From an uncultured Rhodobacterales bacterium (GTDB taxonomy: Bacteria > Pseudomonadota > Alphaproteobacteria > Rhodobacterales > Rhodobacteraceae), in contig CAYGPT010000001.1 of the NCBI GenBank assembly GCA_964351755.1, positions 95,474 to 159,473 on the forward strand: a stretch of DNA of 64,000 bases, in the 5' to 3' direction. A model generated the notes under the pieces. That model ran no database searches, was not told the origin of the DNA, and saw nothing but the letters and a program-made list of their open reading frames with translations. The translations under genes were made by a program, and so were the position numbers. Shown here piece by piece: positions 1-64,000 of this stretch (the first letter of the stretch is position 1; every line of letters starts with the position of its first letter).

Positions 1-193
1 CGCACCATAGACCCGCCATACCGTCGAGGATTTCATTCCCTTCACTGTCGTGCAGATAGACACCCTTTGCCCGCGTGATGATTCGCGCCCCTTTTGCGGC
101 CAGTTCGCTGTTGGTTGTGAACGGGTGCATGTGGTGCGCTGCGTCCAGCGCCTGCAATTCAGCGGTGGGCAGGTGGTTTGTGATGGCGGGCAT
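1..193 (-). CDS. Class-III (omega) aminotransferase, N-terminal fragment; the gene runs off the left edge
   Basis: Reverse-strand ATG at 191-193. My translation MPAITNHLPTAELQALDAAHHMHPFTTNSELAAKGARIITRAKGVYLHDSEGNEILDGMAGLWC resembles the N-terminus of SpuC/omega-amino acid:pyruvate aminotransferases. It is divergent from a putrescine ABC operon. Confidence 0.75.
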   Translation of the reverse strand, partial: MPAITNHLPTAELQALDAAHHMHPFTTNSELAAKGARIITRAKGVYLHDSEGNEILDGMAGLWC

Positions 194-338
194 AAAAACC
201 TCTGAGATGAGAACGTGCCGAGAATATGGGCATAGCGCGCGCCGTCAATGCGACATGTGCAATCGCGCTGGACGGCTGCCATAAAACTTGGTTTCATGAC
301 CGACGACCCGGCAAACGGGCAACTTACGGGAGTACACC

Positions 339-1421
339 ATGAAGAATCTAATCCTGAGCACAACGGCAGTTGTCGCCCTTGCGGGCACAGCGTTGGCCGA
401 TGAAGTGCGTGTTTACAACTGGTCGGACTATATCGACGAAGAGTTGCTGACCAAATTCGAGGAAGAGACAGGCATCGACCTGATCTATGACGTGTTCGAC
501 AGCAACGAAGTGCTGGAAACCAAGATGTTGGCCGGTTCGTCCGGTTATGACATCGTGGTGCCATCGGGCACGTTCCTGCAACGCCAGATCACGGCTGGCG
601 CGTTCCAGAAGCTGGACAAGTCCAAGCTGCCAAACCTCGAAAACATGTGGCCCGTCATCAGCGACCGCGTCGCCAAATATGACCCCGGCAACGAATATGC
701 GATCAACTACATGTGGGGCACGACCGGCATCGGCGTGAACGTCGACAAGGTCAAGGAGGCGCTGGGCGAAGATGCGCCAATGGACTCGCTGGCCCTGGTC
801 TTTGACCCGGCCAATATGGAAAAGCTGCAATCCTGCGGCGTGCACATTCTGGACGCACCGGTGGAGCTGATCCCCGCAGCACTGGCTTATCTGGGTGAAG
901 ACCCCGACGCGCAGGACGCTGAAACCATCGAAAAGGCCGAGCCGATCCTGTCGGCGGTCGCGCCCTATGTGCAGAAATTCCACAGTTCCGAATATATCAA
1001 CGCACTGGCCAACGGTGACATCTGCGTCGCTATCGGCTGGTCCGGCGATATCCTTCAGGCCCGTGACCGCGCGGCTGAGGCGGACAACGGCGTGAACATC
1101 GAATATTACGCCCCCAAAGAGGGCGCGCTTATGTGGTTCGACAACATGGCCATCCCGGTCGACGCCCCCAACCCGGAGGCTGCGCACACGTTCCTGAACT
1201 TTATCATGGACGCGCAGAACATGGCGGCGGCATCGAACTATGTCTATTACGCCAATGGCAACCTCGCCTCGCAGGAGTTCCTTGAGGAAGATGTGATCGG
1301 CGATACCGCGATCTACCCTGACGCGGCGACGCTGGAAAATCTGTATACCACAACGCCCTATGATGCCCGCACACAGCGGACCGTCACACGTATGTGGACC
1401 AAGGTGAAATCGGGCACATAA
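339..1421 (+). CDS. potF: Putrescine/spermidine periplasmic binding protein (PotF/PotD family)
   Basis: 360-aa ORF with signal peptide MKNLILSTTAVVALAGTALA. PotF/PotD-like stretches are present (VYNWSDYI, GYDIVVPS, MWGTTGIGVN). It is the first gene of a potFGHI-type operon. Confidence 0.85.
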   Translation: MKNLILSTTAVVALAGTALADEVRVYNWSDYIDEELLTKFEEETGIDLIYDVFDSNEVLETKMLAGSSGYDIVVPSGTFLQRQITAGAFQKLDKSKLPNLENMWPVISDRVAKYDPGNEYAINYMWGTTGIGVNVDKVKEALGEDAPMDSLALVFDPANMEKLQSCGVHILDAPVELIPAALAYLGEDPDAQDAETIEKAEPILSAVAPYVQKFHSSEYINALANGDICVAIGWSGDILQARDRAAEADNGVNIEYYAPKEGALMWFDNMAIPVDAPNPEAAHTFLNFIMDAQNMAAASNYVYYANGNLASQEFLEEDVIGDTAIYPDAATLENLYTTTPYDARTQRTVTRMWTKVKSGT

Positions 1422-1433
1422 GCCCTGATCCCG

Positions 1434-1458
1434 GGGCGCGGGGGCATCCTCCGCGCCC
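1434..1458 (+). other. Intercistronic GC-rich stem-loop between potF and potG
   Basis: GGGCGCGG (1434-1441) pairs with CCGCGCCC (1451-1458). This is the classic position for a partial terminator or mRNA stabiliser after the binding-protein gene of an ABC operon. There is no T-tract. Confidence 0.4.
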
Positions 1459-1483
1459 ACCTCAAATTTGATCGGATTCCCCC

Positions 1484-2611
1484 TTGGCAGAGACGAATTT
1501 CGCCCCCTGGGACGACCCGGATGAGAAACCGCTGATCCGGTTTCGAAACGTGACCAAACGCTTTGGCGATTTCGTCGCCATCGACGATCTGACCCTCGAC
1601 ATATACGCACGCGAATTCTTTGCCCTGCTGGGTCCGTCGGGCTGCGGCAAGACGACAATGATGCGGATGCTGGCGGGGTTCGAAAACCCGACTACAGGCA
1701 GCATCGAACTGTCTGGCAGCGACATTGCAAAGGTCCCGCCGAACAAGCGTGCGGTGAACATGATGTTCCAGTCCTATGCGTTGTTCCCGCACCTGACCGT
1801 CTGGGACAACATCGCCTTTGGCCTACGCCGCGAAAGCAGCGACAAGGCCGCGATTTCGGCCCGCGTCGAAGAGATGCTCAAGCTCACCCGCCTTGAGAAA
1901 TTCGCCCGCCGCAAACCGCACCAGATCTCCGGTGGTCAACGCCAGCGTGTGGCTCTTGCCCGCTCTCTTGCCAAGGCCCCAAAACTGCTGCTGCTTGACG
2001 AGCCCCTTGGCGCGCTGGATGCCAAGCTGCGCGAGGCCACGCAATTCGAACTGATGGACATTCAGGAAAAGACCGGCACCACCTTTGTCATCGTCACCCA
2101 CGATCAAGAAGAGGCGATGACCGTCGCCAGCCGGATCGCGGTTATGGACGAAGGGCGGATCATTCAGGTTGCAACGCCCGACAGAATCTATGAGGCACCC
2201 AATTCGGTCTATGTCGCCGATTTTATCGGAGACGTGAACATTGTCAGCGGGCAGGTCAAAGCCACGGGCGATGGTGTTTATGCCCTGACCTATGCCGAAG
2301 GACAGTCCCCCGTTCACGCCGTATCGGACAAACCGCTGAGCGATGGCATTCAGGCCCATCTGGCTGTGCGGCCCGAAAAGGTGGCGATCCATACCGACAA
2401 ACCCGAGGGCGCTGATAACCTGCTGCAGGGCAAGGTGCTGGACATCGCCTACCTTGGTAATCTGTCGACCTACCACGTCGAACTGCCAGGCGGGCAGGTG
2501 ATCAAGGCGCAAACTGCCAACACCCGCCGACTGTCGCGCCGATCCATCACTTGGGAAGACCCGGTGTGGATCAGCTGGACCAAGACTGCCGGGGTTCTGT
2601 TGGAGCAATGA
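1484..2611 (+). CDS. potG: Polyamine ABC transporter ATP-binding protein
   Basis: Walker A GPSGCGKTT, signature ISGGQRQRVALAR, Walker B LLLLDEP, and a C-terminal TOBE-like tail. The ORF-track start is TTG. Confidence 0.9.
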   Translation: MAETNFAPWDDPDEKPLIRFRNVTKRFGDFVAIDDLTLDIYAREFFALLGPSGCGKTTMMRMLAGFENPTTGSIELSGSDIAKVPPNKRAVNMMFQSYALFPHLTVWDNIAFGLRRESSDKAAISARVEEMLKLTRLEKFARRKPHQISGGQRQRVALARSLAKAPKLLLLDEPLGALDAKLREATQFELMDIQEKTGTTFVIVTHDQEEAMTVASRIAVMDEGRIIQVATPDRIYEAPNSVYVADFIGDVNIVSGQVKATGDGVYALTYAEGQSPVHAVSDKPLSDGIQAHLAVRPEKVAIHTDKPEGADNLLQGKVLDIAYLGNLSTYHVELPGGQVIKAQTANTRRLSRRSITWEDPVWISWTKTAGVLLEQ

Positions 2612-3483
2612 GGCGCGCGGTCCTCATAGCGGTTCCCTACGCATGGCTGTTTGCGCTGTTTCTGATCCCGTTCGCGGTCGTCTTCAAGATTTCGCTGTCC
2701 GACATCGCGCTGGCCATACCGCCCTACACGCCGACGGCCAAGGACGGCATCTGGAACATGCTTTCGCAACTCGATTTCGAAAATTTCGTCTTCCTGACCG
2801 AGGATGATCTTTATTGGAAAGCTTATCTCAGTTCGCTTCAGATCGCATTGATATCGACGGTTCTGACGCTCTGCGTGGGTTATCCGATGGCTTATGCGAT
2901 GGCGCTTGCACCTGAACAGTGGCGGCCCACTCTGCTGATGTTGGTGATCCTGCCGTTCTGGACCTCGTTCCTGATCCGGGTTTATGCGTGGGTTGGCATT
3001 CTGTCCGGCGAAGGGTTCCTGAACCAGTTTCTGATCTGGACCGGGCTTGCCACGGAACCACTGACCATCCTGAACACCAACACCGCCGTCTATATCGGCA
3101 TCGTCTACACATACCTGCCGTTCATGATCCTACCGATTTATTCTGCGCTGGATCGCCTTGACGGGTCGCTAATCGAAGCGGCCGAAGACCTGGGCTGTTC
3201 GCGGTTAAAAGCGTTTTGGCTGGTTACCATTCCGCTGTCCAAGAACGGCATCATCGCGGGCAGTTTTTTGGTGTTCATTCCGGCGCTGGGCGAATTCGTG
3301 ATCCCGTCGCTGCTGGGCGGATCGGGCACGCTAATGATCGGTAAGGTTCTGTTCGAAGAGTTCTTTTCCAATCGCGATTGGCCGGTGGCTTCGGCTGTGG
3401 CGGTGATCCTGCTGCTGATTCTGATCATCCCCATCGTCCTGTTCCAGCGAAACGAACAGCGCCAGGCGGAGGCTGAAAAATGA
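2608..3483 (+). CDS. potH: Polyamine ABC transporter permease
   Basis: ATG 2608 overlaps the potG stop (ATGA). It is a multi-TM permease with an EAA loop (IEAAEDLGCSRLKAFWLVTIPL). The ORF-track start 2551 is a 5' over-extension. Confidence 0.9.
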   Translation: MRRAVLIAVPYAWLFALFLIPFAVVFKISLSDIALAIPPYTPTAKDGIWNMLSQLDFENFVFLTEDDLYWKAYLSSLQIALISTVLTLCVGYPMAYAMALAPEQWRPTLLMLVILPFWTSFLIRVYAWVGILSGEGFLNQFLIWTGLATEPLTILNTNTAVYIGIVYTYLPFMILPIYSALDRLDGSLIEAAEDLGCSRLKAFWLVTIPLSKNGIIAGSFLVFIPALGEFVIPSLLGGSGTLMIGKVLFEEFFSNRDWPVASAVAVILLLILIIPIVLFQRNEQRQAEAEK

Positions 3484-4298
3484 GCCGGCTCAGCCCCTTT
3501 AACGTCGTGTCGCTGACCCTCGGATTTGCCTTCCTCTACATGCCGATGCTGATCCTCGTGATCTACAGCTTCAACGCCTCAAAACTGGTGACGGTCTGGG
3601 CCGGGTTTTCGACGCGCTGGTATGGCGAGTTGCTGTCGAACGAGGCGTTCCTTGACGCGGCCTGGGTGACGCTGCGGGTCGCCGTGATCTCGTCGACCTT
3701 TGCGACGATCCTGGGAACCATGGCCGCCTATGTGCTGGTGCGGGGCGGCAGGTTTTACGGGCGCACCCTATTTTCCGGCATGATCTACGCGCCGTTGGTC
3801 ATGCCCGAGGTGATCACCGGGCTGTCGCTGCTCCTGCTGTTCATCGGGATCGGGATGGACCGAGGAGTGCTGACCATCGTGCTGGCGCACACCACGTTTT
3901 CGATGTGTTTTGTGTCGGTCGTGGTGTCATCGCGGCTGATGACTTTCGATCAATCGCTGGAAGAGGCGGCACTGGACCTTGGCGCATCCCCGTTCGAGGC
4001 GTTCCGCCTAATCACTCTGCCGATCATCGCGCCTGCGGTGATCTCTGGCTGGTTGCTGGCCTTCACACTCAGCCTTGATGATCTGGTGATTGCCTCCTTC
4101 ACCTCCGGCCCGTCGGCGACGACGTTGCCGATGAAGATCTGGTCCTCCGTCCGCCTTGGTGTCAGTCCCGAGATCAACGCGCTGTCCACCATTCTGATCG
4201 GGTTGGTCACCGTCGGGGTCGTTGCGGCATCGCTGGCCAGCAAACAGGCCACCCTGCGGGCCAAACGGGACGAACAGGCCGCAGCGCGCGCGCAATGA
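3480..4298 (+). CDS. potI: Polyamine ABC transporter permease
   Basis: The start overlaps the potH stop. EAA loop is EEAALDLGASPFEAFRLITLPI, with 6-TM-type hydrophobic segments. Confidence 0.9.
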   Translation: MSRLSPFNVVSLTLGFAFLYMPMLILVIYSFNASKLVTVWAGFSTRWYGELLSNEAFLDAAWVTLRVAVISSTFATILGTMAAYVLVRGGRFYGRTLFSGMIYAPLVMPEVITGLSLLLLFIGIGMDRGVLTIVLAHTTFSMCFVSVVVSSRLMTFDQSLEEAALDLGASPFEAFRLITLPIIAPAVISGWLLAFTLSLDDLVIASFTSGPSATTLPMKIWSSVRLGVSPEINALSTILIGLVTVGVVAASLASKQATLRAKRDEQAAARAQ

Positions 4299-5614
4299 GG
4301 CGCATCTTTTCTGACTATGCCTACGGGTCCGGTCCGCGCAGCGGGTGCTGTTGGGATGAAACCGCCGACATTGCGCCCAATCCGGTGCTGACGGAAGAGA
4401 TGGCGAGCGATGTCGTCGTAGTCGGTGGCGGCTTTACCGGGTTGTCTACGGCTTTGCACCTTGCGCAAGCCGGGGCGTCCGTAGTGGTGGTCGAAGCCAA
4501 TTCGATCGGATGGGGCGCGTCGGGGCGCAACGGGGGGTTCTGCTGTCTGGGCGGGGCGAGGGCCTCTGACTCCGCACTGGATCGTCGGTTCGGAATCGAC
4601 GGGCGGCTGGAGTGGCGCAAGGCCGAAGTTTCTGCTGTCGAACTGGTCGCTGCGCTGATCGATGACCTTGGGTTGGACGTGGATCGCCATTCGGTCGGAG
4701 AAACCTTTCTGGCGCATCGTCCGCGCGATGCGGCAGGGTTCGGCGAGGACGCGGAAGCGATCCGGCAGAACTACGGCGTCACACCCGACATTCTGACGCA
4801 GGCGCAACTGCCGTCCGTAGGCATGTCGGGTCCGTTCTTCGGCGCGATGACCACGCCGATCGGATTTGCCCTGAACCCCCGCAAATACGTGGCCGGGCTA
4901 AGCGAAGCTGCGCGCGCCGCTGGCGTTCGTCTTTATGATCAAAGTGCGGTGACAGGCATCGATGCAGGCGGGGTCAAAACCGCGCAAGGTCGGGTCACGG
5001 CCGGGCGTGTCATACTGGCCACGAACGGCTATTCCAGCGAAGATGTTCCGCCGTGGATGGCCGGGCGGTATATGCCCGCCCAGTCGACGGTGATCGTCAC
5101 GCGCCCGCTAGATGAAGCTGAATTGCAGGCGCAGGGCTGGACCAGCGGGCAGATGGCCTATGACAGCCGCAAGCTGTTACACTATTTCCGGCTGATGCCT
5201 GACGGCCGGTTTCTATTCGGGATGCGGGGCGGGGTATTTTCCTCGGCCAGTGCCGAGGCTGGGGCGCGGGCCAAGGTCGTGCGCGATTTTCGCCGGATGT
5301 TTCCCGCATGGCAAAGCGTCGACTTGCCCCATGCGTGGTCGGGAATGGTGTGCCTGGCACGGGACATGGTTCCTTTTGTGGGGCCGGTGCCGGGGCAACC
5401 GCGCATTCTGGCAGGCTTTGCCTATCATGGAAACGGGGTGGCCATGGGGACATTTTCCGGGCGTTTGCTGGCACAATTGGCATTGGGGCAGGAGCCTGCC
5501 CTTTATCCGCGTGTGATGCGCGAACCACCGCGCCCGTTTCCGCTGGGACGATTGCGCCGCGCTCTCATGCCACCGCTTTACGGTGCATTCCATATTTCTG
5601 ATCTGCGGCCCTAG
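4295..5614 (+). CDS. FAD-dependent oxidoreductase (DAO family, gamma-glutamylputrescine-oxidase-like)
   Basis: Rossmann motif VVVVGGGFTGLSTALHLAQAG. The start overlaps the potI stop. Its position at the end of a polyamine uptake operon supports the call. Confidence 0.8.
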   Translation: MRRIFSDYAYGSGPRSGCCWDETADIAPNPVLTEEMASDVVVVGGGFTGLSTALHLAQAGASVVVVEANSIGWGASGRNGGFCCLGGARASDSALDRRFGIDGRLEWRKAEVSAVELVAALIDDLGLDVDRHSVGETFLAHRPRDAAGFGEDAEAIRQNYGVTPDILTQAQLPSVGMSGPFFGAMTTPIGFALNPRKYVAGLSEAARAAGVRLYDQSAVTGIDAGGVKTAQGRVTAGRVILATNGYSSEDVPPWMAGRYMPAQSTVIVTRPLDEAELQAQGWTSGQMAYDSRKLLHYFRLMPDGRFLFGMRGGVFSSASAEAGARAKVVRDFRRMFPAWQSVDLPHAWSGMVCLARDMVPFVGPVPGQPRILAGFAYHGNGVAMGTFSGRLLAQLALGQEPALYPRVMREPPRPFPLGRLRRALMPPLYGAFHISDLRP

Positions 5615-6279
5615 GCGGGTTCGCGCAAACCGGCGACGTTGTCGGCAAAGATCATGTAGCCGCTGTCGAGCACAAGCAAAGTGGCACCATTGTCGATCCG
5701 CGCCTCCGTCACGCGCGAATAGGAAAGCGCAGGTTCAGTGACCAGGATCTCTCCGTTCGCCTTGCTTTCGATCTGGAAACTGTATTCGCCATAAGGCAAC
5801 GCCGTCCCGTCAGCTTTGCGCCCATCCCAGACATAAGGCTCAGCACCAAGGGGCATTGCGAGGCGTTGCACTTCGCTGCCTTGTGCGTTTGTCACGATCA
5901 ACGTGACCTCGTCCGCGGCAATTGGGGGGTTGGGTGCGATCGTTACAGGATCACCATCATATTTCGCGGGCCCTTGAATCAAGGCTTCCATCCCGATCCA
6001 GTTGGCCGCGCTGGCCATATCATTCGCACCAAGCGCTGACAGCATCTGCTCCATCAAGTCATTTGTTGTGACCTGCTGCTCCACCATCGAGAATTGAGCC
6101 AATTGCGCGGCATACTCCGAGGAATCGATGGGTTCCAGTGGATCCTGGTATTTTGCCTGCGCGGTCAGCATTTGAAGAAACACCTCGAAATCCGAGCTGA
6201 GCACCGAATTGCCGGAGGCGCTTTGCGGGGTCAATGTCGTGGTTGTGCTTGGGGCGGAGAGAATATCCATAGCTGTCAA
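5611..6279 (-). CDS. flgD: Flagellar hook capping/assembly protein FlgD
   Basis: FlgD N-terminal motif FLQMLTAQAKYQDPLEPIDSSEYAAQLAQFSMVEQ plus a C-terminal beta-rich domain. Its start overlaps the fliK stop. Confidence 0.9.
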   Translation of the reverse strand: MTAMDILSAPSTTTTLTPQSASGNSVLSSDFEVFLQMLTAQAKYQDPLEPIDSSEYAAQLAQFSMVEQQVTTNDLMEQMLSALGANDMASAANWIGMEALIQGPAKYDGDPVTIAPNPPIAADEVTLIVTNAQGSEVQRLAMPLGAEPYVWDGRKADGTALPYGEYSFQIESKANGEILVTEPALSYSRVTEARIDNGATLLVLDSGYMIFADNVAGLREPA

Positions 6280-7982
6280 AACCTCATGTCTATGCCATCC
6301 GGCGCGATAGCCAGGCGGGATGATAATTGTCCGGGAGCGGTTGGAGTGTCCAAAGACGGGATGTCTTCGATGTTTTGTACCGATGGGTCTGGCTTGTTTT
6401 CGCTGGCGTCATCCGCTGCCTGATCACCTTGACCGAAGGAAAATGAAATGTCCTCGTAGCCCATGTCCGCAAAGGATTTCCCGAGATCGTCGATATTTCG
6501 GCGCATCAGGTCGAGTGTATCCTGGCGGTCCGCAAGGATGTTGACAGTTATCCCTGCGTCCGACGCACTCAGCACCATGCGAACACGACCCAGTTCAACC
6601 GGGTTCAGCGCGATTTCGACGGACTTGTCAGACGTTCGCCTGACCGCTTCGGCGATCTGATGGGCTACGCTGGTTGCCATGTCGTTTCGCGGCGCATGCA
6701 CGTTCGCGGTTGCGCCGGTGATCGACAGTGTCGGGCGCAAATCAAAACCCATTTCATCCACCGCTTGGGACAACAGCGGGCTGGTGTCGCCAGTTATTTT
6801 GTCTTGCCCAAAAGTTGGAGGTCCTGCGCTCACCTTGATTGGAACAAGGGGAAGGCCTTTTGGTTGCATACCCGTACGGGTTGAGTCATCTGATTGGCCC
6901 TCGGAAATCGCTGAGGTTTGAGCAAGCCTGGGCTGCTGTATCCCATCTTCAAATTTGATCGGGCCTGACACCACGAAATTGGGACGCTCCCCATCCCGGG
7001 CATTCGCGATCAAAGTCGGGGCATGTCCACCAAGGTGGCGTTCCAGCATGGAAAGTTGTGCCACATCTTTGGGTTTGCTGATGTTTCTGGTCTTGTTGTC
7101 AAACCCGGGGAGTGGCCGTTGGTCCCACCCAAGCCCCTCGGCACCACCATGATTTGGCCTGCGAGGCCTGTTTCCCAAGCGGCCCGGCTCCAGGCTAGTG
7201 CCAATTGCGAGACCAGACGGTTGAATGTCAGTCGTCATTTTCACTGAGGTAACCGTGACGGCGGAGTCAATCGCGTCTGTTCGCCCGAACTGTGGGGCAG
7301 ACCTGATATGTCGCAGCACATCCGAGGTTGGCAAAACAGTGCTATTGAAAGCATTTCCATTTTGTATGTCTCGTGTGTTGGCCTGCGTTTTTGGGCCTGC
7401 AGATATCGGGGCATGCAGCGTTCCTGATTGCAGGATCACCCTGGAATTGCTGCCAGATTTAGTTTGTGCATGGTCAGCGTGCACGTTGCGGATTGGCAAC
7501 CTGGAAACATCGACTTGTTCTGGTGTGCCGCGATGCGTAACGCGAGGTGCCTGGCCAAGTGAAACATTTGGCTCCGAAGTCTTTGCTTCGGGCACTCGAC
7601 GGCTAGGGTCATCTTTGAACCCAATGCGGGGCGCGCTTGCGGATTCAACCGGCATTCCGACGGAGACTTCGGTTTGACTGGGTTTTGTCATCGCGACTTC
7701 GTCGCCATCCGTTTTCGCACCATCCGCAGCAGGCAATTTCCCGGGACCATCATCGCGTGTTTCGCGGATCGCCTCGGAGGCTTTTGGAAAAGTGTCAACG
7801 GTGGTCTCACCTTTTCGCGTGTCGTTCGGTGTATTGGCAACCAGTGCACCAAAGACATCGCCGAACGCATTTCCTTCTCCCTCTGTCCTATCGCGGTCCG
7901 CCACTGTGCTGGCAGGTTCTGTTGATTTGGGCAGGCTCGACAAAACAGTCAGGTTCATTCGGGTCTCCGGGATTTCTTCCAC
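6276..7982 (-). CDS. fliK: Flagellar hook-length control protein FliK
   Basis: Low-complexity P/S/T/G-rich body and a C-terminal Flg_hook-type domain (VEIALNPVELGRVRMVLSASDAGITVNILADRQDTLDLMRRNIDDL). The start is GTG 7982 or ATG 7958; the ATG has a GGAGA RBS. Confidence 0.75.
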   Translation of the reverse strand: MEEIPETRMNLTVLSSLPKSTEPASTVADRDRTEGEGNAFGDVFGALVANTPNDTRKGETTVDTFPKASEAIRETRDDGPGKLPAADGAKTDGDEVAMTKPSQTEVSVGMPVESASAPRIGFKDDPSRRVPEAKTSEPNVSLGQAPRVTHRGTPEQVDVSRLPIRNVHADHAQTKSGSNSRVILQSGTLHAPISAGPKTQANTRDIQNGNAFNSTVLPTSDVLRHIRSAPQFGRTDAIDSAVTVTSVKMTTDIQPSGLAIGTSLEPGRLGNRPRRPNHGGAEGLGWDQRPLPGFDNKTRNISKPKDVAQLSMLERHLGGHAPTLIANARDGERPNFVVSGPIKFEDGIQQPRLAQTSAISEGQSDDSTRTGMQPKGLPLVPIKVSAGPPTFGQDKITGDTSPLLSQAVDEMGFDLRPTLSITGATANVHAPRNDMATSVAHQIAEAVRRTSDKSVEIALNPVELGRVRMVLSASDAGITVNILADRQDTLDLMRRNIDDLGKSFADMGYEDISFSFGQGDQAADDASENKPDPSVQNIEDIPSLDTPTAPGQLSSRLAIAPDGIDMRF

Positions 7983-8009
7983 GTTGACCGCTTTATGGTG
8001 CAGCGATGG

Positions 8010-8024
8010 TTACTGGTTCTTTAC
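8010..8024. promoter_or_regulatory. Weak CtrA-like box TTAC-N7-TTAC in the fliK/flgJ-like divergent region
   Basis: TTACtggttctTTAC read directly. It has two mismatches to TTAA-N7-TTAA and lies between divergent flagellar operons. Confidence 0.25.
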
Positions 8025-8074
8025 TGCTTGCGAGCCATGCTGGAAAAAATTGCTCCAATTGAAAGGAAGTTGCG

Positions 8075-8353
8075 ATGCAGTTGACCCCGGTAAAAATCAT
8101 GGCCCCCAAGCTGGAGCGCCAAGATGCGGCGCTGCGCGTTGCCGCCCAAAAGCTAGAGGCCACATTCCTTGCCGAAATGCTGAAATCCGCAGGGCTCGGC
8201 AAAACGCGCGAATCGCATGGCGGCGGAGCAGGAGAGGACCAGTTCTCATCGTTCCTGGTTCAGGCGCAGGCCCAAGAGATGGTCGCAGCCGGCGGAATCG
8301 GTCTTGCCGAAGCGTTGTTTGAAGCACTCAAGGAGCGGCAGAATGAAACATGA
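8075..8353 (+). CDS. flgJ: Rod-binding protein (single-domain FlgJ/CheL-like)
   Basis: 92 aa. Rod-binding-type motif AAQKLEATFLAEMLKSAG...DQFSSFLVQAQAQEM. There is no glycoside-hydrolase domain. An AAGGAAG RBS precedes the start. Confidence 0.6.
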   Translation: MQLTPVKIMAPKLERQDAALRVAAQKLEATFLAEMLKSAGLGKTRESHGGGAGEDQFSSFLVQAQAQEMVAAGGIGLAEALFEALKERQNET

Positions 8354-8702
8354 TCAAATAGTCGAAACGATGGATGCGCTGGATGATGTGCTGGATGCAG
8401 AGCGCGCGGCGTTGTTGCAAGGCAAGCTTGACGAGGTCTCGCGGCTACATGCGCGCAAAGAGGGGTTGATAGATACATTGAACCGTTTCGAGTTCGAAGA
8501 TCCGACGGCCCTTGGCGCACTGCACGGCAAAGTCGAGCGAAACCAGGAGCTGTTGAACAGCGCACTGGACGGCTTGCGTTCGGTTGCGCGGAGATTGGTG
8601 GCGATCCGGCGTGTGCGCCAGTCACTCGACACATATGACTCATTTGGCAAGAAGCGAACCGTTGATGTACGCACGGGTGGTTCCGTGGAAAAGCGAGCAT
8701 GA
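8343..8702 (+). CDS. Putative FlgN-type flagellar export chaperone (tentative)
   Basis: 119-aa all-helical protein. ATG 8343 overlaps the end of the preceding gene. Its position next to flagellin and its composition fit the FlgN family; I saw no decisive motif. Confidence 0.4.
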   Translation: MKHDQIVETMDALDDVLDAERAALLQGKLDEVSRLHARKEGLIDTLNRFEFEDPTALGALHGKVERNQELLNSALDGLRSVARRLVAIRRVRQSLDTYDSFGKKRTVDVRTGGSVEKRA

Positions 8703-8914
8703 TAGATTGGGATTGATTCAAATCCGCTGGACACAAATAGACGCGTTTAGGGTTCGGTTAGTGAATTGAAGGGCATGGTGTCCTTGCACTCGCATCGGGT
8801 GGCGCATGACCTCGTATTTACGGGGGTGCATTTGTCAGAACGGCATTTGGTCCGTCCCAATGGGGGGCGGGACGTAACCCAAGGCGCAAAGCGCCGCGAC
8901 AAAAGGAAATGCAC

Positions 8915-10303
8915 ATGTCGAGCATTCTTACAAACAACAGCGCAATGGTTGCGCTGCAAACGCTGAAATCCATCAACAAGAATCTGGCGATGACGCAAAG
9001 CGAGATTTCGACCGGTAAGTCGATCGCAACCGCCAAGGACAACTCCGCCGTCTGGGCGATTTCGAAAGTCATGGAATCCGACGTCAAAGGGTTTCAGGCC
9101 ATTTCGGAAAGCCTCAGCCTCGGTGACGCGACGGTTGCCGTTGCTGCGAACGCATCTGAGACGATCACCGACCTTTTGACCGATATGAAAGAGCGGATCG
9201 TCGCGGCCCAAGAGGAAAACGTTGACCTGGATGCGATCCAGGCGGACATCGTGGCGTTCCGCGATCAGATCACGTCGGTTGTGGCTGCTGCACAATTCAA
9301 CGGTCAGAACCTGATCGACGGATCGAGCACAGTTGACCTGAGCGTCCTGTCTTCGCTGGATCGCAACCTTGACGGTACGGTGACTTCGAATTCGATCGAC
9401 GTCGTTCGTCAAAACCTGTCCGTTACGGATTCCACAGCCACACAAGTGGTGGGTACAACCAACGGCGCCGCGTCCCAAGCTGCCGCGAGCGCGGCATTTT
9501 CCGTCCTGAACAACGCGACGATTGCCGACGGCGCAAATACGACAGGTACTGCTGACGACACCTATTTCGAAAACGACGATCTGACGGATGAAACTACCAA
9601 CGCTCCGGCAGTATTGGCCACCGGTACTTCGGCCGCCATCTCCGTCAACGAAGTACAGGCGGGTGCATCCTACCAGATCTACCTGAGCGATGTGGAGATC
9701 AACGTCGTCGGTGGTGGCACAACCACCGGCGCCCGTACGTTCGAGTATGTTGCCAGCGAAGCTGACTCCGTGACCGATGTCGCCAACGAACTGGCAAGCC
9801 AGATCAACGCGTTCTTCGGCGCGGCTACTGGCAGCGGTGACTACTCTGCGGCAGTGAACAGCACGACCAACGCTGCGGGTGATGTGAACCTGAACGAAAT
9901 TCAGATCACAAACTCTTCGGGTACCGCCATCAACATCAGTGCACAGCTCACACAAGGCGGTACTGCTGGAACAAGTTCATCCAGTGGCGGCCTGGGCGCA
10001 CTGTCCTCGCTTGATGTGACACAGAACGCGACAGGTGCCTTGACTGCGATTGACGGTCTGATCCAGCAATCCATCGATGCGTCGGCAGCCTTTGGTTCGG
10101 CTCAAAACCGTATCGATACTCAGTCCGAGTTCATCTCGAAGCTGACCGACTCCCTGAAATCGGGCATCGGTTCGCTGGTGGACGCCGACATGGAAGAAGT
10201 TTCGGCCCGCCTGCAGGCGTTGCAGACCCAGCAGCAGTTGGGTGTTCAGTCGCTGTCGATCGCCAACCAGGCGCCGCAGTCGATACTGTCACTCTTCCGC
10301 TAA
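8915..10303 (+). CDS. fliC: Flagellin
   Basis: The N-terminus (ILTNNSAMVALQTLKSINKNLAMTQSEISTGKSI) and C-terminus (LQALQTQQQLGVQSLSIANQAPQSILSLFR) are canonical flagellin D0/D1 segments, with an A/T/S/N-rich variable centre. An AAGGA RBS lies 7 nt before ATG 8915; ATG 8909 is an alternative. Confidence 0.95.
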   Translation: MSSILTNNSAMVALQTLKSINKNLAMTQSEISTGKSIATAKDNSAVWAISKVMESDVKGFQAISESLSLGDATVAVAANASETITDLLTDMKERIVAAQEENVDLDAIQADIVAFRDQITSVVAAAQFNGQNLIDGSSTVDLSVLSSLDRNLDGTVTSNSIDVVRQNLSVTDSTATQVVGTTNGAASQAAASAAFSVLNNATIADGANTTGTADDTYFENDDLTDETTNAPAVLATGTSAAISVNEVQAGASYQIYLSDVEINVVGGGTTTGARTFEYVASEADSVTDVANELASQINAFFGAATGSGDYSAAVNSTTNAAGDVNLNEIQITNSSGTAINISAQLTQGGTAGTSSSSGGLGALSSLDVTQNATGALTAIDGLIQQSIDASAAFGSAQNRIDTQSEFISKLTDSLKSGIGSLVDADMEEVSARLQALQTQQQLGVQSLSIANQAPQSILSLFR

Positions 10304-10311
10304 GTCATCTG

Positions 10312-10341
10312 AACGAGGCGCTGTTCGTGCAGCGCCTCGTT
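10312..10341 (+). terminator. Stem-loop immediately after flagellin (probable terminator/attenuator)
   Basis: Perfect 12-bp inverted repeat AACGAGGCGCTG/CAGCGCCTCGTT with a 6-nt loop, 9 nt after the fliC stop. Only a short T run follows. Confidence 0.5.
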
Positions 10342-10374
10342 ACTCCCGTGATACGAACATGAACAGGTGACAGT

Positions 10375-10752
10375 GTGAACGCGACCTACCAAGCCATGCG
10401 CGGCTATGCCGAGCACTCCGTATCGACCCGCAGTGACCGTCGCGCCGAATACGAGGTGATCGCGCGCGTCACTCATGAACTGCGCGACGCCGCGGTTCAA
10501 AGCAAATCGAATTTCGCCGCTTTCGCTGAGGCTCTGCATATGAATCAGCGGCTGTGGACAGCACTGGTCGTGGACATTGCGGACAACGAGAACCCGTTCC
10601 CGAAAGAATTGAAGGCGCGCATCGCGTACCTCGCTGAATTCACCAATCATCAGACGCGTCAGATTCTGCGTAGAAAAGCGAGCGTGATGCCATTGCTTGA
10701 GATTAATATGGCGGTTTTGCGCGGCTTGAAAAAGGAAGGCCCAGTGACATGA
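10375..10752 (+). CDS. flaF: Flagellar biosynthesis regulator FlaF
   Basis: 125 aa. FlaF-family pattern (RSDRRAEYEVIARVTHEL...ALHMNQRLWTALVVDIADNENPFPKELKARIAYLAEF). Paired with flbT. Confidence 0.85.
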   Translation: MNATYQAMRGYAEHSVSTRSDRRAEYEVIARVTHELRDAAVQSKSNFAAFAEALHMNQRLWTALVVDIADNENPFPKELKARIAYLAEFTNHQTRQILRRKASVMPLLEINMAVLRGLKKEGPVT

Positions 10753-11150
10753 GTGGATTGATACTCAAGCTCAGCCCAAAGGAGCGTATCCTGATCAACG
10801 GCGCTGTCATCGAAAACGGGGATCGTCGCAGCCGCCTTGCCATCATGACACCGGATGCGCACATCCTGCGGCTGCGTGACGCCATCCATCCCGAAGACGC
10901 CAAAACACCAGTTCGCCGCGTCTGCTATGCGGTGCAACTGGTGCTGTCGGGCGATGCCGACAAGGACGAAGCTCGCCGCCAATTGCTGCGCAGCGTTGAA
11001 GAACTGAGCCAGGTTTTTGTCGATGCGGACAGTCGAAAACATCTCGATATCGCCTCGCATGCGTTGGTGGCAAACGATCACTACCGCTGTCTCAAAGCGC
11101 TGCGCTCACTGCTGCCGCGCGAAGAGCGTCTGCTTGCCGCCGGAGCCTGA
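10749..11150 (+). CDS. flbT: Flagellin translational repressor FlbT
   Basis: The N-terminus MSGLILKLSPKERILINGAVIENGDRRSRL is the FlbT hallmark. The start overlaps the flaF stop. Confidence 0.85.
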   Translation: MSGLILKLSPKERILINGAVIENGDRRSRLAIMTPDAHILRLRDAIHPEDAKTPVRRVCYAVQLVLSGDADKDEARRQLLRSVEELSQVFVDADSRKHLDIASHALVANDHYRCLKALRSLLPREERLLAAGA

Positions 11151-11155
11151 GTCTA

Positions 11156-11944
11156 GTGTATCAGCCGGTGATAATTTCTTCGGGGGTGGTGGGTTGGCAA
11201 TTCCTGCAGCGCACCTATGACCAGCAATTTTCGGCGTTCAACCAATCTGTCGAACTCAAGCGGGATACGGATTATTTTGCTGAGAATATCGGTGATGTCC
11301 GAACCGCAGAGGATCTGGTGTCCGACCGCCGCATGCTGGCTGTGGCTTTGGGTGCGTTCGGCTTGCAGGACGATATAAACAACCGTTTCTTTATCGAAAA
11401 AATGCTGAGCGACGGCACCACCGCTGATGATGCATTGGCCAATCGATTTACGGACTCCCGCTATCAGGATTTCTCAGCGGCTTTCGGTCTGGGGCCCGGT
11501 GAAATCCGTGGAGCTCTGCGCACTGGTTTTGCCGAAGAGATCATCGCGAAATATCAGGCAAGCAGTTTTGAAATTGCTACGGGCAATCAGGATGAAAACA
11601 TGCGCATAGCACTTTATGCCGAGCGGACATTGCCGGATGTCGTCGGCGGTACCGGCAGTGAAGCGCGCAAGTGGTTTTCCATTATGGGGCAGCCACCTCT
11701 GCGAAACCTGTTCGAAACCGCGTTTGGCCTGCCAAGCGCGTTTGGCCAAGCCGACATTGATTTCCAGTTGGGTGTTTTTCGGGACAGGGCCGCCCGACAA
11801 TTCGGTGTCACGGATCCATCCGAGTTCGCAGACCCGGAAGTGCTGGGCCGGTTAGTCACGACATTCCTTGCCAGGTCGCAATTTGATGGTCGAAGTGCGG
11901 GCGCCTCGGGTGCGGCCATCGCGCTCACACTCATCCAAAACTGA
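11156..11944 (+). CDS. DUF1217-like flagellar-cluster protein of unknown function
   Basis: 262 aa, GTG start. The N-terminus YQPVIISSGVVGWQFLQRTYDQQ and its position after flaF-flbT match my recollection of DUF1217 proteins. Confidence 0.55.
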   Translation: MYQPVIISSGVVGWQFLQRTYDQQFSAFNQSVELKRDTDYFAENIGDVRTAEDLVSDRRMLAVALGAFGLQDDINNRFFIEKMLSDGTTADDALANRFTDSRYQDFSAAFGLGPGEIRGALRTGFAEEIIAKYQASSFEIATGNQDENMRIALYAERTLPDVVGGTGSEARKWFSIMGQPPLRNLFETAFGLPSAFGQADIDFQLGVFRDRAARQFGVTDPSEFADPEVLGRLVTTFLARSQFDGRSAGASGAAIALTLIQN

Positions 11945-12137
11945 TTTGAACGCGCGCGGTAGTCTTTTACGCAGCGACAACTGAAGCTGGTTGCGGGCTG
12001 ACGGGCGTGGTGTAGGTTCCTGTTTACTTCTCAACATCGCGTAGCTGCAGCGCTGCGATCAATAAAACCGGCCATTTTTGTCGCAGCCTGAAGAAAAGTT
12101 TAGCAGCAATGACGCTAAATGATGCGCGCCAACGGCC

Positions 12138-13505
12138 TCAGGCCCGAACAGGTACTTGTGAAGACCGACCCGCCCCCGTACGTCCCGCCCGTCTGAGGAC
12201 CAGCTTGACTTGATCAAAGCTGTGCGCACATGATTTATCGTGAACCGCACCCATGGCCGCATCCAGCTGCGGCCAGATGTTTACGGCGGCGTCAATCTCC
12301 GCATCGGTGCCCTGAGTATACAGTCCGGCGGTGATCATCATCTTGTTCTGCTCATAAACGCTCAGATGCCTGCGCACCTCACGGATGATCTGGTTTTCGT
12401 CCACACTTGCAGCGGCTGGCAGGCTGCGTGAAACGGATCTCAACACATCGACGGCGGGAAAGCGCCCCCGCTCCGCGATGCCCCGGTCAAGCACCACGTG
12501 CCCATCCAAAACCCCGCGCAAAATATCCGCTATGGGTTCGTCCATGTCGGATCCTGCCACCAGCACACTGAAAACAGCCGTGATATCCCCCTGGCCGGTT
12601 GTCCCTGGACCCGCGCGTTCACACAGCGACATGATCAAGTGGGACGTCGAGGGTGGATAGCCTCGCAATACCGGAGCCTCTCCCGCGGCCACGGCCACTT
12701 CACGATGTGCCTCGGCGAAACGCGTGATCGAATCGGCCAGCAGCAAGACTGACATGCCTTGATCGCGAAAGTGTTCGGCAATCGCCATTGCCGTCCACGC
12801 GCATCGGCGCCGGACCAGCGCTGCCAGATCCGAGGTCGCTGCGACGACAATTGCGCGCGCGCGCCCTTCCGGCCCAAGGACCTCATCCACGAAATGGCGC
12901 ACTTCCCGCCCACGTTCGCCGATCATCGCAATCACGACGATATCCGCCGTCATGACCTTGGCCAATTGACCCATCAGGCTGGACTTTCCGACACCGGAGC
13001 CCGCAAACACGCCGATCCGCTGTCCGCGCACGATTGGAAGCATCGTATCGAAGACGACATGCCCCGTGTCGAGCCGCGCGCCTAAAGCACGGCGGGTGGC
13101 GGCTGCGGGTGGGCTGGCCCGCAAGGATCGGGATACCAGCCCGGGCGATAATGGCATGCCGTCCAATGGCTTGCCGTCCGGATCGACGATTCGCCCAACC
13201 CAGCTGATGTCAGGTGCGACACCAGTGCTGCGATCCAGAACGACCCGGTCACCCAGTGCTACTCCTTCGACACTCGCATCGGGCAAGAGCATGACGCCGG
13301 TTGCCGTCAATTGTACCACTTCCCCCTTCAGAATCGTTCCATCCCTTCGCGTAAGCTCGGCCCGATCGCCGATTCGGGTGTCACCATCCAGTCCAGTCAC
13401 GTTGACCTGCCCACCCTGCACGCCGGTAACGCGCCCAATCGTACGGGCAATGCGAAGTTGGGACAGGCGTTTGTGAAAAGATTTCAATCGAGCTGCTTGC
13501 TGCAT
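12138..13505 (-). CDS. fliI: Flagellum-specific ATP synthase FliI
   Basis: Walker A GSGVGKSS and F1/T3SS-ATPase core. An AGGAGG RBS lies before ATG 13505. The ORF-track start 13712 is an over-extension. Confidence 0.95.
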   Translation of the reverse strand: MQQAARLKSFHKRLSQLRIARTIGRVTGVQGGQVNVTGLDGDTRIGDRAELTRRDGTILKGEVVQLTATGVMLLPDASVEGVALGDRVVLDRSTGVAPDISWVGRIVDPDGKPLDGMPLSPGLVSRSLRASPPAAATRRALGARLDTGHVVFDTMLPIVRGQRIGVFAGSGVGKSSLMGQLAKVMTADIVVIAMIGERGREVRHFVDEVLGPEGRARAIVVAATSDLAALVRRRCAWTAMAIAEHFRDQGMSVLLLADSITRFAEAHREVAVAAGEAPVLRGYPPSTSHLIMSLCERAGPGTTGQGDITAVFSVLVAGSDMDEPIADILRGVLDGHVVLDRGIAERGRFPAVDVLRSVSRSLPAAASVDENQIIREVRRHLSVYEQNKMMITAGLYTQGTDAEIDAAVNIWPQLDAAMGAVHDKSCAHSFDQVKLVLRRAGRTGAGRSSQVPVRA

Positions 13506-13549
13506 CGGATCCTCCTGATGTCTGCAAACAGTTTTTAAAGGAATCACAG

Positions 13550-13564
13550 TTAAGCCTTGATTGA
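13550..13564. promoter_or_regulatory. CtrA-like box TTAA-N7-TTGA in the fliI/flgB divergent region
   Basis: TTAAgccttgaTTGA read directly, one mismatch to TTAA-N7-TTAA. It lies 24 nt upstream of flgB ATG 13588 and 45 nt upstream of the fliI ATG. Confidence 0.35.
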
Positions 13565-13587
13565 AATCGCTCGAGGGAGAAGCCCCG

Positions 13588-13980
13588 ATGTTCCAGAATC
13601 TCACCGTTTTCGAAACGGCACATGCAATGGCAGTCCATGCCGGCCAACGGCAGGCGGTCATTTCGCAGAACGTGGCAAATGCGGACACGCCCGGTTTCGT
13701 GGCTCGCGACATGCCCAGTTTTCAAGAAATCTATGCGCCAAAGGATGCCGGTGCGACGAGGCAAAGAGCAACCCGTGCGGGACATCTACACGGTTTGACC
13801 GCCGGAGGAGTCGACGGTCTGATTGAGCAGGACCGCTCCTTTGCCTCACCGGATGGTAACTCCGTGTCGATCGAGACCGAGATGTTGCGCGCCACCGAAA
13901 TCAAGCGTGAGCATGATCGCTCGCTCGCCATCTACAAGTCGGCACTGAATATCCTGCGCGCCAGCCTTGGCCGACAGTAA
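13588..13980 (+). CDS. flgB: Flagellar basal-body rod protein FlgB
   Basis: Rod N-terminal motif AVISQNVANADTPGF. A GGGAGA RBS precedes ATG 13588. Confidence 0.9.
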   Translation: MFQNLTVFETAHAMAVHAGQRQAVISQNVANADTPGFVARDMPSFQEIYAPKDAGATRQRATRAGHLHGLTAGGVDGLIEQDRSFASPDGNSVSIETEMLRATEIKREHDRSLAIYKSALNILRASLGRQ

Positions 13981-13992
13981 GGATCGAATATA

Positions 13993-14385
13993 ATGAGCGA
14001 GTTTTCAAAAGCATTGAGTGTTTCGTCGAGCGGCTTGCAGGCGCAGGCTACGCGACTCCGTCACTTGTCCGAAAACATATCGAATGCCGACACGCCCGGG
14101 TACAGGCGCAAAACCGTCCCGTTTCGCACTGCCTTTGATGCCGGAAATGGCGTGGCAAACGTGGAAGTCGGGCGGATGTCATTGGATGACCGCCCACTTG
14201 AGCGGGTGTTTGACCCGTCCCACCCGATGGCGGATGAGGCCGGGTTTTACGACGGATCGAATGTCGATCTGCTCATCGAACTTGCCGACGCCCGCGAGGC
14301 GCAGCGCAGTTACGAGGCCAACCTCAAAATGTTTGAACAGACGCGGCAAATGTCGGCCGGGTTGATGCAACTGCTGCGCCGTTAA
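13993..14385 (+). CDS. flgC: Flagellar basal-body rod protein FlgC
   Basis: LSENISNADTPGYRRK motif and a conserved C-terminus (EANLKMFEQTRQMSAGLMQLLR). Confidence 0.95.
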   Translation: MSEFSKALSVSSSGLQAQATRLRHLSENISNADTPGYRRKTVPFRTAFDAGNGVANVEVGRMSLDDRPLERVFDPSHPMADEAGFYDGSNVDLLIELADAREAQRSYEANLKMFEQTRQMSAGLMQLLRR

Positions 14386-14412
14386 GCGGCGCGCACGATA
14401 AGGAGATCCAGA

Positions 14413-14697
14413 ATGGAATCAGCAGCACTTTCCGCAGTACAGAATTATTCGGCGTCCCGCGCCGCGACGCAACCGGGCAAGATGCCTGGCGACAGCATGT
14501 TCGGACGGATCGCGATGGATTTCGCGCAGACGCTGGCCCATGGGGAACAGGTCGCACAAGCCTCGATGACCGGAGATGCCGACCCCCACGCTTTGGTGCA
14601 GGCACTGGCACAAACCGAGCTGGCGGTCGAAACCGCCGTCACGGTGCGCAACAAGGTCGTCGAAGCGTATCAGGAAATCCTGCGGATGCCCGTTTGA
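14413..14697 (+). CDS. fliE: Flagellar hook-basal body protein FliE
   Basis: 94 aa. The C-terminus VTVRNKVVEAYQEILRMPV is typical of FliE. Confidence 0.85.
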   Translation: MESAALSAVQNYSASRAATQPGKMPGDSMFGRIAMDFAQTLAHGEQVAQASMTGDADPHALVQALAQTELAVETAVTVRNKVVEAYQEILRMPV

Positions 14698-14698
14698 T

Positions 14699-14968
14699 AT
14701 GCTGAACGAGGTGATCTTTTTCGACACGATGCGTCAGGGGCTGTGGGTGGCGGTGATCGTCTCCATCCCGATCCTGACCGTCGCCTTGGTTGCCGGTGTT
14801 TCGATCGGTCTGGTGCAAGCGCTGACGTCGATCCAGGAAATGACGCTGACCTTCGTGCCCAAGCTGGCAGCCATCATGGTCGTGTTCTGGATGTCCATGG
14901 GTTTCATGACTCAGACGATGGTGTCGTTTTTCCATGATCGCATCATTCCCCTGATTATCGGAGGTTAA
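14699..14968 (+). CDS. fliQ: Flagellar export apparatus protein FliQ
   Basis: 89-aa two-TM protein with the LVQALTSIQEMTLTFVPKL motif. ATG 14699 lies directly after the fliE stop. Confidence 0.9.
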   Translation: MLNEVIFFDTMRQGLWVAVIVSIPILTVALVAGVSIGLVQALTSIQEMTLTFVPKLAAIMVVFWMSMGFMTQTMVSFFHDRIIPLIIGG

Positions 14969-14969
14969 C

Positions 14970-15689
14970 ATGGACAGCACAGGCTACATCACCTTGACTC
15001 GCCAGTCCGGCCTGATGCGCGAAATGCAGGTTGTTGCGAACAACATCGCCAACGCGGCTACGACTGGATTCCGACAAGAGGGCGTGATTTTTTCTGAATA
15101 CGTCCGGGGCATGCAGGGCGGCGAGTCACTGTCGATGGGTCAGGGCAATGTGCGCAATACGTCGCTTGAACAGGGGGCACTGACGCAAACGGGTGGCACA
15201 TTTGACTTCGCCATCGAGGGCGATGGCTATTTCCTGATCGAAACCCCTGATGGAGAACGTTTGACTCGCGCGGGCAGCTTTACGCCTAATGGCGCGGGCG
15301 ACCTTGTTACCCACGACGGCTACCGAGTTCTGGACGCTGGGGGAGCGCCTGTTTTCATTCCGCCTGACGTTCAGTCAATCGCAGTATCGCCTGATGGCAC
15401 GATCAGTGCTGATGGCCTGCTTGTCGGGCAGATTGCTTTGGTAGCGCCGACCGATACCTCCGGCATGACCCGCCAAAGCGGAGTAATGTTCAGTGCCGAC
15501 GATGGCTTTGAACCCACCGAGGCGGCGCGCGTTTTGCAAGGCTTTATCGAAGCCTCCAACGTTGATCCTATCGGCCAGCTCGCGCGCATGATTGAAATCC
15601 AGCGCGCTTATGAGATGGGCCAAAGCTTTCTCGATTCCGAAGATGAACGTGTCCGCCGTGCCATGGACGCAATGATGAAATCCCAATGA
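14970..15689 (+). CDS. flgF: Flagellar basal-body rod protein FlgF
   Basis: ANNIANAATTGFR N-terminal motif and SNVDPIGQLARMIEIQRAYE C-terminal motif. Confidence 0.85.
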   Translation: MDSTGYITLTRQSGLMREMQVVANNIANAATTGFRQEGVIFSEYVRGMQGGESLSMGQGNVRNTSLEQGALTQTGGTFDFAIEGDGYFLIETPDGERLTRAGSFTPNGAGDLVTHDGYRVLDAGGAPVFIPPDVQSIAVSPDGTISADGLLVGQIALVAPTDTSGMTRQSGVMFSADDGFEPTEAARVLQGFIEASNVDPIGQLARMIEIQRAYEMGQSFLDSEDERVRRAMDAMMKSQ

Positions 15690-15699
15690 GGAGAAACTG

Positions 15700-16485
15700 A
15701 TGCGCGCCCTTCACATCGCCGCGACAGGCATGTTGGCCCAGCAAATGCGGGTCGAAACGATCTCGAACAACCTCGCGAACATGAGCACGACGGGCTACAA
15801 CGCTCGACGCGCCGAATTTGCCGATCTGCACTATCAGCAAATGACGCGCCCGGGTTCGATCAATGCCTCAGATGGCACAGTGCTGCCTACGGGCGTGCAG
15901 TTGGGTCTTGGCGCGCGGCCCGCGGCGGTGTCGGTGCAACTGTCGCAGGGGTCGCTGGCCGCAACCGGCGGCGATCTGGATGTTGCGATCGACGGCAAAG
16001 GATTCCTGGAGGTAATCCTGCCGTCGGGCCTGACCGCCTATACCAGAGATGGGGGCCTAAAACGCACAGGGGAGGGTGTGATTGTGACCTCCGATGGCTA
16101 TCCGGTTGCCCCGGAAATCGTCATTCCTGCCGACGCCCGCAGCATTTCGATCAATGGGGATGGCGAAGTCTATGCCTATTTCGCGGACGCTGCTGCCGGT
16201 CAGTTGATCGGGCAGTTCAACCTGACAGGATTCACCAACGCCAAAGGCCTTGAGGCGCTGGGCAGCAACTTGTTTGCCGAAACCGAAGCCTCCGGCCCGC
16301 CCATCACGACGACACCGGGCCTCGATGGGTTGGGCTCGTTGCGGCAAGGATATCTTGAGGAAAGTTCGGTCGATGCGGTGCGCGAGATTACCGAACTGAT
16401 CTCGGCCCAGCGTGGATACGAGATGAATTCCAAAGTGATCTCAGCCGCAGACCAAATGATGGGGGCGATGACGCAGGTAAGATGA
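15700..16485 (+). CDS. flgG: Flagellar distal rod protein FlgG
   Basis: SNNLANMSTTGYNARR and ESSVDAVREITELISAQRGYEMNSKVI motifs; 261 aa. Confidence 0.95.
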   Translation: MRALHIAATGMLAQQMRVETISNNLANMSTTGYNARRAEFADLHYQQMTRPGSINASDGTVLPTGVQLGLGARPAAVSVQLSQGSLAATGGDLDVAIDGKGFLEVILPSGLTAYTRDGGLKRTGEGVIVTSDGYPVAPEIVIPADARSISINGDGEVYAYFADAAAGQLIGQFNLTGFTNAKGLEALGSNLFAETEASGPPITTTPGLDGLGSLRQGYLEESSVDAVREITELISAQRGYEMNSKVISAADQMMGAMTQVR

Positions 16486-16898
16486 TGCGATGTGTTCTGG
16501 CCCTTTTCCTGTTTGCTTCCGCCGTCGCTGCCGATGTCGTGACCCCGACACGCACGCTGCGACCGGGCACGCTGATCACGGTCGCTGATCTGACGATCAT
16601 TGGCGGTGTGTATCCCGGCATGTTCGATCGGATTTCCGATGTTGTCGGTCAAGAGGCGCGCGTTGCGCTTTATGCGGGTCGGCCGATACCGTTCGATGGC
16701 GTCGGAGCGCCAGCCCTGATTAACCGGAACCAGATCGTATCGCTGCATTTTCAGGCCGCCGGATTGACGATCAGCACCGAGGGGCGCGCCCTAGAACGCG
16801 GCGGGGTAGGCGACCGGGTCCGCATCATGAATCTCAGCTCTCGCGCGACCCTGTTCGGGTACGTGCAAGCAGACAGTTCCATCAAGGTGACCCAATAA
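16482..16898 (+). CDS. flgA: Flagellar P-ring assembly chaperone FlgA
   Basis: Signal peptide MMRCVLALFLFASAVAA and a SAF/FlgA C-terminal domain (GDRVRIMNLSSRATLFGYV). The start overlaps the flgG stop. Confidence 0.75.
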   Translation: MMRCVLALFLFASAVAADVVTPTRTLRPGTLITVADLTIIGGVYPGMFDRISDVVGQEARVALYAGRPIPFDGVGAPALINRNQIVSLHFQAAGLTISTEGRALERGGVGDRVRIMNLSSRATLFGYVQADSSIKVTQ

Positions 16899-17647
16899 TG
16901 CGCAAGTTTTCTCCCGTTCGTGCCCGTGGTTTTGCCGGTTGCATACTTGTGCTTGCCGCTGGTGCATGCGGGCGCAGTGATCACTTGGGCAAAGCGCCTT
17001 CATTTTCAAACCCGCTTTCTACGCAAGAGCATTCCGCGATGATCACCGCATCCCTCCCGACCGTGATCGAAGAAACGTCGCCGCTTGACCAGGCATCGCT
17101 CTGGAGCCGTCAGCGCGGATCTTTGCTGGGGGACAGACGTGCGGTTCAGCGTGGCGACATCATGACCGTCGTCATCGAGATCGACGAAAAGGCGGAGATT
17201 TCGAACGAAACCGACAGGTCCAGAAGTGGGTCCGAAACCTTGGGTATCCCGCAGCTGGGTGGCTTGCCGCAGCGGCTTGACGAAAACCTGCCCGAGGGGG
17301 CATCGAGTTCAGAACTGGTGGCGATCAACTCCAATAGTTCATCCAGCGGTGACGGGTCAGTCAAACGCAAGGAAAAGCTGACCTTACGGGTCGCGGCAAC
17401 TGTGGTCGACGTGCTACCGAACGGCGTGTTGTCGATTGCGGGCTCTCAGGAGCTTCGTGTAAATTTCGAACTGCGCGAGTTGCTGGTGACGGGATATGTG
17501 CGGCCCGAAGACATCTCGCGCCAAAACGAAATCACATATGACAAGATTGCTTCTGCCCGCGTGTCCTATGGGGGGCGCGGTCAAATCACGGATGTTCAAC
17601 AGCCCCGTATCGGGCAGCAGGTTCTTGACGCTGTCCTGCCATTTTAG
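16898..17647 (+). CDS. flgH: Flagellar L-ring lipoprotein FlgH
   Basis: Lipobox LAAGAC. FlgH motifs GDIMTVVIEI and SYGGRGQI. TAATG overlap with flgA. Confidence 0.9.
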   Translation: MRKFSPVRARGFAGCILVLAAGACGRSDHLGKAPSFSNPLSTQEHSAMITASLPTVIEETSPLDQASLWSRQRGSLLGDRRAVQRGDIMTVVIEIDEKAEISNETDRSRSGSETLGIPQLGGLPQRLDENLPEGASSSELVAINSNSSSSGDGSVKRKEKLTLRVAATVVDVLPNGVLSIAGSQELRVNFELRELLVTGYVRPEDISRQNEITYDKIASARVSYGGRGQITDVQQPRIGQQVLDAVLPF

Positions 17648-17659
17648 GGTGACCAGAAG

Positions 17660-18145
17660 ATGAAAATGTTACTTCCCCTCGTTTTGCTTTTGGTTGGCGT
17701 TGGCGCCGGCGTCGGCGCAGGCATCTTCCTGCGTCCACAACCCGCACCCATCGCCGATGGCGAAGAAGGTCATGAGAAGATCGAGATCAAAACGCGGGCC
17801 GAAGAAACTGCAATCGATCTGACCCGTGAATACGTCAAGATGAACAACCAATTCGTTGTGCCAATCGTAGATGGCGATTCGATCGAGGGCCTCGCAGTTC
17901 TGTCATTAAGCCTTGAAGTCCCGGCCGGGCAAAAAGACGCAATATATTCCCGCGAACCAAAGCTGCGCGATTCCTTTCTGCAGGTCCTGTTTGACCACGC
18001 CAATATTGGCGGCTTTGACGGGGCATTCACCAATGCCAACAACCTCGCCGTATTGCGCGGAGCACTGCGCGAAGTTGCGCAAAAAGTGATGGGTGACCAG
18101 ATAAGTGACGTGCTGATCATCGACATCGCGCGTCAGGACTACTGA
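17660..18145 (+). CDS. FliL-family basal-body-associated protein (paralog 1)
   Basis: N-terminal TM helix, then a FliL-type core (EYVKMNNQFVVPIV...LSLSLEV...PKLRDSFLQVLF). Confidence 0.6.
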   Translation: MKMLLPLVLLLVGVGAGVGAGIFLRPQPAPIADGEEGHEKIEIKTRAEETAIDLTREYVKMNNQFVVPIVDGDSIEGLAVLSLSLEVPAGQKDAIYSREPKLRDSFLQVLFDHANIGGFDGAFTNANNLAVLRGALREVAQKVMGDQISDVLIIDIARQDY

Positions 18146-18148
18146 ACT

Positions 18149-18550
18149 TTAACGCAGTAATGCGTGATTGATCGCGGAGTCCAATTGCCCTTTGCGCTTG
18201 GCTTTGTTTCGCGCATCGGCCTCTTGTTCAGCGATCTTTTGCGAAACAATCTTGCGCCCATGCGCGCGACGATGCCGGTCGATCAGCATTTCTTTTCGTG
18301 CAAGGATCTGGGCCAACTCGTTATTCAGCCGCTGTTGCGTCTGCCCAAGCCATTGCAGCCATATCACATCGCCGCCGATCAAACGCATCTGTTCCTGTTC
18401 GGGGGGTTGAGACTGTGTTTCACGCGCCAACTGGCGTAGCCGACTCAGCTCGGCGCGTAAGATGTTTTCCCGTATCAACAGATCCGATAAGGCCTTTTGG
18501 CTGTTCTGAAACTTGAGATCGGAGAGCATTTTGAGCTGGTCAAGGTCCAC
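18149..18550 (-). CDS. Coiled-coil protein, possible FliJ-like export component (tentative)
   Basis: 133-aa helical, charged protein that is the last gene of the flhA-fliR-flhB operon. The call rests only on size, composition and context. Confidence 0.35.
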   Translation of the reverse strand: MDLDQLKMLSDLKFQNSQKALSDLLIRENILRAELSRLRQLARETQSQPPEQEQMRLIGGDVIWLQWLGQTQQRLNNELAQILARKEMLIDRHRRAHGRKIVSQKIAEQEADARNKAKRKGQLDSAINHALLR

Positions 18551-18552
18551 GG

Positions 18553-19638
18553 CTAAATGCTCTCCTTGGCTCGCTGGCGCATATCATCGGCGAAACGGAT
18601 GGCTGCAGCGACGGCTTCGTAATGGTCCGGCGAAATTTCCTCGCCTATTTTGGTGACAGCATGAAGGGCACGCGCTGTAGGAGGATTGCTGTGAATGGGA
18701 ACCGCCGCTTCGGTCGCGATCTCCCGAATGCGCAATGCGATCTCGTCCACGCCCTTGGCAACACATATCGGCGCCGTCCCGGCGCTGCGCGTCCATTTCA
18801 GCGCGACCGCATAGTGCGTGGGGTTCACGATAATCACATCCGCCTTGGGCACCTCCGCCATTATCTGTTGTGTGGCGATGGCCTGCGCACGTGCTCGGCG
18901 CTCTTGCTTGAGGTGGGGATCTCCTTCGGCGTTCTTGGTTTCATCCATGATCTCTTTGCGAGACATCCGGTTTTTTCGGATATGTTCCTGATGCTGCCAG
19001 AGGGCATCAACCGCCCCAAGTGCGGATGAGACCAAAACTACGACCAGCAGAAACGCGGTGCACAGTTCGGCCAGCATTGTGACGACGACGCCAGGAGCGC
19101 TGTGCACGACTGCGATCATTTCGGGCAGTCGTGCTTCCAGAAAAACGGCCAGACACGCAGAATAGATTGCAAGTTTTGCGAAACTTTTTGCGAATTCGAA
19201 AAACCCGGCGCGTCCGAATTTTTGCTTCGCATTCGACAGGATCGAAATACGCGACAGTTTCGGTTGAATCTTGCTTGGGGCAACTACGAAGGCCCGTTGG
19301 GCGAGGATCGCACCGAGCACCGCAACGCCGGGCAAGACAAAGATCGGAGCGAGGACCACCGCTGCATTCCACAGAATGCTGCCCATCACCGCTGGCAGAC
19401 CGCCCGCAAACGCGATGTCGGACAACTCTGCAGCTCGGTCGAGGATCACTTGCATCTGCGATCCAAACCCTAGGAAGACCTGTGCGCCGACCGCAAGAAA
19501 TGCGAGTGTCAGCCCGGCATAGCCTGCAGCCGTCTGCAGGTCGGTGGATTTTGCGATCTCTCCCTTTTTACGCGCTTCCAAGAGCTTTTGCGGAGTCGGA
19601 TCAAATGACTTGTCGCTGTCATCGTCCTGCCCGCTCAT
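18553..19638 (-). CDS. flhB: Flagellar export switch protein FlhB
   Basis: N-terminus SFDPTPQKLLEARKKGEIAKS, four TM segments, and the NPTH autocleavage site (IIVNPTHYAVAL). ATG 19638 overlaps the fliR stop (ATGA). Confidence 0.95.
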   Translation of the reverse strand: MSGQDDDSDKSFDPTPQKLLEARKKGEIAKSTDLQTAAGYAGLTLAFLAVGAQVFLGFGSQMQVILDRAAELSDIAFAGGLPAVMGSILWNAAVVLAPIFVLPGVAVLGAILAQRAFVVAPSKIQPKLSRISILSNAKQKFGRAGFFEFAKSFAKLAIYSACLAVFLEARLPEMIAVVHSAPGVVVTMLAELCTAFLLVVVLVSSALGAVDALWQHQEHIRKNRMSRKEIMDETKNAEGDPHLKQERRARAQAIATQQIMAEVPKADVIIVNPTHYAVALKWTRSAGTAPICVAKGVDEIALRIREIATEAAVPIHSNPPTARALHAVTKIGEEISPDHYEAVAAAIRFADDMRQRAKESI

Positions 19639-20384
19639 GGCCGCGGCCCAAACGGATTGGCCATAAAATGATCCAAAGACGATAACCAGACGCCCAGCAT
19701 TGTCGGTGTGGCCAGAAAAAGTAAGAACAATCCGCCAAGGGTGATCACTGGTGCGCCCACAAAGGCGACCATCAGCTGCGGCATGGCCTTGTTGATGACG
19801 CCCAACGCCAAGTTGTAGAGTACCGACATCAACACGAACGGTGCCGCAAGCACAAATGCCAGTTCGAACGCATGGGCAACCTGCACCAGTCCCCAATCCG
19901 CAACATCGCTGCCTGCCGAAAATAGACCCATCGGAAGCAAGACATAGGAGTGGATCAACAATTGCGCCGCTTTGACGTGCAGCCCAGCCATGACCGCCAG
20001 TGCGATTGCACCAACGGTCAGCACATAGCCCATGGCTGGGATCGGTTCGATCGCGGCGCCGCCAAGAATTTGCGACAGTGATGTGGATTGGGCAGCGATT
20101 GAGCCCGCAGTTTGCAACGCAAGAATAAACAGTCGCACGCCCATGCCCATTAATACGCCTGCCATCGTTTCGGTCGCAGCAAGTGTGGCCAGGACTCCCA
20201 CCGAAAAATCCGGCGGCCTGCTGTCCAACGCTGGCGCGATGATCAGTGTAAAGGCGATGGCAATTACAAGTTTGATCCGCATAGGCACGGTTTGTTCGCC
20301 GAACCCGGGTAGCAAGGACACTGTGGCTGCCACACGGAGGAACACAACGAAGCCCAGCCAGAGTTGAACCTGCGCAAGTGCCAT
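19635..20384 (-). CDS. fliR: Flagellar export apparatus protein FliR
   Basis: 249-aa polytopic membrane protein (MALAQVQLWLGFVVFLRVAATVSLLPGFGEQ...) between flhA and flhB. Confidence 0.9.
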   Translation of the reverse strand: MALAQVQLWLGFVVFLRVAATVSLLPGFGEQTVPMRIKLVIAIAFTLIIAPALDSRPPDFSVGVLATLAATETMAGVLMGMGVRLFILALQTAGSIAAQSTSLSQILGGAAIEPIPAMGYVLTVGAIALAVMAGLHVKAAQLLIHSYVLLPMGLFSAGSDVADWGLVQVAHAFELAFVLAAPFVLMSVLYNLALGVINKAMPQLMVAFVGAPVITLGGLFLLFLATPTMLGVWLSSLDHFMANPFGPRP

Positions 20385-20401
20385 AAGCTCTGCCGCAACT
20401 G

Positions 20402-22498
20402 TCACGCCGCGATAACTCCGACAAGTGCCGGGCGGGCGTCTACTCCGATCTCTTCGAAGGATAGAACGGGATTCGAAATCCCTTTGGCCCGCATCAGCGT
20501 TTTCACGAACCTGCGCCGCCGTGTGTTGGTGACCACCGCTGGAAAAATGCCCTGTTCGCTGATGTCCTGCAACTTTTCGGACATATTGTCTGCAAGCCTG
20601 TTGAATAGGTCGGGCGGCAGTGCCACGTCCAGCCCACGCTCGGCATCGACCTGATAATTCGCGAATGTGTCTTCCCACTCGGGTGCAAGCTGTACCAGTG
20701 GCAGGCTGCCGTCCGGACGGCGCATTTCGGCTACCAGTTGAAACCCAAGCCGCTGTCGTACCAGTTCGCAGATGCTTTCGGGTTGAGCGTTCCGACCACG
20801 GGCTTCTGCCGTTGCCTCAAGGATCAACGGCAGGTTCCTGATCGACACTTGTTCGTCCAGCAATAGCCTCAACACGGCGTGAAGTATATCAATCGGCACC
20901 TTGTCCGGGATCAATTCGTCCAGCATCTTCTGGTTAGCTTCAGCGCGGGCTGGGTCACTGATGTTGGTCATTTCGCGCAACAGGCGACGCAGGGATTTGA
21001 GGGTGAGCAACCTGCTGAAATTGCGTTTCACGACCTCCAGAAGATGCGTCGCCAATATTTCTGTCGGCGTGACAATGGTTACACCCGCGAGGGCTGCGGC
21101 CTCCTGATCTTCGTGCGCGATCCATCGGGCTGGCGCGCCATAGACAGGTTCGGTCGTGTCCTGACCGGCGGGCATCTTTGAGTTGTCGTCAGGGGTCAAG
21201 GCAAGGATATCCATGGATCGCAGATCGCCACGCGCCTGTTCGACACCTTGAATGCGCAGAACGTAGACGCCAGTCTTGAGCGCGGGGTTGTCCGTTAATC
21301 GTATCTCGGGCAGGATCAACCCGAACACGGACGCGACATGAGTGCGCATATTGGCAATCCGCGCGTCAAGCCCGGTGCCGGGGTCAAGCACCATGTTCAC
21401 GAGATCGGGCGCGAATTCGACATGGATATCGTCCAACTCCAAAACATCGCCCAACGATTTTTCGGTTGTGGTCGGATGTTCAAAATTTTCGTCTTGTCTT
21501 TCACTGTCGGCAGCCCTCAACTTTCTGTTGATTACGAAAGCGGCAGCGGACAACGCAATTCCGCCGAGCATGAATGGTGCCAGCGGCAATCCCGGAACCA
21601 GACCGAACATCCCCATCAAGACCCCGACTGTCATAAGCGCTGCGGGATGTTTGCCAAGCTGGCTGAACACAGCCAAGTCCGTAGCACCCTTGGCGCCCCC
21701 TCGGGCCAGCAGCAGTGCTGACGCGATGGAGATCACGACCGCCGGAATTTGTGACACCAACCCATCACCCACCGTCAGGATGGCGTAGGTTTCAAAGGCG
21801 TTGGACAAAGGCATGCCATGCACGACGACCCCCATAACGAGACCCGCGACGAGGTTGAGAAGGGTGATGAGAAGGCCCGCAACTGCATCGCCTTTGACGA
21901 ACTTGGACGCACCGTCGAGCGAGCCAAAAAAGGTCGTTTCGGCTTGTTCGAGCTCCCGGCGCGCTTTGGCCTCCTGATGCGTGATGGCTCCGGCTGACAT
22001 GTCGCTGTCGATTGCGAGTTGTTTGCCAGGCATACCGTCAAGGGCAAACCGCGCGCCGACTTCGGCCATCCGGGTCGCGCCCTTGGTGATGACCATGAAG
22101 TTGACGATCAGAAGGACGCAAAACACCACAAGGCCTAGAAAGACACTGCCTCCCATAACAAACTGCGCGAAGCCTTGAATGACCTCTCCAGCGGCTTGCG
22201 TACCTGTGTGCCCCTGCCCAATGATCAATTTTGTCGACGAGACGTTCAATGAAAGGCGCAGCATCAGCGAAGCAAGAAGAATGGTCGGAAATGCGGAAAA
22301 ATCGAGAGGCCGCTCTATGAACAGAGTGATGGTAAATATGAGAATGGCCAGCGCGAAAGACGCCGCCAAGCCGACATCGAGCACCCATGCAGGCATCGGC
22401 AAAATCATCATGACGATGACGGCCATCAACGCAACAGCGAGCAGAACAGTGGGATTGAACAGGGCGCTTGGGTTGAACGCGATTCCGGACTCAGACAT
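20402..22498 (-). CDS. flhA: Flagellar export gate protein FlhA
   Basis: 698-aa FHIPEP-family protein with an N-terminal TM domain and a cytoplasmic C-domain. An AGGAGG RBS precedes ATG 22498. The ORF-track start 22675 is an over-extension. Confidence 0.97.
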   Translation of the reverse strand: MSESGIAFNPSALFNPTVLLAVALMAVIVMMILPMPAWVLDVGLAASFALAILIFTITLFIERPLDFSAFPTILLASLMLRLSLNVSSTKLIIGQGHTGTQAAGEVIQGFAQFVMGGSVFLGLVVFCVLLIVNFMVITKGATRMAEVGARFALDGMPGKQLAIDSDMSAGAITHQEAKARRELEQAETTFFGSLDGASKFVKGDAVAGLLITLLNLVAGLVMGVVVHGMPLSNAFETYAILTVGDGLVSQIPAVVISIASALLLARGGAKGATDLAVFSQLGKHPAALMTVGVLMGMFGLVPGLPLAPFMLGGIALSAAAFVINRKLRAADSERQDENFEHPTTTEKSLGDVLELDDIHVEFAPDLVNMVLDPGTGLDARIANMRTHVASVFGLILPEIRLTDNPALKTGVYVLRIQGVEQARGDLRSMDILALTPDDNSKMPAGQDTTEPVYGAPARWIAHEDQEAAALAGVTIVTPTEILATHLLEVVKRNFSRLLTLKSLRRLLREMTNISDPARAEANQKMLDELIPDKVPIDILHAVLRLLLDEQVSIRNLPLILEATAEARGRNAQPESICELVRQRLGFQLVAEMRRPDGSLPLVQLAPEWEDTFANYQVDAERGLDVALPPDLFNRLADNMSEKLQDISEQGIFPAVVTNTRRRRFVKTLMRAKGISNPVLSFEEIGVDARPALVGVIAA

Positions 22499-22850
22499 AT
22501 CGACCTCCTGATTGGTCGATGATGCGGCCACAGTTCGCGAATTCGATCGGGCCTGGGCAAATCGACGAACCAGATTGTAGGTCCTTGATGCGCTGCGAGG
22601 GACTGATGATTCGCTGTATTGCGCCGGCACATGCAGTCTTTGGCAATACGGGAGTGTTAACACAATTGCTGCCAATGGCTTGAATTCTTATGGCGGGTTT
22701 GCATTGCGCAAGCGACCCACATCCTAGAGTCGAGACCCGCGCTGAAAATTCAATAAATTCCAAAACTTACCCTCATCACTTTCTGTGATTGGATGATCAT
22801 AAGGCTTGGTAGATTTACATTTGGTAACCATGTTCGAGAAACTGAACAAA

Positions 22851-25139
22851 CTAGTTGTCGACAATGCTCGAATCGTTGAAATTCAATAACTGTCGGATCG
22901 CCTCCCGTGCGCCTTCACTCTCCGAAACTGCTGTTTTTGCGCGCTCGAGCATTCCGTCGGTTTCCGGTGGATTGTCCAAAGTCGTCTGTGCCACGCGGAC
23001 GACGGGTCCAAATACGGGCGCCGCTTCTTCTACCAAAAGGGACCATTCGTCAGACAGCCATGCAGCGCGTTGGCTATTTGGTCCGTCTCCAATATCAGAG
23101 TAGATTGAGTGCGCCTCGGAATAATCGCCTGCCCGGATTTCGGCCTCAGCACGCAGGACAGATGCCGCTTCCGAATTCTCGCCAAAAAGGTGCGCCAATG
23201 CTTCCTGCGGGCGCTGCAAAGCAATCGAAATCTCAGCTCTGAGCAATGCGGATTGTGAGGTTTTCGGCTCACCGGTTCCTGCCGCAAGAATGATTTCGGC
23301 TTGTTCAAAGAAACCGAGTTCAGTCAACCGCTTTGCGATCCGGAATCTGGTTTTGGGTAGGATCGTTTCCGGTGCAATAGCCATTTGATCAAAGCTATGA
23401 TCAAGGAATTCAACATCCGACGCACTGCGGGACATCAAGTCAAGTACAGAAGAACGCAACGGGTCTTCTGTTATGTCGGTCGCGCGAGCGCGCACTCGCG
23501 ACAATGCTTCGAACGCCGCAGAGAACTGCCCGGATTTGCCAAGCGCGAGGACATGTGCGCGACGCAATTCATCGCCGATTGGATCATCGCGCATTTCCAT
23601 GGCGTAGGCTTCGACAAGAGTTGCGACGTCTTCGTCGATTTCGGCATCTTCCTCCAAGTGAGAGTCAATGAATTTGATCAATGCCTCGGCGGATTGTTCT
23701 GCATTTGAGGCCACGATTTCAGATAAGCGATCCTGTGCTTGAGCGACGTCTCCCTGAGCGATTTCGATGTCCGCCTTGGCCAGATTCGCATTCGATGACA
23801 GCGGCTCGGGGGCGCGTTCAAGACTGCGCAAAGCCGCTGCCGCGCCCGCCTCATCACCATAGGCCAACAGGCGGCGGCTGAGTTCCGGCGCGATGAACCT
23901 GCGAAGATGCATCGGCAAACCGCTCAGGCTCAACAACGCTGCTTTGATATTGATCGTGCGCGCCGGATCAATTTCCGGGAGCGACAAAATTGCCCAAAGT
24001 GCTGCCTGATTGTCGCAATCTACAAAATTGCCCAGGAAATGCGTGTCTCGACTATAACCGTATTCCATAATCTCCGCGATTGCGCTCAGCGCCGGATATG
24101 TTTGGGCCAACGACGCGTCTAGCTGAAGGATTTTCTTTGCTTCAGCGCCAAATCCGTAGTGCAAGTATGTTTTTGCAAGCGCCAGAGCGGCGCCGCGGTC
24201 CAGCCGGTCAAACTCGCCGTAAAGCTGGCTGCGAAGTTGGGCGAGTCGACCTACCAGTCCGATGTCTGCACCCCAATCCTGAACCGCAATCAGGGCAGGG
24301 TCGATACATGGAATGCCAAGTGAGGTCGACGTCTGCACCTGATCCTGGCCAACCCGCGGAATATCGGAACTGCTGGTAATCCGGATGTTGCCATTCCGTG
24401 TCTGACTTGCGCTTTCGGGTCTTTGAGTCGTCGCGGGTGTGTCGAAAATGCGCGTGTCTATTTGCGGTTTTGGGAGTGCGGTGACCAGACTTAATCTGCC
24501 GCCAGCGGGCGTGAGGATACCACGAGTTGCCGCACCGCTGATTTGGCGGGACAGCTTTTGTTGTGCATTTCGAAGACCCTCAGTGTCCGGTTTTGCCTGG
24601 TCCGAACCGGTTGCAAATGCTTCGAAGTTGCTAGGCAGTACTGCGTTTTCAGTCTCGTTTTGCGGTTCCGTTTCACGAGTTTGGTCAATGGTCCGTTGGC
24701 GCGGTGCCGCTGGTATCTCGGACTCCGTGAAACGCAGCGGGCGCTGACCGACAAAGCTCAGGGCGAAATCCTGTGAAGGCGTCGGCGTGAATTTGGTTGC
24801 TTTCGAAACATCCAGAACGATCATTCTTGGACCTTGAGCGAAAGCGCGGGCGCTGCACTCGCATGAAAACTCAACCGTGAGTGTCGTGTTGTCCGCGGAA
24901 ACGTTGGCGATAAAAGTGCGATCGATGCGATTGAACACTTCCGATGAGTCAAAGCCGCCTTCGTGGCCTTTGAGCACGAGCCTTGCGCTGCCAGAATTCT
25001 GGTCGAGGGTCCATTGCGTTCCTGCTGGCACATACAGAACTAACCGCGCGAAATCTGCATGTGCGCCCGAACGCACGTCGATTTCCTGAGCAAGCGCAGG
25101 CGCGGAAAGAAATAGTAGAGCAAGGACAAACCACCTCAT
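22851..25139 (-). CDS. Secreted 762-aa protein of unknown function: AMIN-like N-terminal module, low-complexity linker and helical-repeat C-terminal region, translationally coupled to motA
   Basis: ATG 25137-25139 overlaps the motA stop (ATGA), with a GAGGTGG RBS. Signal peptide MRWFVLALLFLSAPALA/QE. I recognise no named flagellar family. Confidence 0.8.
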   Translation of the reverse strand: MRWFVLALLFLSAPALAQEIDVRSGAHADFARLVLYVPAGTQWTLDQNSGSARLVLKGHEGGFDSSEVFNRIDRTFIANVSADNTTLTVEFSCECSARAFAQGPRMIVLDVSKATKFTPTPSQDFALSFVGQRPLRFTESEIPAAPRQRTIDQTRETEPQNETENAVLPSNFEAFATGSDQAKPDTEGLRNAQQKLSRQISGAATRGILTPAGGRLSLVTALPKPQIDTRIFDTPATTQRPESASQTRNGNIRITSSSDIPRVGQDQVQTSTSLGIPCIDPALIAVQDWGADIGLVGRLAQLRSQLYGEFDRLDRGAALALAKTYLHYGFGAEAKKILQLDASLAQTYPALSAIAEIMEYGYSRDTHFLGNFVDCDNQAALWAILSLPEIDPARTINIKAALLSLSGLPMHLRRFIAPELSRRLLAYGDEAGAAAALRSLERAPEPLSSNANLAKADIEIAQGDVAQAQDRLSEIVASNAEQSAEALIKFIDSHLEEDAEIDEDVATLVEAYAMEMRDDPIGDELRRAHVLALGKSGQFSAAFEALSRVRARATDITEDPLRSSVLDLMSRSASDVEFLDHSFDQMAIAPETILPKTRFRIAKRLTELGFFEQAEIILAAGTGEPKTSQSALLRAEISIALQRPQEALAHLFGENSEAASVLRAEAEIRAGDYSEAHSIYSDIGDGPNSQRAAWLSDEWSLLVEEAAPVFGPVVRVAQTTLDNPPETDGMLERAKTAVSESEGAREAIRQLLNFNDSSIVDN

Positions 25140-26008
25140 CACGCGACGTTCTGCTTTGCGGCCTTCAACGCTTCTTCCAGCTCCGCGAAAGACGGGCGGC
25201 AATGTGAAGGTGTATTCTGGCGTCCGACTTCGATACAGATATTGGTCGCGTGGTTATGAAGATTGGCCACCAAAACCTCCCGGATAAGCTGGTAAAAATG
25301 CGCGTCCTCTTCCACCACCGCCTTGACCTTCGACGCGAACGGGCCGACTAGACCGTAGGCAAGGAAGACCCCAAGAAAGGTGCCAACCAGAGCGCCACCA
25401 ATCAGCTTACCGAGGACTTCTGGCGGTTGGTCGATCGAAGCCATCGTCTTGATCACCCCCAAAACCGCCGCGACGATTCCCAAAGCAGGCAACCCGTCGG
25501 CGACGGTTTGCAACGCATGGCTTGAATGCAGCGCGTGATGCATGTTCGCATCAATCCGTTTTTCAAGGACTTCCTCGACTTGATGCGGGTCATCGTAGTT
25601 CATGGATGCCGAGCGCATGGTGTCGCAAATCAACGCAACAGCCTCTTTGTCCTCGATAATTTTGGGATACCGGGAGAAGATGGAAGAGTTTTCCGGGTCT
25701 TCTATGTGCTCTTCGATGGCGACCGGATTCTGGCGGGCGAGGCGGATCAGTTCGAACAAGAGGCACAGCAGGTCTTTGTAATCTTCATGCGCCCACTTTG
25801 GGCCCTTGAAGACTTTGCCAATGTCCTTGGCGGTATGTTTGACTTCGGAAATCGAGTTGCTGATTAGGAATGCACCGATGGCAGCGCCAAGGATCATCGT
25901 CATTTCGAACGGCAAGGATTTGAGGATGATCCCCATCTTACCACCGGCGGCAAGGTAGCCGCCAAAGACCATGACAAAAATAGTGATGATTCCGATAATG
26001 CCGATCAT
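25139..26008 (-). CDS. motA: Flagellar motor stator protein MotA
   Basis: 289 aa of the MotA/TolQ/ExbB channel family (MIGIIGIITIFVMVFGGYLAAGG..., PALGIVAAVLGVIKTM, GALVGTFLGVFLAYG). Confidence 0.9.
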   Translation of the reverse strand: MIGIIGIITIFVMVFGGYLAAGGKMGIILKSLPFEMTMILGAAIGAFLISNSISEVKHTAKDIGKVFKGPKWAHEDYKDLLCLLFELIRLARQNPVAIEEHIEDPENSSIFSRYPKIIEDKEAVALICDTMRSASMNYDDPHQVEEVLEKRIDANMHHALHSSHALQTVADGLPALGIVAAVLGVIKTMASIDQPPEVLGKLIGGALVGTFLGVFLAYGLVGPFASKVKAVVEEDAHFYQLIREVLVANLHNHATNICIEVGRQNTPSHCRPSFAELEEALKAAKQNVA

Positions 26009-26075
26009 GAAAGGCGTCCCTTTTCAGTTTGGTTGGCAGTTTTGCAGACTTCCGTTAACAGAGGTGGCCCTGCTG

Positions 26076-26687
26076 TCAGCTTTTCGGCGCTTTGGCATTT
26101 CGACCTGCAAGGATTGCGCTGATCGAATAGGCTGCTTGCGGATCAAGGTCCGACATGATCTTGGCAGCTACGTCCGGACGCATACGCGCCAAGAATCCCG
26201 CCGCGAATTCCGGTTCCATCGCCTCGAACAGGGGGGCAGCATCCTTGGCCTTCATGTTCTCGTAAACCGTCGTCAATCGCGCAATGTCGTCTTCGGCAGC
26301 AGTTTCGGCGTGTGCAAGGGTTGCGCTCAGGCGTATTTCGGCCTGTTCAAGGGCGTCTAGCCGCCTTTCGATTTCAACTTGCGCTACGTCCAACGCCTTG
26401 GCGCGCACGCCCAATTCCGTTTCCCGTTCTGCGACGCGCGTTTCGCGTTGCCTTAAAGCATCCAAGAGCGACTGGATCTGGGTGTGATCAACGGGTGCGG
26501 GTGTTTTATGTGCTTCTGCGTTCCGGGCAGGCAAGAGCAATTGGTTTGCAAGCCCTACCTCTGCAACCGCCGCTCCGGCACCGGTGGCCACGCGCAGTAT
26601 TGCGGAACCGACCAACAGTGTTGAAATTAACAGGATCGACCCACGCCCGGAAGCGAACCCCTTGGTTTTGCGCTTCTGTCCCATCAT
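26076..26687 (-). CDS. MotE-like (MgtE_N-type) flagellar motility protein
   Basis: N-terminal TM/signal segment, a coiled coil, and a C-terminal motif TTVYENMKAKDAAPLFEAMEPEFAAGFLARMRPDVAAKIMSDLDP typical of the MotE/COG3334 family. Confidence 0.55.
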   Translation of the reverse strand: MMGQKRKTKGFASGRGSILLISTLLVGSAILRVATGAGAAVAEVGLANQLLLPARNAEAHKTPAPVDHTQIQSLLDALRQRETRVAERETELGVRAKALDVAQVEIERRLDALEQAEIRLSATLAHAETAAEDDIARLTTVYENMKAKDAAPLFEAMEPEFAAGFLARMRPDVAAKIMSDLDPQAAYSISAILAGRNAKAPKS

Positions 26688-27061
26688 TTCGCCCCCGCTG
26701 CACGGCGCGTGAACATCGGTTCCGTGCCCGTCTGTGCCTGTGTTGCCGACTGCACTGTTTTGGGTTTTTGCGGTGGTGAAGGAATATCGTGGAGAGAGGC
26801 CATTTGCAGTTCCAGTTGCTGTGCAGTCTGCTCGGCGCGTGACGTCAACTGCTCCAGCGTTTCTGTTGATTCTGCAGCCGTTTTTTGCGCGGCGGCCAGC
26901 ATCTTGCTAAGGTCGTCAACCTGAGCGGAAAGCACCGCCACGGCACCGCCAACCCCCGTTTCAAGGTTGTTGAACCGGTTCAGGCGTCGCCCAAGAACGA
27001 AACAGTAAAAACCGGCGCCAATAGCCCCCGCAGCCAGGAGAATGTCAGCTATCAAATCCAT
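26684..27061 (-). CDS. Small membrane-anchored coiled-coil protein of unknown function
   Basis: 125 aa with one N-terminal TM helix (LIADILLAAGAIGAGFYCFVL), then a coiled coil. The stop overlaps the start of the motE-like gene. Confidence 0.6.
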   Translation of the reverse strand: MDLIADILLAAGAIGAGFYCFVLGRRLNRFNNLETGVGGAVAVLSAQVDDLSKMLAAAQKTAAESTETLEQLTSRAEQTAQQLELQMASLHDIPSPPQKPKTVQSATQAQTGTEPMFTRRAAGAK

Positions 27062-27070
27062 ATCTCACCT

Positions 27071-27598
27071 TCAATTCAGCACAAATTCCATGATCAGCAG
27101 ATCGTTTACACGGCCGGGACCAGCCACGACTTGCACTCGGCGCAACAGCTGCGCACGCAGCCGCGTCATCGCGGCCGGACTGTCGATATCCCGTGTTTCG
27201 AGCGCGCGCAGATATCCGTTCAAAACATCCACAACCCGGGGCAACAGGGTTTCCACGTCCCCTGCATATTGCGACGGGACTTCCAGTTGCGCGCGAAACC
27301 TCAAGTGGCGCCCTTGCGAGGCGGGGCTGAGGGATACGGTCATCGGCTCAACCGGAACAAATGCGACATCCGGTAAAGCATCTGGCTGCGCGTCATCTTC
27401 GACGACTTGATCGGAGGATTCGGAGGCCAGAATCAGGCCCGAAAAGGTGGCATAAAACCCTCCGCCGCCGCCCGCCAAGGCGGCGACAATGCCAAGGATC
27501 ATAGGCACTTTCGATGATTTCCTGGCCTCTTGCGGGGCATCTGCCACGGCGTCCGTCATTTTCATTCCATCTGCTGATGTCAAAATCTGTTTTGGCAC
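27071..27598 (-). CDS. fliL: Flagellar basal-body-associated protein FliL (paralog 2)
   Basis: TM helix followed by the FliL core (FVPVEPMTVSL...RHLRFRAQLEV...LLPRVVDVLNGYL...IMEFVLN). The start is GTG 27598 or ATG 27565. Confidence 0.75.
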   Translation of the reverse strand: MPKQILTSADGMKMTDAVADAPQEARKSSKVPMILGIVAALAGGGGGFYATFSGLILASESSDQVVEDDAQPDALPDVAFVPVEPMTVSLSPASQGRHLRFRAQLEVPSQYAGDVETLLPRVVDVLNGYLRALETRDIDSPAAMTRLRAQLLRRVQVVAGPGRVNDLLIMEFVLN

Positions 27599-27605
27599 AG
27601 ATCAA

Positions 27606-27620
27606 CTAACCGATTGTTAA
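27606..27620. promoter_or_regulatory. CtrA-like box CTAA-N7-TTAA in the fliL/fliF divergent region
   Basis: CTAAccgattgTTAA read directly, one mismatch to TTAA-N7-TTAA. It lies between two divergent flagellar operons. Confidence 0.4.
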
Positions 27621-27680
27621 GGCTGATCGGTCATTGCTTGGACAAAGTCGGGCAGAACGCGCGGCAGGACGGAGGCGATT

Positions 27681-29324
27681 GTGCAGCAATTACTGAATGT
27701 CTGGATGGGCTTGGATATCCGGCGGCAAATAACGGTCGTTGCGGCAACGGTCGCTGTGTTTCTTGCCGTCTTGGCGATGTCGCGAATCGCAACGGCCCCG
27801 TCCATGACACTGCTATATGCGGGGCTGGAAAACGGGGCTGCAGGCGATGTGGTGCGTGCGCTGGAACAACGTGGCGTCGCTTACGATGTGCGCGGCGGAT
27901 CGATCTTTGTCGATAGTCAGGATCGCGACGAACTTCGCCTGACTTTGGCGAGCGAGGGGTTGCCGGCCAACAGCAACGGTGGCTACGAACTGCTGGATAA
28001 CCTGTCCGGTTTCGGCACAACTTCACAAATGTTCGACGCCGCCTACTGGCGCGCCAAAGAAGGGGAATTGGCCCGTACGATTGTGTCCAGCCCACATGTC
28101 AACATGGCGCGTGTGCACATCGCTTCGACAGGGTCGAACCCGTTTCAACGCAGCGTCACGCCTACAGCATCCGTATCTGTGACTCCCAACGGCGGAGACT
28201 TGACCGCGCAACAGGCCAAGGCGATCCGATTCCTTGTGGCGTCCGCGGTCGCAGGTCTGTCTGCGGACGATGTTGCGGTCATTGACGCAAATGGTGCTCT
28301 GATTGGTGCCGCAGATGAGGCTGCGACGTCTGCAGGGTCGGATGATAAGGCACAGATTCTGCGTCAGAAAGTCGAACGCCTGCTGGAAGCACGCGTCGGA
28401 TACGGAAACGCTATCGTTGAAGTCAGCGTGGACACGGTGAACGAAACCGAAGAGTTCCGCGAACGCCGATTCGACCCTGAAGGCCGAGTGGTCATAAGTA
28501 CAGACACCGAAGAAAGGACCAGCAATTCTAACGAAGCGGGCAATGGGGACGTTACTGTCGCTTCGAACCTGCCGGATGGTGATGGTGCCGCGGGGGACAG
28601 CGCATCGTCACAGGATTCCGAAACACGTGAGCGGATCAACTATGAGGTGTCCGAAACGGAACGTGCGATCACGCGCGCCGCTGGTGCGATCAAGCGCATT
28701 ACAGTTGCCGTTTTGGTCAACCAAACGATCGCAGCCCCGCAAAACGGTGAAGCTGCACCCACCGAACGCTCTGCTGAAGAGATTGAGGCGTTGAAGGAAC
28801 TGGTCGCCTCCGCGGTGGGCTTCGACGAAAGCCGAGGTGATATCATCACTATCAAGTCCATGGTGCTACAATCCATCGATCCGGTTGGGACGGCCGCGCA
28901 GTCATCATTCCTCGACCTTTTTGAATTGGACGTGATGTCGGCAATCCAAATGGCGATCCTTGCCATCGTGTCTATTGTTCTGGGTTTATTTGTCGTGCGC
29001 CCGGTTTTGTCTCGCCCGCCAAGTCCGCCAGCCTTGCCGTCCGGCCCGCCCGCTATCGCTTCTGAACCGAAAACTGCATCGAAGCAGGAGGTGTTGATGG
29101 GTGAAGTGAGCGATATGGGAGATGACTTTCCAAACATTCAGCTTGGTTCCGGCATGAATGACCTTCCTGACCTTACAGCCATGAATTTCGCAACCTCGTC
29201 TGACGGAGGTGTCGCACCGCCTGCTGACCCGGTCGAACGGTTGCGCAACATGATCGGTGAGAGACAAGAAGAAACAGTCGAAATTCTGCGCAGTTGGCTG
29301 GAAGACTCCGAGGAGCGGGCCTGA
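27681..29324 (+). CDS. fliF: Flagellar MS-ring protein FliF
   Basis: 547-aa YscJ/FliF family (LYAGLENGAAGDVVRALEQRGVAYDVRGGSIFV) with two TM segments. GTG start. Confidence 0.95.
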   Translation: MQQLLNVWMGLDIRRQITVVAATVAVFLAVLAMSRIATAPSMTLLYAGLENGAAGDVVRALEQRGVAYDVRGGSIFVDSQDRDELRLTLASEGLPANSNGGYELLDNLSGFGTTSQMFDAAYWRAKEGELARTIVSSPHVNMARVHIASTGSNPFQRSVTPTASVSVTPNGGDLTAQQAKAIRFLVASAVAGLSADDVAVIDANGALIGAADEAATSAGSDDKAQILRQKVERLLEARVGYGNAIVEVSVDTVNETEEFRERRFDPEGRVVISTDTEERTSNSNEAGNGDVTVASNLPDGDGAAGDSASSQDSETRERINYEVSETERAITRAAGAIKRITVAVLVNQTIAAPQNGEAAPTERSAEEIEALKELVASAVGFDESRGDIITIKSMVLQSIDPVGTAAQSSFLDLFELDVMSAIQMAILAIVSIVLGLFVVRPVLSRPPSPPALPSGPPAIASEPKTASKQEVLMGEVSDMGDDFPNIQLGSGMNDLPDLTAMNFATSSDGGVAPPADPVERLRNMIGERQEETVEILRSWLEDSEERA

Positions 29325-29932
29325 TGTCGACGACGCATCTGTTTCAGGATTTCGGCACGATGCAACCTGCAAAGGTCGGCAAACGCTCCATGTCAGCTGA
29401 CGAGCTTGAGGACCTGAAGCTTCAGGCTTTTGAAAGTGGCTATCAGGCGGGCTGGGAAGATGCGCTCAAGGCCCATTCGAAATCCGAGACGCATGTATCG
29501 GCTGAACTGGCGACAAGCCTGCAGTCCGCCTCGTTTGAATATCACGAGTTGCGCGCCACTTTGAATGCCTCCGTTCAAAGCATCATGGCAGAGGTCGTGG
29601 AAACAGTTTTGCCCTTGGTCGCGCAGGCCAGTCTGGGCAGCCATATCCGCGATTATGTGGTGGCTTCTGCGCGCGCAGCCCTGGATCGACCCATTGAAAT
29701 TGCGGTTGCCCCTGAGTCTGAGGCTGCGGTGCGCGCGACCTTGGCAAACGACTTGCCCGAAGCCTTCGATTTGGTGGTGGATCCCACAATGTCGCCGAAT
29801 CAAGCGATTTTAAGGATTGGGGCGTCCGAGGCAGAGATAAACCTGGATAAGACCGTGGCTGATATCGCATTGGCGGTCACAACCTTTTTTGAAACCCAGA
29901 AATCAGAGGTGACCGATGGCAGACCTGCCTGA
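29324..29932 (+). CDS. Putative FliH-like flagellar assembly protein
   Basis: 202 aa. ATG 29324 overlaps the fliF stop (ATGA). Acidic helical N-terminus (ELEDLKLQAFESGYQAGWEDALKAH) and its position between fliF and fliN. The call is tentative. Confidence 0.5.
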   Translation: MSTTHLFQDFGTMQPAKVGKRSMSADELEDLKLQAFESGYQAGWEDALKAHSKSETHVSAELATSLQSASFEYHELRATLNASVQSIMAEVVETVLPLVAQASLGSHIRDYVVASARAALDRPIEIAVAPESEAAVRATLANDLPEAFDLVVDPTMSPNQAILRIGASEAEINLDKTVADIALAVTTFFETQKSEVTDGRPA

Positions 29933-30209
29933 TACCCAAACGCTAGCGTCTGACACGCATAACCCCTTCACGGCGGTTCCGATTGAAATCACGGTGTCCG
30001 TAGGCCGCGCTCGCCCGCTGGTGCGGGACCTTGTGATGCTGGGCACCAATGCCGTTCTGACCCTGGACAAGCGGGTCGATGACCCGGTCGATCTTTATGT
30101 CGGGGACAAGCTGATCGCGCGCGGAACTCTGGAAGAGGCCGAAGGCAGTGATGACGGTCAACTGGTTGTGCGGTTGACCGAGATCTTTGATCTTGCACCG
30201 GGCAATTGA
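29916..30209 (+). CDS. fliN: Flagellar motor switch protein FliN
   Basis: 97 aa. SpoA/FliN domain PIEITVSVGRARPLVRDLVMLGTNAVLTLDKRVDDPVDLYVGDKLIARGTL. Confidence 0.85.
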   Translation: MADLPDTQTLASDTHNPFTAVPIEITVSVGRARPLVRDLVMLGTNAVLTLDKRVDDPVDLYVGDKLIARGTLEEAEGSDDGQLVVRLTEIFDLAPGN

Positions 30210-30213
30210 CCTG

Positions 30214-30939
30214 ATGCGTCTCGGGGTGCTCGTATTGCTGTCTGCTGCGTTTTTACCGCAGGCGCTGTGGGCGCAGGATATTTCCATTTCCTTTGGCGAT
30301 GAGGGCTCCCTGAGTGCGCGAACGCTTCAGTTGATCGCACTCGTCACCGTGCTGAGCCTTGCCCCGGGCCTTGCGATCATGGTGACCTGTTTCCCGTTTC
30401 TAGTCACCGTATTGTCAATACTGCGTCAGGCCATCGGTTTGCAGCAATCCCCGCCCAACATGCTGATTGTCAGCCTTGCCCTGTTCCTGACCTACTTTGT
30501 GATGGAGCCTGTGTTTCTGCAGGCGTGGACCGAAGGACTGCAACCGCTGACCAATGATGTGATCGACCCGGAAACCGCATTCGTGCGCACGCTGGAACCC
30601 TTTCGGGAGTTCATGTCGGCCCGTCTGGATGCCGACACTTTCGGCGCCATGGCCGATTTGCGGCCAGACACCCAAGGGGTGGAACTGTCGCCAGATGCGC
30701 CGCTTTCCGTCTTGATCCCCAGTTTCCTGTTGTCCGAGATTTCGCGCGCCTTTCAGATCGGTTTCCTGATCTTCTTGCCGTTCCTGATCATCGACCTTGT
30801 GGCCGCAGCTGTGTTGATGAGTATGGGGATGATGATGGTGCCACCCGCTATCGTGTCTTTGCCATTCAAGCTGGCCTTCTTTGTGGTTGCGGATGGCTGG
30901 AGCCTAATCGCGGGCAGTTTGGTCAGAAGTTATTTCTGA
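30214..30939 (+). CDS. fliP: Flagellar export apparatus protein FliP
   Basis: Signal peptide MRLGVLVLLSAAFLPQALWA plus the FliP core (LIALVTVLSLAPGLAIMVTCFPFLVTVLSILRQAIGLQQSPPN). ATG 30214 is preferred over TTG 30187. Confidence 0.95.
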   Translation: MRLGVLVLLSAAFLPQALWAQDISISFGDEGSLSARTLQLIALVTVLSLAPGLAIMVTCFPFLVTVLSILRQAIGLQQSPPNMLIVSLALFLTYFVMEPVFLQAWTEGLQPLTNDVIDPETAFVRTLEPFREFMSARLDADTFGAMADLRPDTQGVELSPDAPLSVLIPSFLLSEISRAFQIGFLIFLPFLIIDLVAAAVLMSMGMMMVPPAIVSLPFKLAFFVVADGWSLIAGSLVRSYF

Positions 30940-30983
30940 CGTGACGCTTCGGCCCTGTCCGACCTGTTTCGAATGGCTCTCCC

Positions 30984-32642
30984 TCAGATAAAGCTCCCTT
31001 GACAGAACCACCCCGCAGACATCGCCCCACCGTGCCCATAAAACAGCCATAGCCGGTGTCCGTCGGTCGTGTCCGTCACCCAATAGTCCCGCGTGCCGCT
31101 GCGCCAGTTCGGATCGTCCAGCCACCATTCCGGGGCCATGCGTTCAGGTCCGATTGCGCGCTGGCGAGTCAGGGTGCGCCCACGCCAGCGGAAGGTCTCT
31201 GGCATCTGCGGCACTGCGGGCGCATGAACGGCTTCGGGGGGCCAGAGCAGCAAGGGGCGTGGGTTGGGCGGTGTGGGCCATGTCCCGTCATGCGGTTGCG
31301 ACCATGCGGCCAACAGGATCTGGTGCGACTTTTCAGGAATGTGACTGTCCGCCGGGTGCATGCGCCGGATCGCATCCAGCCCCACCCGCGCGCCCAGTCG
31401 CCCCACCAGATCGTCCAGCGCATCGGCCTTGTTCAGCCGCGACTGCACCGCGGATCCGGCTTGAAGGTGCCCGACCACGACCGCATCGTGCAGTGGCTCG
31501 ACCTGCGAGGCCACCAGCCGCAACATGTCGATACCGAAGCCCGCGTCGATCTCACACAGCTTCATTTCAAGCAGCGGACGGATGCGGGCGGGATCAAAGC
31601 TGGGGCGGGCCAACCCGACCTCGATCACCTCGACGCCGTGATCACTGCGATAGGCCTGAAGGGTGACGCGACGCGCCCCTTTCGCCTTGGTCTTCAACGC
31701 GCTGCACAGACGTGGCAGCAGCCGGTCGATCCCGGCCATCATGTCCTCAGTCAGGCCGATCGGGTCGGGCAGGGTCATGCGCACTGCGAAATGGTCCGGC
31801 GGTTTGGCCGGAGAGACGGGTTCGGGCGCGCTGCCCATGGCCTGATCCAGACGCATGACCAACCCCCGCCCAAAGCGGCGCGCCAACCCCGCACGCGGCT
31901 GGCCCAGCAGATCACCGACCCGGCGCAACCCCAGACGACCCAACTGCGCCGTCACCTCAGGCTCAAGGCGCAGCGCGGCGATTGGCAGGGGGCTAAGCGC
32001 GCCATAGGTCTGGCCGGGTGGCGCGATGCGCGCTGCACTGTCCGTCCGGGTCCGGATGGCAGGTGCCGCGCCTCCCTTGGTCCAGTGCCGCCGCTTGCCT
32101 GCGCGCGACCGGGTGGCGCGCGCCTCCTGATCGATGGCATCGCCTGATCGGTCCGATCCTGCCGCCCGGCCTGCATAGCGCGCGAGCGCCCAGGCCGCCC
32201 CGCGCGTATCGGCCAGCCCCATCAGAACGCTCAGACCCAGATCGGTGCAGTCATCCGCGACCACCTGCATCAACTGCGCCTCGCCCCCGAACAGATGGGC
32301 ACAGCCCGTCAGGTCCACCACCAACGCATCGCCATCTTCCGGTGCGACCCAAGGGCTGAACTTTCCCGCCCAGCGTTGCAGCGCCTCAAGAAACCGCGCA
32401 TCACCCACCACACTGCGCGGATGGGTCAGCAGGCCTGGACACATGGCATGGGCGTCGCGCACGGGCTGGCCAACCTGCAACCCCTGCGCCTGTGCTACGG
32501 CGTTCAAAGCGGTGATTACCTGCATGTTCTGCTGCTCCTGCACCACGGCAAGCGGCTGATCGCCCAGCAACGGCTGGCGCCGGATCAGACGTTCGGCCCC
32601 CAATCGGGGGAACCATAGGGACAGGATGCGACGGTCGGACAT
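30984..32642 (-). CDS. imuB: ImuB-type Y-family DNA polymerase (SOS mutagenesis cassette component)
   Basis: The N-terminus MSDRRILSLWFPRLGAERL...LAVV is the ImuB hallmark. 552 aa. An alpha-type LexA box lies directly upstream. Confidence 0.8.
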   Translation of the reverse strand: MSDRRILSLWFPRLGAERLIRRQPLLGDQPLAVVQEQQNMQVITALNAVAQAQGLQVGQPVRDAHAMCPGLLTHPRSVVGDARFLEALQRWAGKFSPWVAPEDGDALVVDLTGCAHLFGGEAQLMQVVADDCTDLGLSVLMGLADTRGAAWALARYAGRAAGSDRSGDAIDQEARATRSRAGKRRHWTKGGAAPAIRTRTDSAARIAPPGQTYGALSPLPIAALRLEPEVTAQLGRLGLRRVGDLLGQPRAGLARRFGRGLVMRLDQAMGSAPEPVSPAKPPDHFAVRMTLPDPIGLTEDMMAGIDRLLPRLCSALKTKAKGARRVTLQAYRSDHGVEVIEVGLARPSFDPARIRPLLEMKLCEIDAGFGIDMLRLVASQVEPLHDAVVVGHLQAGSAVQSRLNKADALDDLVGRLGARVGLDAIRRMHPADSHIPEKSHQILLAAWSQPHDGTWPTPPNPRPLLLWPPEAVHAPAVPQMPETFRWRGRTLTRQRAIGPERMAPEWWLDDPNWRSGTRDYWVTDTTDGHRLWLFYGHGGAMSAGWFCQGSFI

Positions 32643-32649
32643 CTAAAAT

Positions 32650-32664
32650 GTTCACATTTTGTTC
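32650..32664. promoter_or_regulatory. Alphaproteobacterial LexA (SOS) box GTTC-N7-GTTC
   Basis: GTTCacattttGTTC, a perfect direct repeat, 8-22 nt upstream of the imuB ATG. Confidence 0.7.
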
Positions 32665-32734
32665 CTATCATGAATAAGCTGAGTCGCGCCCGCGAGTCGA
32701 GGCTGTAGTCCCTTTAAAAACGTGAACTTCGGCG

Positions 32735-33352
32735 TCAGGCTCCGTAGCGGGCCAGGAACGTCTCGACCGCACCATCGACCACCCGGTCGATATCCGCAGC
32801 TTCTACATGGTCGATCACGCCAAACATCAGCCGTGGCCAGATGTCTGCCTTGCACAATTCGCCAAACTGGTCGGCGGCCAGCTCCAGATCGTCGATCCGC
32901 AACTCACCGCGCGAAATGGATTCGGTGAAATATGCGGCCATCTCGGCCCGCATCCGGGCAGGGCCCGACTGATAGAAGGCCCTCCCGATCTCGGGAAACC
33001 GATCCGACTCCGCGACACAGATACGAAACACCTGCTGACCGAACTTGGACGTGATAAAGCGCACAAAATGCCGCCCCGCCTGCGCCAGAACGTCACGAGG
33101 CTGCGCGCTCATGTCGATATTGTCGATGGCTGACTGACTTTGGCGCGCGCACTCCTGATTGGCCACTTCCATGAACAGCAACCGCTTGTCCGGGAAATAG
33201 CTGTACAGCGTCGCCTTGCTGACTTCGGCCTTTTTGGCAATGTCATCGACACTCGCCCCCTCAAACCCGTCGGCCATGAACACAGCACGCGCACCCTCGA
33301 GGACCTGATCGAATTTTCGACCCCTGCGGACAATCGGCGATGCGTCGTTCAT
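32735..33352 (-). CDS. TetR/AcrR family transcriptional regulator
   Basis: N-terminal HTH (ASVDDIAKKAEVSKATLYSYFPDKRLLF). A GGGGAG RBS precedes ATG 33352. Confidence 0.85.
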   Translation of the reverse strand: MNDASPIVRRGRKFDQVLEGARAVFMADGFEGASVDDIAKKAEVSKATLYSYFPDKRLLFMEVANQECARQSQSAIDNIDMSAQPRDVLAQAGRHFVRFITSKFGQQVFRICVAESDRFPEIGRAFYQSGPARMRAEMAAYFTESISRGELRIDDLELAADQFGELCKADIWPRLMFGVIDHVEAADIDRVVDGAVETFLARYGA

Positions 33353-33457
33353 GGTCACTCCCCTGTCAGAGACCGGCAACATAAACCGATCTGTTCAGTT
33401 CTTACAGAAAAAACCTCACTTGACCTGTTGCAAGTTGTGCCAGACACGCCATCATAG

Positions 33458-33474
33458 TTTGGAATGGTTCTAAA
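33458..33474. promoter_or_regulatory. Irr-type iron control element (ICE box)
   Basis: TTTGGAAtggTTCTAAA against consensus TTTAGAA-N3-TTCTAAA (1 mismatch). It is part of a 21-nt near-palindrome at 33456-33476, 15 nt upstream of the mbfA ATG. Confidence 0.65.
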
Positions 33475-33488
33475 CTAAGGGTGGGAAT

Positions 33489-34463
33489 ATGCGCTTTTTG
33501 CCACAACGCAAACGATTCATTGACCTGAGCGAACAAGAGATTCTCGCACTTGCGATTTCGTCAGAAGAGGACGATGCCACCATCTACCGTGGCTATGGTG
33601 AGCGGCTGCGCGCGGATTATCCGGCGAGCGCCGCCATCTTCGACGATATGGCCGCCGAAGAGGACACCCACCGCCAGCGTCTGATTGACCTGCATCGCAC
33701 CCGATTTGGCGACGTAATCCCCCTGATCCGGCGCGAACATGTGGCGGGATATTATGCCCGGCGTCCAATTTGGCTGATGGAAAACCTCAGCCTCGATCGC
33801 ATCCGGGCCGAGGCCGAAGCGATGGAGCGTGACGCCGCGCGATTCTACTCAGCCGCCGCCGCACGCACCAGCGATGCCGCCACCCGCAAGCTGCTTGGCG
33901 ATCTCGCCGCCGCTGAGGCCGGTCACGAACGCAAAGCGGGGGTGTTGACGGACAAGCACCTAGACGATGAAACCCGGGCCAGCGAGGACGACAAGGACCG
34001 CCGACAATTCATACTCACCTATGTCCAACCGGGGCTTGCGGGCCTAATGGACGGGTCAGTATCGACCATCGCGCCCATTTTCGCCGTCGCCTTTGCCACG
34101 CAGGACACGTGGACCACCTTTCTTGTCGGTCTCGCCGCCTCAGTCGGGGCCGGTATCTCGATGGGATTCACCGAGGCCGCGTCAGACGATGGCCAGCTTT
34201 CGGGGCGCGGCTCCCCGGTCAAGCGTGGCTTTGCCGCCGGTGTCATGACGACCGTGGGCGGTTTGGGCCATGCCTTGCCTTACCTCATCCCGGACTTCTG
34301 GACTGCGACGATTATCGCCTTTCTGGTGGTGTTTATCGAGCTGTGGGCTATCGCGTGGATACAGAACAAGTACATGGATACGCCTTTTTGGCGGGCAACA
34401 TTGCAGGTTGTCGTGGGCGGCGCCCTTGTTTTTGCCGCGGGCGCGTTGATCGGCAGTGGCTAG
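33489..34463 (+). CDS. mbfA: Erythrin-VIT1 fusion (membrane-bound ferritin/iron exporter MbfA)
   Basis: N-terminal rubrerythrin/ferritin-like four-helix motifs (EEDTH, EAGHE) fused to a C-terminal VIT1/CCC1 membrane domain (GLMDGSVSTIAPIFA..., GISMGFTEAASD). Confidence 0.8.
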   Translation: MRFLPQRKRFIDLSEQEILALAISSEEDDATIYRGYGERLRADYPASAAIFDDMAAEEDTHRQRLIDLHRTRFGDVIPLIRREHVAGYYARRPIWLMENLSLDRIRAEAEAMERDAARFYSAAAARTSDAATRKLLGDLAAAEAGHERKAGVLTDKHLDDETRASEDDKDRRQFILTYVQPGLAGLMDGSVSTIAPIFAVAFATQDTWTTFLVGLAASVGAGISMGFTEAASDDGQLSGRGSPVKRGFAAGVMTTVGGLGHALPYLIPDFWTATIIAFLVVFIELWAIAWIQNKYMDTPFWRATLQVVVGGALVFAAGALIGSG

Positions 34464-34491
34464 CACCGGATTCCCACGCTAATGCTGGACG

Positions 34492-35415
34492 ATGATTGCG
34501 ATCCTGTTCAAAACCCTGCCCTTTTTCGCCCTGATCGGGCTAGGCTACTGGGCCGGGCGCACCCGATTTTTCACGCAGGAGGCGACAGCCTACCTGACCA
34601 AGTTCGTGTTCTACTTCGCCCTGTCAGCAATGATCTTCCGCTTTGCCGCAAACCTTGAACTTGCCGAGGTCTGGGATACGCAGCTTGTTCTGGCCTATCT
34701 GTCGGGCACTGTGTTCATCTACTTGATCGCAACCGCGGTCGGGCGCATACGCGGCCTCGATATCCAAACCAATGCGGTCGAGGCACAATGCGCCGTGATC
34801 GGAAACGCGGGCTTTCTGGGTTTGCCCATGCTCGCGCTCTTGTTCGGTGACCGCGCCATCGGTCCCGTCATGCTTGTACTGGCCACGGACCTGATAGTGT
34901 TTTCCAGCCTGATCGTGATCCTTATCACCGCGGGGCGCGACGGGCGCATGTCGCTGTCGATCTTTCGGACCATCGGTTTCGGGCTGATCAAGAACCCGAT
35001 GATTGTTGCCATGACACTGGGTTTGCTTTGGGCGGGCCTGAATATTCCAATCCCTGTGCCAATGAACGACTTTCTCAGTATCCTTGGTGGGGCAGCTACG
35101 CCGGGCGCACTCTTTGCCATCGGCGCATCACTGGCCAGCAAATCCGCTGAACGCATCCAGATCGCCGGCTGGCTCAGCTTTTGCAAACTCGTGCTGCATC
35201 CCGCAGCCGTGGCTGTGTCCGCAATCTATCTGTTCGAGGTCGAAGCCTTCGGCGCCGCTATGATCATTGCCTGTGCCGCCATGCCGGTCGCGGGCAATAT
35301 CTACATGCTGGCGCAGCACTATGGCGTCGCACCGCAGCGGGTGTCGGCAGCTATCCTTGTCTCAACCGCGCTCAGCATCGTCAGCCTCACAGCGGTGATT
35401 GCGTGGGTCAGCTGA
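34492..35415 (+). CDS. AEC (auxin efflux carrier) family transporter
   Basis: 307-aa polytopic membrane protein. The N-terminus MIAILFKTLPFFALIGLGYWAGR is typical of AEC permeases. Confidence 0.8.
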   Translation: MIAILFKTLPFFALIGLGYWAGRTRFFTQEATAYLTKFVFYFALSAMIFRFAANLELAEVWDTQLVLAYLSGTVFIYLIATAVGRIRGLDIQTNAVEAQCAVIGNAGFLGLPMLALLFGDRAIGPVMLVLATDLIVFSSLIVILITAGRDGRMSLSIFRTIGFGLIKNPMIVAMTLGLLWAGLNIPIPVPMNDFLSILGGAATPGALFAIGASLASKSAERIQIAGWLSFCKLVLHPAAVAVSAIYLFEVEAFGAAMIIACAAMPVAGNIYMLAQHYGVAPQRVSAAILVSTALSIVSLTAVIAWVS

Positions 35416-35512
35416 TCTTGAATCGGCCAAAAATTCTACTGCCGGAAGCTCCCAAAACTTGCCGCAAGCGCCCTGGCCCGATAGCGATGGCGCAACCTGG
35501 AAAGGAAAGCAC

Positions 35513-36343
35513 ATGAAAACCCAATCCGAAAACGCCTGCTTCGGCGGCACACAAGGCGTCTATACCCACGCCTCGACCGCTTGCGCCTGCGACATGACCT
35601 TTGGCCTGTTTCTACCAGCCGAGGCACGCGATGGCCCGGTGCCACTACTGTGGTTCCTGTCGGGCCTCACCTGCACCCATGAAAACGCGATGACAAAAGC
35701 AGGCGCTCAGGGCTGGGCCGCCGAACAGGGAATCGCGCTGGTCTTTCCCGACACCTCGCCGCGTGGCGAAGGCGTGGCGGATGACGACGCCTACGATCTA
35801 GGAAAAGGCGCCGGATTCTACGTCAACGCGACCGAAAAACCATGGGCGCCGCATTATCGGATGTGGGACTATGTGATGGATGAACTGCCTGCGCTGCTCG
35901 GCGACAGATTCGCACTGGATTTGGAACGTCAGTCGATCACCGGGCACTCCATGGGTGGGCACGGCGCGCTGACCATGGCGATGTCCGCGCCGGGACGGTT
36001 CAAATCCGTGTCGGCCTTTGCCCCCATCGCCAACCCCTGCGCAAGTGACTGGGGGCGCAAGCAGCTCACTGCCTACCTCGGGACAAACGAAGACCTGTGG
36101 TCCCCCCACGATGCAACCCACCTCATGCGTGCCAGCGGCTTTGACGGGCCGGTACTCATCGACACAGGGACCAGTGATCAGTTCCTCGACCTGCTGAAAC
36201 CCGAAGCTTTGGCCGAGGCCGCAACTGCCCGCCGCCAGCAGATGACCTTTCGGATGCAACCGGGCTACGATCACTCGTACTTCTTCATCTCGACGTTCAT
36301 GGAGGATCATGTCGCCTTCCACGCCGAGGCGCTTTGGCAGTGA
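35513..36343 (+). CDS. fghA: S-formylglutathione hydrolase (esterase D)
   Basis: [27 protein letters not shown], nucleophile elbow [10 protein letters not shown], and C-terminal [15 protein letters not shown] 35513. Confidence 0.85.
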
Positions 36344-36789
36344 CCACGCTCTACATCGACGCGGACGCCTGCCCGGTCAAGGCCGAGGCGGAGCGGGTCG
36401 CCACCCGTCACAATGTGCTAATGAAAGTGGTCTCGAACGGCGGCTTGCGCCCCTCACCCAACCCGCTGGTCGAACATGTGATCGTGCCCGAAGGGCCGGA
36501 CGTGGCCGACATGTGGATCGCTGATCGCGCGGGTCCGGGTGACGTGGTCATCACCGGCGACATACCGCTTGCCGCCAAATGCGTCGAAGCGGGCGCGCGC
36601 GTCCTCAAGCATAACGGTGAGGCGTTGACAGCCGCCAATATCGGCAACGTGTTGGCCACCCGCGACCTGATGGCGGATCTGCGCGCTGCCGACCCGTTTC
36701 GGCAGGGCGGCGGCAAAGGCTTTACCAAAGCGGACAGATCGCGTTTCTTGGACGCATTGGAACGCGAACTAAGGGCAGCAACAAGATGA
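36340..36789 (+). CDS. yaiI: YaiI/YqxD (UPF0178, DUF188) family protein
   Basis: [13 protein letters not shown]-terminal motif. The GTG start overlaps the fghA stop. Confidence 0.8.
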
Positions 36790-37406
36790 ACATCAAGGCA
36801 GTCGTCTTTGACATCGGCAACGTGCTGATCGAATGGCAGCCCGAGCGGTTTTACGACAGTGTCATCGGCGAAGCACGCCGTCGGGACATGTTCGACGAGG
36901 TCGACCTGCATGCCATGAATGACAAGGTCGACATGGGTCGTCCCTTTACCGAAACGATCTATACCACCGCCGAAGTCTACCCCGACTGGCGCGACGAAAT
37001 CCGCATGTGGCACGACCGCTGGATCGAAATGGCGGCGCCCGTGATCGACCATTCGGTGCGTCTGATGAGCGCGTTGCAAGCCAAGAGTGTCCCGGTGTTC
37101 TCGCTGACCAATTTCGGCATCGAAAGCTATGATTACGCTGCCACTCAATACCCGTTTCTGCGTGACTTCGACCGCGATTTCATCTCGGGCCACATGCAGG
37201 TGATCAAACCAGCGACCAAAATCTACCAGATGGTGGAGGAGACCAGCGGCCTGTCTGGCTCCGACCTGATCTTTACCGATGATCGTCCCGACAATGTCGC
37301 TGCCGCAGCCGCACGCGGGTGGCGCACACACCTGTTCGAAGGGCCACAAGGCTGGGGTGACCGGCTGGTGGCCGAAGGGTTACTGAGTGAGGCTGAGGCT
37401 GCATGA
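36786..37406 (+). CDS. HAD-superfamily hydrolase
   Basis: Motif [11 protein letters not shown]-terminal [11 protein letters not shown] (motif IV-like). The start overlaps the yaiI stop. Confidence 0.8.
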
Positions 37407-38314
37407 GCATACCCTTTATCCCTTTTGCGGAAGGCGAGGTGCTGCTCGACTGGATCGGCCTGACGGATACGCTGGCCCGTGGGCATGACCTGCCGAAGGC
37501 CAAGATCGGCGATACATTCCTGTATCGTGACCCCGATACGTTGTTGTCCCGCGCGGCATGGATCGACGGGATGGGTATGGCGGTCAAGACGGCGACGGTA
37601 TTTCCCAACAATCCGGGGCAAGGGGCGCCGATGATCAATGGTGGCGTGAATCTGTACTCCGACGGTGATGGCACGCTTGAGGCGATCATCGACTTTCACC
37701 TTGTCACCAAGTGGAAAACCGCCGGAGACAGCCTGCTTGCAGCCCGGCGCCTCGCCCGCCCTGACAGCCGCAACATCCTGATCGTTGGCGCAGGCACCGT
37801 GGGTCGATCGCTGTACGATGCCTATGCGGCGGCCTTCCCCGACGCCTATTTCACTGTTTGGAACAGGACCCGCGCCAATGCCGAAGCGATGGCAATGGAA
37901 TGTCCGCGTCTGACGGTCGCCGGCGATCTGGCGGATGCTGTGCAAAGTGCCGACATCGTCACATCCGCCACGATGTCGACCGAACCACTGATCAAGGGCG
38001 ACTGGCTGCGCCCCGGCCAGCACATCGACCTGATCGGGGCCTACCGCCCCGACATGCGCGAAGTGGACGATGCCGCTCTTTTGGCGGCGCGCGTCTTTGT
38101 CGACAGTTTCGACACGACGATCGGGCATATCGGTGAGGTCAAAATACCTCTTGAGGCAGGCATCATCGAACGGGACCACCTGATTGCGGACTATTACGAT
38201 CTGGCCGCCTTTGAACGCGCACCCGGCGACATTACGCTTTTTAAAAACGGGGGCGGGGCGCATCTGGACCTGATGACAAGCCGCTACATTCTGGATCGGT
38301 GGCGTTCAAAATGA
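37403..38314 (+). CDS. Ornithine cyclodeaminase/mu-crystallin family protein
   Basis: Rossmann ILIVGAGTVGRS and OCD-family core (VKTATVFPNNP, DLIGAYRPDMRE). Confidence 0.8.
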   Translation: MSIPFIPFAEGEVLLDWIGLTDTLARGHDLPKAKIGDTFLYRDPDTLLSRAAWIDGMGMAVKTATVFPNNPGQGAPMINGGVNLYSDGDGTLEAIIDFHLVTKWKTAGDSLLAARRLARPDSRNILIVGAGTVGRSLYDAYAAAFPDAYFTVWNRTRANAEAMAMECPRLTVAGDLADAVQSADIVTSATMSTEPLIKGDWLRPGQHIDLIGAYRPDMREVDDAALLAARVFVDSFDTTIGHIGEVKIPLEAGIIERDHLIADYYDLAAFERAPGDITLFKNGGGAHLDLMTSRYILDRWRSK

Positions 38315-39225
38315 TGTGGAGTCTTGTCATCCTATTGGGCCTTGCGGCCATCCCACTGACCATCGAATGGATGCGTGACGGCGTCAGCGAAAAGAAACGG
38401 CGCGCTGCATCCGGCAAGTTCGCCCTTCTTTCGCAAGGGATTACGCACTACGAATGGCTTGGCCCTGAACGCGGACCCGTAGCCGTCTGTATCCACGGTC
38501 TAAGCACATCGTCTTATGTGTGGCGTGGAATGGCCAAAGGGCTGGCGCTGATGGGGTTTCGGGTTCTGGTCTATGATCACTATGGCCGGGGGATTTCGGA
38601 TAATGTGTGGGGGCGTCAGGATGCGGGCTTTTTCCTGCAGCAATTGACCGATCTGCTGGCGCATGAGCAGGTGGATGAGCCGTTGACGGTGCTCGGCTAT
38701 TCCATGGGCGGCGCGATTGCCGCGCATTTTGCGGCGACCTATCCGGGCAAGGTCAAGCAGCTGATCCTGCTTGCCCCGGCGGGTATGCATGACATTGCAG
38801 GCGGAAAGGTGGCCATCGCAAGGGATTGGCCAGTGATTGGCGATTGGCTGTTCCTTTTGGTCTATCCCCGTATCCTTCGCAAAGGCCTGAGGGCCGAGGC
38901 GCACCTGCCCGGCAGTGTCGATAGGATCAACGCCATGCAACACGCCGAAACGGACAGGCGCGGCTATTTCCCGGCCATCCTGTCGTCCTTGCGCGGCGTT
39001 CTGCGTCACAAGACCAAAGAGCAGCATTTGGCGATTGCGGCTGCCGGCGTCCCGGTTCTGGCCGTCTGGGGCCAGGATGACGATGTCATTCCCCTGACCA
39101 GCAAGGATCGACTTGCGAAATGGAACCCGCAAGCGCGGCAGATTGTGGTGCCTGGGGCCGGGCACGGTCTGACCTATACCCACACCGATCAGGTGCTGGA
39201 CGCGCTCCGCGGCTCTCGCGGCTAG
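38311..39225 (+). CDS. Alpha/beta-fold hydrolase
   Basis: HGLSTSSYVWR, nucleophile elbow GYSMGGAIA, and C-terminal GAGHGL. ATG 38311 overlaps the upstream stop. Confidence 0.8.
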   Translation: MMWSLVILLGLAAIPLTIEWMRDGVSEKKRRAASGKFALLSQGITHYEWLGPERGPVAVCIHGLSTSSYVWRGMAKGLALMGFRVLVYDHYGRGISDNVWGRQDAGFFLQQLTDLLAHEQVDEPLTVLGYSMGGAIAAHFAATYPGKVKQLILLAPAGMHDIAGGKVAIARDWPVIGDWLFLLVYPRILRKGLRAEAHLPGSVDRINAMQHAETDRRGYFPAILSSLRGVLRHKTKEQHLAIAAAGVPVLAVWGQDDDVIPLTSKDRLAKWNPQARQIVVPGAGHGLTYTHTDQVLDALRGSRG

Positions 39226-40463
39226 TCGGTCAGCGGTCGTTTCAGGGGTTGTTCGCGGATCGGCAGGTGGACAATGGCGCTGAACGCACCGATGGCGACT
39301 CCGATCCACCAAACCTGTTCGTAGGATCCATAAAGGTCATACATCCTTCCCCCAAGCCACACGCCAAGGAATGAACCCAACTGGTGGCTGAAAAACACGA
39401 TCCCATAAAGTGTACCCATATAACGCAGCCCATAGATATGGGCGACAAGGCCGGATGTCAGCGGCACCGTGGCCAGCCACAGGGACCCCATGGCAATGGA
39501 AAACAGGATCACTGTTGCTGGTGTCATTGGAAAAATGATGAAAAGCGCGGCCACGATGGTGCGGCCCGTGTAGATACCTGCCAGCAGGTATTTCTTGGTA
39601 TACCGCTTGCCCGCCCATCCCGCAGCCAGTGTGCCGGCAATGTTGGCCAGCCCGATCAGGGCAATCGACCATGCCCCGAGGGCGGATGTCGTCGTGATCC
39701 CGATATTGTGCAGGACGCTACCTGCGAGGATCGGTCCGCACACTTCGGTCACGAAGGCGGGAAAGTGTGCCGTGACAAAGGCCAGTTGATACCCGCAGGA
39801 AAAGAAGCCCAGAAAGATCAGCGTGTAGGATGGATCACGGAAGGCCTTGATCAGGATCTGGCCCAAGCTGTCTTCGAGTTCGGTTCGTGAGGCCATTGCG
39901 GGTGCGCGCATCAGCGGTAGGGTCAGGATCAGCGACAGGATGACAACGGCAAAGATCAGGAACACGTTTTGCCAACTCATCATCGTCAGCATCCATTCCG
40001 CTACCGGCGCTCCGAACACTTGGCCTGCGGACCCCGCTGCGGTGGCAATGGCCAGACTCATTGACCGGTTGTCGTCGCTTGACGCCCGCCCGACCACTGC
40101 CAAAATCACACCGAACCCGGTGCCCGCGACACCAAAGCCCACCAGCCACGCATAGGCCTGATGTTCCAGAGGAGTTGTCGACCACGCGGACAGAACCAAT
40201 CCGACGGCGTAGATCAGCGCGCCCATGATAATCGCCTTGCGATCCCCGATCTTTTCCGCGACGGCGCCGAAAATCGGCTGGCCGATCCCCCACGCCAGGT
40301 TCTGGATTGCGATGGCCAGCGAAAATTCGGTCCGCAACCAGCCAAACTCTTCGGCGATGGGGATCTGGAACACGCCGAAGGACGCGCGCACAGCAAAGCT
40401 GACCATGATGATGACGCTGCCCACGATCAGAACCGGGGTAAAGATGGACGGTCTGCTTTGCAT
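39222..40463 (-). CDS. MFS transporter
   Basis: 413 aa with about 12 hydrophobic segments. MFS loop motif GAVAEKIGDRKAI. Confidence 0.8.
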   Translation of the reverse strand: MQSRPSIFTPVLIVGSVIIMVSFAVRASFGVFQIPIAEEFGWLRTEFSLAIAIQNLAWGIGQPIFGAVAEKIGDRKAIIMGALIYAVGLVLSAWSTTPLEHQAYAWLVGFGVAGTGFGVILAVVGRASSDDNRSMSLAIATAAGSAGQVFGAPVAEWMLTMMSWQNVFLIFAVVILSLILTLPLMRAPAMASRTELEDSLGQILIKAFRDPSYTLIFLGFFSCGYQLAFVTAHFPAFVTEVCGPILAGSVLHNIGITTTSALGAWSIALIGLANIAGTLAAGWAGKRYTKKYLLAGIYTGRTIVAALFIIFPMTPATVILFSIAMGSLWLATVPLTSGLVAHIYGLRYMGTLYGIVFFSHQLGSFLGVWLGGRMYDLYGSYEQVWWIGVAIGAFSAIVHLPIREQPLKRPLTD

Positions 40464-40599
40464 GTGATGACTCCAATCAATTGATGCAGATAGCCAGCGG
40501 CTTCACTGTGCGTCAAATCAGGAATTTTTGGCGTCGCTCAACAATCGCTGATGTATGCTGGCTTTTCTTGCGCCCGCCAGCGCGCTACCACGGACGCAG

Positions 40600-41655
40600 A
40601 TGACCGATCTGATCAAAGAATACGACGCCTTGGTGGCCGCTGGCACGCTTAAACGCGACGACGCGCAAGAGGCGGTGCTGCCGGAATTCGAACGCATCCG
40701 CGCCGCTTTGGCCGAACCGTTCAAGCGCGGACTATTCCGTAAGGCGCCCGAGCCGCCCAAAGGCTTGTACCTTTGGGGCGGTGTGGGGCGCGGCAAATCC
40801 ATGCTGATGGATTTCTTTGTCTCTCATGTCGAGGCACCGGCCCGCCGCGTACACTTCCACGCCTTCATGCAGGAAATCCACGCCGCCATGCACATAGCCC
40901 GCAAACGGGGCGTGGACGATGCGATTGCGCCAGTGGCGGCAGATGTTGCGGCCTCTGTCCGGTTGCTGGCCTTTGACGAAATGCAGATCAGCGACATCAC
41001 CGATGCGATGATCGTAGGCCGATTGTTCGAAGCGCTTTTTACTGCCGGGGTGGTGGTGGTGACCACGTCGAACCGGGTGCCGGATGATCTTTACAAGGAT
41101 GGGCTGAACCGTCAGCTGTTCCTTCCCTTCATCGAGCAGTTGAAACAGCGGATGGTGGTTTGGGAACTCGCCTCGCCCACCGATTACCGGCAAGACAGGC
41201 TGACTGGCAGTCCGACCTATTTCACACCTCTGGGTGGTGAGGCGCGCAAACAGATGAATGCGATCTGGACTGATCTGTCGGGGGGCGAGGCTCAGCCGTT
41301 GGACATTATCGTGACCGGGCGCACTCTGACCGTGCCGCAGTTCCGAAACGGGGTCGGACGCGCCAGCTTTTACGACCTGTGCGCCAAGCCGTTGGGGCCA
41401 GGTGACTTTCTGGCCATTGCCGCTGCCTGCAAGGTGTTGATGGTCGATGACATACCTTGCCTATCACGCAGCAACTTCAACGAAGCCAAGCGGTTCGTGA
41501 CCATGATCGATGCGCTCTACGAGGCGCACGTGCGGCTGATCTGTTCGGCGGCGGCGGTGCCTGAGATGCTGTATCTCGAAGGGGAGGGCACGTTCGAATT
41601 CGAACGCACCGCCTCGCGCCTTCGCGAGATGCAAAGCGATGATTGGATGGCCTAG
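40600..41655 (+). CDS. zapE: ZapE/AFG1-family ATPase
   Basis: Walker A GGVGRGKSMLMD, Walker B LLAFDEMQISD. ATG 40600 is preferred over the ORF-track start 40555. Confidence 0.85.
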   Translation: MTDLIKEYDALVAAGTLKRDDAQEAVLPEFERIRAALAEPFKRGLFRKAPEPPKGLYLWGGVGRGKSMLMDFFVSHVEAPARRVHFHAFMQEIHAAMHIARKRGVDDAIAPVAADVAASVRLLAFDEMQISDITDAMIVGRLFEALFTAGVVVVTTSNRVPDDLYKDGLNRQLFLPFIEQLKQRMVVWELASPTDYRQDRLTGSPTYFTPLGGEARKQMNAIWTDLSGGEAQPLDIIVTGRTLTVPQFRNGVGRASFYDLCAKPLGPGDFLAIAAACKVLMVDDIPCLSRSNFNEAKRFVTMIDALYEAHVRLICSAAAVPEMLYLEGEGTFEFERTASRLREMQSDDWMA

Positions 41656-42932
41656 CCGTTTTCCCGCAGAACTGTTCCGGCGAGATACAGTGATCCACAG
41701 ATCAGCACCCGTGCATGCGGCGTGTGATCAAGGATCCCGGAAAGGGCAGTCGCCAGGTCGGGTGCTTCGGACGCATTTAGCCCCACGTCGCGTGCTGCTT
41801 GTGCGGTGTCGCCAGCGGGTAAGGTTGCTGCCTCTCCCGGAATGGAAAGGGCCGTCAGACTGTCCGCAACGTCTGCCAAAGGTCCGAGATAGCCGCGCAC
41901 ATCCTTGGTGTTGAGCATACCACAGATCAAGTGCGTTGGCCGTTTCGGCATATTGCGCAGGACCGAGGCAATAGCGGCGCCGGCAGCGGGGTTGTGGCCG
42001 CCGTCCAACCACAGCTCTGCCCCGGATGCGGCAGCGATGTCTGCAAGCGGGCCGGACTGCAATCGCTGCATCCTTGCAGGCCAATGGGTGTTTGTCAGGG
42101 CGGCGGTGCAAGCAGCCTCATCACATCCCAAATGGCGCAAAGCGGCCAGCGCCATGCCAGCATTCTGGATTTGGTGATCGCCGGGTAGCACCGGACGGGG
42201 TAGGTCCAGCAGCCCGGTTTCATCCTGATAGATCATGCCATCGCGTTCCGCGCTGGCATGCCAATGCTGGCCATACGCCAGCAGTGGCGCACCCAGTCGC
42301 GCGGCACGCGCCTCGATTACCTCAAGGCCCGCATCATCCTGCGGGCCAACAACACAAGGAACACCGCGCTTGATGATGCCGGCCTTTTCCCCCGCGATGG
42401 CTGTTAGCGTGTTACCCAGATAGGCCTCGTGATCCATCGAAACGGGCGTGATGACGGTGAGGGCAGGTGCATCGATCACGTTGGTAGCATCCAGGCGCCC
42501 ACCAAGACCAACCTCAAGCAGCGTGTAGTCAGCCGAAGTGCGGGCGAAGGCCAGCAGTGCGGCACAAGTCGTGATCTCGAAATAGGTGATGTCCGCCCCA
42601 TCATTGGCGGCATAGCATTCGTCCAGCATCGCCGTCAGGTCGGGTTCTGAAATCAGCGTGCCGGCCAGCCTGATACGCTCGTGAAACCGCGCAAGGTGGG
42701 GTGAGGTATATGCGTGCACCCGCTTGCCCGAGGCTTCCAACCCGGCGCGGATCATCGCTTGGGTCGATCCCTTGCCGTTAGTGCCCGCGATATGGATCAC
42801 GGGCGGCAGATCATCCTGCGGATTTCCCAGCGCGGTCAGAAGCCGCCAGACACGGTCCAGTGTCAGGTCGATGATCTTGGGGTGCAGCGCCATCATCCGG
42901 GCAAGGATGGCGTCGGATGTGCCCGTGCTCAT
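41652..42932 (-). CDS. folC: Bifunctional folylpolyglutamate synthase/dihydrofolate synthase
   Basis: Mur-ligase P-loop IHIAGTNGKGST. ATG 42932 overlaps the accD stop (ATGA). The 883-aa ORF-track entry is an over-extension. Confidence 0.9.
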   Translation of the reverse strand: MSTGTSDAILARMMALHPKIIDLTLDRVWRLLTALGNPQDDLPPVIHIAGTNGKGSTQAMIRAGLEASGKRVHAYTSPHLARFHERIRLAGTLISEPDLTAMLDECYAANDGADITYFEITTCAALLAFARTSADYTLLEVGLGGRLDATNVIDAPALTVITPVSMDHEAYLGNTLTAIAGEKAGIIKRGVPCVVGPQDDAGLEVIEARAARLGAPLLAYGQHWHASAERDGMIYQDETGLLDLPRPVLPGDHQIQNAGMALAALRHLGCDEAACTAALTNTHWPARMQRLQSGPLADIAAASGAELWLDGGHNPAAGAAIASVLRNMPKRPTHLICGMLNTKDVRGYLGPLADVADSLTALSIPGEAATLPAGDTAQAARDVGLNASEAPDLATALSGILDHTPHARVLICGSLYLAGTVLRENG

Positions 42933-43906
42933 GACGTGGGTGCATCGCCTGTGCTGGTCTGGTCGGTGTTCGGCTTGGCGTCGGCCTTGGGTTCGAGAGC
43001 CGGCATCGGTTCCTGATCCAAAACCGGCGCGGGCAGATCGCCTGCGACGGCAGGTGGCAGACCCATCAGCATCCGGGTGATGGTGATCAATTCGTCTCGC
43101 ATCTCGGTCCGTTTCGTGACCCGGTCCAGCATTCCGTGATCCAGCAGGTATTCGGCACGCTGGAAGCCTTCGGGCAGTTTTTCGCGAATGGTCTGTTCGA
43201 TCACGCGCGGCCCGGCAAAGCAGATCAGCGCGTTGGGTTCGGCGATATGCACATCGCCCAGCATGGCATAGCTGGCCGTCACACCGCCCGTGGTCGGGTG
43301 GGTCAGAACGACGATGTAAGGCAGGCCCGCTTCCTTCAGCATCTGCACGGCAACGGTGCTGCGCGGCATCTGCATCAGGCTCAGGATGCCCTCTTGCATC
43401 CGCGCGCCCCCGGCGGCGGAAAACAGGATCAACGGGCGCTTGAGCTTCACGGCCTCCTGCGCGGCAGCGATGATCGCGTTGCCCACATACATGCCCATCG
43501 AACCGGCCATGAAACTGAAGTCCTGCGCGGCGGCGATGATGGGCGTGCGCCCGATCTGGCCTGCCGCGACCAGCATCGCCTCGGCCTCTCCCGTGCTCTT
43601 TTGCGCACTGCGCATGCGTTCCGGATATTTTTTCTGATCGCGGAAATGCAGCGGGTCGGCAAGCGGAGCGGGTACTTTGACTTCGGTGAACACACCGCCG
43701 TCGAACAGGGCGCGAAACCGGTCGCGTGGGGTGATCCCCATGTGGTGGTTGCAATTGGTGCAGACGTTCAGATTGTCGCTTAGTTCGCGGTGAAACAGCA
43801 TGGTCCCGCACTCGTCGCACTTGGTCCACAGGTTGTCGGGCGTTTCGCGACGCGAAAAGATCGAATTGATCCGGGGGCGGACATAGTTGCTGATCCAGTT
43901 CATCAC
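42929..43906 (-). CDS. accD: Acetyl-CoA carboxylase carboxyltransferase beta subunit
   Basis: N-terminal Zn ribbon (CDECGTMLF...CTNCNHH) and carboxyltransferase core (FSFMAGSMG). Confidence 0.95.
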   Translation of the reverse strand: MMNWISNYVRPRINSIFSRRETPDNLWTKCDECGTMLFHRELSDNLNVCTNCNHHMGITPRDRFRALFDGGVFTEVKVPAPLADPLHFRDQKKYPERMRSAQKSTGEAEAMLVAAGQIGRTPIIAAAQDFSFMAGSMGMYVGNAIIAAAQEAVKLKRPLILFSAAGGARMQEGILSLMQMPRSTVAVQMLKEAGLPYIVVLTHPTTGGVTASYAMLGDVHIAEPNALICFAGPRVIEQTIREKLPEGFQRAEYLLDHGMLDRVTKRTEMRDELITITRMLMGLPPAVAGDLPAPVLDQEPMPALEPKADAKPNTDQTSTGDAPTS

Positions 43907-43960
43907 GTCTTCCTGCTGCGGCGTCGTGTGTCAGATAATCCGGGCAAGGGGCAAATGCAA

Positions 43961-44866
43961 TCAGGCCCTGATCGCAAGCCGCGCTACCAGCCAGCTGACC
44001 AGCATAAAGCCGAAGTCGACAGGCAGCCACGCGGCCATCTGTGCCTCGTCCGACATGCCAAACGGCAAAACATAAAGCGCCAGTCCCGACATCTCGTCCG
44101 GTGTGCTGGTCAGAATCATGGCTGAGATGTTGTTGACGAAGTGTACCGCCATGGCTGGACCTAGGGTTCCTGACCGCGCAGTCAGGTCCGCCATCAGGAT
44201 ACCGAACATCGTCGCCCACGCCACGATGGTCCATGCATTGCTGCCCGCGCTTTCGGGCAAGTAGTGACCGATGCCGAACAGTGCGGCAGGTGCCAGCATC
44301 CACACCAGCGGCGATTTGAATCGTGCCGCCAGCTGCTGTTGTACATAGCCGCGGAAGAATACTTCCTCGGCACTGGTCTGCACTAGTACCGCCAGCAAAG
44401 CGACCGGAAGCAGCAAAAACCAGCGACCAAACCCCATATTGCGCTGCAACGGATCGCCAAAATCATAGGGGGGGAGAACCCAGATCGCGGCGGTCAGGAC
44501 GATCATGGCAACCACCACGATTCCGAACTGGCGCGCGGCAAGCGCCGGATCACCGATCAGGGTCAAGGGTCTGCGTTTGTGGACCATGATGACCACCAGC
44601 CCGGCAGAGACGGCCAGCAGACCCAGTTGGCTGAGCAAAACCAACATACCGGCTGCCGTTTGCCCCGATTGACTGTCTGCAAGGATCGCCTGTGCCGCCG
44701 CAGGCTCCAACAGCTGCAACAAGCTGCCAAAGACCAGTTGGCTGAGCGCCAGAAAAAAAGCCGCAGCCAGAACTAGGCCAAGGCACAATCGCCATAGCTG
44801 CGGCGCCGCCAGCGCAGGCGCGACAAAGCGGGCGTGCGGGCGATAGTCAAAGGACCAGACGCTCAT
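43961..44866 (-). CDS. CPBP (CAAX/Abi) family intramembrane metalloprotease
   Basis: Polytopic membrane protein with CPBP motifs EEVFFRGY, FGIGH and HFVNN. Its ATG overlaps the stop of the upstream 1025-aa gene (ATGA). Confidence 0.8.
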   Translation of the reverse strand: MSVWSFDYRPHARFVAPALAAPQLWRLCLGLVLAAAFFLALSQLVFGSLLQLLEPAAAQAILADSQSGQTAAGMLVLLSQLGLLAVSAGLVVIMVHKRRPLTLIGDPALAARQFGIVVVAMIVLTAAIWVLPPYDFGDPLQRNMGFGRWFLLLPVALLAVLVQTSAEEVFFRGYVQQQLAARFKSPLVWMLAPAALFGIGHYLPESAGSNAWTIVAWATMFGILMADLTARSGTLGPAMAVHFVNNISAMILTSTPDEMSGLALYVLPFGMSDEAQMAAWLPVDFGFMLVSWLVARLAIRA

Positions 44867-47800
44867 TCGTCCAGCGGCGGCGGTGGCGGCCCCTCGTCTT
44901 GCGGGATTGAAATATTGGCCTGACGCAGCAATTCGGCTGCCCCTGTGAGATGGCCGGCCACGGTTTGCAGCAGGCCCAGCAAAACGGTGGAGTCGTTTTC
45001 AAGGACTGCCCGGAATTCTGCCGCACCGATCCGCAGGAATTTGGATTTGGCCGTCGCGGTCAGGTTCAACTGCCGCGGTTCGTCCAAAATAATGGCCAGA
45101 TCGCCGATCAACCGCCCCGGCTCGACCGCTGAAACCGTCCTTTGGCCGCCATCAGGCGCATCATAGCTCAGCAGACCGGAGCCAGAGATACACAGATAGG
45201 CCGCGTCCGGTTTTTCGTTCATGGAAAAGATGCGCTGATCGGTGTTTGCATCGTACCACTGCGCTGCAAAGGCGAGCAGGCGCTGATTGCGTGTGCTGAT
45301 ATTGGCGAACATGTCGGTGCGCGCGATGACGCGCAACTTGCGGCTCAGATCGTCGCTTTCTGTATCTTCGTGGTTCTGCACGCCGTCGATCCGCCCGCCC
45401 TTGATCTCGACGAACAGGTCGTAGGCATCCGGGTTCTCGAATTTTTCTTCGAGGAATATCAGCGTTGCGTCCGGCAACATGCCGCGCAGCGCGTTGCGCG
45501 TTGTGCGCCGCTCGTCCGCGTCGTGGCTGGCCAAGGCACGGTCCAGAACAAGAACATCCGGCCGTTTGATCCCCGCCCGCGAAAACGCCGCCCGTTCGTG
45601 GAACACCGGGGGCAGATTGGTGCCGCCAAGGCCCGTGGGAATGTCGAACACGGTTTCGGCAACCAGACGACGAAGCCCCTCGTCCTTGATCAGGTCGGCG
45701 ACAAGGTCCTCCACCATCTCACCTTTGAGGCCCGCAACCATGGAAATTCGGCCATAAAGCGCATTTTCCAGAAGGGTCAAACGCGGCAAATAATTGTCCG
45801 GCGCGATCGGCACGAAAAAGTCCTCGGTTTGTTCGCGCAGCGCGTCCCCATTGGCTTTGCGAATCGCGACGATTTCCTTTTTGAAACTGTCGGGAAAGGC
45901 TGGTCCGATCTGTTCGGCTGTGAAGGCAAAAGGCACGGTCAGCAGCAACGCGAATTCCTCGTCGCTCAGAGCCGCGTCTCCCTTTTCCCGGCGGCGTTGG
46001 GCGATATCGACCAGACGTTCGTACATCTCTTCCGAGATGTTCAGGGCTGTAAACAGCGGGTGGTTCGTGCCGTCCATTCCAAAGGTCTGGTGCAGCGTTT
46101 CTATCAGTGTCTGCGAGATTGCGATGCCTTGTTCGGCCACCCCATGATCAAGGATGAGGTTCATGAACATCGTGTTTGCCGCCAGTCCTTCCTGACTGAT
46201 TTCTCGTTTGGGCGAAGCAAATAGCAGGTTGCCGCCCAAAGGCACTGCTGGGTTGAATTCGTCAGGGTCAAAGCGGTGAACAACGTCGATGACTCCCTTC
46301 TCGCGCAGGCACTTTTCGACTGCGGGGCGCAATTTCACGATGGCTTTGGCCAGCTCGGGGTGGGTTTCGGCGTCGATCCGGCTGGTGAGCATGCGCCGGA
46401 ACATGAACTCGTCAATGCCCATCGCCTGCACCAGCTCGAACCACCATTTGCGGATGTCATCAGAGTCGTTCAGCCCTGCAAGGGCTGGATCGACCCAGTC
46501 CGTGTTCACTTGGTCCGCGCTATTTCCCGCGCGGAGGGATTCGATCAGCATCTTGTCCTTCTTGCCCCGATCAATCGGGACGGTCCTTGGGCTGGTCATC
46601 AGCGGCATCAGCAGGTTGCTGCCCAGTGTGCCGTCAAACAGGTAGGGGCGGGAATGCGCATAACCGATGCGCGCCGCGATCACGGCTTGATGCATCTGGG
46701 ACAAGTCAAATCCGGCGATTTCGATCTTGCCGCGTGTGGGCAGTACCTCGCGCGTCAGCAGTTCGGCAAAGGCCGTACGTTCGGATTCGTTGCGCGCCTG
46801 AATGGCGACCCGCGCGCCCTTCGGGATGGTCAGGTCGATATTTTCCAGCACCGGATTGTTGTCCGCATTGCGCACCGTAACGTCCTTGATGACGATGTCG
46901 CCCTGCAGGTGCGGAATTTCTTCTGGCTCACCTTCGAAAAGGGCCTCGTCGATCATGCCGTTCGGCCCGAACCGCTCTGTCACAACTTCCCAGCGGACGG
47001 CCATATCCTGCGTCTGGTTGTAGTAGGTCAAAAGCTCTTTCCACGGGCTCGACAGGTCCTTGTAAGCCGCCAGCGCTGCGACCAGCGCGCCCACGGTGAT
47101 TTGCCCCTGAATGGCAAGGTAACCACCGACGGAATAGAAAAAGAACGGGGTCAGCTGCGTGATGAAGTTGTTAAGGAACTTCATCAGAAACTTTTGTTGG
47201 TAGATCTTGAACCGGATGTAGAACAAGCGCCCCAAACGGTCGGTGAATTGCGCAAGGCGATAGCGCAGGCCGCCATTGGTGCGCAGGTCTGAAATGCCCG
47301 CAGCACTTTCCCCGATTTCGGAGGAAAAGGCGCGCATTTCCTTGATCCGTTCCTTGTTCAGCAGGTTGATGCGCCGTTGCATCATCGGGATCAACCAGGC
47401 CTGCAGGGGGATCAGCGCAATACCCGCCAGCCCGAACCAGAAGGATTGGATGAACAGGAACACGAGAATGATCAGCATCTGCCCGGCCTGAAACACCGGT
47501 TGGGCCACCATGTCGCCCATCAGCCCGCCCATGGGCTCTGCCTCGGATGTGACCATGCTGACCAATTCGCCCTGACCGGTCGAGCGGAAGTAGCTGCGCG
47601 GAAACCGCAGCATGCGTGCGATCAGCGAATAACGGAACCGGCGCAACAGGCGTTCGGCCGTCACACCCTTCATCGTGTTCAGGCGCATTTTCAGCAAGCC
47701 ATGCGCAACGACCGCCGCAAGATAACCGAAACACAAAGCCAGCAGAAACTGAACTTGGGTCAGCTCAAAGTTCCAGACGGCAATGACATCGTCTGCCGCG

Positions 47801-47940
47801 CCGATGGCATCGTTGATGATACGCTTGGGCAGTTCGAGCGTGGCGTACAGGAACGGGAACGTCACAACTGTCAGCGCGAGCAGTGCAAGCTGATCTTTTT
47901 TGGAATGCTTCCAGATGAAAGCGAAAAGGCTGGAATCCAT
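44863..47940 (-). CDS. ABC-exporter-like membrane protein with a degenerate nucleotide-binding domain and a C-terminal cyclic-nucleotide-binding domain
   Basis: aa 1-330 form a type-I exporter TMD. The Walker A position reads [13 protein letters not shown], the signature LGGTN, and Walker B VLVLDR. There is a ~320-aa insertion. aa ~873-1000 form a cNMP-binding fold ([17 protein letters not shown]). Confidence 0.8.
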
Positions 47941-48105
47941 GAGATCGTCCTGATTGGTCCTGCCCGATTACGGGTCGACATCAAACCCCTGCCGGAACCG
48001 TCTGAACTACCTAGTGCCCGGGTGTACGCATTACAACCGCGTCCTGCGCTTGCAGGGATGCGGACCAATGGCTATTCCGGTGCAAACGTTTCAGGGAGAG
48101 GCCAG

Positions 48106-49869
48106 ATGCCAGACGGCAAATTCGACAAATCCAGATTGCCCAGCCGCCACGTGACCGAAGGCCCGGCGCGCGCGCCGCACCGGTCCTATTACTACGCCAT
48201 GGGCATGACCGAAGAGGAAATCCATCAGCCACTGGTCGGGGTTGCCACCTGCTGGAACGAGGCCGCGCCCTGCAACATCGCGCTGAACCGTCAGGCCCAG
48301 TCGGTCAAGGTTGGGGTCAAGGCCGCGTCGGGGACTCCGCGCGAATTCACCACCATTACCGTGACCGACGGCATCGCCATGGGTCACGAGGGTATGCGAT
48401 CGTCTTTGGCCAGCCGCGAGGCGATTGCCGACACGGTCGAGTTGACCATGCGCGGGCATTGTTATGACGCCATCGTGGGTCTGGCGGGGTGTGACAAGTC
48501 CCTGCCGGGCATGATGATGGCGATGATCCGTCTGAATGTGCCATCCGTGTTCCTTTATGGCGGGTCCATCCTGCCGGGTCGTGTGGCCAAGAATGCGTCC
48601 GTCCCTGCCGAATACCTCGACCGCGACCTGACAGTTCAGGACATGTTCGAAGCCGTCGGCCATCAGCAGAACGGCACAATGTCCGAGGCGGAACTCGACA
48701 TTCTCGAACGGGTGGCCTGCCCCTCTGCCGGAGCTTGCGGCGGACAGTTCACGGCCAACACGATGGCTTGCGTGTCCGAAGCGATCGGCCTTGCCCTGCC
48801 CAACTCCTCCGGCGCACCGGCGCCATACGAGAGCCGCGATGAGTACGCCAAGGCATCCGGTGCTGCCGTCATGAACCTGATCGAAAAGAACATCCGTGCC
48901 CGTGATATCTGTACCCGTCAAGCGTTCGAAAACGCGGCGCGCATCGTGGCCTGCACAGGCGGGTCGACCAACGCGGGCCTTCACTTGCCTGCGATGGCGC
49001 ACGAGGCGGGCATTGACTTTTTTCTCGAAGACGTGTGCGAGATTTTCCGCGATACCCCTTACTTCGTCGACCTCAAACCAGGCGGGCAATATGTGGCCAA
49101 GGATCTCTACGAGGTGGGCGGCGTTCCTGTCGTGATGAAGGAACTGCGCAAGGCAGGTTTGATCCACGAGGATTGCATGACGGCCACAGGCTATTCCATC
49201 GGCGAGGAGCTGGACAAGAACACGCTCGAAGCGGATGGCAAAGTCATCTATCCGGTCGAAACGCCGATCACAAAGACTGGCGGTGTTGTTGGCCTGAAAG
49301 GCAACGTCGCACCCGAGGGGGCCATCGTGAAAGTTGCTGGCATCGAACCCCAGCACCAGATTTTCACCGGCCCGGCCCGCGTCTTCGAATGCGAGCAGGA
49401 CGCGTTCGAGTCCGTGCAAAACCGCACCTACAAGGAAGGCGACGTATTCGTCATCCGCAACGAAGGCCCTTCGGGCGGTCCCGGCATGCGCGAAATGCTG
49501 GCGACGACTGCGGCCTTGTCCGGGCAAGGCATGGGCAAGAAGGTGGCTCTGATCACCGATGGCCGTTTTTCGGGTGCGACGCGTGGCTTTTGTGTGGGTC
49601 ATGTTGGCCCCGAAGCAGCCCACGGCGGCCCAATCGCCCTGCTGCAAGACGGCGATGTAATCACAATCAACGCAATTGAAGGGTCAATCAACGTCGCCCT
49701 TTCGGACGATGAATTGGCGGAGCGCAAGGCGGCATGGGCCGGCCCGCGCGAAACGCTTTATGGTGCCGGCGCGCTTTGGAAATATGCCCAATTGGTGGGC
49801 GCCACCTACAAAGGGGCGGTCACCCATCCCGGCGCCAAGGCTGAGCGTCATGACTACATGGAGCTGTAA
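48106..49869 (+). CDS. ilvD: Dihydroxy-acid dehydratase
   Basis: IlvD/Edd family motifs ([51 protein letters not shown]). ATG 48106 has a GGGAGAGG RBS. Confidence 0.95.
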
Positions 49870-50476
49870 GGTCCTGTCTGCGGGGGCCATGTTTTTGGCC
49901 CTTGCAGCATGTGACGACCTTGCCGCTTTGGATGGCGGTGCCAGTGAGGGTAAAGCAGCCAACGCCCTACCATTTGCGACTTTGGCGCGTGGTGCTGTGA
50001 CCCTTGTTCCAGCAGCGGGCTTCTGCATCGACAAACGCAGCCTAAGGGCAAGCTTTGCGTTGATGGCGCGGTGCGACACATTGGGTGGCACCACAATCTT
50101 TGGCGCGCCGATTGCGTTGATGACTGCTGCCGCCGTGTCGAAACCGGCGGCCACGGGTGCGGCGAGTGCGGGCTTTGGGCCGGAGGGTGAAACCATCCTT
50201 GTGCGTCGGCAATCAGATGCGATGACCCTGCTCAAGGTAAAAGGCGCGCCACCCAGCCCAGATATGCGTGACGAATTCTGGCGCGCCATCGGGCAAGTGG
50301 GGGATCAGGTCGTCGGCCTTGCGATTTACGAGGCGTCGGGCGGGGCGGACCTGGGCGAACGCGCGCCCGACCTTTTGGTCCAGACGATGCGCCGCACCCA
50401 GGCGCAAACCGATCAACGGGCACGCGCTGCGCAGGACAATTCTGCAACGGCAACGTCAAAACCCGCGACGAACTAG
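49850..50476 (+). CDS. Hypothetical lipoprotein
   Basis: Lipobox LALAAC after a hydrophobic leader. It overlaps the ilvD 3' end if ATG 49850 is used; a later start at about 49889 is possible. Confidence 0.55.
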
Positions 50477-50562
50477 GCAATGCCCGGTTTATTTCAAAGA
50501 AACCTTTGGCATAGATAAGAAAGCCCACCAAAGCAGGGGCGGCCAGGACGGCACAAGGGTAA

Positions 50563-51336
50563 ATGGCAGGCAAGACGATCAGGTTTATCGAAAAGCTGGC
50601 GCACAGGCGTGCCATGCGCCGCTGGGCGCGGGCCGCGCGCAATGCGGCTGAAACGAAGCTGGGCGAATTGCGCGCGCAACGTGCCTCGGCCCGGTTGCTG
50701 CGCAGCCACCTTGATCGCCTGATCCACCAGGCCGATGAACGTCTGGCACTACCCGCGCTGGGTTCGACCACCTTTCCCCGACCTCACAATGCGGACTGGT
50801 CCTGGCGGCCTGAATTGTGGCGTGGCCCTTTGCCGAACCCGGGCATGTCGTCTGTTCAGACAAAATCCATGCTGGGCCGCGAGGCCACGCTGTTTCACGA
50901 CTGCGCCCTCAGTGAGTTGACCCTGCGCCAGTTGCGCAACCTGCGCGAAGAGGATCTGGCCCCTTACGGCTTGCGCCTCGACGTCTTCAAATTCGACGGT
51001 TCGTTCCTGTCGCTCGTCATCGATCTGCCGCACGAGGCAGTGCAGGGGCTTCGCAAGACTCATCTGGTAGGCATGAACGCGATCGTCGAGATGGAAAAGC
51101 CGCTGGAAATTTTTGGCCGTCTCAACATCAGGCACGGGCCAAACACCGAACAGATCGTGCGCGAATTGCCCCTGAACCAGCAAGATGTGACCGTGGAATT
51201 CGATCTCGCCTATTCGAAACTGAACGAAAAGCGCGTAGAACGGGCGTGGGTTGACTTGATTTTCGAAGGGCCACAGATGAACCAGATCACGTTGCGCGAC
51301 CTGACATTCTCGCGCCGTCCGCGCGCCGCGCTGTGA
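50563..51336 (+). CDS. Conserved hypothetical protein (basic helical N-terminus, globular C-terminus)
   Basis: 257-aa ORF with coding-like composition. I recognise no motif. Confidence 0.6.
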   Translation: MAGKTIRFIEKLAHRRAMRRWARAARNAAETKLGELRAQRASARLLRSHLDRLIHQADERLALPALGSTTFPRPHNADWSWRPELWRGPLPNPGMSSVQTKSMLGREATLFHDCALSELTLRQLRNLREEDLAPYGLRLDVFKFDGSFLSLVIDLPHEAVQGLRKTHLVGMNAIVEMEKPLEIFGRLNIRHGPNTEQIVRELPLNQQDVTVEFDLAYSKLNEKRVERAWVDLIFEGPQMNQITLRDLTFSRRPRAAL

Positions 51337-51352
51337 TGCAAAAGGAGGCCAG

Positions 51353-51724
51353 ATGAGTACCCTGACACTGACCCCGACAAAGATGCGCCATGGCGTCTGG
51401 CAAGGCATCGTGCAGCAGACTGGCACCGGCGTACCCCAGATCAAAGTGACTCATCTGGGCACAAAGGTGCCGGACGTCGTTGTAGCAGAAAGCGCAACCC
51501 AAGGAGAATGGCGCATTGAGGTGCCGATTCCCGCGACCGCAATCGCGGACGGTGTACAGGTTTTCCTTATCTCGGATGCAACTGATGACGAACAGCTGGG
51601 CCAGTTTACCTTAATCGCAGGCGAAGCTTTGGGCGACGATATCCGCAGCGAGGTTGAATTGCTGCGCGCGGAACTGGACATGCTCAAGCGCGCCTTCCGG
51701 CGTCATTGCGTCGAAACCGCCTGA
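51353..51724 (+). CDS. Hypothetical protein (beta-rich N-terminus, C-terminal coiled coil)
   Basis: 123-aa ORF 16 nt after the previous gene, with an AAGGAGG RBS. I recognise no motif. Confidence 0.55.
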   Translation: MSTLTLTPTKMRHGVWQGIVQQTGTGVPQIKVTHLGTKVPDVVVAESATQGEWRIEVPIPATAIADGVQVFLISDATDDEQLGQFTLIAGEALGDDIRSEVELLRAELDMLKRAFRRHCVETA

Positions 51725-51819
51725 CAGAGCCATGGGAAGGTTTTGAAGGCCTCGTTCGTGTAACCGCACTTGATTGCCCAACTGTAAAAACCCGATCAAG
51801 CCAAGTCCAAGTCGGTCTA

Positions 51820-51896
51820 TGGCGACCCCGGCAGGATTCGAACCTGCAACCTGCCCCTTAGGAGGGGGCTGCTCTATCCAGTTGAGCCACGGGGTC
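51820..51896 (-). tRNA. tRNA-Arg (anticodon CCT)
   Basis: Hand-folded 77-nt cloverleaf: acceptor GACCCCG/CGGGGTC, D arm GCTC-AACTGGATA-GAGC, anticodon arm GCCCC-CTCCTAA-GGGGC, T arm GCAGG-TTCGAAT-CCTGC, encoded CCA. Confidence 0.95.
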
Positions 51897-52025
51897 GTGC
51901 CGCTCCCGATTAATGCCTCTTGACGCCCTTGTCACCCTTTTGGCGCAGCAACACGCCATTGCACACCTTGAATTCCCTGCGCTTTTGGCTCTAACTCGAA
52001 ACACGCTTTTCAAAAAGGACTGCCA

Positions 52026-53054
52026 TTGACCGATCGCGCCCAACGCCCGCTTACCCTGCGCGATGTGTCCGCAGCATCCGGTGTTTCCGAAATGACCGTA
52101 AGCCGCGTGTTGCGCAACCGGGGGGACGTGTCTGAAGCCACCCGGACCAAAGTGCTTGAGGCGGCCAAGGCGCTTGGCTACGTGCCCAACCAGATCGCTG
52201 GATCGCTTGCGTCACAGCACGTCAACCTTGTTGCGGTCATAATCCCGTCGCTGGGCAACATGGTGTTCCCCGAGGTGCTGAACGGCATCAATCGGGTGCT
52301 TGAGGATACACCGCTGCAACCAGTGTTCGGCGTAACGGACTATATGCGCGACAAGGAAGAGCGGGTTCTCTACGAGATGCTTTCCTGGCGTCCTTCGGGC
52401 GTCATCATTGCCGGGCTCGAACATTCTGACGCGACACGCGCGATGCTGAAAAACGCGGCGATTCCCGTGGTCGAGATCATGGATACCGACGGCAATCCAG
52501 TCGACAGCATGGTCGGCATTTCGCACCGTGCTGCCGGTCAGGAAATGGCTCGCGCGATCCTGAAACAAGGCTACAGCCGTATCGGGTTCATGGGCACCTC
52601 GATGCCGCGTGACCACCGTGCGCGCAAGCGTTTCGAGGGTCTGACCGAAGTGCTGGCCAAGGCGGGGATCGAGATCGAGGCACGGGATTTTTATTCCGGG
52701 GGTTCTGCGCTTGCCAAGGGCCGCGAGATGACCAAGGCAATGCTGGATGCCAACCCTGATCTTGATTTTCTGTATTATTCCAACGACATGATCGGTGCCG
52801 GCGGGCTTCTTTATCTGTTGGAACAGGGCGTCGACATCCCCGGTCAGATTGGCCTAGCGGGTTTCAACGGGGTGGAGCTGTTGGATGGATTGCCCCGTCG
52901 TCTTGCCACGATGGACGCTTGTCGGCTTGAAATCGGGCGTGCGGCGGCCAACATCATATTGGACCGTGCCGCTGGCGATACCGAATCCAAGCACATCACC
53001 TTGACGCCCAAAATCTCCTATGGTGACACGCTGCGCCGCAATCGGCGGCCGTGA
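52026..53054 (+). CDS. LacI-family transcriptional regulator
   Basis: N-terminal HTH LRDVSAASGVSEMTVSRVLRN and a periplasmic-binding-fold C-terminus. TTG start per the ORF track. Confidence 0.85.
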   Translation: MTDRAQRPLTLRDVSAASGVSEMTVSRVLRNRGDVSEATRTKVLEAAKALGYVPNQIAGSLASQHVNLVAVIIPSLGNMVFPEVLNGINRVLEDTPLQPVFGVTDYMRDKEERVLYEMLSWRPSGVIIAGLEHSDATRAMLKNAAIPVVEIMDTDGNPVDSMVGISHRAAGQEMARAILKQGYSRIGFMGTSMPRDHRARKRFEGLTEVLAKAGIEIEARDFYSGGSALAKGREMTKAMLDANPDLDFLYYSNDMIGAGGLLYLLEQGVDIPGQIGLAGFNGVELLDGLPRRLATMDACRLEIGRAAANIILDRAAGDTESKHITLTPKISYGDTLRRNRRP

Positions 53055-54259
53055 CCCCGTTTACTTTGACGAACGGCGCCGCCCGGCGCGTGTTTCTGGA
53101 TCGTCACGCCCTGTCGGACCCGCCGCAAGGACCCGCGCAGGGGGCGGAGTTGCTGGCACTGATCGAACGGCTTGGCTTTGTACAGCTTGACAGTATTAAT
53201 ACCGTCGCACGCGCCCACGACCTGATCCTGTTCGCACGCAGACAACGTTTTCGCCCCAAAGCCCTCAAGTTGCTCTATGAACGAGACCGGGCGTTGTTCG
53301 AACACTGGACCCATGATGCAGCCGTGGTGCCAATGGCCTTTTATCCCTACTGGCATATGCGCCGTCAGCGGGACGCCGAGCTGCTGAAACGCCGCTACAA
53401 GAATTGGCGAAGGGACGGGTTCGAGGCGCAGTTTCAAACCGTTCTGGACATGATCCGCGACCGCGGTCCCGTCTGTTCCTCGCAGGTAGGTGAAGGAGAG
53501 GAACGCGGATCGGGTGGTTGGTGGGACTGGCATCCGTCCAAGACTGCGCTGGAGTACCTGTGGCGCAGTGGTGCGCTTTGTGTTGTCAAGCGGCAGGGCT
53601 TTCAGAAGTACTATGACCTCACAGAACGGGTGATCGACCGGACCGCTGCGGGCAACGCCCCTGACGAAGAGGAAACGATCGACTGGTGCTGCCGCGAGGC
53701 CCTGAACCGCCTTGGCTTTGCTACCCATGGCGAACTGGCCGCCTTTTGGGATCACATCAGCCCGGCAGAGGCTAAGGCGTGGTGCACGCAAGCCTTGGCC
53801 TCAGGGCGCATCATCCAAGTCAATGTCACCTGCGTCGAAGGTAGTAAACGCCCCGCTTATGCGTGGCCAGATTTGCCCGATTGTCCAACGCAGGATCAAG
53901 ACCCGACGCCGCGTCTGCGGGTGCTCAGTCCTTTCGACCCTGCCTTGCGTGACCGAAAACGGGCCGAACGATTGTTTGGCTTTGAATACCGGATCGAGGT
54001 CTTTGTCCCAGAGCCCAAGCGGACCTACGGCTACTATGTCTTTCCGCTGCTCGAAGGAGACCGACTGGTGGGGCGGATCGACATGAAAGCATTTCGCGCC
54101 GAGGATACTTTACGCGTGCGCGCGCTTTGGCCGGAACGTGGGGTGCGGTGGGGCAAGGGGCGCCAGCGCGCGCTTGAAAGTGAGCTTGACCGGATGTTGC
54201 GGCTGGCGGGGGTCAGCCAGCTTTCGTTCGACAGCGATTGGCTGCGCAGTCCGCTTTAG
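53051..54259 (+). CDS. ycaQ: YcaQ-family winged-helix protein (interstrand-crosslink DNA glycosylase family, DUF1006)
   Basis: The N-terminus ARRVFLDRHALSDPP...LIERLGFVQLDSINTVARAHDLILFAR is typical of the YcaQ family. The GTG start overlaps the lacI-family stop. Confidence 0.7.
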   Translation: MTPFTLTNGAARRVFLDRHALSDPPQGPAQGAELLALIERLGFVQLDSINTVARAHDLILFARRQRFRPKALKLLYERDRALFEHWTHDAAVVPMAFYPYWHMRRQRDAELLKRRYKNWRRDGFEAQFQTVLDMIRDRGPVCSSQVGEGEERGSGGWWDWHPSKTALEYLWRSGALCVVKRQGFQKYYDLTERVIDRTAAGNAPDEEETIDWCCREALNRLGFATHGELAAFWDHISPAEAKAWCTQALASGRIIQVNVTCVEGSKRPAYAWPDLPDCPTQDQDPTPRLRVLSPFDPALRDRKRAERLFGFEYRIEVFVPEPKRTYGYYVFPLLEGDRLVGRIDMKAFRAEDTLRVRALWPERGVRWGKGRQRALESELDRMLRLAGVSQLSFDSDWLRSPL

Positions 54260-54297
54260 GCGATTGCAGATACGCACGGACACGCTAATGTCGCGCC

Positions 54298-55044
54298 ATG
54301 CAAAACAGCCCCTTCGCTCCGACGATCCGCTCTGTTGGCCTGAACGGCCTGCTGGTCACCTTCGGAGATTCCGCAACGGATGCCGCCAACCGGGCCGCTA
54401 TCGCCTTTCGCAGCGCGGTGGATGATCAGGACTGGCCCGAAATCGCGGAAAGTAGCAGCACGTTGGTGTCCGCCTTTTTCCGTGTAGACTTGTCCGAGCA
54501 TCGCTTTGACGACCTTCGGGCACGGATGGATGCGGTTCTGCAGAAACGGGACTGGACCGATGCGACCTTGCCTACGGGCCGTTCGCTCTGGACGATTCCG
54601 GCTGTTTTCGGCGGCGACCGCGCCCCGCAACTGGCCGAAGCGGCGGACGCTGCCGGGCGGACCGAGGCCGAAGCCGAGGCAGACCTGACATCCGCCCGTT
54701 TGCGCGTGCTGACCTTGGGTTTTGCCCCCGGTCAGCCCTATCTGGGCACGCTGGGCGAGGCATGGGACATTCCGCGCCAAGTGGGTTTGTCCCCCAATAT
54801 CCCTGCAGGCGCGCTGGTTGCGGCCGTGCGCCAGATTTGCCTGTTCACCAAGGATACGCCGACCGGATGGCGACATGTGGGTCAATCCGCGTTCGCCTGT
54901 TTCAGACCGCAAAGCGACACGTCCTTTCCCCTGTCACCGGGGGACGAGGTGCAGTTCACATCCATCAGCGCCAAGGAACTGGCCCGCATCGAAGCACACA
55001 ATGCCGACGGGTCTGGTGGGGCTGTGCGCGAGGTGCTGGAATGA
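54298..55044 (+). CDS. pxpB: 5-oxoprolinase subunit B (KipI/allophanate hydrolase subunit 1 family)
   Basis: 248 aa with the typical motif FAPGQPYLG. Followed by pxpC and pxpA. Confidence 0.8.
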   Translation: MQNSPFAPTIRSVGLNGLLVTFGDSATDAANRAAIAFRSAVDDQDWPEIAESSSTLVSAFFRVDLSEHRFDDLRARMDAVLQKRDWTDATLPTGRSLWTIPAVFGGDRAPQLAEAADAAGRTEAEAEADLTSARLRVLTLGFAPGQPYLGTLGEAWDIPRQVGLSPNIPAGALVAAVRQICLFTKDTPTGWRHVGQSAFACFRPQSDTSFPLSPGDEVQFTSISAKELARIEAHNADGSGGAVREVLE

Positions 55045-56063
55045 GGGGCCTGCGCGCGCTTCAGGCTGGACCAGCAATAGCGCTGCAGGACCTCGGGCGG
55101 CCCGGATTTCTGGCCAAGGGCTTGACCCGTGGCGGGGCTGCCGATGTGCTGGCTGTGCATGAAGGTGCCGCGCTGCTGCGTCAGGACGCGTCAATGGCCG
55201 TTCTGGAAATGGTCGGCACAGGTGGTGTGTTCGAAGCGACCGAGGATGTGCGCGTCGCGTTCACCGGTGCCGTGATGACCGCGCAGATTGACGGCGGTGC
55301 ATTGGCGTGGAACGCAAGCCACACCTTGACCAAGGGCGCAAAGCTGACCATCGGGCCGACGCGGTCGGGCACCTACGGCTATCTGCATGTAGGCGGCGGG
55401 TTCGCGACCGAACCCACACTGGACTCGCGCGCGGCACACCTGTCTGTTGGCCTTGGCGGACTTTTGCAGAAGGGCGATGTACTGCCTATAGGTTCGGACA
55501 TGGGCAAGGACGTCGGCATGAAGCTGTCACCCGATGCACGCCTATCGGGTGGCACGGTGCGTATCGTACCCAGCATGCAGACCAATGATTTTGAAAAGGA
55601 TATCCGGGCACGTTTCGTGGCGACGGAATTCCGCCGAGACCCGCGCGCCAACCGTCAGGGCGTGCGCATGGACAGCGACGGCGACGGGTTTTCCAACCCC
55701 AAGGCGCTCAGCATAGTGAGCGAAGTGATCGTGCCCGGCGATATTCAGATCACCGGAGATGGCACGCCTTTTGTGCTTATGGCGGAATGTCAGACGACAG
55801 GGGGTTATCCCCGGATTGGCACAGTCTTGCCCTGTGATCTGCCGCGCGTGGCGCAGGCCGCTGCCGGGGCGCTCATCCGGTTCCAGTTTGTCACGCTTGA
55901 CGAGGGGGCGGCCATTCAGGCCCGGGCCAGTGCAGAGATGCGCAAGCTTCCCGGTACGGTGACGCCCCTTGTGCGAGATCCTGCGACGATGCAGGATTTG
56001 CTGAGTTACCAATTGGTCGGTGGTGTGGTCTCGGCCACAGCGCCGACCGTGGAAGAAGGATGA
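55041..56063 (+). CDS. pxpC: 5-oxoprolinase subunit C (KipA/allophanate hydrolase subunit 2 family)
   Basis: ATG 55041 overlaps the pxpB stop. Motifs LQDLGRPGF and QTTGGYPRIG. Confidence 0.8.
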   Translation: MRGLRALQAGPAIALQDLGRPGFLAKGLTRGGAADVLAVHEGAALLRQDASMAVLEMVGTGGVFEATEDVRVAFTGAVMTAQIDGGALAWNASHTLTKGAKLTIGPTRSGTYGYLHVGGGFATEPTLDSRAAHLSVGLGGLLQKGDVLPIGSDMGKDVGMKLSPDARLSGGTVRIVPSMQTNDFEKDIRARFVATEFRRDPRANRQGVRMDSDGDGFSNPKALSIVSEVIVPGDIQITGDGTPFVLMAECQTTGGYPRIGTVLPCDLPRVAQAAAGALIRFQFVTLDEGAAIQARASAEMRKLPGTVTPLVRDPATMQDLLSYQLVGGVVSATAPTVEEG

Positions 56064-56070
56064 TGGGTTG

Positions 56071-56838
56071 ATGCAAGTCGATCTGAACGCCGATATGGGC
56101 GAAAGCTTTGGCCCCTGGACCATGGGCGACGATGCGGCCCTGCTGAACACGGTGACATCCGCCAACATCGCCTGTGGCGCGCACGCGGGCGACGGCGATG
56201 TGATGGCTGCGACCATGGGTATCGCACTGGCTAAGGGTGTCGGCATCGGGTCGCATCCCGGTTTTGCCGACATTCAGGGCTTTGGCCGGCGGCGCATCGA
56301 CATGCCACTGAAATCCTTGCAGAATTCGATCCGCTGTCAGGTAGGGGCGAGCTTTGGGATGGCCCGCGCCTTGGGGGCCGAGGTGCACCATGTCAAGCTG
56401 CATGGCGCCTTGGGCAACATGACCTCCGAGGACGAAGCTATGGCGCGCGGCTGTTTCGAGGCAGCGCTGTCGGTGCTGCCTGACGCGATCATCATGGTGC
56501 TGGCAGCAACCGCGCAGGAACGCGCGGTACGCAGTCTGGGCGCGCGGTTTGCCTGCGAGATTTTCGCCGACCGCGCCTATAACGCGGATGCAACACTGGT
56601 AGACAGACGCAAGCCCGGCGCGGTGATCCACGATGCAGAACTGGCCGGGCGACGCATGGTCGAGATGGTCAAGGCCCAAGCCATCATCACCGAGGACGGC
56701 ACACGGATCGAGACCCCGATCGACAGCATCTGCTGCCATGGCGACACGCCCGAAGCGGTCGGGATCGCGGCCACTGTACGCCAGATGCTTGAGGGTGAGG
56801 GGATCACCGTCAGGACCTTTGACGGACGGTCGGGATGA
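56071..56838 (+). CDS. pxpA: 5-oxoprolinase subunit A (LamB/YcsF family)
   Basis: The N-terminus VDLNADMGESFG...ANIACGAHAGD is the LamB/YcsF hallmark. Confidence 0.9.
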   Translation: MQVDLNADMGESFGPWTMGDDAALLNTVTSANIACGAHAGDGDVMAATMGIALAKGVGIGSHPGFADIQGFGRRRIDMPLKSLQNSIRCQVGASFGMARALGAEVHHVKLHGALGNMTSEDEAMARGCFEAALSVLPDAIIMVLAATAQERAVRSLGARFACEIFADRAYNADATLVDRRKPGAVIHDAELAGRRMVEMVKAQAIITEDGTRIETPIDSICCHGDTPEAVGIAATVRQMLEGEGITVRTFDGRSG

Positions 56839-57075
56839 GCGCACGCATAACGGTGTGATTCCGGCAGCCGCCCATTTGGCGAAGCGGATCATTTATGCTG
56901 GTAAAACTCGGAGTTGAACAGGGCACCGGGCGCGCGCACCCGTGCGCCAGGGCAGTGCAGCATCGAAGTTTCGGGCGTTGTTGCGGGCGCTTTCAAAGCC
57001 GTTCGTGAACAAGGCCTTACCGGCCTGGAAAAAGGGGCAGAGGCCAATTCCGTCCGCGGCATCCCCGCGTCGAAC

Positions 57076-59049
57076 TCAGACCAGATCGGCGTCGGTCATG
57101 ATCTCGACCAGTGCGGGGCCGTCCACATCCAATGCCTTCTGCAACGCCGCCTCGATGTCGCCCGAGTGCGCTACCTTTTCCCCATGCGCCCCGCAAATCT
57201 TGGCAAAGGCGGCAAAGGACGGGTTGTGCAGGTCAGTCTCCCACACCGGCCATTCACCGGATCGCTGCTCCTTTGAAATCTTGCCAAGCTCGCCGTTGTG
57301 CAAAAGCACGTGGGTGATGTCCATGCCGTATTTCACGGCCGTCGTCAGTTCCATCGCGTATTGCCCGAACCCGCCATCGCCCGAGATCGAGATGACCTTC
57401 CGCCCTTTTAGCCAATCGAAGTCCTGACAGGCGGCCCACGCTCCCATCGCCGCCGGAAATCCGAAGCCGATGGAGCCGAGATAGCCCGACATCAGCACCC
57501 GCTGCCCTTTGGTTTCGAAATAGCGGCCAAAGGAATAGGTGTTGTTTCCCACATCCACCGCGATGATCGCATCGGACGGAGCGACCCGTGATAACGCGTC
57601 GAAGACTGCGACCGCGTGGATGCCCTTGGCCGTTTGTTCGCCCAGTCTTGTCCGTTTTTCCGCGCGCCATATGTCCCAACGTCCAACCAACTCGCCGATC
57701 TGGTCGGCGCTGTCCGGGGGACGCTTGATCTGTGGGGCAACGGCGGCGCAGAAGGCTCCGATTTCGGCCCAGATAGGCAGGGCAACGGCGTGGAATTTGC
57801 CCAGTTGCATACGTTCGTAATCGACCTGGATGATCGGCTTTTTCGGCGCGATCCCTGTGTGGTTTGAAAAGGATGTGCCAAGGGTCAGGATCAGGTCAGC
57901 CTCGTTCATGAACCAGCTTGCGATTGGGGTGCCCGATCGGCCCAACACGCCTGCCGCGTTGGGGTGATCATCCGCGATCAGCCCTTTGCCTTTAAACGTG
58001 GTCAAAACGGGTGCGCCAAGGTCGACTGCCAGTGCCGTGATCGCCGTCATATGATCCCACGCGCCGTGCCCGACGACGATGATCGGGCGCTTGGCCGCGT
58101 TCAGCAATTCAAGCGCATCTGCCACATCCGCGTCAGACGGTTTCATCACCGCCCTGCCCATCCGCCCGTCGGGCGCACTGGCGGGTTTGTCGGACGGGTT
58201 GGTCTGCATGTCGTCGGGAAAGATAAGGTGCGCCACGTCCTGTTCCACCAGCGCATTCTTCATCGCAAGTGAGACGATTTCGGAGTGATTGGATGTGGAC
58301 AGCACAGTCTGGCTGAACCGGGTGACGGCGGCGAAGGCCGAGGCAAGATCAATGTCCTGAAAGGCGCCGGGGCCGAACACTTGCGTCTGGACCTGACCCG
58401 TCAGCGCCAGCACTGGCGCGCGGTCCACCTTGGCATCCCACAGCCCGGTCAGCAGGTTGGTCGCACCGGGTCCAGCAATGGTCAAGCAGGCAGCAGGATG
58501 GCCGGTCAGCTTGCCGTAGGCCGAGGCGGCGAAAGCAGCAGCACCCTCGTGGCGAATACCGACATATTTCATCTCTCCTGCTTCAACACGCATCCGTATG
58601 GCGTCAGCCAGTCCAAGGTTCGAGTGACCAACCATGCCGAACACGTGGCGGATACCCCAGTTGACCATGCTTTCGGCCATCTGGTCGCTGACTGTGCGCT
58701 GATGTTCAGGCTCTGGTTCAAGGCCGACGAAAATCTCGTCCCCTTCGATTTTCACGGGATAGATATCCTGCCCGCTATCCTCGTGCCCGCCGGGTGGCTT
58801 GCCTGTGAGGGGATCGAAATCCCAGCCGTGCCACGGGCAGCGGATCCAACACTTTCCGCCCTCGCCGCGCTCGATCGAACCTTCGCCCAACGGTCCGCGC
58901 TGGTGCGGGCAGTGGTTGTTCATCGCAGCCCATTGTCCGTCGAAATGCGACAGGCAGATTGAGGTCGTGCGAGCGGTCACGGTCTTGACGCGCCCCTCTG
59001 GCAAGTCGCCTGTGTGTCCGACACTGATCCAGTCGAGGTTGTCCATCAT
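57076..59049 (-). CDS. Rieske [2Fe-2S] domain fused to a thiamine-pyrophosphate enzyme (acetolactate synthase/pyruvate oxidase-like)
   Basis: Rieske ligands CPH...CPWH in aa 1-110. TPP_N/M/C architecture with GDGGFGQY-X-LLHNG (GDG-X24-27-NN type). The ATGATG start overlaps the upstream stop. Confidence 0.85.
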   Translation of the reverse strand: MMDNLDWISVGHTGDLPEGRVKTVTARTTSICLSHFDGQWAAMNNHCPHQRGPLGEGSIERGEGGKCWIRCPWHGWDFDPLTGKPPGGHEDSGQDIYPVKIEGDEIFVGLEPEPEHQRTVSDQMAESMVNWGIRHVFGMVGHSNLGLADAIRMRVEAGEMKYVGIRHEGAAAFAASAYGKLTGHPAACLTIAGPGATNLLTGLWDAKVDRAPVLALTGQVQTQVFGPGAFQDIDLASAFAAVTRFSQTVLSTSNHSEIVSLAMKNALVEQDVAHLIFPDDMQTNPSDKPASAPDGRMGRAVMKPSDADVADALELLNAAKRPIIVVGHGAWDHMTAITALAVDLGAPVLTTFKGKGLIADDHPNAAGVLGRSGTPIASWFMNEADLILTLGTSFSNHTGIAPKKPIIQVDYERMQLGKFHAVALPIWAEIGAFCAAVAPQIKRPPDSADQIGELVGRWDIWRAEKRTRLGEQTAKGIHAVAVFDALSRVAPSDAIIAVDVGNNTYSFGRYFETKGQRVLMSGYLGSIGFGFPAAMGAWAACQDFDWLKGRKVISISGDGGFGQYAMELTTAVKYGMDITHVLLHNGELGKISKEQRSGEWPVWETDLHNPSFAAFAKICGAHGEKVAHSGDIEAALQKALDVDGPALVEIMTDADLV

Positions 59050-60656
59050 GTCGGTCCTCCAAACGCTACACCCGAAATCTCGGACATGTCCTTTTTCCAT
59101 GTTGTCAGATCGTCTGCGTTGAACTTGTTCAGGTGATCGTGGCCGCAGGCACGAGCCATGACCTGCATCAATTCGGTGCTTGCCTCGAAAAAATTAGCCA
59201 GTTGGCGGGCGGATTTTTCGACGATAATGCGGCTGACCAGATGCGGCTTCTGGCTGGCGATCCCAACGGGGCAATTGTTGGTGTGACATGCCCGCATGGC
59301 GATGCAGCCGATGGCCTGCATGGCCGAATTGGACAGCGCGATGGCATCCGCACCCAGTGCCAGTGCCTTGACGAAATCTGCCGGTTTGCGCAGGCCACCA
59401 GTGATGACAAGGCTGATATCATTGCGTTCCAGCCGATCCAGGTGAGCCCGCGCCCGCGCCAAAGCCGGGATCGTCGGCACAGAGATATTGTCGCGAAAGA
59501 TGATGGGCGCCGCACCCGTCCCGCCACCACGTCCGTCGAGGATGATATAGTCCACCCCGACCTTGAGGGCTGCGTCGATGTCTTTTTCGATATGTTGCGC
59601 GCTAAGTTTGTAACCGATGGGGATACCACCGGTGCGGTCGCGTACTTCGTCGGCGAACTCCTTGATTTGCTCGGGATCTGTCCAATCCGGGAACCGCGCG
59701 GGCGAGATCGCGTCCTCGCCTTCGTTCAGCCCTCGCACCTCCGCAATCTTGGCGTTTACCTTGTGCCCGGGCAAATGGCCGCCCGTGCCAGTCTTGGCCC
59801 CCTGACCACCCTTGAAGTGGAACGCCTGAACCTTGGCCACCTTGTCCCACGAAAACCCGAACCGGGCCGAGGCGAGTTCGTAGAAGTATTTCGAATTGGC
59901 CTCCTGCTCTTCGGGCAACATGCCGCCTTCACCCGAACAGATGCCTGTTCCGGCCAGTTCCGCACCGCGGGCCAATGCCACCTTGGCGGGTTCGGACAAA
60001 GCGCCGTAGGACATGTCGGAAACAAACAATGGGATGTCGAGGCGCAGGGGTTTTTGCGCGTTCGGGCCGATGATGACCTCGGTGCCCACGGCCTCATCAT
60101 CCAGCAGCGGGGGCTTGTGCAGTTGCGCGGTCAGAATCTGGATATCGTCCCAGTCCGGAAGCGTATGTCGCGGCACGCCCATTGCGTCGACCTTGCCGTG
60201 ATGGCCGGTCTTGGACAGGCCGTCGCGGGCATATTGCTGGATCAGGCCATTATAGGGTTCTTCCTCGGTTCCGTGGGATGTGTCGGCATAGAGTCCGAGA
60301 TAGGCATTGCGATTGAAAGGTTGCGGATTGTCATGCGCCCACGCGGCGATTTCGTCGCCATCAACGCAGATATCGTCCCCCTCGCGCCAGCTTTTGAACT
60401 TTGGCAGCGCCTCGTCATTTGCATATTCGCTGACACCGCTGTCGAGCCTGTAATCCCAGTCATGCACACCACAGATCAGGTTGTTGCCTCGCACAAACCC
60501 GTCCGACATGAGCGCGCCGCGATGCAGGCAGCGGCCATAAAAGACCGACACGTCGTCGTCGAGCCTGACCACGACCAGATCGACCTCTCCGACGATGGCG
60601 TAGGCAGGGATGCGGTCCTCAAGAGCCGAAAGTTGCGCGACAATTTCTTTTTTCAT
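59046..60656 (-). CDS. Rieske [2Fe-2S] domain fused to an FMN-dependent glutamate-synthase-like (GltB domain 2) enzyme
   Basis: Rieske ligands CLH-X16-CGVH in aa 1-100. GltS FMN-domain motifs (DMSYGALS, LDGRGGGTGAAP). ATG 60656. Confidence 0.85.
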   Translation of the reverse strand: MKKEIVAQLSALEDRIPAYAIVGEVDLVVVRLDDDVSVFYGRCLHRGALMSDGFVRGNNLICGVHDWDYRLDSGVSEYANDEALPKFKSWREGDDICVDGDEIAAWAHDNPQPFNRNAYLGLYADTSHGTEEEPYNGLIQQYARDGLSKTGHHGKVDAMGVPRHTLPDWDDIQILTAQLHKPPLLDDEAVGTEVIIGPNAQKPLRLDIPLFVSDMSYGALSEPAKVALARGAELAGTGICSGEGGMLPEEQEANSKYFYELASARFGFSWDKVAKVQAFHFKGGQGAKTGTGGHLPGHKVNAKIAEVRGLNEGEDAISPARFPDWTDPEQIKEFADEVRDRTGGIPIGYKLSAQHIEKDIDAALKVGVDYIILDGRGGGTGAAPIIFRDNISVPTIPALARARAHLDRLERNDISLVITGGLRKPADFVKALALGADAIALSNSAMQAIGCIAMRACHTNNCPVGIASQKPHLVSRIIVEKSARQLANFFEASTELMQVMARACGHDHLNKFNADDLTTWKKDMSEISGVAFGGPT

Positions 60657-60854
60657 TTCATCGTTCCGAATGACTGTTTTGTTGCAAGTTTGCACACGCG
60701 AACCGATAACGCACTTCACAATTGTCCGTGTGAGTGGGTTCTAGAGGGTGTGGGCGCCAGAAGCACAGGAATGCCGCGTGTCCGGCCAAAAAGGTTTGCT
60801 TGCAAAGTACGTTTCGCTGACTACCTGAGGAGTCAGACCTGCAGGAGCTCGACC

Positions 60855-61526
60855 ATGGAACTTAACGCCGACTTTTCCGAAGATGTGCGCATCGCCTATG
60901 AGGACAATCCATGGCGATCGTCGCCTGGCGCCGGAGTCGAACGCAAGATGCTGGACCGGATCGGAGACGAGGTGGCGCGCGCCACCACTATCGTGCGCTT
61001 TGCCCCCGGCAGCGCCTTTGCTGCGCACACTCATGACGGCGGAGAAGAATACGTGGTGCTGGACGGCGTATTTCAGGACGAAGAGGGCGATTTCCCCGTT
61101 GGCACTTATGTACGCAATCCGCCTACATCGCGGCACACGCCAAGTTCGGAGCCAGGGGCCACGATTTTCGTTAAGCTATGGCAGTTCGATCCCGAGGACC
61201 GCGAGCATGTACGCATCGACATGAACGCTGCCGACACCACCCCGGACGTGTCCCGCACGGGGGTCGAAACCGCCACGCTGTTCAAGGATGCGCGTGAACA
61301 TGTGCGTCTTGAGGTCTGGACCGGGGGCACGCAGCACGTGTTTACCGCGCCGGAAGGGGCCGAGGTGCTTGTGTTGGACGGCGCGATCAGCGCGGGCGAG
61401 GATCAGATGGTGTCGCGTGACTGGTTGCGTCTTGCGCCCGGATCAAAGCGGATGCTGTCAGCTGGAAAAGACGGCGCGCGGTTGTGGGTCAAGACGGGGC
61501 ACCTCAAGCACATTGTCGATCGCTAG
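60855..61526 (+). CDS. Bicupin/ChrR-like cupin domain protein
   Basis: 223 aa. Cupin motif FAAHTHDGGEEYVVLDG...VRNPPTSRHTP. It lacks an N-terminal anti-sigma zinc domain. Only the 3' part of the 797-aa ORF-track entry is credible. Confidence 0.7.
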   Translation: MELNADFSEDVRIAYEDNPWRSSPGAGVERKMLDRIGDEVARATTIVRFAPGSAFAAHTHDGGEEYVVLDGVFQDEEGDFPVGTYVRNPPTSRHTPSSEPGATIFVKLWQFDPEDREHVRIDMNAADTTPDVSRTGVETATLFKDAREHVRLEVWTGGTQHVFTAPEGAEVLVLDGAISAGEDQMVSRDWLRLAPGSKRMLSAGKDGARLWVKTGHLKHIVDR

Positions 61527-61558
61527 GCCAATCCGAGCTTTTGGCCGGCCATGATCCG

Positions 61559-62851
61559 CTAGAGACGCAGATCGCTTTCCGACTGATCGAACACCGCTTT
61601 CATATCAAAGAAAACTCCCTTCGGTGCCAGTCGCGCGCGTAGTGCCGAAGGCCCGAGTGCGACAAGGTCCGTGTGCGCCACGGCAAGGATCACCGCGTCA
61701 TACGCGCCCTTTGCCTCGGGCATGGTTTGTATCATGTCCAAACCGTGACAATCGTGCACTTCGTCTGCATCGGCCCAAGGGTCGAAAAGATCGACATCCA
61801 GACCATAGCTTTCCAATTCGGTAATCATATCCACCACTTTGGTGTTGCGTATGTCGGCGCAGTTTTCCTTGAACGTCACCCCCAGCAGCAAGACACGCCC
61901 GCCATGCACGCGCGCCTCGTGCTGTATCATCTTCTTGATCAGCAGGCTGACGGCGTGGCGCGCCATGCCATCGTTGATCTCGCGCGCCATGCGGATGATG
62001 TCGGGAATGTGCCCGGCGGCGATGGATTTGTGCACAAGGTAATAGGGGTCGACCCCAATGCAGTGCCCGCCTACCAGTCCCGGCGTAAGGCGGTTGAAGT
62101 TCCATTTAGTCGCAGCTGCGTCCAGAACAGCCGCCGTGTCGAGGCCGAGATGAGAAAAGATGATCGAGAGTTCGTTGATCAGCGCGATGGAGACGTCCCG
62201 TTGGGTGTTTTCGATGACCTTGGAGGCTTCGGCCACCCGGATGCTGGGGGCCAGATGCGTCCCTGCGGTAATGATGGATTTATAGAGTTGGTCGATCAGC
62301 GTCGCCGCCTCGGGGGTTGAGCCGGACGTGACCTTGGTGATCTTGGTCAAGGGGCGCGTCTTGTCGCCCGGATTGATCCGCTCGGGGCTATAACCTGCGT
62401 AGAAATCGGTGTTTAGCGTCAGGTTCGAGCCTGCCTCGACCAGTGGCAGGCAGTCATCCTCGGTCGCGCCGGGATAGACTGTGCTTTCATAGACCACGAC
62501 ATCGCCCCGTTTTATCACTGAAGCTATCGCACGCGATGCGGCCAGAAGCGGGGCGAGGTTAGGTTGGCGCTGGTTGTCGATAGGGGTTGGCACGGCGACG
62601 ATGTAAACGTTGCAGGCGGCGATGTCGGCAAGGTCGGAAGTGAACGTCAAGTGCGTGGCCGTGGTCAGGTCGTCCACTTCGCCCGTACTGTCGGTGCCCG
62701 ATCGCAGCTTGGTCACTCGGTCTCTGTTCAGATCATAGCCCACTGTCAGGCGCTGCTGCCCAAAGGCGACGGCCAGTGGCAGGCCGACATAGCCCAAGCC
62801 GATAACGGCCACGCGGATGTCGTCAAGTGCGGGTAGGGGGGCGTTGGTCAT
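61559..62851 (-). CDS. Nucleotide-sugar (UDP-GlcNAc/ManNAc-type) dehydrogenase
   Basis: Rossmann VAVIGLGYVGLPLAVAF and catalytic region GLVGGHCIGVDPYY. ATG 62851. Confidence 0.85.
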   Translation of the reverse strand: MTNAPLPALDDIRVAVIGLGYVGLPLAVAFGQQRLTVGYDLNRDRVTKLRSGTDSTGEVDDLTTATHLTFTSDLADIAACNVYIVAVPTPIDNQRQPNLAPLLAASRAIASVIKRGDVVVYESTVYPGATEDDCLPLVEAGSNLTLNTDFYAGYSPERINPGDKTRPLTKITKVTSGSTPEAATLIDQLYKSIITAGTHLAPSIRVAEASKVIENTQRDVSIALINELSIIFSHLGLDTAAVLDAAATKWNFNRLTPGLVGGHCIGVDPYYLVHKSIAAGHIPDIIRMAREINDGMARHAVSLLIKKMIQHEARVHGGRVLLLGVTFKENCADIRNTKVVDMITELESYGLDVDLFDPWADADEVHDCHGLDMIQTMPEAKGAYDAVILAVAHTDLVALGPSALRARLAPKGVFFDMKAVFDQSESDLRL

Positions 62852-62920
62852 CGGACAGGCCTTTGCGTCTGCTTCGCCCTGCCTAGCGGCGTGGGCGAAG
62901 CAGCGCAATATCACGCGTCA

Positions 62921-63787
62921 TCACGGTCCGAAGATCGCCTTGAACCGGTCGATGCAGGCGCGAAACCCGTCCTCGAAATTGCCATTGCCGGGGTGATAGA
63001 CGCTTTCAAGGCTGATCACCCCATCATAGCCGTCGCTGCGCAGAGCGTCCGCCATGGGTTGCAGCATCGGCCCGAGTTGCCCATTGCCCAGTTCGCGCAC
63101 TTCGAGAGAGGCGCGGGGTGTGTCGACCTGAACGTCCTTGATGTGGATATGACCCAGATAGCCATCGCGGACCTCGTCATAGCCGTCCGGGAAAGCCAGT
63201 TCATGGCACCAGCAGTTGTTCGCCGGATCCCACAGCACCTTGAGCGTGTCCTTGGCATCGAGTTCGTCAATGAGCTTTCGCGCGGTGTAGTTGGAATTGA
63301 CCATCGTTCCATTGCCGGTTTCGACCACTAGTGTGATCCCTTCGCTACGGGCAAGTTCGACGGCGGGGCCAATCATCGGGGCCATACTGTCCCACGCCCC
63401 ATGCGCGACGTTCCATTTTTCGGCCCCGTTGCGTCCCCAAAGGATCTGTTCCTTTTTTTGGGTCATGATGCGGACCAATGGGCTGCCGACCACATGCGCC
63501 ATGTCTATCACTCGTTTTAGCGCATCCATGTGCTGCGTGTGCAGCGCATCGCCGGGGCGGTTATGGGCGGTCATCCCGGCAAAGATGTGGCGGGACAGGC
63601 AACTGACCGGCTTGCCCCGGTCGCGCAGCATCGTGTTGATTTCGCTAACCTGCGCATCCGTGTGGTCGCCGACCTCCGCATCACCAACGAATTGCAATTC
63701 GGCATAGGTCAACTCGAACTCGTCCATGACGTCGATTGCGTGGAACAGATCGCGGCTGATTCCATCCGTGATCACACCCAGTTTCAT
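62921..63787 (-). CDS. Sugar phosphate isomerase/epimerase (xylose-isomerase-like TIM barrel)
   Basis: 288 aa with typical AP-endonuclease-2/TIM-barrel stretches (LVVETGNG, HIHIKD). Confidence 0.75.
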   Translation of the reverse strand: MKLGVITDGISRDLFHAIDVMDEFELTYAELQFVGDAEVGDHTDAQVSEINTMLRDRGKPVSCLSRHIFAGMTAHNRPGDALHTQHMDALKRVIDMAHVVGSPLVRIMTQKKEQILWGRNGAEKWNVAHGAWDSMAPMIGPAVELARSEGITLVVETGNGTMVNSNYTARKLIDELDAKDTLKVLWDPANNCWCHELAFPDGYDEVRDGYLGHIHIKDVQVDTPRASLEVRELGNGQLGPMLQPMADALRSDGYDGVISLESVYHPGNGNFEDGFRACIDRFKAIFGP

Positions 63788-64000
63788 CGCGTCACCTTTG
63801 CCGCGTCACGGTGTAATTCGGCGCCCACAATGTCCTCGATCACGCGGGTCGCAACCCAGTTGTCCCCTTGCGGATGGCGCGTGCGCCCGGCGTGAAAAAT
63901 CTGCATTGCAGCCGCTGCCGTATGGAGAGGCACGCCGAGTTCCTCACCCAAGGCCATCGAGATGGTGAGGTCCTTGTGCATCGTGTTGATATGGCTGCCC
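63784..64000 (-). CDS. C-terminal part of an NAD(P)-dependent 3-hydroxyisobutyrate/6-phosphogluconate-dehydrogenase-like oxidoreductase; the gene runs off the right edge
   Basis: ...INTMHKDLTISMALGEELGVPLHTAAAAMQIF... matches the HIBADH-family C-terminal helical domain. The stop overlaps the next gene's start. Confidence 0.6.
   Translation of the reverse strand, partial: GSHINTMHKDLTISMALGEELGVPLHTAAAAMQIFHAGRTRHPQGDNWVATRVIEDIVGAELHRDAAKVTR

Follow-up and report, generated by a model that had tools for sequence, protein, structure and literature searches.

The closest described system is a named family, MotK/CP4, known from two separate literatures. The first concerns the Fla2 flagellum of Cereibacter sphaeroides, whose MotK (RSWS8N_12065; UniProt Q3IY86 / WP_011338873.1) is a periplasmic protein needed for rotation and not for assembly, the mutant being flagellated but paralysed (Velez-Gonzalez et al., 2024; PMC10954123). 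It binds MotE and MotB2 and is encoded in a fliL2-pflI-motE-motA2-motK operon. MotK-sfGFP gathers at the pole in a focus that coincides with the hook, provided that MotA2/MotB2 are present; without MotK, MotE is degraded, and MotK was not found in purified basal bodies (PMC10954123). Its published fold comprises eight beta strands, a disordered stretch and TPR-like helices, with AmiC and then PilQ as the best matches, and its authors describe its similarity to roseobacter proteins as 'low' (PMC10954123).

The second literature concerns Phaeobacter inhibens DSM 17395 and its CP4 (PGA1_c35690, WP_014881579.1): six transposon mutants in this gene are immotile, yet continue to export FliC, FlgK and FlgE (mSystems, 2025; PMC12363192), a behaviour consistent with a paralysis phenotype. 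A TM1040 CP4 transposon mutant is tabulated in the same study, and its Table S2A gives CP4 orthologs in P. inhibens, TM1040, M. algicola, D. shibae and C. sphaeroides 2.4.1, the last of these placed between motA and slt/flhA; CP4 is labelled 'conserved hypothetical' there, with no link to MotK (PMC12363192). MotK, MotC and PflA have in turn been treated as counterparts that partner the MotE/FlgY E-ring, PflA being a spoke between that ring and the stators (PMC12054838, PMC13023049).

The window, i.e. the whole 64,000-nucleotide stretch of Rhodobacterales DNA analysed here, carries an ORF that is very likely the ortholog of MotK/CP4 in a Tateyamaria-like roseobacter and would act as a stator spoke or anchor. 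The assignment to MotK rests on gene order, predicted fold, published BLAST and orthology statements, and a bridging homolog from Paroceanicella.

Gene order and the junction with motA

In the ORF list of the window, the gene occupies positions 22851-25139 of the minus strand (762 aa plus stop codon), with its ATG at 25139-25137 and its stop ending at 22851. Directly upstream on the same strand is motA, encoding a 289-aa stator protein (25139-26008; TIGR03818, 371 bits; Pfam MotA_N and MotA_ExbB). The earlier note on this DNA had placed the 762-aa ORF with its start at 25137-25139, overlapping the motA stop, which the sequence confirms, but the overlap is TGATG (25137-25141, minus strand) and not ATGA as the note had it: the motA TGA (25141-25139) and the motK ATG (25139-25137) have a single base in common. 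The GAGGTGG that had been taken for a ribosome-binding site in the 3' end of motA actually lies within codons 1-3 of the ORF (25137-25131), made up of the final base of the start codon and codons 2-3 (AGG TGG, R W). Because the 15 nt upstream of the motK start (AGAACGTCGCGTG) contain no Shine-Dalgarno-like run, the sequence makes termination-reinitiation the more likely basis of motA-motK coupling, rather than a Shine-Dalgarno-driven start. An alternative TTG start at 25202 was rejected, as it lies inside motA and the homologs all begin at the motA stop.

The ORF had also been described as sitting in the slot normal for motB. A motB directly after motA is the enteric motAB layout. The archetypal Rhodobacterales cluster places motB first in a separate motB-flgEKLI operon (PMC12363192), an operon not found in the window; none of the 39 window ORFs scanned with Pfam is a motB.

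The gene closes an operon of the order fliL-pflI-motE-motA-motK, all on the minus strand. It opens with fliL (27071-27598; Pfam FliL, 50.5 bits), followed by a pflI-like gene (CP2; 26684-27061), which has a weak DUF6468 match and the position of pflI in C. sphaeroides and P. inhibens, and by a motE-like gene (CP3; 26076-26687) of the MotE/FlgY/FlbB E-ring family (COG3334), with a Pfam MgtE_N match of 26.1 bits (cutoff 25.9) and a weak NCBIfam match to the collar protein FlbB. The previously reported pairing of motA with a MotE-like gene in one operon is borne out by these matches, and the five genes match genes 10-14 of the published fla1-type cluster table (PMC12363192). In the divergent fliL/fliF intergenic region (27606-27620, no strand assigned) lies a CtrA-box-like site, CTAA-N7-TTAA, with one mismatch, at a position that agrees with the published CtrA control of the C. 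sphaeroides operon (PMC10954123). Only two one-mismatch CtrA sites occur in the window, a count no higher than chance; there is no perfect TTAA-N7-TTAA box in the window, and a promoter and terminator scan of the operon performed no better than on shuffled sequence.

For related loci we compared the best 80 of 387, all of them from Roseobacteraceae and none from C. sphaeroides. The fliL-pflI-motE-motA-motK order is kept in 76 of these 80, and the motE-like gene is likewise present in 76. Among the loci intact at the relevant edge, motA is immediately upstream of the homolog in all 78. At the junction itself, the motA stop and the homolog start overlap in 67 of 78 loci (ATGA in 49, TGATG in 18), and 76 of 78 show either an overlap or a gap of at most 5 nt. 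By these comparisons, conservation of the gene, of where it stands and of how it joins motA exceeds chance across at least 78 loci. An orphan copy outside flagellar clusters, at locus L051, still has motA alongside.

Relatives are encoded in at least 387 species genomes, and the family amounts to 4,520 representative clusters at 50% identity. Homologs number 83 proteins, and profile searches with 28 and then 146 sequences recovered the same 88 proteins as a single-sequence search, reaching no named Cereibacter, Phaeobacter or Dinoroseobacter protein. On a Paroceanicella plasmid, in a Paracoccaceae genome, sits a full-length homolog with the same operon around it (hhalign probability 100%, E = 4e-59). 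The earlier note had been able to match the protein to no named flagellar family; MotK/CP4, a characterised one, fits, and Pfam and NCBIfam hold no model for it, which makes the miss understandable. Homologs go by 'hypothetical' or 'TPR' protein in their source records, and once by 'M48 metallopeptidase'. The practical value of the assignment is annotation of a large family still called 'hypothetical' or 'TPR protein', and joining the MotK and CP4 literatures provides a mechanistic frame for roseobacter motility genetics, with MotE as the E-ring and MotK as the stator spoke or anchor.

Architecture of the predicted protein

The N-terminus, MRWFVLALLFLSAPALA before QE, has a basic n-region, a hydrophobic core and A-L-A at -3 to -1, with no lipobox Cys in this leader, and is read as a Sec signal peptide (aa 1-17; 25089-25139, minus strand) over which AF2 predicts a helix at aa 2-11. 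A comparable hydrophobic leader begins the homolog in 78 of 78 loci (among the best 80 of 387), and the window protein is presumably periplasmic. AF2 modelling of the full length gave eight beta strands at aa 20-113 (pLDDT about 90), disorder from residue 116 to 267 apart from a single helix, and an all-helical stretch from aa 270 to about 700 (pLDDT above 90). Much of what had been read from the translation survives here: the leader has the form of the cleavable Sec signal proposed and is kept in the 78 homologs, the division into a beta module, a T/Q/S/P/E-rich linker and a helical region is upheld by AF2 and by composition, and the statement that the protein is not MotB accords with the lack of any OmpA or MotB signature in Pfam and NCBIfam. 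MotB was rejected as an identity since the N-terminus is a cleavable signal, with no TM helix carrying the Asp and no OmpA domain.

The eight-stranded domain (aa 18-114; 24798-25088, minus strand) is AMIN-like by AF2, Foldseek and sub-threshold Pfam matches in relatives, and carries the invariant residues H27, R32, C93, C95 and D110. Modelled alone it reaches pLDDT 95.8 and pTM 0.86, and its top three Foldseek matches in the PDB are, in order, the AmiC AMIN domain (4bin), the PilQ B2 domain (4aqz) and PilQ (4av2), with TM-scores of 0.62 to 4bin and 0.64 to 4aqz; the AMIN-like character proposed earlier finds support in these best matches. The AMIN matches have probability 1.00 and an E-value of about 3e-3, which is marginal, and small-heat-shock and p23 beta-sandwiches rank shortly after them. 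With Pfam AMIN (PF11741) and AMIN-like (PF24837) the window domain gave no match even at E <= 10; 21 of 26 family members match AMIN-like (best E 3.4e-5) and 7 of 26 match AMIN, in every case under the cutoff. Like the AMIN domains of AmiC (4BIN) and PilQ (4AQZ), the domain has two four-stranded sheets with RLVL-type and xxVLDV-type strand motifs, but identity to them is 13-14%, the window copy falls under the Pfam thresholds, and its CxC motif and invariant His are specific to the MotK/CP4 family. Peptidoglycan binding is putative, given the missing Pfam AMIN match, the marginal Foldseek E-values and the closeness of the sHSP and p23 sandwiches.

Between this domain and the helices lie two disordered linkers with a P+T+Q+S+E fraction of 0.44-0.49. 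Linker 1 (aa 115-183; 24591-24797, minus strand; P/T/Q/S/E-rich) has pLDDT 30-40, mean conservation 0.18 and a gap fraction of 0.29, and linker 2 (aa 212-267; 24339-24506, minus strand) has pLDDT below 50 and low conservation. Set between them is a conserved helix (aa 184-211; 24507-24590, minus strand; AF2 helix at aa 186-205, pLDDT about 82) that is gap-free and highly conserved across 146 sequences, L196, A203 and G207 each being at least 97% conserved.

The remainder is a TPR-like alpha-superhelical domain of about 25 helices (aa 268-700; 23040-24338, minus strand), so assigned by pLDDT above 90 and by Foldseek, whose full-length matches are TPR proteins with the Campylobacter jejuni motor scaffold chain 9hmf_K in second place. 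It contains invariant C278, E333, C375 and W382 and a GFGAEA motif, and Pfam TPR_19 reaches 24.3 bits on the window protein against a cutoff of 25. A C-terminal helical tail (aa 701-762; 22854-23039, minus strand) is predicted as helices at lower confidence, with L731, S741, R745 and L752 conserved. Exactly four cysteines at fixed positions are found in 145 of 146 mature sequences, and these probably form two disulfides that stabilise MotK in the periplasm.

Comparison with described motor proteins

The window protein shares with C. sphaeroides MotK a Sec signal, an eight-strand AMIN-like domain whose structural matches come in the same order (AmiC, then PilQ), a disordered Pro-containing linker and TPR-like helices, as well as the last place in fliL-pflI-motE-motA-motK with stop and start overlapping or closely spaced. 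It differs in length (652 aa in C. sphaeroides vs 762 aa), in a confident helical region that is shorter in C. sphaeroides (residues 260-535), and in the slt that follows C. sphaeroides motK, absent from the window. Like P. inhibens CP4, which also comes from Roseobacteraceae, it follows motA directly in a gene cluster of the archetypal Rhodobacterales fla1 type; in P. inhibens, unlike the window, sltF stands between CP4 and flhA.

PflA of C. jejuni and Helicobacter pylori (PDB 9HMF) has the same plan, beginning with a beta-sandwich and passing through an unstructured linker into a long TPR superhelix, and 9hmf_K, at 773 residues, is consistent with mature PflA. PflA partners the E-ring protein FlgY, of the MotE family, and scaffolds stators (PMC12222027, PMC12054838). 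Sequence similarity to PflA is undetectable with the family profile, which matched nothing among all PDB sequences, 9HMF included, at E <= 1 except a designed repeat protein. The PflA N-domain binds PflB, whereas the flagellar cluster of the window yielded no second TPR protein resembling PflB. Further differences are that pflA lacks coupling to motA and that the motors of Campylobacterota carry additional disks.

MotC of Sinorhizobium meliloti and Agrobacterium is likewise a periplasmic TPR-type protein, essential for rotation and a MotE partner, but it does not begin with a beta domain, and its gene belongs to motB-motC-fliK instead of following motA. No MotC profile in Pfam or NCBIfam matches the window protein, and A. 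fabrum has no CP4 homolog by TBLASTN (PMC12363192, Table S2B). A MotC identity was rejected for want of similarity and for the different gene context.

The CC_2058-type proteins of Caulobacter crescentus (P0083-P0088, 958-1195 aa) have the N-domain in common with the window family (profile E down to 1e-21), contain TPR repeats and have fliL, pflI (DUF6468) and a motE-like gene in their genomic neighbourhood. They are much longer, align over only about 12-15% of the query and lack an adjacent motA; in both loci examined fliM stands between fliL and pflI, and the large gene is separated from the motE-like gene by cheY and cheZ.

A proposed spoke or anchor of the stator, and alternatives

In the reading that we favour, MotK would be exported through Sec and serve the flagellar stator as an accessory protein in the periplasm. 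By analogy with PflA in Campylobacter and Helicobacter, its TPR superhelix would be a radial spoke linking the E-ring, the MotE ring that surrounds MS-ring and rod, with the part of MotB that reaches into the periplasm, and the AMIN-like domain, on its flexible linker, would fix the whole to peptidoglycan or another binding partner. So placed, MotK could recruit MotA/MotB units, or keep them active with the plug open, so that the motor turns; coupled in translation to motA, it would be made in step with the stator. A periplasmic stator or basal-body scaffold akin to MotC and PflA, with a MotE-like partner and possibly specific to Rhodobacterales, was what the earlier note had proposed, in agreement with the experiments on C. 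sphaeroides MotK.

It is possible, if short of probable, that the family is the same but the beta domain is a module for binding another protein, with no anchoring role in peptidoglycan; its partner would be FliL, the domain of MotB that lies in the periplasm, or some rim protein. C. jejuni PflA, of the same architecture, wraps its beta-sandwich and linker around PflB, not peptidoglycan (PMC12222027); the AMIN likeness is marginal by Foldseek with sHSP/p23 sandwiches close behind, the window domain misses the Pfam AMIN models, and the conserved linker helix resembles a docking motif. Against such a module count the AMIN domains that fill all three top structural matches, the sub-threshold AMIN-like matches in most of the family members scanned, and the want of a PflB-like partner in the window's flagellar cluster.

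It seems unlikely that MotK acts on the stator only in passing, as a periplasmic chaperone or activator that, for instance, opens the MotB plug or stabilises MotE, instead of being a stable part of the motor. The degradation of MotE in C. sphaeroides lacking MotK and the basal bodies purified without MotK (PMC10954123) speak for such a passing role, as does the original description of S. meliloti MotE as a MotC chaperone. The hook-associated polar focus of MotK-sfGFP with its MotA2/MotB2 dependence (PMC10954123) speaks for a stable component, PflA, the counterpart, is a stoichiometric structural spoke, and a 762-aa protein built of a TPR superhelix and an anchoring domain on a tether looks more like a scaffold.

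It is quite improbable, taken as a whole, that MotK goes beyond a PflA-like accessory and makes up, in fixed stoichiometry, a third subunit of the stator in Rhodobacterales. On that reading the near-universal overlap with motA may fix MotK synthesis to that of MotA, motA and motK may travel together as a module, also away from flagellar clusters (L051 being a case), the two invariant disulfides may staple the AMIN-like domain to the TPR domain, and the conserved linker helix may dock on MotB or MotE; if true, anchoring of the stator to peptidoglycan would be delegated partly to MotK and not left to MotB alone. A generic periplasmic TPR protein beside motA by accident, with no flagellar role, is already effectively refuted: the borderline TPR_19 match as sole curated-database signal and the 'hypothetical' or 'TPR' names of homologs would fit it, but motA is immediately upstream at all 78 intact loci (best 80 of 387) with the overlap conserved, disruption of homologs in three species gives motility phenotypes, and the orphan copy keeps its motA.

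For the MotK/CP4 family as favoured here, residues H27, R32 and D110 and the GFGAEA motif offer mutagenesis targets for stator activation or recruitment, along with two minor points that are new, the four invariant cysteines and the conserved linker helix.

A named family at the end of the motA operon

The 762-aa ORF that the earlier note placed at 22851-25139 is present as described there (ATG at 25139-25137, stop ending at 22851, minus strand), and is the last gene of a fliL-pflI-motE-motA-X operon. That note could match it to no named flagellar family, but the slot is that of MotK/CP4, described in PMC10954123 and PMC12363192; the protein is a member of this named and experimentally characterised family, and as such is already known. 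Its identity and architecture are shown by the present analysis, whereas sequence similarity to the type protein, C. sphaeroides MotK, is presumed from published statements and a Paracoccaceae (Paroceanicella) bridge. Its value lies in annotation of the family and in targeted mutagenesis, while the points that are new here are small: four cysteines, a linker helix, an orphan motA-motK pair, and large proteins with only the N-domain in common.

The C. sphaeroides Fla2 operon runs fliL2-pflI-motE-motA2-motK (Velez-Gonzalez et al. 2024, PMC10954123). Its stator accessory protein MotK is 652 aa long, compared with 762 aa for the window protein, and has a Sec signal, disordered Pro-rich segments and TPR-like helices, with the AMIN domains of AmiC and then PilQ as best models for its eight-strand N-terminal region (PMC10954123). 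Phenotype and interactions have been shown by others in homologs: motK and motE mutants of C. sphaeroides are paralysed yet flagellated, MotK and MotE are both periplasmic, MotE binds MotK and MotB2 and is unstable without MotK, and MotK-sfGFP is found at the flagellated pole only with MotA2 and MotB2 present (PMC10954123). Low-similarity MotK homologs follow motA in Roseobacteraceae (e.g. Dshi_3259), and distant ones occur in Caulobacter (CC_2058) (PMC10954123). A 2025 Phaeobacter study, in which MotK is unmentioned, names the post-motA gene CP4 (PGA1_c35690); its six transposon mutants were immotile and retained export of FliC, FlgK and FlgE, and orthologs are tabulated for TM1040 (also transposon-hit), M. 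algicola, D. shibae and C. sphaeroides 2.4.1 (PMC12363192). The C. sphaeroides 2.4.1 ortholog sits between motA and slt/flhA (PMC12363192), which is the position of motK.

Among curated profiles, the target has a single, borderline match in Pfam (TPR_19, 24.3 bits; cutoff 25) and none in NCBIfam. The upstream genes, by Pfam/NCBIfam scan, are motA (directly adjacent; TIGR03818, 371 bits), a MotE-like gene at 26076-26687 (MgtE_N; also a weak match to FlbB, the collar protein of spirochaetes), a small gene resembling pflI (weak DUF6468), and then fliL, with fliF-fliH-fliN-fliP divergent from the operon. The MotE-like protein contains no cysteines, unlike MotE of C. sphaeroides (Cys20) and S. meliloti (Cys53), which need a disulfide for stability; its N-terminal hydrophobic segment could be a membrane anchor (cf. 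FlbB and CC_2059).

Linkage to motA

Read base by base, the motA stop codon (TGA, 25141-25139) and the target ATG share a single base, as TGATG, and not the four bases of the ATGA overlap claimed previously. The GAGGTGG taken for a ribosome binding site within the motA 3' end (25137-25131) is made up of the final G of the ATG followed by codons 2 and 3 (AGG TGG, Arg-Trp), and therefore lies inside the target ORF. As no Shine-Dalgarno-like run was found in the 15 nt upstream of the ATG, the junction points to coupling of motA and the target by termination-reinitiation.

A single-sequence search returned 83 homologs, mostly from Tateyamaria and unnamed roseobacters and annotated throughout as 'hypothetical' or 'TPR', and an exhaustive profile search reached 4,520 representative clusters at E ≤ 1e-3 (2,728 at E ≤ 1e-30). 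Scanning species-representative genomes, we found relatives in 387, the best 80 of which were Roseobacteraceae without exception. Co-occurrence with motA, a check proposed in the earlier note, is borne out: motA is immediately upstream in 78 of these 80 loci, the other two being contigs that end there, and fliL, pflI and motE precede motA in 76. Of these 78 motA junctions, 49 read ATGA and 18 read TGATG, and nine others have the stop and start codons no more than 5 nt apart. Across the same loci, identity is 79-94% for MotA compared with 30-55% for the target protein, which by this measure is evolving much faster than its coupled partner.

The Paracoccaceae (NCBI family) member Paroceanicella profunda carries, in a flagellar cluster on plasmid pD4M1D, the order fliL-x-x-motA-[883 aa] with an ATGA overlap. 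This 883-aa full-length family member (L084, 8839-11490), annotated as a hypothetical protein, matches the family profile over 732 columns (probability 100%, E = 4e-59). In an Aliishimia MAG (OY782680.1; L051, 5087-8292), a motA and motK-like pair with a TGATG overlap adjoins rmlD/rmlA, LysM and rhodanese genes, with no other flagellar genes found within 6 kb; it is an orphan two-gene module in one genome. Proteins of about 1,000-1,200 aa have only the N-domain in common with the family. Two of these, of 979-1181 aa (L085, 6001-9546; L086, 6001-8940), are encoded downstream of fliL-fliM-DUF6468(pflI)-[motE-sized gene]-cheY-cheZ and have no motA next to them, a context that resembles the Caulobacter arrangement, and are probably distant relatives of the CC_2058 type.

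Architecture and proposed role

The AlphaFold2 model of the full-length target (28-sequence alignment, mean pLDDT 78.4) agrees with the earlier reading of a beta module, linker and helical region. A signal helix, whose sequence MRWFVLALLFLSAPALA/QE has the form of the cleavable Sec signal claimed previously, precedes eight beta strands (aa 20-113, pLDDT about 90), a disordered segment (aa 116-183), a confident helix (aa 186-205), further disorder (aa 209-267), and a domain of helices only that spans aa 270 to about 700 (pLDDT > 90). In the family alignment of 146 sequences, this linker helix appears as a gap-free stretch (aa 184-211, window 24507-24590, pLDDT about 82) with L196, A203 and G207 conserved at 97% or more, in a linker otherwise disordered and poorly conserved; it could be a docking motif. 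Of the 146 mature sequences, 145 have exactly four cysteines, at fixed aligned positions: the beta domain holds a CxC formed by C93 and C95, and the first part of the helical (TPR) domain holds C278 and C375. This pattern suggests two putative structural disulfides, possibly stapling the beta and TPR domains together; the only cysteine taken up in the MotK paper is one of MotE, and the four-cysteine pattern goes unmentioned there (PMC10954123).

Modelled alone (pLDDT 95.8, pTM 0.86), the N-domain has as its top PDB match the E. coli AmiC AMIN domain (4bin, TM 0.62), followed by the PilQ B2/AMIN domain (4aqz, TM 0.64; 4av2), the same order as for C. sphaeroides MotK, and then by small-heat-shock and p23 sandwiches. 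Sub-cutoff matches to Pfam AMIN-like were obtained for 21 of 26 family N-domains, and to AMIN for seven; the window's own N-domain matched neither. The full-length model matches generic TPR superhelices, with a C. jejuni flagellar periplasmic scaffold (9HMF chain K) at rank 2, whose length of 773 residues fits mature PflA.

MotE, FlgY and FlbB form a periplasmic E-ring around the MS-ring, each with a TPR partner (MotK, MotC, PflA or FlcB) through which the ring connects to the stators (PMC12054838, PMC13023049). In C. jejuni, 17 PflA spokes, each with 16 TPRs after a beta-sandwich and an unstructured linker, position the PflB rim and stator units (9HMF source paper). By analogy, we infer a spoke-like geometry in which the target TPR superhelix would bridge the MotE ring and the periplasmic region of MotB, and the AMIN-like domain, on its tether, would fix this assembly to peptidoglycan or another partner, so that stators are recruited or kept in an active state. 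The main rival is that the N-domain binds a protein and not peptidoglycan, as the equivalent domain of PflA binds PflB; the AMIN evidence for the target is marginal.

Layout of the flagellar cluster

Gene order from 5611 to 30939 is that of genes 06-37 in the table of PMC12363192, an archetypal fla1-type Rhodobacterales cluster; genes 01-05 of that table, the motB-flgEKLI operon, do not occur in the window. Right after fliP comes an ImuB-like gene of the IMS family (30984-32642), and non-flagellar DNA therefore separates the two cluster halves, as reported for D. shibae. Between motK and the likely flhA start lies a gap of about 355 nt (22496-22850) in which no slt gene was found, whereas a lytic transglycosylase gene occupies that place in P. 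inhibens, C. sphaeroides and several related loci (L081, L082). A second FliL paralog (17660-18145), fliL-2 of the Phaeobacter table, adjoins flgH, as in other fla1-type clusters.

One-mismatch sites for the CtrA box (TTAA-N7-TTAA) number only two in the 64 kb, a count not above chance. One (27606-27620) is in the fliL/fliF divergent region; the other (13550-13564) is probably in the fliI/flgB divergent region, provided that fliI begins at its inferred start, since the fliI ORF as listed runs across this site. Their placement fits CtrA control of the flagellar cluster.

Follow-up and report, generated by a model that had tools for sequence, protein, structure and literature searches.

The 64,000-nucleotide window that we analyzed, a continuous stretch of DNA from an uncultured Rhodobacterales bacterium, contains a gene for a protein of 1025 amino acids that joins a half-exporter fold of the type IV ABC kind to a C-terminal cyclic-nucleotide-binding (CNB) domain. 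The protein is intact and selectively maintained, and we lean toward a reading in which its nucleotide-binding domain (NBD) is dead to ATP and its state would be set by a ligand acting through the CNB domain. Since the residues that handle ATP are lost, a piece of the motor is tripled, and a CNB sensor is gained, a small-molecule signal, rather than ATP hydrolysis, probably controls this protein. The features discussed below are the following:

44863..47940, minus strand: ABC-exporter-fold gene, an open reading frame with a translation of 1025 aa (P0001)
46951..47940, minus strand: transmembrane domain (TMD), aa 1-330, by its ABC_membrane match; six long helices, type IV (ABCB-like)
46606..46908, minus strand: first part of the NBD, aa 345-445, by alignment to PCAT1; beta-strands, degenerate Walker A (A382...R388), S430 at the Q-loop
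45634..46605, minus strand: insertion of ~324 aa, aa 446-769; extra Q-loop/helical-subdomain units by profile-profile alignment (hhalign)
45361..45633, minus strand: second part of the NBD, aa 770-860, the second stretch aligned to PCAT1
44941..45327, minus strand: CNB-fold domain, aa 872-1000 (PF00027); cassette G946[10 protein letters not shown]956-Q-L
43961..44866, minus strand: CPBP (Rce1-like/Abi) intramembrane protease, 301 aa (PF02517, 2.2e-17)
47941..48129, no strand assigned: divergent intergenic region of 189 bp shared with ilvD, the presumed promoter region

An exporter fold with an interrupted NBD

The initial annotation had placed the gene at 44863-47940; the reading frame is confirmed and intact over its 1025 codons, and we add that it lies on the minus strand. 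Its product is ordered as TMD, split degenerate NBD, and C-terminal CNB domain. The exporter-type TMD previously assigned to aa 1-330 is matched by ABC_membrane (PF00664) at aa 61-290 (3e-21; 76.7 bits, cut-off 28) and appears in the AlphaFold2 model as six helices (5-46, 62-110, 137-165, 167-214, 225-277, and 283-323). This modeling, which the initial annotation had proposed, gave a mean pLDDT of 79 and was confident across both the degenerate NBD and the insertion, the latter at 80-92. The top Foldseek matches of the model were type IV ABC exporters, namely PCAT1, TmrAB, and MsbA, all three at E ~1e-15, and also P-glycoprotein. None of the named NCBIfam exporters (MsbA, CphA-associated ABC, HepA, CydDC, and T1SS) reached its equivalog cut-off; the best score was that of MsbA, at 138 bits versus 602, and CphA_assoc_ABC scored 70 versus 880. 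A long downstream ORF at 41652-44303 resembled a cyanophycin synthetase, which would have fitted the NCBIfam cyanophycin-associated ABC model, but it proved to be an over-extended frame, and the real genes there are folC and accD.

The ATPase motifs are replaced, and the replacements are conserved

ABC_tran (PF00005) matches only aa 365-461, corresponding to profile positions 1-80 of 137, and its whole-protein score of 22.6 bits falls below the Pfam gathering cut-off of 25. The structure of PCAT1 (4s0f) can be aligned in two stretches, aa 90-445 and 770-852, so the ~34 residues by which PCAT1 connects its Q-loop to its signature give way here to 324 residues, in line with the ~320-aa insertion noted earlier between these two regions. 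In this alignment, Walker A of PCAT1 (GESGSGKTT) faces A382-R-N-E-S-E-R388-T-A, with all three glycines gone and Lys changed to Arg; the Q-loop Gln becomes S430; Walker B (ILILDE) faces VLVLD800-R801, with the catalytic Glu changed to Arg; the H-loop His becomes E832; and the D-loop reads ALASHD807. The initial annotation had described Walker A, Q-loop, Walker B, and H-loop as replaced, and the alignment bears it out on all four. It was also right that the signature is lost, while its placement of the signature at LGGTN was not: this segment lies directly before L776-P-P-V-F780, the residues equivalent to LSGGQ.

Full-length orthologs with 53-87% identity occur across many roseobacter genera, including one at 63% identity in the cultured species Ruegeria pomeroyi, and they share the same motif losses. 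None of 55 orthologous (A-type) loci retains the Lys of Walker A, the Gln of the Q-loop, the Glu of Walker B, or the His of the H-loop, and no Gly is left at the first P-loop Gly position. The Walker Lys position is Arg in 46, Ala in six, Ser in two, and Gly in one. The Walker B Asp is kept in 37/55 and the D-loop Asp in 49/55. A second paralog (B), encoded on another contig of the same genome and 51% identical, shows equal losses; the Walker Lys, catalytic Glu, and H-loop His are missing from 22 B-type loci, and the A and B paralogs co-occur in 25 of 27 genomes. Arg also occupies the Walker Lys position in all 22 B-type loci and in 20/21 close representatives. The losses thus recur in 55/55 orthologous loci, far more than chance would give, and the best explanation of these sequences is that the NBD can no longer bind or hydrolyze ATP in the canonical way. 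The Arg at the Walker Lys position together with the Walker B Asp (37/55) could support noncanonical phosphate or nucleotide binding, which counts against our main reading.

Purifying selection acts throughout the protein (dN/dS 0.10-0.16 overall and 0.08-0.35 by segment), with the strongest conservation of any part in the TMD (0.08-0.13). Ortholog conservation, dN/dS, the cyclases described below, and the degenerate paralog B all support the earlier suggestion of a conserved pseudo-ATPase rather than decay. A search for RNA evidence found the sequence only in DNA runs, which come from a biofilm metagenome. Within this genome, paralog B is found upstream of tamA-tamB, an arrangement limited to Tateyamaria (3/22 B loci), and we therefore built no argument upon TamAB.

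The insertion adds two copies of the cassette's own Q-loop/helical unit

Alignment of profiles among the three units gave probabilities of 98.3% for the second and third (E 1e-14), 93.6% for the first and third, and 89% for the first and second. A repeated motif, ...[FY]N(P)......N.LFG, recurs around N442, N571, and N726, and these Asn residues are invariant in family alignments. By these comparisons, the insertion is two added copies of the cassette's own Q-loop/helical unit, which makes three in tandem. Pfam and PDB sequence searches gave no match inside the insertion, and the excised insertion (model pLDDT 80) had no fold neighbor in a Foldseek search of the PDB, where all matches had E>1. 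The triplication, like the large family and the second paralog, was absent from the initial annotation.

The C-terminal domain has a CNB fold with a divergent cassette

The predicted C-terminal CNB fold matches cNMP_binding (PF00027) at aa 901-983 (1.2e-10, 41.6 bits versus a cut-off of 27.5) and CNB domains in the PDB, with 5d1i_A the best (6e-12), followed by PKA and CRP-family proteins; in the model, strands across 894-972 are followed by C-helices. G946 and R956 of the phosphate-binding cassette are invariant. The remainder of the cassette departs from the usual G-E...R-[ST]-A and reads G-D...R-Q-L, with Glu changed to Asp in 54/55 loci and [ST]-A changed to Q-L, whereas distant fused relatives carry a canonical cassette (E in 28/36, T or S in 21/36, and A in 23/36). 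The ligand may therefore differ from cAMP or cGMP, and because the cassette is noncanonical in this clade, we use cNMP-gated as an inferred description. A search for cyclases, also proposed earlier, found 11 class III homologs encoded in the same genome. Within the window, no substrate, cyclase, or envelope gene was linked to the locus, a further point against our main reading.

A large family with fused and unfused members

At E<=1e-30 we collected 559 representatives with full-length homology including the ~300-aa NBD expansion, and the insertion alone as query found the family in 132 of 401 sampled Alphaproteobacteria genomes. Judged by this homology, the roseobacter protein is a fused form of a large family. 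Full-text searches, whose coverage excludes most subscription journals, found no paper or published name for this architecture. In the unfused relatives, a stand-alone CNB gene lies directly downstream in 9/9 loci examined with a family CNB HMM, so on gene order the CNB link is stronger than the initial annotation could know. A tenth such locus is on pRL11 of Rhizobium johnstonii 3841, where RL_RS29995 is directly followed by the CNB protein RL_RS29990, a separate polypeptide unlike the fused roseobacter form. RL_RS29995 is 32% identical to the roseobacter protein over 856 aa including the insertion (E 4e-137), and its Walker A Lys and Walker B are likewise altered. The pRL11 cluster holds three glycosyltransferases, an Opp-like importer, and a cyclase, none of which is found at the roseobacter locus. 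An INSeq study reported that pRL110047, a "permease of ABC exporter" whose old tag may denote RL_RS29995, is needed in nodules (bioRxiv 10.1101/2020.05.07.082560).

The Walker Lys is kept in only 33 of 124 family representatives, and along the tree its state has changed independently 19 or more times, which suggests that ATP chemistry has repeatedly been dispensable while the CNB partnership was retained. About a third of the distant members retain GxxGxGK and LSxxQ. The fused or unfused state changed at least seven times on the family tree, where it showed no correlation with retention of the Walker Lys.

Proposed mechanism and alternatives

In the reading that we favor, the protein would dimerize as other half-transporters do, as a homodimer or together with paralog B, which is just as degenerate, and its NBD-like domains would still serve as a clamp on the cytoplasmic side, determining which state the membrane domain adopts. 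Binding of a small ligand to the CNB domain, with cAMP, cGMP, or a related nucleotide as candidates, would replace the switching role of ATP binding and hydrolysis, and the signal would probably be relayed by the tripled Q-loop/helical platform. As its output, the protein could pass or flip an envelope-related substrate in a gated, nonenergized manner, or it could signal through its conformation to the co-transcribed CPBP protease. A more specific version, which we put forward tentatively and would not bet on at even stakes, is that the family has abandoned ATP altogether and that a second-messenger-type ligand on the fused or detached CNB domain, acting via the tripled platform, gates a conduit or flippase, in roseobacters as an A/B heterodimer; this would be a new functional class among ABC-fold membrane proteins and, in bacteria, a counterpart of CFTR gated directly by a nucleotide messenger.

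Alternatively, the protein could be a signaling scaffold that transports nothing and passes the ligand state of its CNB domain across or along the membrane to regulate the CPBP protease. The immediate neighborhood offers some support for this. As the initial annotation had observed, no ABC partner is adjacent: the neighbors are the divergent ilvD, whose match starts at residue 252 of a long plus-strand ORF, and the CPBP gene, which is intact (SAEEVFFRG for EExxxR, FGIGH for FxxxH, and HFVNN for HxxxN) and whose ATG start shares bases with the ABC-like gene's stop codon (ATGA). A scan for consensus promoters and terminators gave counts equal to chance. CPBP lies directly downstream in ~50/55 A-type loci, followed by accD-folC, and NCBIfam NF041647, a weak match here that describes a fusion of ABC permease and CPBP protease, indicates that ABC-CPBP partnerships exist. 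The CPBP neighbor is, however, found only in roseobacters, inside a generally syntenic block (accD-folC), and it is missing at the Granulosicoccus copies, at one roseobacter locus, at paralog B, and at all unfused relatives; it cannot, therefore, be the output of the whole family. The TMD, moreover, is the part conserved most, as expected if it is more than an anchor. We consider a pure scaffold rather unlikely.

A somewhat slimmer chance attaches to the idea that ATP or ADP still binds noncanonically and stays unhydrolyzed, in a structural or regulatory role comparable to that at the degenerate sites of CFTR, TM287/288, and SUR, and that the CNB domain only modulates this. The prevalence of Arg at the Lys position, the partly kept Walker B Asp and D-loop Asp, and the distant members with GxxGxGK and LSxxQ would all fit. 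Set against them, each of the three P-loop glycines, like the Mg-coordinating Ser/Thr, is either lost or variable; the Ser-Gly-Gly-Gln of the signature, which clamps ATP from the opposite subunit, has become P-x-V-F; none of the 55 loci has the Q-loop Gln or the H-loop His; and ABC_tran stays below the Pfam cut-off.

Heterodimeric exporters with one degenerate site, such as TM287/288, TmrAB, and BmrCD, are common, and the genome holds other ABC exporter genes (weak tblastn matches on contigs C75 and C2). The protein might pair with a catalytically competent half-transporter encoded elsewhere, and the two would then work as a normal ATP-driven exporter in which one site is dead. We regard this as improbable: the sole close partner, paralog B, is equally degenerate; known pairs are normally adjacent genes, which is not the case here; a 324-residue tripled platform would face a normal NBD asymmetrically; and the 19 or more independent changes of the Walker Lys argue that catalysis is not maintained. 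Finally, every catalytic motif is substituted, as in a decaying copy of a normal ABC exporter, but the intact frame, the low dN/dS, the confident AlphaFold2 model, and the same substitutions in 55 orthologous loci across many genera rule out a pseudogene for practical purposes.

Significance and comparison with known systems

ABC exporters are defined by ATP-powered alternating access. If, across a large conserved family, both sites are dead, the ATPase residues disappeared independently on many occasions, and the CNB link is never lost, then the exporter fold could be driven or gated without ATP. If true, this would add a direct membrane target to bacterial cNMP signaling, which in Alphaproteobacteria is poorly understood despite the abundance of cyclases there, with 11 in this genome. 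The form found in roseobacters is suited to testing, as a single polypeptide carries both sensor and transporter, no ATPase motif has escaped degeneration, and R. pomeroyi offers a culturable ortholog.

The homodimeric half-exporters MsbA, PCAT1, Sav1866, and BmrA, the best sequence and fold matches, share the six-helix TMD and the order of TMD then NBD; the roseobacter protein differs from them in its replaced ATPase motifs, its tripled helical subdomain (+324 aa), and its added C-terminal CNB domain. [quoted passage not shown] HetC differs in being an active ATPase with an essential catalytic residue, in its C39 peptidase and N-terminal CNB domain, and in having no NBD insertion.

SMC/Rad50 and UvrA also carry large inserts at this topological position, where the half of the cassette with Walker A and the Q-loop gives way to the half with the signature and Walker B. 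Those inserts are coiled coils or DNA- or UvrB-binding domains, whereas the insert here is two further copies of the cassette's own Q-loop/helical unit, and SMC/Rad50 and UvrA remain active ATPases, unlike the degenerate roseobacter NBD. MloK1 and the HCN/CNG channels provide conduits gated by a C-terminal CNB domain, and PDB CNB domains of this type match weakly; their membrane fold is unrelated (a voltage-gated-like tetramer versus an ABC exporter dimer), and their cassettes have the canonical R-[ST]-A.

TM287/288, TmrAB, BmrCD, TAP1/2, and CFTR/SUR are precedents for nonhydrolytic NBD sites within the exporter fold. In all of these proteins, one site stays competent and ATP continues to bind at the degenerate site, whereas a homodimer or A/B dimer of the roseobacter protein would have both sites without P-loop, signature, Glu, and His. 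CFTR is also an exporter fold turned into a gated channel under control of the cAMP pathway; there, control is by phosphorylation, and here it would be by direct binding of a ligand to the fused CNB domain.

Fold and motifs of the window protein

Translation of the window placed the ABC-exporter-like protein in a single ORF of 1025 codons (44863-47940, minus strand), in which Pfam recognized the following domains:

aa 61-290, ABC_membrane (3e-21)
aa 365-461, ABC_tran, profile positions 1-80 only (22.6 bits; cut-off 25, not reached)
aa 901-983, cNMP_binding (1.2e-10)

The initial annotation had described a cassette with lost motifs followed by a C-terminal cNMP-binding (CNB) domain. Among solved structures, the top matches were type IV ABC exporters, and the alignment with one of these, PCAT1, was split in two (aa 90-445 and aa 770-852).

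Motif equivalents in the PCAT1 alignment
Walker A: PCAT1 GESGSGKTT; window protein A382-RNESE-R388-TA
Q-loop: PCAT1 Gln; window protein S430
Signature: PCAT1 LSEGQ; window protein L776-PPVF
Walker B: PCAT1 ILILDE; window protein VLVLD800-R801
H-loop: PCAT1 His; window protein E832

All motifs were replaced, as had been claimed. Two points of that description needed correction, namely the strand and the precise residues of the signature: the supposed signature 'LGGTN' lies slightly upstream of the real one. The AlphaFold2 model (alignment A2; mean pLDDT 79, with 80-92 in the insertion) had six long helices in the membrane, a beta core of the RecA type, an expanded helical part, and a CNB domain built as a beta-roll, and Foldseek matched it to PCAT1, TmrAB, MsbA, and P-glycoprotein.

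A family-wide motif, 'T-x-E-x-E-P-x-G-G-x-x-G-D', occupies aa 131-150 (about nt 47491-47550) in the cytoplasmic extension of TM3; in the family alignments E133 is invariant and E135, P136, and G142 are nearly so. This stretch is the lowest-confidence region of the model, and such low pLDDT (<50) in a conserved segment suggests a hinge or break absent from ordinary exporters.

Conservation of the degenerate motifs

Full-length homologs with 67-87% identity occurred in Tateyamaria, Roseobacter, Sulfitobacter, and others among the matches listed, all annotated as 'ABC transporter transmembrane domain-containing protein' and nothing more. We retrieved 80 genomic loci and defined 55 A-type orthologs (identity ≥53%), that is, orthologs of the window protein. 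The Walker A Lys was present in none of them (R in 46, A in 6, S in 2, G in 1), and neither the Q-loop Gln, the Walker B Glu, nor the H-loop His was found in any, so the survey recovered the same losses in 55/55. Against five orthologs, Nei-Gojobori dN/dS of the window gene was 0.10-0.16 overall and 0.08-0.35 by segment (TMD, each NBD half, insertion, CNB); dS was close to saturation, making these figures rough, yet their direction was the same throughout. Full-length homologs in several genera, uniform motif loss, and low dN/dS leave next to no chance that the window gene is a decaying copy. We conclude that the protein has a type IV exporter fold in which loss of the canonical ATP-site residues is complete and conserved.

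The insertion is a tripled helical unit

The insertion (aa 446-769) separates the Q-loop and signature halves of the NBD. It and its flanks carry three copies of '[FY]-N-(P)-x6-N-x-L-F-G', a pattern that in ordinary ABC cassettes comes right after the Q-loop:

aa about 418-545, segment 1
aa about 548-700, segment 2
aa about 703-790, segment 3

Profile-profile comparison of segments taken from a family alignment of 124 sequences matched segments 2 and 3 with a probability of 98.3% (E 1e-14), segments 1 and 3 with 93.6%, and segments 1 and 2 with 89%, and N442, N571, and N726 were invariant in two independent family alignments. On this profile evidence, the insertion is a triplication of a helical unit. 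Modelled by itself, the insertion segment reached a pLDDT of 80.3 and had no structural neighbours in the PDB (all E>1).

Gene neighbourhood

Upstream of the window gene lies a divergent ilvD. Downstream is a CPBP/Rce1-like protease gene with a start codon overlapping the preceding stop (ATGA) and with all three catalytic motifs preserved, followed by accD and folC; this order was conserved in about 50/55 A-type loci. Among the loci examined, the CPBP neighbour was absent from the Granulosicoccus copies, one roseobacter locus, paralog B (the second copy in this genome), and all unfused relatives, in which the CNB is a separate gene. The CPBP link is probably a roseobacter-specific operon and not a family property. 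An 883-aa ORF in this region was rejected as a long-open-frame artefact over the real genes:

41652-44303, minus, rejected 883-aa ORF
about residues 465-883 of that ORF, minus, folC
42929-43906, in a different frame, accD

CNB pairing across the wider family

When 1.84 billion representatives were searched exhaustively, 559 proteins matched at E≤1e-30, in two length classes: ~1000-1060 aa with a CNB domain and ~840-930 aa without. The insertion alone matched in 132/401 evenly sampled alphaproteobacterial genomes, and source names placed gammaproteobacterial members in Acidiferrobacteraceae, Zooshikella, and Granulosicoccus. In all nine unfused loci examined, a CNB-only ORF of 145-190 aa lay directly downstream, and each fit an HMM of the fused CNB domains (E about 1e-40). 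A further pair of this kind, RL_RS29995 and RL_RS29990 on plasmid pRL11 of Rhizobium johnstonii 3841, adjoins three glycosyltransferases, an Opp-like importer, and a cyclase; RL_RS29995 is 32% identical to the window protein over 856 residues (E 4e-137). CNB association was obligatory among the members examined.

Motif loss was graded family-wide, the Walker Lys being kept in only 33 and the Walker B Glu in 24 of 124 representatives. On a FastTree phylogeny of these, each residue changed state at least 19 times and fusion state at least seven times, with no relation between fusion and Walker Lys retention across the tree. Such repeated, independent changes argue that the family has dispensed with ATP chemistry many times over but has kept its CNB partnership.

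Five loci from Granulosicoccus and other gammaproteobacterial MAGs (L059, L064, L066, L069, L072) hold copies 55-57% identical to A-type, all lacking the CPBP-accD-folC context, which suggests horizontal transfer of an A-type-like gene between marine Alpha- and Gammaproteobacteria; one gammaproteobacterial MAG has two family copies. One relative, P0338 (1178 aa, 33% identity), has a GGDEF domain (PF00990) on top of its CNB domain, which connects at least one lineage of the family with c-di-GMP synthesis.

Paralog B and the source genome

Paralog B (contig C77, 12515-15553, minus) is 51% identical to the window protein over its full length, with matching motif losses (GISAENDEDRRAL, VGHANSRP, NLPALF, ILILDK). 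Family members occurred in 41/201 genera of Rhodobacteraceae. The cyclase search that had been proposed found 11 class III homologs in the genome, none on the window's contig.

Paralog B appears to initiate at a conserved rare codon: the codon aligned to Met1 of the window protein is ATA/ATC in 21/22 sequences, drawn from many genera, and ATG in one, with a GGAG/GGGG-like element 6-12 nt upstream (loci L076-L101; match start mostly position 10001). In-frame stops lie shortly upstream, immediately adjacent in L079 and L100, and initiation at the first canonical codon, which lies 17 codons further on, would drop the conserved N terminus 'IE.S.F.FIWKY'. If true, this start implies that translation is either very low or regulated. 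Immediately downstream of paralog B, and co-oriented with it, are tamA (Omp85/POTRA) and tamB (C77; L021: 514-6449, minus), an order found here and at two other Tateyamaria loci but not in other genera. In many genera (L076-L099) a small, conserved divergent ORF without a Pfam match lies ~200-600 bp upstream of paralog B; the copies there are 30-39% identical to that of this genome (L021: 9600-10616, minus). The assembly is a MAG. Its sequence was found at 100% in four DNA runs, all from a single biofilm metagenome study, and in no RNA run.

The sensor domain

Two residues of the phosphate-binding cassette, Gly946 and Arg956, do not vary in the family alignments. The cassette reads G-D...R-Q-L in A-type, G-E...R-A-L in B-type, and the canonical G-E...R-[TS]-A in distant fused relatives. 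That the Arg is kept points to a ligand carrying a phosphate. The closest PDB match (6e-12) was 5d1i, a stand-alone 'cyclic nucleotide-binding protein' of 131 residues; PKA and CRP-family proteins came next.

A putative ligand-switched exporter fold

We slightly favour, as the best explanation, a ligand-switched protein: the NBD-like domains would continue to form dimers and to determine which state the membrane domain adopts, the presence of a ligand in the CNB domain would act as the switch in place of the ATP cycle, and the output could be gated passage or flipping of some substrate or else signalling to the CPBP protease. That the protein is purely a signalling scaffold seems unlikely to us, though worth keeping in view, and retention of non-canonical nucleotide binding we consider rather doubtful. 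Pairing with a competent partner is improbable. A B-type copy was present in 25/27 Rhodobacteraceae genomes with an A-type copy, which is compatible with an A/B heterodimer and equally with shared descent, and no dimer of A and/or B proteins is predicted to have a competent ATP site.

Full-text literature searches found no published description of this architecture, and public annotations of family members are generic. The sole functional hint for the family comes from an INSeq study of genes required in pea nodules (bioRxiv 10.1101/2020.05.07.082560), whose list includes 'pRL110047 (permease of ABC exporter)', a tag that may correspond to RL_RS29995. HetC, an ABC exporter, has a CNB domain that binds ppGpp in vitro (PMC10986499). 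The window protein falls within the ABC exporter superfamily, and its mechanism may possibly be categorically new.

Follow-up and report, generated by a model that had tools for sequence, protein, structure and literature searches.

Coupled genes for Rieske fusions with a GltS-type FMN domain and a PoxB-like thiamine-diphosphate enzyme, and the uncharacterised gene set to which they belong

The window, that is, the whole stretch of 64,000 nucleotides analysed here, comes from a marine roseobacter and carries two adjacent minus-strand genes, each encoding an enzyme with an N-terminal Rieske domain (Table 1). The first, called G, combines this domain with the FMN/[3Fe–4S] 'synthase' domain of glutamate synthase (GltS), and the second, called T, combines it with a thiamine-diphosphate (TPP) enzyme. 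The open reading frames spanning them are 59046–60719(−) and 57076–59100(−); G has 536 residues counted from the MKKEIV start at 60656, and T has 657 from the MMDNL start at 59049. The two genes share the tetranucleotide ATGA, with the stop codon of G inside the start of T (minus strand, 59046–59049). The minus-strand letters at the junction are catgATGATGgac, comprising an ATG (59049–59047), the TGA (59048–59046) and a second ATG (59046–59044). The preliminary description had proposed an overlapping pair of Rieske fusions, and both are real according to the reading frames, the Pfam matches and the ATGA junction; every motif it had quoted was also found (CLH-x16-CGVH, DMSYGALS and GRGGGTGAAP in G; CPH..CPWH and GDGGFGQY..LLHNG in T). 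The closest relatives and a small number of further loci retain the ATGA overlap (L001–L008, L041, L075 and L077), and in other loci G and T are separated by a gap of 10–50 nt or by an insert of two further genes, F and U.

Table 1. Features of the G–T locus, in window coordinates.
Feature	Coordinates	Strand	Basis
G: Rieske + GltS-type FMN/[3Fe–4S] 'synthase' domain, 536 aa	59046..60656	-	Pfam Rieske + Glu_synthase; PDB relatives
Rieske [2Fe–2S] domain of G, about aa 1–105	60342..60656	-	Pfam; ligand codons C43, H45, C62, H65 at 60462–60530
FMN (alpha/beta)8 Glu_synthase domain of G, aa 194–505	59142..60077	-	Pfam; C451-x5-C457-x4-C462 triad at 59271–59306
ATGA overlap: G stop codon + T start codon	59046..59049	-	read from sequence
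T: Rieske + PoxB/POX-like thiamine-diphosphate enzyme, 657 aa	57076..59049	-	Pfam; best PDB match PoxB
Rieske domain of T, about aa 1–115, EPEPEHQ linker	58705..59049	-	Pfam; ligand codons C47, H49, C71, H74 at 58828–58911
TPP_enzyme_N of T	58345–58695	-	Pfam
TPP_enzyme_M of T	57742–58125	-	Pfam
TPP_enzyme_C of T	57100–57555	-	Pfam
Three TPP-enzyme domains of T together	57100..58695	-	Pfam
Divergent intergenic region, 198 nt, presumed promoter region of the G–T operon	60657..60854		spacing measured
ChrR-type bicupin, outside the conserved module	60855..61526	+	two Cupin_7 stretches

Upstream of G, the divergent bicupin gene and the 198-nt spacer were correctly described before. The gene at 60855–61526(+) is taken to encode a bicupin because it contains two Cupin_7 stretches, and a consensus scan of 60657–60854 found no sigma-70-like site. 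Synteny of the bicupin is limited to the Tateyamaria-like loci (L001 and L004–L006), and the gene is distant in L036 and L073; in close relatives a TetR gene occupies the divergent position. The bicupin is syntenic in the nearest relatives only and is not a member of the conserved module.

Regarding G, Pfam recognizes a Rieske domain at residues 8–77 (39.7 bits; cut-off 20.3) and a Glu_synthase domain at residues 194–505 (306.9 bits). The Rieske ligands are 98–99% conserved across 82 sequences; Cys43, His45, Cys62 and His65 are invariant in nine homologs of 37–68% identity, and in a separate set of 27 sequences the first three are invariant and His65 is conserved in at least 90%. Among PDB entries, the large chains of GltS come closest (7MFM and 1EA0; E values of 1e-28 to 1e-32), and they match in the FMN domain only. 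Cys451, Cys457 and Cys462, a triad that is 99% conserved, align with the [3Fe–4S] cluster ligands of Azospirillum GltS (Cys1102, Cys1108 and Cys1113). The QGAK, GG(H)LPG, Arg308 and GGTGA(A)P stretches are also kept and align with the synthase site of GltS. G was rejected as a complete glutamate synthase, since the glutaminase, central and GXGXG domains are missing (no Pfam match to GATase_2 or GXGXG in G, and 15.8 bits, under the cut-off, for Glu_syn_central) and the score against the GltB equivalog model NF008730 is 131 bits for a cut-off of 1047. The N-terminal Fe–S module varies within the family of this FMN domain and may be Rieske, CDGSH, Fer4_19 plus CDGSH, rubredoxin plus CCG, or 4Fe–4S; a domain that can be swapped in this way points to an electron port and not to a part of the active site. 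CDGSH takes its place in close paralogs of G, and this exchange, together with the occurrence of G without T, argues that G does not depend on T.

In T, Pfam finds a Rieske domain at residues 7–85 (59.5 bits; cut-off 20.3) and the TPP_enzyme_N, _M and _C domains at 112–116 bits each. The ligands Cys47, His49, Cys71 and His74 are invariant in 57 sequences and, separately, in 19 sequences down to 61% identity. The Cys/His ligands picked out in the preliminary description are thus conserved in orthologs, to 37% identity for G and to 61% for T, and both Rieske domains are predicted from sequence to be loaded with [2Fe–2S]. The catalytic Glu168 (RHEGAA) and the Mg–TPP motif (G557-D-G-G..N585) of T are also invariant. 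The best PDB match is Escherichia coli PoxB, a pyruvate:ubiquinone oxidoreductase (3EY9/3EYA; E value of 7e-64, about 30% identity, T 118–652 against PoxB 3–527), and the closest relatives are redox-active POX/PoxB enzymes, not acetolactate synthase (ALS). T stops five residues past the PoxB-aligned part, which corresponds to roughly residue 532 of PoxB, and the lipid-activation helix of PoxB consists of residues 558–568 (PMC7245740). The invariant Lys590 of T sits opposite Phe465 of PoxB, which has been described as promoting electron transfer from TPP to FAD (PMC7245740). In addition, T falls far under every NCBIfam equivalog cut-off (372 against 742 bits for POX, NF006377; 301 against 792 bits for PoxB, NF006591). 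Given this replacement of Phe by Lys and the sub-equivalog scores, the chemistry of T may differ from that of PoxB. The middle domain (TPP_enzyme_M, 116 bits) conserves the VVGHGA and DLILTLGT stretches, and FAD binding by T is predicted just from their GxG and DxxxxxGT.

G is present in more than 500 species genomes, chiefly of marine Alphaproteobacteria. Co-occurrence of the two fusions, on which the preliminary description depended, was borne out: T adjoins G at 56 of 80 G loci, directly or past the F–U insert, and the 18 of 201 Rhodobacterales genomes with T all contain G (17 with Rieske-G and one with CDGSH-G directly adjacent), these counts being drawn from related and so not independent genomes, with T-positive genomes in 6 of the 85 genera only. 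In another lineage, G at 68% identity is also adjoined by a Rieske–TPP gene. The gene order varies (XGTFU in 12 loci, XGFUT in nine, GFUT in 11 and GT in 15; also FUGT and GTFU), F–U lies between G and T in 21 loci, and in 32 of the 80 loci, some of them lacking T, F and U, the gene for the CPA-type antiporter X lies immediately upstream of G. F is carried by 16 of the 18 T-positive Rhodobacterales genomes and is absent from two. Five genomes have a G locus without T. In two of them F–U and T are encoded elsewhere, at one site in one genome and at separate sites in the other; a third carries decayed remnants of T and U, and the last two contain no T, F or U. In Ruegeria arenilitoris, T and U have decayed jointly and X–G is intact. 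F–U also occurs without G or T in five of 22 F-positive genomes, in unrelated neighbourhoods. Since G exists without T, F and U, F–U exists without G and T, and two T-positive genomes have no F, the F–U pair is neither obligatory for nor exclusive to G–T. The flanking genes differ from lineage to lineage, and no T was found near distant Rieske–GltB proteins. X–G–[F–U]–T is a widespread, conserved and functionally uncharacterised gene set; the searchable literature yielded no functional study of the G–T pair or of the module, in agreement with the earlier statement that no such pathway has been characterised.

The partners F and U lie outside the window, and in this genome they form an ATGA-coupled pair on another contig, C4 (74% identity for F and 70% for U). 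F consists of a six-helix Ferric_reduct domain (45.7–46.7 bits) and a Rieske domain, the make-up of a ferric-reductase-type cytochrome b with a Rieske addition. The presumed haem ligands His89, His101, His171 and His184 are invariant in 38 sequences and are spaced by 12 and 13 residues on two helices. The Rieske domain of F is placed in the cytoplasm because a positively charged stretch precedes it; it is of the same subtype as that of T (32% identity, E value of 2e-19), while the Rieske domains of T and G share 23% identity. U is a membrane-anchored periplasmic protein with an N-in anchor and an invariant CxxxC..H..CxxxC pattern. It matches no Pfam family, a PDB fold comparison gave nothing at E <= 0.001, and the structure model shows tandem OB-like barrels.

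What follows on the bound cofactors and substrates of G, T, F and U, on their contacts and on the direction in which electrons move is inferred. Our preferred explanation, held with somewhat less than even confidence, is that G and T are cytoplasmic Fe–S flavoenzymes of one electron-transfer module, in which the Rieske domains act as one-electron ports and most likely exchange electrons with F. Because one member of the module, F, is a di-haem membrane protein that carries a further Rieske domain, the module as a whole is likely to transfer electrons derived from cytoplasmic metabolites to the membrane. First, T would probably decarboxylate a 2-oxoacid oxidatively; such PoxB-like chemistry is likely by analogy. 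Because T lacks the C-terminal lipid-binding helix of PoxB, the electrons would leave via the tethered Rieske domain and not directly to a membrane quinone, so the acceptor is presumably a protein-bound Fe–S cluster. In G, electrons would pass between Rieske domain, [3Fe–4S] cluster and FMN as in the synthase site of GltS, with the Rieske domain taking the role that ferredoxin or the beta subunit has there, and the reaction would probably be a C=N/C–N redox conversion of a 2-oxo or amino (di)carboxylate. T and G would most likely swap electrons with F through its cytoplasmic Rieske domain, and F together with periplasmic U would carry them into or across the membrane. As a sub-hypothesis, G may produce the 2-oxoacid substrate of T by oxidising an amino acid, which would account for T always being found with G and G also being found without T. 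The full NAD(P)- and CoA-independent line, with four electrons passing Rieske-to-Rieske to the NOX-like di-haem protein and on to U or quinone, is unlikely by our own estimate.

The preliminary description had seen a dedicated electron relay in the two Rieske domains. This remains their natural reading, but the pair is not closed and belongs to a larger module with F, U and often the CPA antiporter; the suggested coupling of oxidative decarboxylation to reductive amination is one among several possibilities. In its strict form, T would oxidise pyruvate or another 2-oxoacid and pass electrons Rieske-to-Rieske to G, which would reduce an imine such as 2-iminoglutarate, formed from 2-oxoglutarate and ammonia; on this view G and T together would be a 2-oxoacid-driven, glutamate-synthase-like reductive aminase independent of NAD(P)H and ferredoxin, with F–U as an optional overflow. 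By textbook potentials, the decarboxylation of a 2-oxoacid has enough reducing power for this. The ATGA coupling suggests equal output of the two proteins, T always comes with G, the stretches of the GltS synthase site are retained in G, and the [3Fe–4S]/FMN site of GltS is physiologically reductive (PMC8097209). We nevertheless consider a closed relay improbable, since G must manage other partners where it occurs without T, F or U or with CDGSH in place of Rieske. Moreover, G lacks three GltS domains and scores far from GltB, the Rieske domain of T resembles that of F and not that of G, and F–U can stand between G and T.

More doubtful still is that G and T catalyse unrelated reactions under a common regulator or with a generic redox partner, so that their adjacency reflects co-regulation or the joint horizontal transfer of a 'redox island'. 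The units X–G, F–U and T do occur in many orders and also apart, the flanking genes vary by lineage and distant Rieske–GltB proteins have no T nearby. However, T accompanies G in 18 of 18 sampled genomes, T still adjoins G in another lineage, where G is 68% identical, and also adjoins CDGSH-G, T and U decayed together in R. arenilitoris while X–G stayed intact, and the clustering of three separate enzymes that all bear a Rieske port is not easily ascribed to chance. Lastly, it is highly improbable that the Rieske domains carry no catalytic electrons but serve as sensors (of redox state, iron, O2 or NO) that turn non-redox activities on or off, with T working as an ALS-like carboligase or lyase whose FAD is structural (ALS-family enzymes retain a non-redox FAD) and G gating the CPA transporter as the flavoprotein KefF modulates KefC; the Lys in place of Phe465 and the position of X directly upstream of G, in some loci without T, F or U, would fit, whereas the full [3Fe–4S] and FMN path kept in G, the N-terminal module that in its family is always an electron-transfer Fe–S domain, the coupling of a like Rieske domain in F to a di-haem transmembrane wire and the nearness of T to redox-active POX/PoxB all speak against it.

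If the full NAD(P)- and CoA-independent line were correct, G–T–F–U(–X) would feed membrane or extracytoplasmic redox chemistry by a route not recognised before. It would in effect amount to a bacterial 'metabolite oxidase' of NADPH-oxidase design, with Rieske domains replacing the FAD/NADPH module and U as a new periplasmic Cys/His redox protein.

Compared with known systems, T shares the three-domain TPP core, the catalytic Glu and the GDGG..N motif with PoxB, POX, CidC and PQO. It differs from PoxB by the added N-terminal Rieske domain on a Pro/Glu-rich linker, the absence of the C-terminal lipid-activation helix (558–568), the Lys at the position of Phe465 and the sub-equivalog score. In GltS, electrons pass from ferredoxin or the beta subunit to the [3Fe–4S] cluster (−280 mV) and FMN (−240 mV) (PMC8097209). 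G has the (alpha/beta)8 FMN domain, the C-x5-C-x4-C triad and the QGAK, GGxLPG, ISP and GGTGA(A/S)P stretches in common with GltS alpha and ferredoxin-GltS (1EA0, 2VDC, 7MFM, 1OFD), but it lacks the glutaminase, central and GXGXG domains and has a fused Rieske domain in place of ferredoxin or the beta subunit. Some JGI records label G homologs as the N-methylglutamate synthase subunit MgsC, which is likewise a stand-alone GltS-type FMN domain. MgsC works with MgsA (glutaminase-like) and MgsB (GXGXG) and has no Rieske domain; at the locus, neither mgsA nor mgsB is adjacent to G, whose neighbours are T and the bicupin and, elsewhere, X, F and U. Type 5 CDGSH proteins, functionally uncharacterised, combine tandem CDGSH domains with a glutamate-synthase FMN domain (Lin et al., 2011; PMC3174974). 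Their FMN/[3Fe–4S] domain is 67–70% identical to that of G, but the N-terminal part is tandem CDGSH [2Fe–2S] and not Rieske; they are found in 13 of 201 Rhodobacterales genomes, and one directly adjoins a T gene. Regarding F, model M4 of Zhang et al. (2013; PMC3591440) depicts an FRD+Rieske(+FMN) architecture, with no function given. F resembles MsrQ (YedZ) and the ferric-reductase-domain (FRD) superfamily of NOX and FRE in its six helices, four-His di-haem wire and cytoplasmic N- and C-termini. The cytoplasmic donor is a Rieske domain in F, whereas it is FAD/NADPH in NOX and a flavin reductase or quinol in MsrQ. Finally, in contrast to MsrPQ, F is coupled to the Cys-rich, tandem OB-like U and not to the molybdoenzyme MsrP.

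The gene pair consists of G, which encodes a Rieske domain fused to a GltS-type FMN/[3Fe-4S] domain, and T, which encodes a Rieske domain fused to a PoxB/POX-like TPP enzyme. The source is a Tateyamaria-like roseobacter, whose G shares 93% identity with the protein of T. armeniaca. As the preliminary description had stated, two overlapping ORFs are present on the minus strand; the junction reads ATGATG on that strand, and the TGA of G (59048-59046) lies inside it, giving an ATGA overlap. Both products are indeed Rieske fusions, with the Pfam domains Rieske (residues 8-77) and Glu_synthase (194-505; 307 bits) in G and Rieske (7-85) followed by TPP_enzyme_N, _M and _C in T, and all of the motifs quoted earlier were found. 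The divergent bicupin gene also lies where it had been placed, across a spacer of 198 nt (60657-60854). Scans for consensus promoters and terminators returned nothing meaningful in this spacer or 3' of T.

Location of the gene pair, the divergent bicupin gene and the F-U pair of the same genome (plain coordinates refer to the window)
Feature	Location	Strand	Remarks
G, Rieske + GltS-type FMN/[3Fe-4S] domain	59046-60656	minus	536 aa from MKKEIV start at 60656
T, Rieske + PoxB/POX-like TPP enzyme	57076-59049	minus	657 aa from MMDNL start at 59049
Bicupin gene, divergent from G	60855-61526	plus	two Cupin_7 stretches
F-U pair of the window's genome	G000:C4 ~25406-27285 (L081:8407-10286)		F 74%, U 70% identity; ATGA-coupled

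Regarding the neighbours, a TetR-family gene lies between the bicupin gene and G in the closest relatives (loci L001 and L004-L006, ~7346-7906) and is absent from the window spacer. At the other end, pxpB/C/A-like 5-oxoprolinase genes (CT_A_B, LamB/YcsF; window 54298-56838, plus strand) converge on the 3' end of T; glutamate is the product of 5-oxoprolinase. The synteny of these pxp-like genes near T is confined to L001-L008. The bicupin, UDP-glucose-dehydrogenase-like, xylose-isomerase-like TIM and pxpABC neighbours were rejected as pathway clues, since they are syntenic in the closest relatives only.

The match of G to PDB entries is limited to the FMN 'synthase' domain of GltS large chains (7MFM, 1EA0 and 1LLW; E 1e-28 to 1e-32). 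Within this domain, the triad C451-x5-C457-x4-C462 aligns exactly with Cys1102, Cys1108 and Cys1113, the [3Fe-4S] ligands of the Azospirillum enzyme. Unlike GltS, G lacks the glutaminase, central and GXGXG domains, and it scores 131 bits against a GltB cut-off of 1047 bits. In GltS, electrons pass from ferredoxin or the beta subunit to the [3Fe-4S] cluster (-280 mV) and on to FMN (-240 mV) (PMC8097209), and the fused Rieske domain of G takes the position of this ferredoxin or beta-subunit partner. The literature searched yielded nothing on the GltS residue numbers Lys972, Arg992 and Glu903, and statements on the substrate site of G are therefore confined to conserved motifs. Conservation of the Rieske ligands C43, H45, C62 and H65 is 98-99% over 82 sequences, and all four are invariant in nine homologs of 37-68% identity; in a 27-sequence alignment, C43, H45 and C62 do not vary, and H65 is kept in at least 90% of the sequences. 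Members of the wider GltS-FMN-domain family differ in their N-terminal module, which may be Rieske, tandem CDGSH, Fer4_19 + CDGSH (with or without Rieske), rubredoxin + CCG, or 4Fe-4S + GXGXG. This swapping argues that the module is an electron port and not a part of the catalytic site. A CDGSH paralog of G, ~70% identical over the FMN domain, carries a tandem CDGSH [2Fe-2S] module in place of Rieske (e.g. G139:C6:3353-4579; P0126-P0128).

The nearest solved relative of T is E. coli PoxB (3EY9/3EYA; E 7e-64, T residues 118-652 against PoxB 3-527), followed by POX, PQO and ALS enzymes. Among NCBIfam models, those of pyruvate oxidase and pyruvate dehydrogenase rank first, all far under their cut-offs. 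The lipid-activation helix of PoxB comprises residues 558-568 (PMC7245740), whereas T ends five residues past the aligned region and therefore lacks this helix. A second difference concerns Phe465 of PoxB, which is reported to enhance TPP-to-FAD electron transfer (PMC7245740); it aligns with K590 of T, and this lysine is invariant in T orthologs. The replacement is a caveat for simple PoxB-like chemistry. The Rieske ligands C47, H49, C71 and H74 of T are invariant in 57 sequences, and also in a set of 19 sequences extending to a lineage of 61% identity. The conservation of the Cys/His ligands in orthologs, on which the preliminary description had staked its proposal, thus holds for both G and T.

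To compare loci, we scanned species-representative genomes and obtained at least 507 relatives of G, from which the best 80 (81-93% identity) were taken. Nearly all of these 80 belong to marine Alphaproteobacteria (Rhodobacterales, Roseibium/Stappia/Labrenzia, Ahrensia, Parvibaculaceae and Pelagibius), and the identity of 81-93% spans the fetched Rhodobacterales, Hyphomicrobiales and other alphaproteobacterial loci. In 56 of the 80, an ortholog of T (70-91% identity) is encoded no more than 8 kb from G, either directly downstream or after a 2.4-kb insert, which in L014 consists of two genes, F and U. Clustering of the ORFs from the 80 loci yielded five recurrent families: G (80 loci), T (56), F (38), U (37) and X (32). 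Their gene orders vary, with XGTFU in 12 loci, XGFUT in nine, GFUT in 11, GT in 15, XGT in four, XG in six and G alone in 15, in addition to FUGT, GTFU and TGF. The linkage of the module survives this shuffling, which argues for a functional tie. Median pairwise identity over all 80 loci falls stepwise from G (82%) through T (75%), X (60%) and F (58%) to U (47%), and the conservation of G is unusually high for a protein common to several orders. In a different lineage, a 68%-identical G also adjoins a Rieske-TPP gene, and Rieske-GltB proteins at ~40% identity (e.g. in Candidatus Endoriftia) have no adjacent Rieske-TPP gene. One distant-lineage T-G pair has a full set of prokaryotic ubiquitin-like genes as its neighbour (YukD, ThiF/E1, JAB, Prok-RING, UQ_con/E2 and FHA; L094:9936-16942). 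In the Riftia symbiont Candidatus Endoriftia persephone, the 41%-identical Rieske-GltB gene (L098:8001-9863) stands without T, F and U, and a gene for a small stand-alone CDGSH protein converges on it.

The product of F in L014 (351 aa) combines a Ferric_reduct transmembrane domain with a C-terminal Rieske domain. Four invariant histidines, H89 with H101 and H171 with H184, lie on two helices at spacings of 12 and 13 residues, in the di-haem pattern that characterizes the ferric-reductase-domain superfamily. The Rieske domain of F is preceded by a KERRRD stretch, which places it in the cytoplasm. The Rieske domain of T is 32% identical to that of F (E 2e-19) and just 23% identical to that of G. 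The U protein, which is 253 aa long in L014 and has no Pfam family, carries positive charge at its N-terminus, a single transmembrane helix and the invariant pattern C-x3-C...H-x2-C-x3-C. Its AlphaFold model (pLDDT 83) consists of tandem OB-like beta-barrels; a fold search gave no PDB match at E <= 0.001, with weak tandem OB-fold-like rows only, and matches in the ESM Atlas were limited to unnamed or 'DUF5666' clusters. Lastly, X is a 427-aa transporter of the Na_H_Exchanger (CPA) family encoded directly upstream of G in 32 of the 80 loci (e.g. L052:3534-4817), tightly linked to G even where T, F and U are missing from the locus. KefC/KefF is a CPA2 transporter paired with a flavoprotein, and the position of X beside G may recall this pairing.

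Of these gene orders, the window's genome shows GT, and its F-U pair is on contig C4. There, F-U is divergent from a glycine-betaine-type ABC transporter (OpuAC, permease and ATPase), and a Cys/Met-metabolism PLP enzyme is encoded ~3 kb downstream. Neither X, the TetR gene nor family f32 gave a tblastn match in this assembly, whose completeness of 95% leaves absence short of proof.

We also compared the distribution of the genes among 201 Rhodobacterales genomes, nearly all of which reach a completeness of 90% or more. The resulting counts are meant as description, not as statistics, because the genomes are related and T occurs in just 6 of 85 genera. Rieske-G was found in 23 genomes, the CDGSH paralog in 13, T in 18 and F in 22. 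All 18 T-positive genomes have G, 17 of them as Rieske-G and one as a CDGSH-G directly upstream of T (G139), and 16 of the 18 have F. The two fusion genes co-occur widely, both here and near each other in the locus comparison, a point on which the earlier proposal had also hung. Rieske-G is found without T in five or six genomes, and F without G or T in five. In three of the latter that were examined, F and U stand together in unrelated contexts, and the three neighbourhoods have no genes in common. Five genomes with a T-less G locus were searched for T, F and U elsewhere. Two have F-U and T elsewhere, as F-U-T in one and ~70 kb apart in the other, and in two (Ahrensia marina and a Boseongicola MAG) all three are absent. 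In the fifth, Ruegeria arenilitoris (L046; G004:C4:100362-101939), an intact X-G lies beside T fragments (residues 4-118, 210-292, 517-561 and 561-657) with TGA stops and a U fragment (149-252), and F was not found; here the T/F/U part is decaying and X-G is retained. This pattern indicates that T depends on G, that G is independent of T and that F-U forms a partly self-contained unit.

The evidence best supports a reading of G and T as Fe-S flavoenzymes of the cytoplasm, each equipped with its own Rieske port, within one electron-transfer module. T would most likely oxidize a 2-oxoacid, and because the membrane helix of PoxB has been lost, electrons would leave through the Rieske domain tethered on an EPEPEHQ linker. 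In G, electrons would move along Rieske <-> [3Fe-4S] <-> FMN at a site resembling that of GltS, and F-U is the likely membrane/periplasmic electron sink. The enzymes may act in a sequential line, in which the 2-oxoacid that G makes from an amino acid is then converted by T to a carboxylate and CO2. The occurrence of T only with G fits such a line, and it would also fit if T needed G structurally. We infer the direction of electron flow, the substrates, the cofactor loading and the physical contacts in this model; complex prediction with full-length G and T residues 1-118 gave an ipSAE of 0.00, which is uninformative for or against binding. One possibility raised in the preliminary description was a closed loop, with T as the driver of a reductive amination carried out by G. 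The interpretation given there is supported in part, including the idea of an electron relay. The closed loop is possible, but it accounts less well than the module for the occurrence of G alone, the swappable Fe-S module of G and the position of F-U between G and T in many loci.

A literature search on the module found no functional work, only mentions of domain architecture: FRD + Rieske (+ FMN) is drawn as 'M4' by Zhang et al. 2013 (PMC3591440), and CDGSH 'type 5' fused to the GltS FMN domain is described by Lin et al. 2011 (PMC3174974; also PMC5859297). The superfamilies of all parts are known (POX/PoxB, GltS synthase domain, FRD/MsrQ and Rieske), and membership tests assign none of the parts to a characterized enzyme. 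The module is widespread, strongly conserved and uncharacterized; its components are known and its wiring is a new variation on them. If the model holds, abundant marine heterotrophs would have a new way to drain electrons from the metabolism of 2-oxoacids or amino acids into the membrane or periplasm, and a function would be gained for the new periplasmic family U, for 'glutamate synthase-related' proteins and for CDGSH type 5 proteins. The model is directly testable, since G and T occur in cultured strains of Roseibium, Roseobacter and Tateyamaria, and the entire module in Roseibium. For these textbook flavoenzymes, the acceptor of the PoxB type is considered settled as quinone, and the partner of the GltS type as ferredoxin or a beta subunit. 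Here, each of the two enzyme types has a covalent Rieske port, and with them comes a transmembrane di-haem protein that carries the third Rieske fusion; to our knowledge, a Rieske-to-Rieske relay linking soluble enzymes to a cytochrome b of the ferric-reductase type has not been described.
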